IMG/VR virus record: IMGVR_UViG_2821954623_000003
From: an uncultured virus (IMG/VR IMGVR_UViG_2821954623_000003)
Lineage: Duplodnaviria; Heunggongvirae; Uroviricota; Caudoviricetes
Length of the DNA: 20,000 bases
Direction: 5' to 3' (one strand)
Positions 1-20,000 of this stretch are shown here, piece by piece (within the stretch, counting starts at the first letter, position 1; the number at the start of each line of letters is the position of its first letter). A program made the translations under genes and the position numbers. The notes beneath the pieces are model-generated. The model was not told the DNA's origin, did no database searches, and saw only the letters and a program-made list of their open reading frames with translations.

Positions 1-2278
1 GCAAGCAGGCAAGATTAGTGAGAAGTTAACAAGTGTAGAAAAGCAAGCAAATACTCTAACAAATAAAACAACTGAGATTGCAAAAAGTGTGGATGGAATC
101 AGAGAAACAGTAACAAAAGTAGAAAATAATCAGGGGGGATTTGATAAGCGTGTAACAGCAGTAGAGAAAAACGTTGAAGGTTTTTCTCAAAATGTTAGTA
201 AGTTACAAGAAACACAAACGGCACAAGGTAAACAGATTTTTGACGCTCAATCTACAATCAAACAACATTCTGACGCGCTTGATATGACCTTGAAAATGAA
301 AGATGTTGAGAACTATGTAGGCGGTCTTGGATCTATTAATGAGATTCGTGACGCTGGTTTTACTCAAGGGAATAAATACTGGGGTTGGGCTACTGGGCAC
401 TCTATAGATACTAACCTAAAGTACAAAGGATACAATTCATTTTCTATGCACACTACAGGACAAACCCAGGATGTATGGTGGGGTGCTTTTAGTCAATTTA
501 TAGATTGTTCTCCTAATGAAGATATTGTTATTTCTGCTTACGTTAACACTGATGGAAAAGTTCCTATTGATAATGGTGTATTTATCGAGATGGAGTTTTG
601 GCAATCGAATAAAACAACCCGAATTTCAACTGCTAGGGAAAGAGTTCAAATCATTACTAATACTTGGGTCAGGGCTATTTGTACAGCTAAAGCTCCGGCA
701 GGAACTGGATTTGTAAGGTTTCGACCATACGTACAAAGAAATGGTAGAGCTTGGTTCTCTATGCCTATGCTGCAGCGAGGTAAAGTCGCTACAGAATTTT
801 GGTTACATCCGAAAGATCAAACTGATGCTGATAAAATGATTGAAGATATTGCTAATAGAGTAGCTACTAAGGATTACGATAAAAAAGTAACAGAGTTAGA
901 AAGAAGTATCAGCGCTACTGAAAAAGGCGTTTCAATTATTAGTGGAAAACAAGAAACGTTTATAAATGAGACGTATAATGCCTATGTAAAGAAAACAGAA
1001 TCTAGGTTAGAAGTGTTAGATGAAGGGATTCTAGCACAGATTTTAAAGGATGGCATCATGACTTCTATCAATATGTCACCTGGTAAGATTACAATTGATG
1101 CCGAAAAACTGAATATTAATGCCGATACAATAGTTAAATGGCTAACAGCAAAAGGAATTGATGCTGATGTTATTAAAATCAGTGGTGATAAAGTAACAAT
1201 TGATAAGAATGGTATTACAGCAAAAATGGCTGACTTCTTTTTTGAAGATGAGCGTGGGCAGAAATTTTCAGTAACACCAAGGAAGAATCTCATTCCAGAT
1301 CATGACTTTTCACACATTTCTTTTAAGAATTTTAATAATTATTTTTTGAAGATTGAATACAGTCCTACATGGACAATTATGTCTAATCCATATATTGAGA
1401 AACCAGTGGTTAATAATTATGAGCCAATGGTTAATCCGTTGCGGATAGATTTAGGAAACTGGATTCGTTTTACATTATTTGATGGTGTAAAACCAGGTAA
1501 GAATTACACATTGTCGGCTCATTTCAGAGCAACTACCAATGATAATCGTGTAAACATTACAAACAAGCCAATCATGAGAGCGGTATTCGGTAAATATAAC
1601 GGTGACACTCCCGTGGAGCTTGGACGAGCATCAAAAACTTACGATGCACCAAGCATTCAAACTGGAAAAATAGTAAGATACGCTTTAACCTTCACTGTGC
1701 CGAGTAACTATGTAGAAGGAAATGGTTATGTTTATATTGATTTATTTGGCGAGGGGCTCTTAAATAATATGCAAGCAATTGCTGTATCAGGTGTTCAGTT
1801 GGTGGAAGGTGACGTTCCTTCCGTTTATAACTGGGATACAACACATGGAGAACTCGTAAACGGAACACTGCCTTTTTCTACAATTGCACTTGGTACAAGA
1901 GATAATACAATTCGGTACAATCATGTGAACAAATGGAACTATATGAATGCGCCACTTGAAATTATGAACAATGGTGAAATGATGGCACTCGTTGGAACTG
2001 ATCGTGCGGGACTTAGTTTTTATCCCCGTGGCGGTGGAGAACGTAGAAGTTACATCGGTCACATTTACAACAATGAAAATAGATTCCGAATTGAATCAAA
2101 AGATCCTGTTGCAACGACACAATCAATTGAATGTAATGGGATTAACGTATGTGGTGGATACTTTGGTGCTAATGCAGGTTCTATTCATTATACAAATGGT
2201 AGCTTAGGTTTAGGGTGGTATTTCCATGATGGTAGATGGAATTATGTTGATTTCACAAATATGACTTCTAGAACATAG
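1..2278 (+). CDS. Phage tail / minor structural protein, 5' partial (coiled coil, two carbohydrate-binding-like beta domains, C-terminal beta-rich tip)
   Basis: The frame of ORF 89..2278 is open back to position 2, so the true start lies outside the window. N-terminal heptad-like segment, 'INMSPGKITIDAEKLNI' segment typical of siphophage tail proteins, two CBM-like blocks ending PMLQRG and VQLVEG; located just upstream of the lysis genes. Confidence 0.85.
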   Translation, partial: QAGKISEKLTSVEKQANTLTNKTTEIAKSVDGIRETVTKVENNQGGFDKRVTAVEKNVEGFSQNVSKLQETQTAQGKQIFDAQSTIKQHSDALDMTLKMKDVENYVGGLGSINEIRDAGFTQGNKYWGWATGHSIDTNLKYKGYNSFSMHTTGQTQDVWWGAFSQFIDCSPNEDIVISAYVNTDGKVPIDNGVFIEMEFWQSNKTTRISTARERVQIITNTWVRAICTAKAPAGTGFVRFRPYVQRNGRAWFSMPMLQRGKVATEFWLHPKDQTDADKMIEDIANRVATKDYDKKVTELERSISATEKGVSIISGKQETFINETYNAYVKKTESRLEVLDEGILAQILKDGIMTSINMSPGKITIDAEKLNINADTIVKWLTAKGIDADVIKISGDKVTIDKNGITAKMADFFFEDERGQKFSVTPRKNLIPDHDFSHISFKNFNNYFLKIEYSPTWTIMSNPYIEKPVVNNYEPMVNPLRIDLGNWIRFTLFDGVKPGKNYTLSAHFRATTNDNRVNITNKPIMRAVFGKYNGDTPVELGRASKTYDAPSIQTGKIVRYALTFTVPSNYVEGNGYVYIDLFGEGLLNNMQAIAVSGVQLVEGDVPSVYNWDTTHGELVNGTLPFSTIALGTRDNTIRYNHVNKWNYMNAPLEIMNNGEMMALVGTDRAGLSFYPRGGGERRSYIGHIYNNENRFRIESKDPVATTQSIECNGINVCGGYFGANAGSIHYTNGSLGLGWYFHDGRWNYVDFTNMTSRT

Positions 2279-2286
2279 AGAGGGAG

Positions 2287-2691
2287 ATGAGTATGAATTC
2301 AGACAAATTTATGCGTCCAATGCCACCTAATGAACAGTCACCATTCTTAGGTAGAGTAGTTGATTTGAAGAAAGGTGAAAATCAAGTCACCGTTAGCATT
2401 CCAAACGATATGCTAGAATTTTGCGGTATCAAGGAAGATACAAAAGTTGAAGTTTGGGGACTTCCTGATGGCACGTTGAATATGCGGATTGCTACTGCAT
2501 GTGACTTATGTAATAAGGGTGGCAGAGTTTACGAGATTGAGCTTTTCGGTAAAGTAAGTCTTATCTGTGCAGACGATTATGTAAAGCTAACTGGGAAGAG
2601 CCCAGGGGCTTCTGATGAAGTAACAATTGAACATGTGGAAGAAGTAGAAAATAGAATGATAGAAGAAGCATTATCAGCAGATCAGTATTAA
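2287..2691 (+). CDS. AbrB/MazE/SpoVT-family DNA-binding protein with C-terminal Cys motif
   Basis: GRVVD...QVTVSIPNDMLEFCGIKEDTKVEV fits the AbrB swapped-hairpin pattern; followed by CDLC...ICADD and an acidic tail; RBS GAGGGAG upstream. Confidence 0.7.
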   Translation: MSMNSDKFMRPMPPNEQSPFLGRVVDLKKGENQVTVSIPNDMLEFCGIKEDTKVEVWGLPDGTLNMRIATACDLCNKGGRVYEIELFGKVSLICADDYVKLTGKSPGASDEVTIEHVEEVENRMIEEALSADQY

Positions 2692-2985
2692 CTAAATACA
2701 TGTAAACAAGTAGGGCAGCCATGAGCTGTTTTTAATTTTGAATAAAATACGGTTTTTATAGGCACTCGAAGGGATGTTTTTCTTTTATCTATTTATTTTA
2801 TATCTAATTTAGTAGATTCTTTATGGGAAATGGTAATTAAAGGAGAAAGATATAGTGATTTATAACAAGGAGCTGATAGGATTTCTTTGTTTGTTAAATA
2901 CTTCAAAAATATTTAATTATAATATCAAGTAATAGTGATATAATTGTTGGTGTTATATATCCAATTTAATATCAGGAGGTATATT

Positions 2986-4359
2986 ATGAAAAAGAAATTT
3001 ATGCTAATGATGCTTCTGCTTATATTGATGGTAGGATTACATCCTAATTCAATGACAAAAGCAGAAACCACTAGTACACAAGGGAAACAATTTGAACAAG
3101 GAAAATATGATTTAGAGGCAGAAGCTCCTTTCGGGCAACACTGGAACAGAAACTCTCCTTATGCAGGGACAGAAACACCTAATGTAAAATGGGAAAATAA
3201 ACTCTATGATAAAGATGGGGGGGGAAATTTCAGTAATCAACCCGCAATTGGGCGTGACGGTACAATCTATATAGGAAATTACAATGGCAAATTATATGCT
3301 TTTAATAAAGATGGTTCAACTAAATGGATTAAAGATAACTTAATTACGAATTATGGTTCACCAGTTATAGCCGAAGATGGGACTATTTATGTGCCTGGCT
3401 ATCAATTAACAGCTTTAAATCCAGATGGATCGATTAAATGGCAGATTAAAATAAACGCCGTTGAAACACCAATTATAGGTAAAGATGGGACTATTTACGT
3501 ACATAATAACGGTAGACATCGATTAGAAGCCTATAACCCTGATGGTACGTTGAAGTGGGAATCAAGTGAAATTTTTAGTGGAAGAAACCAAGTACTTTCT
3601 TCGATGCTCTCACAAAATGGAACAATTTATACTGTAGTTACAAGTGGCGAGACTAATTATCTTTATGCTCATGACCAGAATGGCAAAGAATTATGGAAAA
3701 AATATGTTTGGAGTAATGGAGGTAATACCGGATTTACTCTTGGTTTAAATGATGAAATATATATTAATGGTGGGAGTAAGTTTTATGTGTTTGATAAAAA
3801 TGGGGATTTAATAAAAGAATGGAAATGGCATCCTTACAACCCTTCATATGCATTTTCTGCTCCTGCTATTAATGCTAAAGATGGAACAATTTATGTCAGC
3901 GGGGCAGATGGATTATATGCCTATAATCCAGATTATACATTGAAGTGGAAATATGTCGCTAATCGTTTTACCGGTGCACCAATAATAGATAAAAATGGTG
4001 TAGTTTATATTACTACAAATGGTATTGGCGGAGTATATGCAATAAACCCAGATGGTACACTTAAATGGAGACTCCCAAAGACATATAATATAGTAGATAA
4101 CTTTTCAAATAGTTCTATGACCCTTGGTAAAGATGGAACATTATATGCTATGGCAAGTGGAGGAACTGGATATTATTCACTAATTGCTATTGGTGACTCT
4201 TATACAGACACTGTATGCACTAAAGATAGTACATACATGGAAGTGCTTAAATCGTTGGAAGCAAAGAGTAAAAATGCTAAATTAACAGATGAAGAGAAGT
4301 CGGAAGCACGTGATATTTTAAAGAAATTATCGGATGATCTTGATAAAACAGATAAATAA
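2986..4359 (+). CDS. Secreted PQQ-like/BamB-type beta-propeller repeat protein (moron)
   Basis: RBS AGGAGG precedes ATG 2986. Signal peptide MKKKFMLMMLLLILMVG...AE. Many repeats of P.I..DGTIY...LYA.NPDG.LKW. Has its own AT-rich upstream region and a downstream hairpin. Confidence 0.85.
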   Translation: MKKKFMLMMLLLILMVGLHPNSMTKAETTSTQGKQFEQGKYDLEAEAPFGQHWNRNSPYAGTETPNVKWENKLYDKDGGGNFSNQPAIGRDGTIYIGNYNGKLYAFNKDGSTKWIKDNLITNYGSPVIAEDGTIYVPGYQLTALNPDGSIKWQIKINAVETPIIGKDGTIYVHNNGRHRLEAYNPDGTLKWESSEIFSGRNQVLSSMLSQNGTIYTVVTSGETNYLYAHDQNGKELWKKYVWSNGGNTGFTLGLNDEIYINGGSKFYVFDKNGDLIKEWKWHPYNPSYAFSAPAINAKDGTIYVSGADGLYAYNPDYTLKWKYVANRFTGAPIIDKNGVVYITTNGIGGVYAINPDGTLKWRLPKTYNIVDNFSNSSMTLGKDGTLYAMASGGTGYYSLIAIGDSYTDTVCTKDSTYMEVLKSLEAKSKNAKLTDEEKSEARDILKKLSDDLDKTDK

Positions 4360-4394
4360 ACTTAATTTGATTAATACAATTGAATGGTTTTTGA

Positions 4395-4425
4395 GAAAAG
4401 AGGGACAAGCGTCTCTCTTTTTTAT
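4395..4425 (+). terminator. Probable intrinsic terminator after the beta-propeller gene
   Basis: AAAAGAGGGAC-AAGC-GTCTCTCTTTTTT hairpin with U-tract. Confidence 0.55.
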
Positions 4426-4446
4426 TATAAATAAGGAGATGGAAAG

Positions 4447-4872
4447 ATGGATCGTATTGATGTATTAATGAAAGCATTTATTGCTACATTTGGTGGCTTC
4501 TGTGGTTACTTTTTGGGAGGATGGGATGCTACATTGAAAATCTTAGTAATAATGGCAGTTATTGATTATTTAACTGGCATGATAGCAGCAGGATACAATG
4601 GAGAATTAAAAAGTAAAGTTGGTTTCAAAGGCATCGCCAAAAAGGTGGTGCTTTTTCTTTTGGTCGGCGCAGCCGCTCAATTAGATACAGCACTTGGAAG
4701 TAATAGTGCTATTCGGGAAGCGACAATCTTTTTCTTTATCGGAAATGAATTGCTTTCACTTTTAGAAAATGCAGGACGTATGGGAATACCTTTACCTTCA
4801 GCATTAACAAATGCAGTTGAAATTTTAGGTGGCAAACAAAAACAAGAAGAGAAAAAAGGAGATGTTGAATAG
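4447..4872 (+). CDS. Phage holin (toxin secretion/phage lysis holin family)
   Basis: Hydrophobic segments with DYLTGMIAA...LKSKVGFKGIAKK and NELLSLLENAGRMGIPLP motifs; stop overlaps endolysin start (TAGTG). Confidence 0.93.
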   Translation: MDRIDVLMKAFIATFGGFCGYFLGGWDATLKILVIMAVIDYLTGMIAAGYNGELKSKVGFKGIAKKVVLFLLVGAAAQLDTALGSNSAIREATIFFFIGNELLSLLENAGRMGIPLPSALTNAVEILGGKQKQEEKKGDVE

Positions 4873-5633
4873 TGGGTAAATATAGTTTGCATGGTGGTCA
4901 TACTGAATTTGTACAAGGAGCTAACTGTGGGAATCGAAAAGAACATATTATGGACCGTCAGGTAAAGGATGCAGTTGCAGTTAAGTTAAGAGCTTTAGGA
5001 CATACAGTTTATGATGATACGGACGAGGTTGGTAGAACTCAAGCGCAAAACTTAAATAACATCGTTCGCAACTGTAATTCTCATAGTGTGGACCTTGTAA
5101 TTTCATTTCACTTAAACGCATATAACGGAAATGCTAATGGAGTTGAGGTATGTTACTACGATCAGCAATCTTTGGCAGCAAAAGTATCAGCACAACTTGC
5201 AAAAGATATTGGTTGGTCTAATCGTGGTGCTAAAGAGCGTAAAGACCTTGCTGTACTTCGTGGAACTAAAGCACCAGCAATCCTAATCGAACTTGGATTC
5301 ATCGATAACGAGTCCGATATGGCTAAATGGGATGTAGATAAGATTGCTAATTCCATTGTATACGCATTGACTGGACAAACTGTTGGAGGTAGCCAACCAA
5401 CCGCACCAACTCCACCATTTAATCAAAAACGTAATGTTGTAGAGGCAGGAGGAATCGGTAGAGAAAATTTAGCTGATATAGTAGGAGCTTTAAATTCAGT
5501 TCACATGACGGGTAATTTAAACCTTAAAAGTGATGGGTACATTTATCCTGTAACTGATCCAACTAGCGACGCTCAATTAAAAGCATTCACTGACTATCTT
5601 GATCGCAAAGGCTGGGTATATACAGTTAAGTAA
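4872..5633 (+). CDS. Endolysin, N-acetylmuramoyl-L-alanine amidase (Amidase_3) with C-terminal cell-wall-binding domain
   Basis: Zn-amidase motifs HGGH..E, SFHLNA, ILIELGFIDN; Pro/Thr linker; PlyG/PlyL-like C-terminus (DAQLKAFTDYLDRKGW). Confidence 0.93.
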   Translation: MGKYSLHGGHTEFVQGANCGNRKEHIMDRQVKDAVAVKLRALGHTVYDDTDEVGRTQAQNLNNIVRNCNSHSVDLVISFHLNAYNGNANGVEVCYYDQQSLAAKVSAQLAKDIGWSNRGAKERKDLAVLRGTKAPAILIELGFIDNESDMAKWDVDKIANSIVYALTGQTVGGSQPTAPTPPFNQKRNVVEAGGIGRENLADIVGALNSVHMTGNLNLKSDGYIYPVTDPTSDAQLKAFTDYLDRKGWVYTVK

Positions 5634-5675
5634 AACATACTATGTAACAGCAAATAAACCTTACGTATTTGTGAA

Positions 5676-5714
5676 ATAAAAAAAGTGCTCATAATGTGAG
5701 CACTCTTTTTTTAT
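5676..5714. terminator. Bidirectional intrinsic terminator
   Basis: AAAAAAAGTGCTCA-TAATG-TGAGCACTCTTTTTTT between convergent genes. Confidence 0.8.
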
Positions 5715-6211
5715 CTGAATTTTTTGTTGTAACGGTACAACATAGTAGCAGCTTCAGCTCTTGTTGCTGCATCGTTTCCGCGACTACCGTCATAAAGACC
5801 CTTATCTGTTCCCCATGCAATCGAGTTACTGAATCCACCATTAGGTGTCCATGCTTTGGTGTTAAAACGTACTGCATAGAGCGTAGCTATCATTTCATTA
5901 CGAGTAATATAGCTCCCCCCACGAGTTCCGTCAGAATACCCTCTACTCATCATATACTGACGTGCTTCGTCGTAATTTTTAACCCAATGCCCATTGAAGC
6001 GAGAAACCATCATCCAAACATCTTGTCGAAGTGCAGGACTATCTCGGTAATCATTTCGCATAATTCCTTTTCTGAAAGCCCAATCAATTTCCTGATCAGC
6101 CCAATGTGCTGAAGCTTCTTTCGGGGCGATTGTTGCGAACCCTGTAGATAACGTAATAGCAGCAATTGCAACAACTATAACCTTTTTAAGTTTTTTTAAC
6201 ATCTTTTCCAT
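5711..6211 (-). CDS. Exported protein with degenerate SLH-like repeats
   Basis: Signal peptide ending EASA; HWADQEIDWA...GIM, ITRNEMIATLY and ATRAEAATMLYR are SLH-like motifs. Start could be 6202. Confidence 0.7.
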   Translation of the reverse strand: MEKMLKKLKKVIVVAIAAITLSTGFATIAPKEASAHWADQEIDWAFRKGIMRNDYRDSPALRQDVWMMVSRFNGHWVKNYDEARQYMMSRGYSDGTRGGSYITRNEMIATLYAVRFNTKAWTPNGGFSNSIAWGTDKGLYDGSRGNDAATRAEAATMLYRYNKKFR

Positions 6212-6382
6212 TCCTTCCCTATGTGCTTGTCACTTACGTTATATTAATATATTAAAATTACTAAGTAAATAGATATAACGAAATTCACGGTATTCTTTTA
6301 GTAATAATTTGTGAACTTAACAAGAAAGTGGAATTATATATATGATGTTATTTCCTACAAAAGAATAGTTTGATTAACAAAA

Positions 6383-6414
6383 ATAAGAGCCGTCCTGTTG
6401 GGCGGCTTGTTTTT
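6383..6414. terminator. Intrinsic terminator after yolD-like gene
   Basis: AGCCGTCC-TGTT-GGGCGGCT hairpin flanked by A/T runs. Confidence 0.7.
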
Positions 6415-6754
6415 ATTTTGCATCAATAATATCAATAAATTTCAACGTCATATTATTGTAAAATGCATCCGTACAAATTATAGATTTATTCAGCGGATCA
6501 ATATCAACAACGGTCATATAGTTAGTAAGTAAAAAACCACCTTCGTAATATGTAATCATTATTTCTTCTTCAGAAAGCAACGAACATAATAGCATGTTCT
6601 CAATCAGTTCTTGTTCATCTTGGGTTAATGTAGGGCGTTCTACTTTCGTCTTTTCTTTAACAATCTTACGGATACCAGCGAATTGCTCCGGCATCGCAGC
6701 GAACGGAGTCCATTTAACCATTCCTCTTCCTTTTGGCATATTAGCGTTGTTCAT
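6413..6754 (-). CDS. yolD: YolD-like family protein
   Basis: RGMVKWTPFAAMPEQ signature; start overlaps the stop of the Y-family polymerase. Confidence 0.88.
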   Translation of the reverse strand: MNNANMPKGRGMVKWTPFAAMPEQFAGIRKIVKEKTKVERPTLTQDEQELIENMLLCSLLSEEEIMITYYEGGFLLTNYMTVVDIDPLNKSIICTDAFYNNMTLKFIDIIDAK

Positions 6755-8016
6755 GCTTTATGTCCCCCTAACAATGTGTTTCTGTATCTTGCTGTTGCAC
6801 TATTTGTATACGAAATTCCTCGTAATATGCTGTTCTTACCAAATTTAGTGCGTATTTCGTCCATTACTTTAGTTAGTTTCAATTCTTTTTCTCTTTGTAT
6901 TACATTATCGAATAGTGAGATTTGTTCTTCGCCTTCATTGATTAAGTTAGTTAAAGAAACATTGATGGATCTAATGGGCTCCCCAGTATAAAACTCATGT
7001 AAAAAATATGTACAAATCTTATAAATATCCATTGTTAAATTAGTTGGTCGGTTCATAGTGTGAGTTTTTTTGAAACCACCAGAATAATTTTTGCTGTAAC
7101 CAATGGAAAAATGAATAGTTTGAGCTAGTTTGTTTTGTCTTCGCATTCGATAACAAACTTCTTCGATATGCTCTAGTAGAATAATTGGGAATTCCTCTAT
7201 TGTGTAATCACGCATTAGTATTTGGCTTTTACCAATAGAAGTTGTTGCTGGAACGTATTTTTCTGATATACGGCTAAAATCAATGCCGTTGCTATGTAAG
7301 TGTAGTTCTTCACCAATAACGCCAAAACTTTGTTTTAAGTATTTAAGCGGGTACTGCGCTAAGTCTCCGATTGAATGTATCCCCTTTCGGTTTAACTTCG
7401 CTTCTGTTTTACCTGAAATCCCCCAAAATTTATTAAGTGGTCGTATTGGCCATAATTTTATGGGTACATCTTCGTACTTCCAGTATGCTATGCAATCTTT
7501 CGTTTTCTTCGCTTCCACATCTAACGCTACTTTGCTCATTAAAGGATTAGGGCCAATTCCTATCGTGCATTCAATTCGTGTCTTCGCATATATTTCACGT
7601 TTAAATTTCAATGCGAAATCATATGGGTCGTTAGCAAACAAATGAATACTATCCGTAATATCCATAAAGAATTCATCAATGGAATATTGGTGGAAATCCT
7701 CAACAGGAACATATTGTAGAGCTAGTTTCGTGATGAAATTGGAGCATTTTATGTAAGTACTCATAATTGGATTCACCACGAGAACATCTTTACGACGAGG
7801 TATTTCATACAACCGTGCCATTTTCTTAACACCTAACGCTTTTAATGGTGGCGTTGCAGCCAAAACAATAGAACCACTCCTATTCACATCACCAACTACA
7901 GCTAATTTTGTATGAAGCGGGTCTAATCCCATCTTGATACAACTGACTGAAGCATAAAAGCTACGAAGATCTACACATAAAACAATTCGGTTTGGCAATA
8001 TTGAATAGTCATACAC
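6751..8016 (-). CDS. Y-family (UmuC/UvrX-like) translesion DNA polymerase
   Basis: CVDLRSFYASV, YSIDEFFMD, GIGPNPLMSKVALD motifs; QISLF clamp-binding motif; GTG start with RBS TAGGGGG. Confidence 0.95.
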   Translation of the reverse strand: MYDYSILPNRIVLCVDLRSFYASVSCIKMGLDPLHTKLAVVGDVNRSGSIVLAATPPLKALGVKKMARLYEIPRRKDVLVVNPIMSTYIKCSNFITKLALQYVPVEDFHQYSIDEFFMDITDSIHLFANDPYDFALKFKREIYAKTRIECTIGIGPNPLMSKVALDVEAKKTKDCIAYWKYEDVPIKLWPIRPLNKFWGISGKTEAKLNRKGIHSIGDLAQYPLKYLKQSFGVIGEELHLHSNGIDFSRISEKYVPATTSIGKSQILMRDYTIEEFPIILLEHIEEVCYRMRRQNKLAQTIHFSIGYSKNYSGGFKKTHTMNRPTNLTMDIYKICTYFLHEFYTGEPIRSINVSLTNLINEGEEQISLFDNVIQREKELKLTKVMDEIRTKFGKNSILRGISYTNSATARYRNTLLGGHKA

Positions 8017-8036
8017 CGTTATTCCCCCTAAATAAC

Positions 8037-8073
8037 AGAACGTTAGTTCTTATTATATACGAATGTATGTTCT
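8037..8073 (-). promoter_or_regulatory. Two LexA (SOS/Cheo) boxes flanking the -10 of the polymerase promoter
   Basis: AGAACGTTAGTTCT (8037-8050, exact GAAC-N4-GTTC) and CGAATGTATGTTCT (8060-8073, one mismatch); minus-strand TATAAT at 8052-8057 between them. Confidence 0.88.
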
Positions 8074-8139
8074 TTTATGAAGAGGTTTTTTCAAAAAAAT
8101 AATCAGCCCGAATTTATTGAGCTGATTATTACTAAATTA

Positions 8140-8427
8140 TTAGCCATTAATTGACCATCCGCCATATGGTGGATAATATCCAACTGAACCCCATCCTCCG
8201 TAGGGAAATCCGCTACTTGAAGTCCAACTTCCATATGGTAAGAAACCACCTGAAGTCCAGCCCCCATATGGCGATACAACCATACCACCACCTGTAGTCC
8301 AACCTCCTGTATAAAATTGCTGTGGTGGTAAAAAACCACTAGAACCACTACCATGACCACCATGACTCATAAAATCTCTAGGTGAAATTGAATTGTAAAT
8401 TCCTGTAGAACAATAATAAGAATTCAT
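8140..8427 (-). CDS. Small Gly/Ser/Tyr/Trp-rich repeat protein (95 aa), function unknown
   Basis: Strong RBS AAGGAGGG before ATG 8427; five motifs YTGGW, PYGGW, PYGSW, PYGGW, PYGGW. Confidence 0.65.
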   Translation of the reverse strand: MNSYYCSTGIYNSISPRDFMSHGGHGSGSSGFLPPQQFYTGGWTTGGGMVVSPYGGWTSGGFLPYGSWTSSSGFPYGGWGSVGYYPPYGGWSING

Positions 8428-8531
8428 TTTATCCCTCCTTTTTAATATTCCATACAATTTATATGTATTTTTAAAAAAATTTTTAGTTCAAGTGAAGGAA
8501 AATAAAAGAAGCCTCATTCTAACGAACGAAG

Positions 8532-8753
8532 CTACATCCAAAAATCATTTTCATTTATGTTTTTTCCTAATTTTTTCAATCCCCTTGTTATTTGGGATAT
8601 AGTCGAAAATTTAGGTGCGTATTCTTTATCGTTACATACTTTCGAAATCGTACCTCTACTTAACTTGGCGGCCTTCTCTAAATCCCCTTGTGTAATTCCT
8701 TGCTTGTCTAACCAGCGCCCGAACTTACTACGTTTTTTACCTAATCCGAACAA
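8532..8753 (-). CDS. XRE-family helix-turn-helix transcriptional regulator
   Basis: ITQGDLEKAAKLSRGTISKVCN HTH; likely TTG start at 8753 after RBS GAGGTGG; divergent from the FtsK gene. Confidence 0.85.
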   Translation of the reverse strand: MFGLGKKRSKFGRWLDKQGITQGDLEKAAKLSRGTISKVCNDKEYAPKFSTISQITRGLKKLGKNINENDFWM

Positions 8754-8770
8754 TATTACCACCTCAACCA

Positions 8771-8800
8771 TAGCTTGCCCTTTTCGTCATTTTTTTAAAC
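8771..8800 (-). promoter_or_regulatory. Candidate sigma-F/sigma-B-type promoter for the HTH gene, with a Spo0A-box-like heptamer in the spacer
   Basis: Minus strand GTTTA-N15-GGGCAAGCTA; TGACGAA (TGNCGAA) at 8783-8789. Confidence 0.5.
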
Positions 8801-9046
8801 AAGAGAAAAAAACTGACATAAAGACCAAACAGTGCAAAATACCATTTACCATACCAAACAAATTACGATTCTCTGTTCCAAATTAATAGCCTTTTAAAAC
8901 TTCGTTTCACCTATTCCAAATAGGATTCGCTCACAGAATAATGCTTCAGACATTGAAAGACTAATAGTTTCAACGATTCATATCTGTTTTCATCTCTTCT
9001 AATCTTTAGGGACTATTCTTGCAGAATACACAAAAATAGGTGGTGT

Positions 9047-10348
9047 TTGAATTTGATGTTTGAGTTAGTAAGTTCAGCAACAGTGGGTGGTGTAATTCTT
9101 TTCGCGAAAATGCATCAAAAAGGGGCTACTACCGATGCTTCTAAGATTCAAAGGATTTGCGCGAATTGCGGTTTGAAAGTGAAAGAAGGTAAAGAAACCA
9201 GGACTATACAGTTACTCCGTAAGACGAGAAATGAGTGGGGAATAGAGTATGCGTATAGAATTCCGCTTGGCCTTAGTTTCTCTGATTTCGAACAAAAGAT
9301 ACAGCATTTAGAAGATGGGCTAAATCACAAGAGCAAAGTTTATGATTTCAAACTACAAGACTTCAAATCTCTTCGACTGCAAAAAGATATCTTGAAACAA
9401 ATACAAAACATCATAAACAAGAAAAAACTCGTTAGAAAGGAAATTGAGCTGTCTTACGACGGTTTGCTAAAAATAAGAGTTTACGAGAAAGGGATTCCTG
9501 ATTTTGTGAAGTTTGAAGATGACATGATGAAGAAATGTAAAGGATGGGAAGTACCTATTGGTTATACAAGGGATGGATTAGTAAAACACGACTTTGATCA
9601 GTTATCGCACATGATATCAGCCGGTATGACGGACATGGGGAAATCGAATGTATTAAAACTCATTATTACAGCTCTGGTACGAAACCAATCAGACAATATA
9701 AAGCTATTCCTTATCGATTTGAAGGGTGGTCTCTCTTTCAACCGATACAGATTCCTAAATCAAGTCGAATCAATTGCGAAGAATCCCGAGGAAGCCCTTG
9801 AGACTCTAAGGGAATTGCAAGATAAACTGAATGCTAGAAACGAATACTTACTAGAAAAAGGATATGAAGATATAAAAGAAGCCGGGGATCCAACTAGATA
9901 CTTTGTCATTGTAGATGAAGCAGCCGACATGACGCCATATCAGGAGTGCAAGGACATCGTTGTTGATATAGGTCGTCGTGGCAGGGCAGCGGGATTCCGC
10001 TTGGTATATGCGACACAATACCCTACTAACGAAGCATTACCATCGCAGTTACGACAAAACATTGGGGCCCGTGTTTGCTTTAGATTACAGACAGAAGCAG
10101 GGAGCCGTGCTGTGCTAGACGAGGGCGGCGCAGAGAGTCTTCCCAACATAAAAGGAAGGGCTATATACCAAACAAATGAGAAGAAGGTCTTACAGACTGT
10201 TTATCTCGATAACAAGCAGATTGATAACATCATAAAACCACACATCAATATCAGAGCGAGAAAGGAGCATGAAAATGCAAAAGTTAGCAATGAAGGAAGC
10301 GCGAACGGAAAGTATACTCTTGAGCTTGAAGAAACTCGGCTTTCTTAG
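9047..10348 (+). CDS. FtsK/SpoIIIE-domain ATPase
   Basis: Walker A AGMTDMGKS, LIDLKGG, Walker B FVIVDEAA, GRAAGFRLVYATQYP; N-terminal hydrophobic segment. Confidence 0.92.
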   Translation: MNLMFELVSSATVGGVILFAKMHQKGATTDASKIQRICANCGLKVKEGKETRTIQLLRKTRNEWGIEYAYRIPLGLSFSDFEQKIQHLEDGLNHKSKVYDFKLQDFKSLRLQKDILKQIQNIINKKKLVRKEIELSYDGLLKIRVYEKGIPDFVKFEDDMMKKCKGWEVPIGYTRDGLVKHDFDQLSHMISAGMTDMGKSNVLKLIITALVRNQSDNIKLFLIDLKGGLSFNRYRFLNQVESIAKNPEEALETLRELQDKLNARNEYLLEKGYEDIKEAGDPTRYFVIVDEAADMTPYQECKDIVVDIGRRGRAAGFRLVYATQYPTNEALPSQLRQNIGARVCFRLQTEAGSRAVLDEGGAESLPNIKGRAIYQTNEKKVLQTVYLDNKQIDNIIKPHINIRARKEHENAKVSNEGSANGKYTLELEETRLS

Positions 10349-10865
10349 TAGAAAGCAAATTCAGGTACTTCATGATCTTGGCGGTGACAGGAATGCTTCT
10401 CGTGTAATGAAGGGTATTGAAGAATATGTGTCTAGTTTTAGGGATGGAGAAAAGGTTTATTATCTCAACAAGGAAGGGCGTGAACGTATTGGGAGCAAGA
10501 AAATACTCAAACGTTCGAATCAATTTCGCCATTATATTATGAGAAATGACATCTACATTGCTTATGAATGCCCGAAAACGTGGAAGCAAGAAGTAAAGAT
10601 GAATGTGAAAGGTATCGTTTCTATAATTGCGGATGCGTTATTTACGGATAATGGACGCTATCACATTGTAGAGGTGGATCATGAGCAAAAAATGAGTGCA
10701 AACCGTATCAAGATGCAGAAGTATAGAAAGTTAATGGAATGCAATGTGTTTGAGAAGCCACCCAAGTTTATTTGGTACACCACGACAGAATATAGAAGAA
10801 AACAACTTCAGAAGCTTTGCGAGGGATTGGATTGCAACATATTTACGGTTACTGATTTTCATTAA
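10269..10865 (+). CDS. Replication-relaxation (Replic_Relax-type) protein
   Basis: N-terminal winged-helix-like part (LSRKQIQVLH...YYLNKEG), H.IMRND, and PD-(D/E)xK-like IADA...IVEVD; overlaps the FtsK gene. Confidence 0.8.
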   Translation: MKMQKLAMKEARTESILLSLKKLGFLSRKQIQVLHDLGGDRNASRVMKGIEEYVSSFRDGEKVYYLNKEGRERIGSKKILKRSNQFRHYIMRNDIYIAYECPKTWKQEVKMNVKGIVSIIADALFTDNGRYHIVEVDHEQKMSANRIKMQKYRKLMECNVFEKPPKFIWYTTTEYRRKQLQKLCEGLDCNIFTVTDFH

Positions 10866-10884
10866 AAATAGGGAGATGGACCAT

Positions 10885-11373
10885 ATGGCAACTGAGACAA
10901 TGAGCATCAAAGATTTTATGGATGGTAACTATGGAGCAAAGAAAAAGTGGAGCTTGTTCAAAAAGAAAGCAAAAAAATACGCACCTGTCGCAGTGCGCGT
11001 TTCATTAGTAATCGGTAGTGCTATTATATTCAGCAACATAATAGATATTCCTCATGTGTTTGCTGATGGAAATAATCCAGATGTGAATGAAGTATTTAAA
11101 GATGTGCAGTCCAATGACGGGGCAATAAAAAATTATATAGATGGCCAATTATACAATCGCATTGTAAATGCGTTTGAACCGGTTATCTTCTTGATTAAAG
11201 CGGTGTCCTATCCGATAGCGTCCGTTGTAGCGTTATGTGGCGGTCTGTTCATTATGGTCGGTAGCCAGGAACGGGGATTCAGTTTGATTTCAAGGGCAGG
11301 GATTGGTTATATAGTTGTTCAAATGATTCCATTGTTTATGCGATTACTTGTTGAGATTGCAAAGGCTATATAA
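10885..11373 (+). CDS. Membrane protein with TrbC/VirB2 pilin-like C-terminal hydrophobic hairpin
   Basis: RBS GGGAG before ATG 10885; signal-like segment ending VFA; two C-terminal TM helices (YPIASVVALCGGLFIMVG...AGIGYIVVQMIP). Confidence 0.6.
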   Translation: MATETMSIKDFMDGNYGAKKKWSLFKKKAKKYAPVAVRVSLVIGSAIIFSNIIDIPHVFADGNNPDVNEVFKDVQSNDGAIKNYIDGQLYNRIVNAFEPVIFLIKAVSYPIASVVALCGGLFIMVGSQERGFSLISRAGIGYIVVQMIPLFMRLLVEIAKAI

Positions 11374-11503
11374 TTCTATTAATTAAGGGATTATTATTGG
11401 GATTAATTTTTATAAATTCCTTCTTTTTCTAATCAAAAAATAGTTATATAATGATTGTTGGAATTATATTATTGACGTTTAACATTAAGGGGAGAGAATA
11501 GTA

Positions 11504-12184
11504 ATGAAAAAATTAATTATTTCAGGTGTATGCGCAGCAGTATTCGGTACAACTTTTTTTGCAAATGATTCGTTTGCGGAGACACCAGGTAATAACACAA
11601 ATCCAAGCATAAAAGCAGCAAGTGCTCAATCTAGTATCTTTATAGATGTACCTCAATCGCATTGGGCGTTTAAAGAGATTCAGTATATGGCTGACCATAA
11701 AATAATGCAAGGATATGGTAATGGTTATTTCGGCGCTAAAGATAAAGTGACACGTGAGCAATTAGCAGCAACCATATATCGGACTATTAAAATTTGGAAA
11801 GATCCTTTAAACCAAACGCACCCTTTTAATGACATAGGTAATTCAATGTTCCAAAATGAGATTAAAGAATTATACGATAATGGAGTATTTGCTTATGTGG
11901 CGGATGGGAAATTTTATCCTAGTCGTATATTAACTCGAGCGGAAGTTGCAGCTTCATTTAAAAATGCTTTTTGGTTAAATAAGAAGTTTGATCACCAATT
12001 TAACGATATGCAAGGTCACTGGGCAAATGAAGCTGTGCAAATTTTATACAGTAACGGTATAACTAATGGTGTAGGTGATAATAATTTTGATCCAAATGGA
12101 TCTGTAACGCGTGAACAACTTGCGGTATTCTTATATAGAGTTATTCCTGTTTCTTCAAGACCAATTCAAGATGGACTTAAATAA
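11504..12184 (+). CDS. S-layer homology (SLH) domain protein (signal peptide plus three SLH repeats only)
   Basis: FIDVPQSHWA...VTREQLA, FNDI...LTRAEVA, FNDMQGHWA...VTREQLAVFLYR. Confidence 0.9.
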   Translation: MKKLIISGVCAAVFGTTFFANDSFAETPGNNTNPSIKAASAQSSIFIDVPQSHWAFKEIQYMADHKIMQGYGNGYFGAKDKVTREQLAATIYRTIKIWKDPLNQTHPFNDIGNSMFQNEIKELYDNGVFAYVADGKFYPSRILTRAEVAASFKNAFWLNKKFDHQFNDMQGHWANEAVQILYSNGITNGVGDNNFDPNGSVTREQLAVFLYRVIPVSSRPIQDGLK

Positions 12185-12191
12185 AATAAAC

Positions 12192-12225
12192 AGAAAAAGC
12201 CAACTTATATAAGTTGGCTTTTTCT
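12192..12225. terminator. Intrinsic terminator (perfect 34-bp palindrome)
   Basis: AGAAAAAGCCAACTTAT|ATAAGTTGGCTTTTTCT just after the SLH gene stop. Confidence 0.8.
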
Positions 12226-12227
12226 TT

Positions 12228-12256
12228 GCAGGATTTTTTTTACCATCATGGAATAC
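12228..12256 (+). promoter_or_regulatory. Sigma-H promoter for the RacA-like gene
   Basis: GCAGGATTT-N11-ATGGAATAC compared with the Bacillus sigma-H consensus RNAGGAWWW-N11/12-RNNGAATWW; immediately after a terminator and before RBS AGGAGG. Confidence 0.75.
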
Positions 12257-12281
12257 TCTCACTAGGAGGTGTTGTAACGTT

Positions 12282-12872
12282 ATGACGGACGAAATTGTTT
12301 ATTCTGCTAGTGAAGTATACAAGCGATTAGGAATAAGTGATAGCACCCTTAGAAAGTACATGGAAGTATTATCACGCGAAGGATTCGCAGTAAAGAAAGA
12401 TAATCGCGGCAGACGCCAATACACAGACAGTGACATTATGGTGATTGAGAAGTTAATTGAGCTAAGTAAGCATGACGGTATGACGCTAGAGAAGGCAGCG
12501 AAGATGATTGTGCAGCAAATAGAAAAAGTTAATCCGGATCTGATTCAAGAAGAGGCTGAGGAAACGGATCTAGTGCCATTCCACATTAAAGAGCAATTAC
12601 AGGAACAGTACAGCGTTATGGCGCAAGAAATGAATCAAAGCATGCTAGCGATGGAGAAGCGATTAAGTGAGCAGGCCAAGCGAAGTAACGAGGAAATCAA
12701 AGCAAGTGTAGAATCGCATAATAAACGAGTGGAAAAACGATTGGAAGCACGAGACGAGACGCTTATGAAGACACTGCGTGAGATGCAGGAAACGAAGAGA
12801 ATGATGCAGGAATTTCGGGATGAGGTTGCTGCATCGAAAGAGAAGAAAAAGCCTTGGTGGCGGTTTTGGTGA
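12282..12872 (+). CDS. RacA-like MerR-type HTH / coiled-coil protein (DUF3967-like C-terminus)
   Basis: YSASEVYKRLGISDSTLRKY...GRRQYTDSDI HTH; long coiled coil; basic-aromatic tail KKKPWWRFW. Confidence 0.75.
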   Translation: MTDEIVYSASEVYKRLGISDSTLRKYMEVLSREGFAVKKDNRGRRQYTDSDIMVIEKLIELSKHDGMTLEKAAKMIVQQIEKVNPDLIQEEAEETDLVPFHIKEQLQEQYSVMAQEMNQSMLAMEKRLSEQAKRSNEEIKASVESHNKRVEKRLEARDETLMKTLREMQETKRMMQEFRDEVAASKEKKKPWWRFW

Positions 12873-13024
12873 GAACAAGAAATATATGAAGTAACCAATA
12901 AATTTGCATAAAATCAATGGTTTGAAAGTCTAATGTCGCAAAATTATCTTTCAAAATAACTTGTATATTTTGTTATAATCAACCCAGGATATATAATACT
13001 GGTTAATCGAAAAGAGGGATAATA

Positions 13025-13198
13025 ATGAAACAAGTAACTCTCCATCAATTGCACAAAGATCATAATAAACGAATAGCAGAATTTCATAAAAAAAACGAAA
13101 TTAAAATTCAACGTGGTGAAAATGGGAACGGTTTGTTAGCTAAATGGGAAAGATTTTTCTATAACAAGGTGATTTCCCCTCTAAAGAATGTTAAATAA
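13025..13198 (+). CDS. Small hypothetical protein (57 aa), below the ORF-track cutoff
   Basis: MKQVTLHQLHKDHNKRIAEFHKKNEIKIQRGENGNGLLAKWERFFYNKVISPLKNVK; RBS GAGGG; extended -10 TGtTATAAT at 12971-12979; hairpin AAGCAGGA...TCCTGCTT after the stop. Confidence 0.6.
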   Translation: MKQVTLHQLHKDHNKRIAEFHKKNEIKIQRGENGNGLLAKWERFFYNKVISPLKNVK

Positions 13199-13278
13199 TA
13201 AAAGAAAAGCAGGAGTGTTTTGGTTTCCTGCTTAAAATAAAAAAGATACATTTATCTTTAGATACATAACAGCAGATA

Positions 13279-13316
13279 AAACAGAAGCATCCTCAAAACA
13301 AGGATACTTCTGTTTT
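13279..13316 (-). terminator. Intrinsic terminator after the second RHH-like gene
   Basis: AAACAGAAGCATCCT-CAAAACA-AGGATACTTCTGTTT hairpin. Confidence 0.65.
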
Positions 13317-13665
13317 ATTTATTCTCTAACGTCTCATAGAGGCGCTTATACATGTCTTTATATGCTCTAGAATGTCGGTTGACTAATTGAGAATCTACAT
13401 AATGCTCAACTAGCATGTCAATGATGTTGTTAATTGATGTTTTATCCATACCTTCTTGTTCCTGTATAAATGGTTTAAGGGTATTTAGCTTTAGTAAAAC
13501 AGCAGGTGAAAGTTTTGCTGTTTTAGATGGAACTAAGCGTTGATCTGGTTTCTCTAGTGTCTGTATTTCCTTTTTCGTTTTAGTTTGATCGTTTTGAATA
13601 GTTAAATCAGAACTTTCGGTAATAGGTGTTACAGTTACTACAAAAGATTTACTTTTGTTATCCAA
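13315..13665 (-). CDS. Hypothetical protein with ribbon-helix-helix-like C-terminus (ParB/ParG-like)
   Basis: Low-complexity N-terminus then KTAKLSPAVLLKLNTL...NNIIDMLVEHYV, parallel to the C-terminus of the adjacent 13860..14240 product; probable TTG start after AGGAG. Confidence 0.55.
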   Translation of the reverse strand: MDNKSKSFVVTVTPITESSDLTIQNDQTKTKKEIQTLEKPDQRLVPSKTAKLSPAVLLKLNTLKPFIQEQEGMDKTSINNIIDMLVEHYVDSQLVNRHSRAYKDMYKRLYETLENK

Positions 13666-13817
13666 AGTTACCACTCCTATTTAGTTTGTTATTTTAAACT
13701 ATTAAAACTATTTTGCATTGGTATTGCTAAAAACTATGTTATTATCTGCTGTTTTATCCGTGTATTCAAGTAAGTTGAATAGGGTTGATTAAGTAAAGAT
13801 ATCATGAAGAAAAGTGG

Positions 13818-13859
13818 AAATATAGAAATATCCCTATNNATAGGGATATTTCTATATTT
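13818..13859. repeat. 20-bp inverted repeat around an NN gap; centromere-like motif downstream of parAB
   Basis: AAATATAGAAATATCCCTAT-NN-ATAGGGATATTTCTATATTT; the same ATAGGGATATTTCTA motif occurs upstream of parA. Confidence 0.7.
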
Positions 13860-14240
13860 TTAAATTTCGGTTAAGAGCTTGAATTTCCTTTTCTGATCAG
13901 GTGTTAGCTCATTTTCTACATAACGATCTATAAGCAGGTCGATAATTTCATAATTGAATTTTGTGTTTGTAAGTTTCATTAATACTTCAAGTTCTTCTTT
14001 TGATTGATTAGAAATTTTAATGCTACCTTGCTGGTTTTTAAATTTCTTTTTCGGTTCAGTTTTCTCGATCCTTTTCTCTTTTCGAGTAGTTGTTTTTTCT
14101 TCTATCTTAGGTTGAGAAGGAGTAACTGTAGCTGCTACCTCTTTATTTTCCGTCGTAGCTTGTCCTTGTTCCGGTACATAAGGCTCAGTAGGTTCAAAGT
14201 TACTTTTCTTTCGACCTAACAAACCAGGAGTTCTTGCCAT
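13860..14240 (-). CDS. Type Ib partition centromere-binding protein (ParB/ParG-like, RHH)
   Basis: ATG 14240 directly after the parA stop; disordered N-terminus; C-terminal GSIKISNQSKEELEVL...EIIDLLIDRYV. Confidence 0.75.
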   Translation of the reverse strand: MARTPGLLGRKKSNFEPTEPYVPEQGQATTENKEVAATVTPSQPKIEEKTTTRKEKRIEKTEPKKKFKNQQGSIKISNQSKEELEVLMKLTNTKFNYEIIDLLIDRYVENELTPDQKRKFKLLTEI

Positions 14241-14241
14241 A

Positions 14242-15063
14242 TTACACACCAACCTTCATTTTTTCAAACATATCAACACGAGATAATAATTCATCACTAA
14301 TCGTTTCGTATAGTTCAATTACATTCATATCATGTCTATCTTTTTCAGTAATACCATTCACATCAAATCGTTTAATACGTTCCATTTGAGGGACGATGTT
14401 TTTAAATAGGTTTTCTTCTCCAAATATTTCACGAGCATTTTCCATGATGTATTCGTCAACTTTACCGTTGTTTTTTAATAGGACAGGAAGAACGCCAACT
14501 ACTTCAATATCAAGATCATATTGCTCTTTTAACTTGATAAGTTCATTAATATAATTCTCGGCACCAGTAAGAGAACGTTCTTGTGTTTGGAGAGCAATTA
14601 GAACATAATCAGAAGCTACAACTGCATTTTTTGTAACTTCTAGTGACATAGGAGGTACGTCGATAAATATGTAGTCGTATTTATGCTTTATCTTTTCAAG
14701 TAATCCTTTAAAGTAATGATCTTCTTCAGCCTCCGAAGAACAATTTTTATAAAGGAATTTTGCGAAGTCCTGAAAATCAACGTAAGAAGGAAGTAAATGT
14801 AAGTTCTCCATAATTTCCACTTCTAAGCCGTCTAGGTTTCCCTCTTGTATTCCTTTCATTAATGTTTTTTCAACAGTAACAATTTCATCAGGATTAAGGA
14901 TTGATTTTGTTAACATTAAAGACTTGGTTGCGTTACTTTGTGGATCAAGGTCAACAAGTAATGTACGCTTGCCCTTTTTAGCGAATTCATAAGAGTTCAA
15001 TACAGCATTCGTGGTCTTACCGACTCCACCTTTGTAATTACCTACCGTAATTGTAATAGCCAT
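14242..15063 (-). CDS. parA: ParA/Soj-family partition ATPase
   Basis: Deviant Walker A KGGVGKTT, LLVDLDPQSNAT, DYIFIDVPP; no N-terminal HTH (type Ib); ATG 15063 after GGAG. Confidence 0.95.
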   Translation of the reverse strand: MAITITVGNYKGGVGKTTNAVLNSYEFAKKGKRTLLVDLDPQSNATKSLMLTKSILNPDEIVTVEKTLMKGIQEGNLDGLEVEIMENLHLLPSYVDFQDFAKFLYKNCSSEAEEDHYFKGLLEKIKHKYDYIFIDVPPMSLEVTKNAVVASDYVLIALQTQERSLTGAENYINELIKLKEQYDLDIEVVGVLPVLLKNNGKVDEYIMENAREIFGEENLFKNIVPQMERIKRFDVNGITEKDRHDMNVIELYETISDELLSRVDMFEKMKVGV

Positions 15064-15094
15064 TTTTAACACTCCAGTTATTTATTTTTAAAAT

Positions 15095-15437
15095 TTCCCT
15101 ATATCCCTTTATAGAAATAGGGAAAAATAGAAATAGGGAAAAAGGGATATTTCTAACTATAGAAATAGGGATATTTCTATATCTTTAAAGAAATTATAAC
15201 AATGATGTACGGTATATGCAATAGAATCATAGAGTTAGTAATTAATAATAAAAACGTTGATATCATAAGATTCTTTTGATGTATGAAGTAGAGGGAGTTA
15301 AGAAATAAATATGTAATTTCGTAGAGATGTTAGTAGATGCAAAAATAACGAAAATAGGGAAATATAGATATAGGGAAAAGGGGAAATATCCCTATATCTA
15401 TAAGTGGAAATAGGGAAATAGGGAAATAGGGATATTT
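15095..15437. repeat. Centromere-like (parS/parC) repeat clusters upstream of parA
   Basis: Two clusters (~15095-15183 and ~15351-15437) of AAATAGGG / ATAGGGATATTTC, including tandem GGAAATAG x3 (15406-15429) and the inverted repeat ATAGATATAGGGA...TCCCTATATCTAT (15364-15401). Confidence 0.8.
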
Positions 15438-15581
15438 TGAAAAAAGTGCGTAATCCAGCAGTTTACAAAGGATAAAGCTTGTTGTAACGTAGTACACAAC
15501 AAGCATCATTCTACAAAACAAAACATAATTTGATATTTTATATAAACGAAGATCGATAAAACAATTGAATATGAACAGAAA

Positions 15582-15757
15582 ATAAAAAAGCCACTCCCAT
15601 ATGCTATCGGCTACCAACCTTTAGCGGGAATGACTCAGTTCTAGTAATTGCTACCAACACTTACTAGATATAACCTGTAACCAAGCAGGACTTCGGTTTA
15701 AGTAGTGCACCAACACTATCCTTAAACAATTATGCCTTTCGACTAGGCTTATTTGAT
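15582..15757 (-). ncRNA. Antisense (RNA I-like) copy-control RNA, ~175 nt
   Basis: Minus-strand sigma-A promoter TTGAAT(15792-15787)-N17-TAAAAT(15769-15764); hairpins with UUGGU loops; last hairpin AGTCATTCCC...GGGAGTGGCT followed by TTTTT acts as terminator. Confidence 0.7.
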
Positions 15758-15841
15758 ATACCCATTTTATCTGTGATTGGACTAAAATTCAACTAGTAAA
15801 TACTAGATTTGATTATTTTGTAGTCTAAAAGATATATACCG

Positions 15842-15911
15842 GGCATCTCTAAACCTAGAAGTCTTGTGATGTACAGGCCATTTAGGAATTAGAGATGCCT
15901 TTTTGTTTTTT
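15842..15911 (+). terminator. Terminator/attenuator-like hairpin inside the non-coding region
   Basis: GGCATCTCTAA (15842-15852) pairs with TTAGAGATGCC (15889-15899), inner CCTA/TAGG, then TTTTTGTTTTTT. Confidence 0.65.
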
Positions 15912-16822
15912 GTTCGCGTGGAATTGCCTGATACCACGTAAATAAAAACTGATAAGCCGTAATTCCGTGCTGCTATACATATAGGGGGAACGTGTTACGG
16001 CGTGGCTAGCTGTTGGTCGTGCAGGGGGTACTGAGTTATACGCCTACAAAAACAGCACCCCTCATTGGATTCCTGTTCATCTGGTGAGGGAGGGCGAGAA
16101 CTTGCCCAGGGACGATTCTCTAAAAGGTTCGGGTGGTTATCGTTAGCATTACGGTGCTAGGGAGTACATTCAGTTTGTCGTGTAGGGACGATATTACAAG
16201 GACAAGCCATAGAAAAAGGGTGTATGCGATGAAGATCGCTGAGTGAACAGGGTCTATACATACGGATACCATATAAGTGACCGCATGGCGAAAACAAAGA
16301 CGCTTATCCATCTATTTTGACTGATTACTTTTTTTGCAGTCATTCAAAGTAGGGGATAAATCTGCCTTCCAGCCGTGTTCCATAATCACTCCCACATGAT
16401 AAAAACCTTCAAGACCTTCAGTCAACATTAAATTCGAAGAAATGATGAAAAATGTGAGGTTGTTTAAGACTTGGAGGAACTACTCGCTAAGATAGAGGAA
16501 TAAATAAGGGATTTACCACTTACTTGGTTAAAGGATAAAGGGACGGATGATTAAAATATGTCCTATTGCAAAATTTGGTTTTACATATCGGATATAGTAC
16601 GTGAAATTAAACTTATATAATTTTAGTTTGATTGGTATATGGTGATATTCTAGCAGTTGATGAAAAAGCACGTTGAGAAGTGATGAAGTAAACAGAAAAA
16701 ATATTGTTAGAAGATGTAGTGGTTAACCTCAGTAAACAAAAATTAACTTTTATTGTATATTTTGAAAATAGATATTAATTAAGGTAATCTTAATTTAAAC
16801 TACTAAGGGGAGGGATATCATT

Positions 16823-17764
16823 GTGAAAGTATTTAAATTAACTACAGAAAGTCATGCTCTTTTAGATTTGAATGAACAGAGCTGGGAAACTACTATTGCT
16901 TATTATGAGAAGGAAACTCATAAGAGAGCGCCCTATTATTGTGATCTAAAAAAGAAAACCAGATATTTTGCTGTTTGTCCTGGTTGTAATAATCCGGTTC
17001 AATTAGTAAATTTGTATGTTAATAAGAAATTACCAGACAACGAAAAGAAGCAATCCCCACATGCTAAACATCAACCGCATTCAGTTATTGGAATAGCAAC
17101 TTATTATCAAGAAAAGTACGATACCTGTGAATTGAGACAGAGAACACCCTTCAGTGATACTGAGAAAAGAACTGGAACGGATGTACCAAATGAAATATTG
17201 CAGCTCATACAACGATATCCAGACATCTTATATAAACATATACGAAAAATAATAGGTATCAATTTTTCTAGACGCGTATTTGAGCGCATGATTGATAATT
17301 TTCTTCGTGCAAATGGACATTGTTATAAGCGTATTAATAAATTTAATTTGCCGTATGCTTTTCTATATATGCAAAAAAGTACAAGAATTATTAATCAACA
17401 TATTACAGAAGGTCATGCTTATCAAAAAGAAATAATTGATTGTATACAAAATAGTAAATATTTTACTGTATCTGATAATAAAATTACACCTATTAACCCG
17501 AAGGTTGATGGGTTTGTAGAAATTGATTTTTACTTAACAAAACATAAAATTACACCAATTAAAAATATGATTACTCTCTGTATTACTGAATCTAAGGGAG
17601 GGGAAGTTGATAGTTTATTAGAAAAGGAATTTCCAGTAAATGAATCTGATTATATAAATGATATCAACGAGGCGATGGACAATGGGGATAATGAAATGGA
17701 TAGTAATAAAGCTAGATCTCAATTGAGAGAGATGGTACTCAATTGCATTGAAAAAAATAATTGA
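16823..17764 (+). CDS. Hypothetical protein (313 aa) with N-terminal Cys/His motif
   Basis: Own sigma-A promoter TTGAAA(16762)-N17-TAATCT, RBS GGGGAGGG, GTG start; CPGC...HAKH...C possible Zn ligands. Confidence 0.75.
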   Translation: MKVFKLTTESHALLDLNEQSWETTIAYYEKETHKRAPYYCDLKKKTRYFAVCPGCNNPVQLVNLYVNKKLPDNEKKQSPHAKHQPHSVIGIATYYQEKYDTCELRQRTPFSDTEKRTGTDVPNEILQLIQRYPDILYKHIRKIIGINFSRRVFERMIDNFLRANGHCYKRINKFNLPYAFLYMQKSTRIINQHITEGHAYQKEIIDCIQNSKYFTVSDNKITPINPKVDGFVEIDFYLTKHKITPIKNMITLCITESKGGEVDSLLEKEFPVNESDYINDINEAMDNGDNEMDSNKARSQLREMVLNCIEKNN

Positions 17765-17945
17765 ATGAGAGGTTTAACATATGATATGTTACGCTTTCTA
17801 ATTAGAGAATCTGTTTTATAAAACGTGTCCACGATTTATGTCTTACTACATGTAATATTTGTTTAGTGTAATTTTTATGAATATATATAGTTTCATAAAG
17901 TTTTTGAGAAAAAGAAAGTATACTTTGATATTGTGTAATAAAGAC

Positions 17946-17978
17946 AAGGCCCACCTACGGAAATAGGTGGGCTTTTTT
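17946..17978 (+). terminator. Intrinsic terminator
   Basis: AAGGCCCACCTA-CGGAAA-TAGGTGGGCTTTTTT. Confidence 0.8.
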
Positions 17979-18238
17979 ATTGGGTATTACTATCTCAGTG
18001 CACAAAAGGGAATTTGTATTTAAATAATAGCATATTCTTAAATTTATTATATTGAGAAATAAAGAAAAGACACCCAAAGGTGCCTTCCTCTGACTTGAAC
18101 GATCCTGTATTAATGCCGTTTCGATTAATAAATTGAATTATAAAAATAATTTGTTATACTCCCGTGTACCCTAGCTGATATAATGCATAAGGAAATTATT
18201 GGTTAATTAATAGTGCACATATATTAGGGAGGTACATA

Positions 18239-18439
18239 ATGTTAGAGGTAATTACGGCATTTTTCTTACTAATTTTCCATTCCATTGTTTATCTCTTTTC
18301 AAGTGGAGAAACTAAGCAAATAGCAAAAAATCATATAAAAGAAATTGTTAATAGTCCGGATGGAGTAATAATATTAATCGTTGCTGCGGCACTTTTAATC
18401 GGGGGGATATATTTATATTTTTATGGTTTCGGTTTATGA
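18239..18439 (+). CDS. Small two-TM membrane protein (66 aa)
   Basis: RBS AGGGAGG; two hydrophobic helices separated by a charged loop. Confidence 0.65.
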   Translation: MLEVITAFFLLIFHSIVYLFSSGETKQIAKNHIKEIVNSPDGVIILIVAAALLIGGIYLYFYGFGL

Positions 18440-18593
18440 ATACAAACTAAAACCATATCCAAGTATACGAGACAATGGTTCATCTGGGAAGTATGCGTAT
18501 TATGGTGGAGAATGGGACACAGGTGGTCTTTTTGGAGAAGCCAAATGTGTCTATAATAAAACTGATGAATCGGATAATAAATAATATACATAA

Positions 18594-18625
18594 AGAAAAG
18601 GCGCCCAGATAAGGGTGCCTTTTCT
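18594..18625. terminator. Bidirectional terminator
   Basis: AGAAAAGGCGCCC-AGATAA-GGGTGCCTTTTCT between convergent small genes. Confidence 0.7.
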
Positions 18626-18634
18626 AATAGTTTT

Positions 18635-18739
18635 TTAGCAGAAACAAGCAGCTCCAACAATGATTAATAATATAAACAATACAACTAATAAAGCAAACCC
18701 TCCAGCAAAGCCACAGCCACAACTATCACCAAATCCCAT
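18635..18739 (-). CDS. YjcZ-family small sporulation protein (34 aa), not in ORF track
   Basis: RBS AAAGGAGG; MGFGDSCGCGFAGGFALLVVLFILLIIVGAACFC carries the family hallmark GFALLVVLFILLIIVG. Confidence 0.88.
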   Translation of the reverse strand: MGFGDSCGCGFAGGFALLVVLFILLIIVGAACFC

Positions 18740-18844
18740 AATAGTTCCTCCTTTAAAATCGGAGGATAAAACAAGGGTTCACTCATGTATTTTAGCGGAT
18801 TCAATGTATTGTATTTTTTACGCATGAATTGAGCAGGTCCTTTT

Positions 18845-19239
18845 GAAAAAGACATCATAAGGGAATTACAAGCCGATATTATTGTTTTAGACAACGAAAC
18901 TCTGTTTGATAGTCATAAATTTCGTGAGATGGGAAGATTAATGGAAGACCAATTTTTATCTTTATTATCCTACGTTGCGGATCAAGAGCGTAAAAAATTT
19001 CGGAAAAGACAAGCGGAAGGGATTGTGGTGGCCAAAGCTCAAGGAAAACATTTAGGGCGCCCTCCACTTAACCTTTCAACATTAAGCCCAAAGCAACTAT
19101 TTATAATAGACGAAACCTATTCAAAGTGGAAAAAAGAGAAATAACGAGCATTAAATTTATGGAACTACTAGAACTTAAGAAAAATACTTTTTATAAGATA
19201 CTAAAAGAATATGAAGAGAACAACTTACAACCTAAATAA
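18845..19239 (+). pseudogene. Serine recombinase (resolvase) remnant
   Basis: RELQADIIVLDNETLFDS...LLSYVADQERKK..RQAEGI..AKAQGKHLGRP; catalytic N-terminus missing (in-frame TGA at 18830); frameshift near 19135 before the HTH tail ITSIKFMELLELKKNTFYKILKEYE. Confidence 0.85.
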
Positions 19240-19524
19240 AGCGTATGAGCAGGATATTTCTTAAGGTAGGAGATTCGGCTCATTTTATGATTTTCATTAA
19301 AATGTGGACTATAACCCGTTATACGAACAATGCTGGGCTCCCAAAGATATATAGAAGCGAATACGTGACGAAAAAACAGAATCAAGATGAAATGCTCATA
19401 CAAACGATTAGAGTGGTTTAAGAGATTGAAAGTTAGTATGACTTCCGGAATTATCATTATCATTTGCACCAAAACAATTATTACCAAAAGATATTTTGTA
19501 GTAAAAAGAAGCAATTTATTTTTT

Positions 19525-19599
19525 AAATATTGCAATATGATAAAATATGCAATATTGCATATTTTATCATATTGCAATATTTCTGAAATTTAATATAAT
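19525..19599 (+). promoter_or_regulatory. PlcR box inside a 58-bp perfect palindrome, overlapping a sigma-A promoter
   Basis: TATGCAATATTGCATA (19546-19561) matches TATGNAN4TNCATA; palindrome spans 19525-19582; TTGCAA(19572)-N16-TATAAT(19594). Confidence 0.75.
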
Positions 19600-19742
19600 G
19601 ATTAGGAAGTGTCAATTTGTTAAATTTGTAATTTGAACCAATAAAAAACAATAAAAAACAATTATTGGCATGATGTGTGCTTGGATTTAAAATCCTCGCA
19701 TCCTATTTATTAGGTAATATAAATGATAAGGAGGGATTCAAG

Positions 19743-20000
19743 ATGGAAATGTCAGAAAAGAAAGTTTTAGGTTTAACATCAGCTGCTATTCTAGGAACAT
19801 TAGGTGTAGGTTTTCAGGCCATAGCTACTTTAGGAGTTTCTGAAGTAGTTGCAACGAATCTATACTATGCGCTTAATGTAATTGGATGGGGTGCAACTGC
19901 AGCTGCGATTGTTTCTTCAGCTGGACTGGGTGCTGTTGCAGCTCAAGCAATTTGGGCTGCTGTTAAGAAAAAAACTATACAGCAATTTGTTAAATGGTAA
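19743..20000 (+). CDS. Circular (head-to-tail) bacteriocin-like precursor, uberolysin/circularin/amylocyclicin type (85 aa)
   Basis: RBS AAGGAGGG, ATG 19743, TAA ends at 20000; Ala/Gly-rich hydrophobic core starting near IATLGVS, cationic patch KKK, terminal Trp. Confidence 0.75.
   Translation: MEMSEKKVLGLTSAAILGTLGVGFQAIATLGVSEVVATNLYYALNVIGWGATAAAIVSSAGLGAVAAQAIWAAVKKKTIQQFVKW

Follow-up and report, generated by a model that had tools for sequence, protein, structure and literature searches.

Theta replicons of Bacillus that carry no rep gene, pLS20 and pHT1030 among them, were recognized in the 1990s as fragments that function in replication, and a mechanism for them has been lacking. The ori1030 of Bacillus thuringiensis pHT1030 is the source of the pHT304 and pHT315 vectors, and its minimal replicon, the work of Lereclus and Arantes in 1992, is said to be about 1 kb long, to contain no open reading frame (ORF), and to depend on host factors. 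In pT181 and in pIP501/pAMbeta1, a countertranscript drives the attenuation of a leader. For oripLS20, we know of no described RNA or antisense anatomy. This replication module of Bacillus subtilis pLS20 is a "class E" theta replicon (Meijer 1995, via excerpts of PMC8557374 and PMC9743546); excerpts of the first of these papers give it a length of ~1.1 kb without a typical replication gene, place it next to alp7AR, and state that knowledge of the initiation of pLS20 replication is scant (PMC8557374), while an excerpt of the second records the establishment of pLS20-type replicons in a Pol I mutant (PMC9743546). For a large group of B. cereus-group phage-plasmids, a survey, in the part of its text available, names only ParA, an RHH protein, and Replic_Relax as related to plasmid replication (PMC8026635).

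Within the 20,000-nt stretch of DNA analyzed here (the window), positions 15,530 to 16,610 most likely form, judging from sequence, the module by which a Bacillus cereus-group phage-plasmid replicates in its plasmid state, one without a rep gene. This noncoding region of ~1 kb directly adjoins the genes for ParA and a small ParB and contains no conserved ORF. Just two ORFs of at least 50 amino acids lie within 15,330 to 16,800 (15330-15617 and 16120-16311, both on the minus strand); neither has a Pfam match, and the 63-amino-acid frame is unbroken in just 12 of 37 representative homologues, so that the statement in an initial annotation of this DNA, that ~0.9 kb beside parA holds no credible ORF, is borne out. 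The ATAGGGAAA-type iterons upstream of parA (Table 1) are probably the centromere/operator of the PrgP-like ParA partition system and are a neighbor of the replicon, outside the replicon proper. Elsewhere, the window encodes a Replic_Relax protein, for which the PHROGs label is replication initiation protein. The literature searched, which had most subscription journals outside its scope, yielded no description of RNAs or structure in the region.

Table 1. Positions of predicted and candidate features in and beside the region (window coordinates)
Feature	Position	Strand	Description
ParA	14242-15072	-	Pfam AAA_31, 2e-39; NCBIfam PrgP, 3e-52
ATAGGGAAA-type iterons	15093-15176 and 15338-15445		two clusters upstream of parA; repeat family D1, 6 copies
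Candidate sense promoter	15530-15565	+	-35 TTGATA 15530-35; weak -10 near 15553-60
Sense RNA 5' domain	15566-15757	+	countertranscript target; hairpins h1-h5
h1	15592-15632	+	loop CTACCAA 15611-17
h2	15641-15667	+	loop CTACCAA 15651-57
h3	15674-15689	+	loop AACCAA
h4	15696-15727	+	loop CACCAA 15708-13
h5	15734-15748	+	in sense RNA 5' domain
Countertranscript unit	15580-15792	-	-35 15792-87; -10 15769-64; terminator, hairpin 1 + U-run
T1	15842-15912	+	11-bp basal stem 15842-52 / 15889-99, then TTTTTGTTTTTTG
Module B	15916-16424	+	~510-nt structured RNA; helices H1-H14
H1	15916-21 / 15934-39	+	module B helix
Optional insert hairpin	15955-16002	+	module B
H2	16003-07 / 16420-24	+	closing helix of module B
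H3	16009-14 / 16051-56	+	module B helix
H4	16020-30 / 16039-48	+	module B helix
H5	16059-70 / 16079-90	+	module B helix
H6	16092-99 / 16361-67	+	module B helix
H7	16127-31 / 16244-48	+	module B helix
H8	16141-49 / 16154-62	+	module B helix
H9	16164-71 / 16218-25	+	module B helix
H10-11	16173-85 / 16194-207	+	module B helix
H12	16226-30 / 16235-39	+	module B helix
H13	16249-54 / 16299-304	+	module B helix
H14	16305-27 / 16337-58	+	module B helix
P3	16396-16425	-	second promoter-like site, TTGACT-18-TATCAT (promoter scan)
AT-rich DNA past module B	16431-16611		31% GC; conserved among large plasmids

The first part of the region, module A, carries the sense 5' hairpins and the countertranscript. 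Four hairpins with ACCAA loops after an A-run, as initially described, are present as h1 to h4; they covary, and the sense strand, 347 nt long, has a folding energy of -94.8 kcal/mol, shuffles giving -65.4 ± 5.1 (z = -5.7; 0/100 shuffles as good). Across 59 aligned relatives, 93.8% of cells pair, and compensatory pairs number 20 against 6.1 ± 1.6 in shuffles (0/500) and 4 to 11 in slid controls, counted on the same alignments from which the structure was derived. The hairpin h2 is missing in pLM5, pIS56-15, and the 7.5-kb plasmids, and CTACCAA loops are confined to one subfamily, the other members having their own loop words. A YUNR U-turn in the ACCAA loops was considered and rejected, as it fits some loop alleles and not others.

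The sense RNA would start at about 15566, and homology to distant relatives starts at 15568. The promoter scan of the window did not list the candidate sense promoter; at the aligned position, small plasmids have TTGATT-17/18-TAAAAT, and L011, one of five diverged small plasmids, has TTGCCA-17-TAGAAT. The same scan, which with 6 sites against 8.6 ± 3.0 expected was overall not above chance, placed a counter-oriented promoter, TTGAAT-17-TAAAAT, at 15792 to 15764. This antisense promoter is kept in 59/59 relatives, with TTGATA, TTGAAT, or TTGAAA as the -35 box, TAAAAT as the -10 box in 54/59, and a 17-nt spacer in 56/59. The antisense terminator, made of hairpin 1 and the run complementary to the A-run at 15580-89, was not listed by the same, simple scan; the A-run is kept in relatives. 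A counter-oriented promoter and terminator covering the hairpins, as had been claimed, are thus upheld, and the predicted countertranscript would be ~180 nt long, from about 15757 to the terminator. The order of parts (promoter, A-run and hairpin, further hairpins, T1, and module B) recurs in the five diverged small plasmids, each with its own, different set of loop words; between the further hairpins and T1 comes the TTCAACTAG promoter box, present in four of the five and missing in L011.

Between modules A and B lies T1, which looks like an intrinsic terminator or attenuator and covaries, GGGCATCTCTAA/TTAGAGATGCC being replaced by GGGCGTTTTCTAT/ATAGAGAACGCCC in relatives. In 57 relatives its mean probability is 0.84 when the RNA is free and 0.94 when the antisense target is masked, and a thermodynamic search of these 57 detected no conserved anti-terminator, that is, no alternative leader fold preventing T1. 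One pairing spotted by eye in the window, between 15689-15702 and 15850-15865, is absent from the major allele. The formation of T1 at high probability whether or not the antisense target is masked was counted against an RNA replicon. The leaders of pT181 and pIP501/pAMbeta1 offer the nearest parallel to this part: there, as apparently here, an antisense RNA opposes a leader and an intrinsic terminator follows upstream of an essential replication function. What lies downstream differs, a rep ORF in those plasmids and a folded RNA in the window, and no alternative anti-terminator pairing of the pT181 and pIP501 kind was found in the window. None of the Rfam countertranscript families matches the region.

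Module B is a large predicted RNA of 106 pairs, 43 of them compensatory (RNAalifold, 37 sequences), against 15.5 ± 2.4 in shuffles (0/500) and 5 to 14 in slid controls, again on the alignments that gave the structure. In it 98.6% of cells pair, many G-U pairs are invariant, the plus strand folds at -98.2 kcal and the minus strand at -49.5, and the single-sequence fold has a z of -3.4. No Rfam family matches module B, which adds a sizeable structured RNA family that is new to Rfam. Assembled RNA-library contigs, which come without strand, ends, or expression level, so that uncovered parts carry no meaning, span 15907-16439 (X6), cover about 15556-15840 as one 282-nt contig (X1), or run long across everything (X8 and X12); because these are contigs only, the metatranscriptome cover of 15907-16439 is a weak hint of module B RNA. 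P3, a promoter-like site, is directed into the 3' portion of module B and is conserved, with TTGACT and TATCAT each in 33/37 sequences and the 18-nt spacer in 36/37; the B2 variant described below keeps it as TTGACT-18-CATACT or TTGACT-17-TACACT. Since P3 overlaps the 3' arm of H2, RNA constraints may explain part of its conservation. A conserved P3 on the minus strand, aimed into module B, was also counted against an RNA replicon.

The closest likeness is to oripLS20. The comparison took in plasmids of the pLS20 family, including NZ_CP041370.1, an accession from a published supplement. Profile searches with nhmmer found no likeness between the region and oripLS20, the primary sequences of which cannot be aligned by that method. 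With a covariance model of the module B core (CM R1), the best match falls at the corresponding place and strand in five of six oripLS20-family loci, and elsewhere in the sixth; the E-values in the five loci, 4.5e-4, 1.2e-3, 0.031, 0.067, and 0.37, are rough and marginal owing to short calibration, and pLS20 itself gives 0.18 over 83.6 kb. The oripLS20 sequence folds in its own right as a covarying RNA, with 42 of 161 pairs compensatory against 15.6 ± 2.9 (0/500), preceded by a T1-like hairpin and A-run hairpins. Both loci are noncoding stretches (~1.1 to 1.4 kb for oripLS20) between partition genes, in that case alp7AR, and the next module, without a replication gene, and in both the order runs from A-run hairpins through a long hairpin with a T-run to a GC-rich folded RNA. 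The two cores have in common a hairpin whose loop is YUACGG, a long-range helix formed around GGACAAGC...AAAAAGG, a hairpin of the GAAA type, a long one with a loop rich in U, and, close to the 3' end, AAAGTCAAG. They differ in host, that of oripLS20 being the B. subtilis group, in a terminator-like hairpin that ends the pLS20 RNA region and was not seen in the window, and in a perfect DnaA box, TGTGGATAA, in oripLS20, whereas none (TTATCCACA) with at most one mismatch lies within 15500-16650, a difference also counted against an RNA replicon; the 7 matches to TTATCCACA in the whole window are at chance level. The region is most likely built like the pLS20 origin rather than descended from ColE1.

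A second link leads to pHT1030. The noncoding block of the 15-kb Tn4430-bearing B. thuringiensis plasmid pIS56-15, also found in the 15-kb Tn4430 plasmid of Bt407, has homology to module A (E = 1e-21; 374 bp at 67%). Because size and Tn4430 agree, we infer that pIS56-15 is pHT1030, and its conserved noncoding block of 1,006 bp presumably corresponds to the 1-kb ORF-free minimal replicon. In plasmids of this type, module B is replaced by B2, a conserved and apparently structured segment of ~600 nt that has only the 3' element AGGGGA.AAGTCTG...AAGTCAAG.GATTT in common with module B; neither nhmmer nor CM R1 detected module B in them.

With moderate confidence, we read the region as a Rep-independent, RNA-centered theta replicon akin to those of pLS20 and pHT1030. 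Transcripts that start at the sense promoter and run past T1 would yield folded module B RNA in cis, and this RNA, with host proteins only, would open or prime the adjacent AT-rich DNA at 16431-16611, a candidate site of DNA unwinding or synthesis start; homology among the large plasmids extends to about 16608-16611. The countertranscript would pair with the 5' hairpins, making read-through less productive or the RNA less stable, and would in this way set copy number and incompatibility. Such a role would account for the faster evolution of module A relative to module B (95 copies fall at 96% identity into 57 module A types and 33 module B types). On such elements, phage (lytic) replication would then fall to Replic_Relax and to early-region genes located elsewhere.

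More than 75 plasmids of the B. cereus group, 33 to 233 kb in size, carry the region at 85 to 97% identity. Among 60 listed rows, 59 have no gene annotated over it and the remaining record is unannotated. In all contexts seen it adjoins partition genes, while the gene on the opposite side varies; a 313-amino-acid gene is next to it in just 4 of 117 loci. The ~52-kb phage-plasmid pBWB404 and plasmids of 7.3 to 7.7 kb without a recognizable Rep have the region as their only common part: TBLASTX of seven small plasmids against pBWB404 and the window gave 244 high-scoring segment pairs, 234 of them in the region and the other 10 on a recombinase remnant in the window, pBWB404 having nothing else in common with them. 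Pfam detected no Rep family among 49 annotated proteins of L001, L003, L011, L012, and L013, and PHROGs and NCBIfam detected no replication family among the scanned proteins of L001, L010, L012, L013, and L254; in four more plasmid-like contigs, which come from other species, the parts examined contain no canonical Rep. Scanning genome contigs for a 15-base pattern returned chance matches only, and the four Bacillaceae genomes behind them hold no real match. The divergent element L256 and its ParM-like protein gave no path to pLS20-family plasmids; the B. subtilis plasmid pPMO031_2 carries an ordinary rep gene. The cumulative GC skew of pBWB404 tracks gene orientation and is uninformative on the origin. 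Initiator-like genes near the region in some relatives, together with Replic_Relax in the window, were likewise counted against an RNA replicon.

These genes bear on the alternative that the region is a cis origin with a copy control cassette in need of a plasmid or phage initiator (Replic_Relax, a RepA_N/DnaD-like protein, or an unrecognized small protein), the RNAs being merely regulatory. A RepA_N protein (1.6e-8) abuts the region in pLM5, as does a 346-amino-acid DnaD/RepA_N-like protein in pIS56-15 (PHROG, 8e-12; Pfam RepA_N below the cutoff); weak DnaD_N/HTH_36 proteins are beside the region in L003 and nearby in L011. Replic_Relax occurs on contig L255 as well as in the window, and L001, L003, L010, L012, and L013 have a gene of unknown function for 165 to 199 amino acids beside the region. 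In pAD1/pCF10-type replicons, moreover, a RepA_N gene holds this region's place relative to prgP/prgO-like partition genes. Against an initiator stands the lack of any protein common to all carriers; pBWB404 and the seven small plasmids share the RNA region only. The only hint for the neighbor of ~166 amino acids is a weak one to a PrgO partition adaptor (E = 0.0036, below the cutoff), the scanned proteins of L001, L010, L012, L013, and L254 are without a replication PHROG or NCBIfam match, and the initiator-like neighbors are of differing families and on differing sides. According to an excerpt of PMC8557374, oripLS20 functions without a replication gene. A 510-nt fold under strong selection also far exceeds the needs of known copy control RNAs, and we consider a required initiator unlikely.

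Less probable still is that module B is a structured RNA for another role, such as regulation, anti-defense, or partition support, that merely travels with plasmid backbones while replication is specified elsewhere. Mobile elements commonly carry large structured RNAs whose role is not known, part of the module B core recurs on L249, a sizeable and apparently chromosomal contig (E = 3.7e-9), and a terminator-like hairpin closes the pLS20 RNA region, as it would a free-standing RNA gene. Such a role would, however, leave the small carriers without any replicon; the region holds the rep position by the partition genes in every context seen, and the putatively homologous segment of pLS20 is, in excerpts of PMC8557374 and PMC9743546, an experimentally delimited replication module.

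The initial annotation had proposed a ColE1-like replicon. Were it a true ColE1/pMB1 replicon, an RNA II-like transcript of ~480 nt from about 15,570 would use its G-tracts to hold a persistent R-loop, RNase H would cleave it near 16,048-53, and Pol I would extend it, with an RNA I-like countertranscript as the inhibitor. The words quoted for ColE1 are present in the ColE1 record, including two CTACCAA loops, and their counterparts in the window are where they had been placed: AGGGGGAACG at 15983-92, TCGTGCAGGGGG at 16017-28, and GCCTACAAAAAC at 16042-53, similar to ColE1 AGGGGGAAACG and CGTCAGGGGGG...GCCTATGGAAAAAC. The two 7-nt CTACCAA loops are identical to loops I and II of ColE1 RNA II, and each system has an A-run ahead of the first hairpin, lacks a plasmid Rep gene, and sets against a long sense RNA a countertranscript that spans several of the 5' hairpins and stops near the sense start. 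Module B has 11 G-runs against 3 C-runs, and a collinear global alignment to ColE1 is somewhat above block shuffles (z = 2.55; 5/300 as high), although five other family members give z-values of 1.85, -1.17, 2.29, 0.66, and 1.49. Local alignment is not significant (21 against 19.7 ± 2.2, with 87/300 shuffles as high), and the RNAI model RF00106, a check the annotation had called for, recovered ColE1 at 73.8 bits and has no match in the window, whether over 20 kb with E ≤ 1 or over 921 bases with E ≤ 10.

Conservation of the G-tract and AAAAAC had been set beforehand as a test, and both vary among relatives as arms of the covarying helices H3 and H4, which refutes the ColE1 model on the annotation's own criterion. 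Thus, GCAGGGGGTAC becomes GCGAGAGGTAC, GCGGAAAGTAC, or GCAGAGAGTAC; CAAAAAC, the AAAAAC of which pairs in H3, becomes CAAGAAC, CAAGGAT, or CAAAGGG; and GGGGG at 16024-28 becomes GAGAG, GAAAG, or AGAGA, with ACGCC, GCGTCT, or GCTTTT as partners in H4. The word AGGGGGAACG sits in the insertion 15955-16002, which is missing from the aligned rows of the small-plasmid type (L001, L010, L013, and L217). The path from the hairpins to the supposed origin is interrupted by the conserved, covarying T1 with its 11-bp stem and U-run, subfamilies differ in loop words, and the conserved RNA, larger than that of ColE1 and in a Gram-positive host, extends 370 nt past the proposed cut site. A start by RNase H and Pol I at 16048-53 is accordingly unsupported. 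It is doubtful that replication needs Pol I or RNase H, and a need for Pol I is unlikely by analogy with the pLS20-type replicons, closest of the tested relatives and established in a Pol I mutant (excerpt of PMC9743546). What stands of the ColE1-like proposal is, very probably, a replication module without a rep gene of its own in which a countertranscript opposes a multi-hairpin sense RNA, and the oddity of such a replicon in Firmicutes phage-plasmids is supported; kinship with ColE1 does not stand. On sequence grounds the region is ColE1-like in logic and, lacking detectable homology, not homologous to ColE1, and a true ColE1/pMB1 replicon is highly improbable.

If the RNA-centered replicon of the pLS20/pHT1030 kind holds, the replicon that a large group of B. 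cereus-group phage-plasmids likely uses in the plasmid state is identified, and rep-less theta replicons gain a testable anatomy of a large covarying RNA, a terminator-like gate, and an antisense cassette. More tentatively, there may be a class of Bacillales replicons in which a folded RNA of ~0.5 kb replaces Rep, combining an RNA initiator with an exchangeable antisense cassette. To such a class would belong pLS20 ("class E"), pHT1030 with its derived vectors, B. cereus-group phage-plasmids of ~50 kb, and cryptic plasmids of 7 kb. Its RNA initiator would recruit host replication proteins to adjacent DNA while the antisense cassette set copy number and incompatibility, which would go beyond ColE1, the RNA of which is a primer precursor only, and would account for two replicons unexplained for 30 years. 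In practical terms, the finding bears on the pHT-series vectors in wide use, through their incompatibility and copy number, and on schemes that type plasmids by rep genes alone.

The window comes from a siphovirus-like phage-plasmid of the B. cereus group. The closest record found for it is a 37.7-kb IMG/VR provirus, and the closest plasmid, from B. toyonensis, is 97.3% identical across the region, the gene-free ~1 kb beside parA. We lean toward reading this region as a Rep-independent, antisense-controlled RNA replicon, made up of an antisense copy-control cassette (module A), a terminator-like hairpin (T1), and a large, unannotated structured RNA (module B). This anatomy and the RNA itself are new, as is a probable tie of the region to the replicons of Bacillus subtilis pLS20 and B. 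thuringiensis pHT1030; what we say of mechanism past that point, we infer.

Features of the region and its surroundings in window coordinates
Feature	Position	Strand	Remarks
Tail fibre gene			in the window
Holin	4447-4872		
PlyG-type amidase	4872-5633		
YolD/UmuC	6413-8016		
FtsK-like	9047-10348		
Replic_Relax	10269-10865		
Small ParB-like gene	13860-14252		
ParA	14242-15072		
Iteron clusters, ATAGGGAAA-type	15093-15176 and 15338-15445		repeat family D1, 6 copies; on either side of the parA promoter region
Module A	15568-15923		common to pIS56-15-type plasmids and plasmid L012
T1	15842-15912		long covarying hairpin, then TTTTTGTTTTTTG
Module B	~15898-16425		common to 7.3-7.7-kb plasmids
P3, promoter-like	16425-16396	minus	TTGACT-18-TATCAT, at the 3' end of the module B RNA
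Next gene past the region	16823-17764		on the other side from parA

Between parA and this next gene only two ORFs of at least 50 aa occur; no family assignment was found for either, and the 63-aa one is intact in just 12 of 37 relatives, in agreement with the initial annotation, which had seen no credible ORF here. BLAST against plasmids recovered a non-coding block of ~1.17 kb from 125 records. Over 75 plasmids of 33 to 233 kb carry it at 85 to 97% identity, including pALH1, pBClin29-type, pBWB404, and pE33L54-size records, and parts of it are also found in 7- to 15-kb plasmids and one Planococcus plasmid. The homology is modular, with modules A and B distributed separately. A conserved gapped pattern collected relatives from 78 viral and 23 metagenome loci, and at 96% identity 95 full copies fell into 57 module A types versus only 33 module B types, so the control cassette evolves faster than module B. 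Among 401 sampled Bacillales species genomes, 11 contain module B; on four of these contigs A is followed by B, and no canonical Rep was seen in the parts of those four that were read.

Partition genes adjoin the region, at the position expected for a rep gene, in every context seen, and the ATAGGGAAA-type iterons are probably the centromere/operator of a PrgP/PrgO-like partition system. The gene on the non-partition side is variable (a 313-aa gene in 4 of 117 loci). When seven small plasmids were compared by TBLASTX with pBWB404, a ~52-kb B. cereus-group phage-plasmid, and with the window, 234 of 244 HSPs fell in the region, which is all that they have in common with pBWB404. The remaining 10 lie at 18938 to 19215 of the window and match only the C-terminal part of small-plasmid serine recombinases; by sequence, this stretch looks like a resolvase gene remnant. 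No Pfam Rep family was found among 49 annotated proteins of the small plasmids, nor any replication PHROG or NCBIfam match among the scanned proteins of five of the fetched loci (L001, L010, L012, L013, and L254). Replication from the region could instead depend on a protein initiator, an unlikely alternative that stays alive because of initiator-like genes near the region or elsewhere on its carriers. The region is adjoined by a RepA_N protein in pLM5 and, in pIS56-15, by one that is DnaD/RepA_N-like; L003 and L011 have weak DnaD_N/HTH_36 proteins close by. The PHROGs label of the window's Replic_Relax gene is replication initiation protein, and the early region of pBWB404 includes a pair typical of lytic replication in phages. 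We read all of these genes as accessory or lytic functions.

A ColE1-like RNA replicon had been proposed initially, and much of the underlying description held. The four hairpins with loops CTACCAA, AACCAA, and CACCAA (15611 to 15713), the A-run, and the G-tract words (three in number) are where they were reported, and the ColE1 words cited for comparison are present in the ColE1 record NC_001371.1, in which we located RNA I with Rfam. The counter-oriented promoter (TTGAAT-17-TAAAAT) is conserved in 59 of 59 relatives, and the predicted terminator of the countertranscript is hairpin 1 with the complement of the A-run. The sense strand from 15566 to 15912 folds with a z of -5.7; in 59 sequences, 93.8% of cells pair in the hand-drawn hairpins and T1, with compensatory changes at 20 pairs versus 6.1 +/- 1.6 in shuffles (0/500; slid controls, 4 to 11). 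The order of the module A parts is conserved in five diverged small plasmids, with the TTCAACTAG box absent from L011. The loops form discrete, recombining alleles, one word per plasmid (TCTCA in L001, TTGCACC in L010, TTCGCACC in L011), as ColE1 also repeats one word (CTACCAA twice). Because these words vary from plasmid to plasmid, the CTACCAA identity with ColE1 is confined to one subfamily. Local alignment of the region with ColE1 was not significant, the Rfam RNAI model did not match the region, and the collinear score was only mildly raised and inconsistent across the family. AGGGGGAACG, cited in the comparison, lies in an optional insert. The G-tract and AAAAAC words, on whose conservation in homologues the proposal had been staked, are both arms of covarying helices and change in relatives, an outcome named beforehand as refuting the proposal. 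A ColE1-type primer path is interrupted by T1, which forms with a probability of 0.84 in unconstrained ensembles and 0.94 with the antisense target masked; an anti-terminator to T1 was sought, and none was found. Of the proposal, the Rep-independent, antisense-controlled RNA replicon is retained, and the ColE1 kinship and the proposed start site are rejected; the likeness to ColE1 is one of logic, not descent.

Module B, with 45% GC versus 35% for the window, was predicted by RNAalifold from 37 sequences to form 14 helices (H1 to H14) with 106 pairs in all, and compensatory changes were seen at 43 of these. Overall, 98.6% of cells pair, and the 43 compensatory pairs compare with 15.5 +/- 2.4 in shuffles (0/500) and 5 to 14 in slid controls, over which the structure is favoured by having been predicted and counted on the same alignment. 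Its folding energy is -98.2 kcal/mol on the plus strand versus -49.5 on the minus strand. Consistent with plus-strand folding, a large number of G-U pairs are invariant. No Rfam family was found for it in the 20-kb scan, a focused scan, or scans of six relatives. In the Rfam scan of the window, a perfect 58-nt AT-rich palindrome (19525 to 19582; 17% GC) gave spurious microRNA-family matches on both strands. A second countertranscript may come from P3, which points into the 3' part of module B; the -35 and -10 boxes of P3 are each conserved in 33 of 37 relatives and its spacer in 36 of 37.

The pIS56-15-type plasmids carry, in place of module B, a conserved ~600-nt module, B2, which has only the 3' element in common with module B, retains P3, and contains covarying hairpins (CCC-GAAA-GGG to GCT-GAAA-AGC and CTC-GAAA-GAG). 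A skipping-rope RNA (RF02924; 65.7 bits) lies ~560 bp 3' of B2 in pIS56-15 (L002 8132 to 8243). This plasmid, 15,185 bp long with Tn4430, has module A in common with the window, and its conserved 1,006-bp non-coding block, module A included, is identical in a Bt407 plasmid. Reportedly, the minimal replicon that Lereclus and Arantes (1992) delimited in pHT1030, a 15-kb plasmid, is 1 kb long and free of ORFs.

The rep-gene-less module of pLS20, oripLS20, was delimited experimentally, according to PMC8557374 and PMC9743546. We fetched a plasmid (NZ_CP041370.1, L259) for which the pLS20 paper's supplement gives a 100% oripLS20 match; over a 921-bp core, it agrees at every position with NC_015148.1 64668-65588. 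On visual inspection, the alp7A-rap gap of this pLS20-like plasmid is built like the region: two A-run hairpins and a long hairpin with a T-run come first, followed by a 53 to 56% GC stretch with a GCGCA-CUACGG-UGCG hairpin (compare H8), and the gap also holds GGACAAGC...AAAAAGG, a GAAA hairpin, another long hairpin, whose loop is U-rich (compare H14), and AAAGTCAAGAGA. A YolD and UmuC/UvrX translesion-repair pair is carried both by this plasmid (L259 3840 to 5451) and by the phage-plasmid of the window (6413 to 8016). In seven oripLS20-family sequences, 97.3% of cells pair over 161 predicted pairs, with 42 compensatory pairs versus 15.6 +/- 2.9 (0/500; slid controls, 3 to 14); from these counts, the pLS20 module is a large covarying RNA of the same layout, with a weaker strand preference than module B (-154 versus -119 kcal/mol). 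Comparison of module B with oripLS20 by nhmmer detected nothing. R1, a covariance model of the module B core (135 positions), reached E values of 1e-38 to 5e-15 on diverged Bacillales copies and 0.18 on the pLS20 ori over 83.6 kb, and in five of six oripLS20-family loci its best match had the homologous position and strand (4.5e-4, 1.2e-3, 0.031, 0.067, and 0.37). Judged from sequence, oripLS20 and the module B core would have an about even chance, or better, of being homologous.

A second weak R1 match in the pLS20-like plasmid (L259 651 to 778, NZ_CP041370.1 50651-50778; 16.6 bits, E of 0.013) is far from the origin, between two small genes. R1 also matched an apparently chromosomal fragment, L249 (G188:C1:1180480-1183575), at 1529 to 1659 on the minus strand (E of 3.7e-9); this copy of the module B central domain, at ~1.18 Mb of a large Bacillales contig, may belong to an integrated element or represent a relative of the module B RNA that stands alone.
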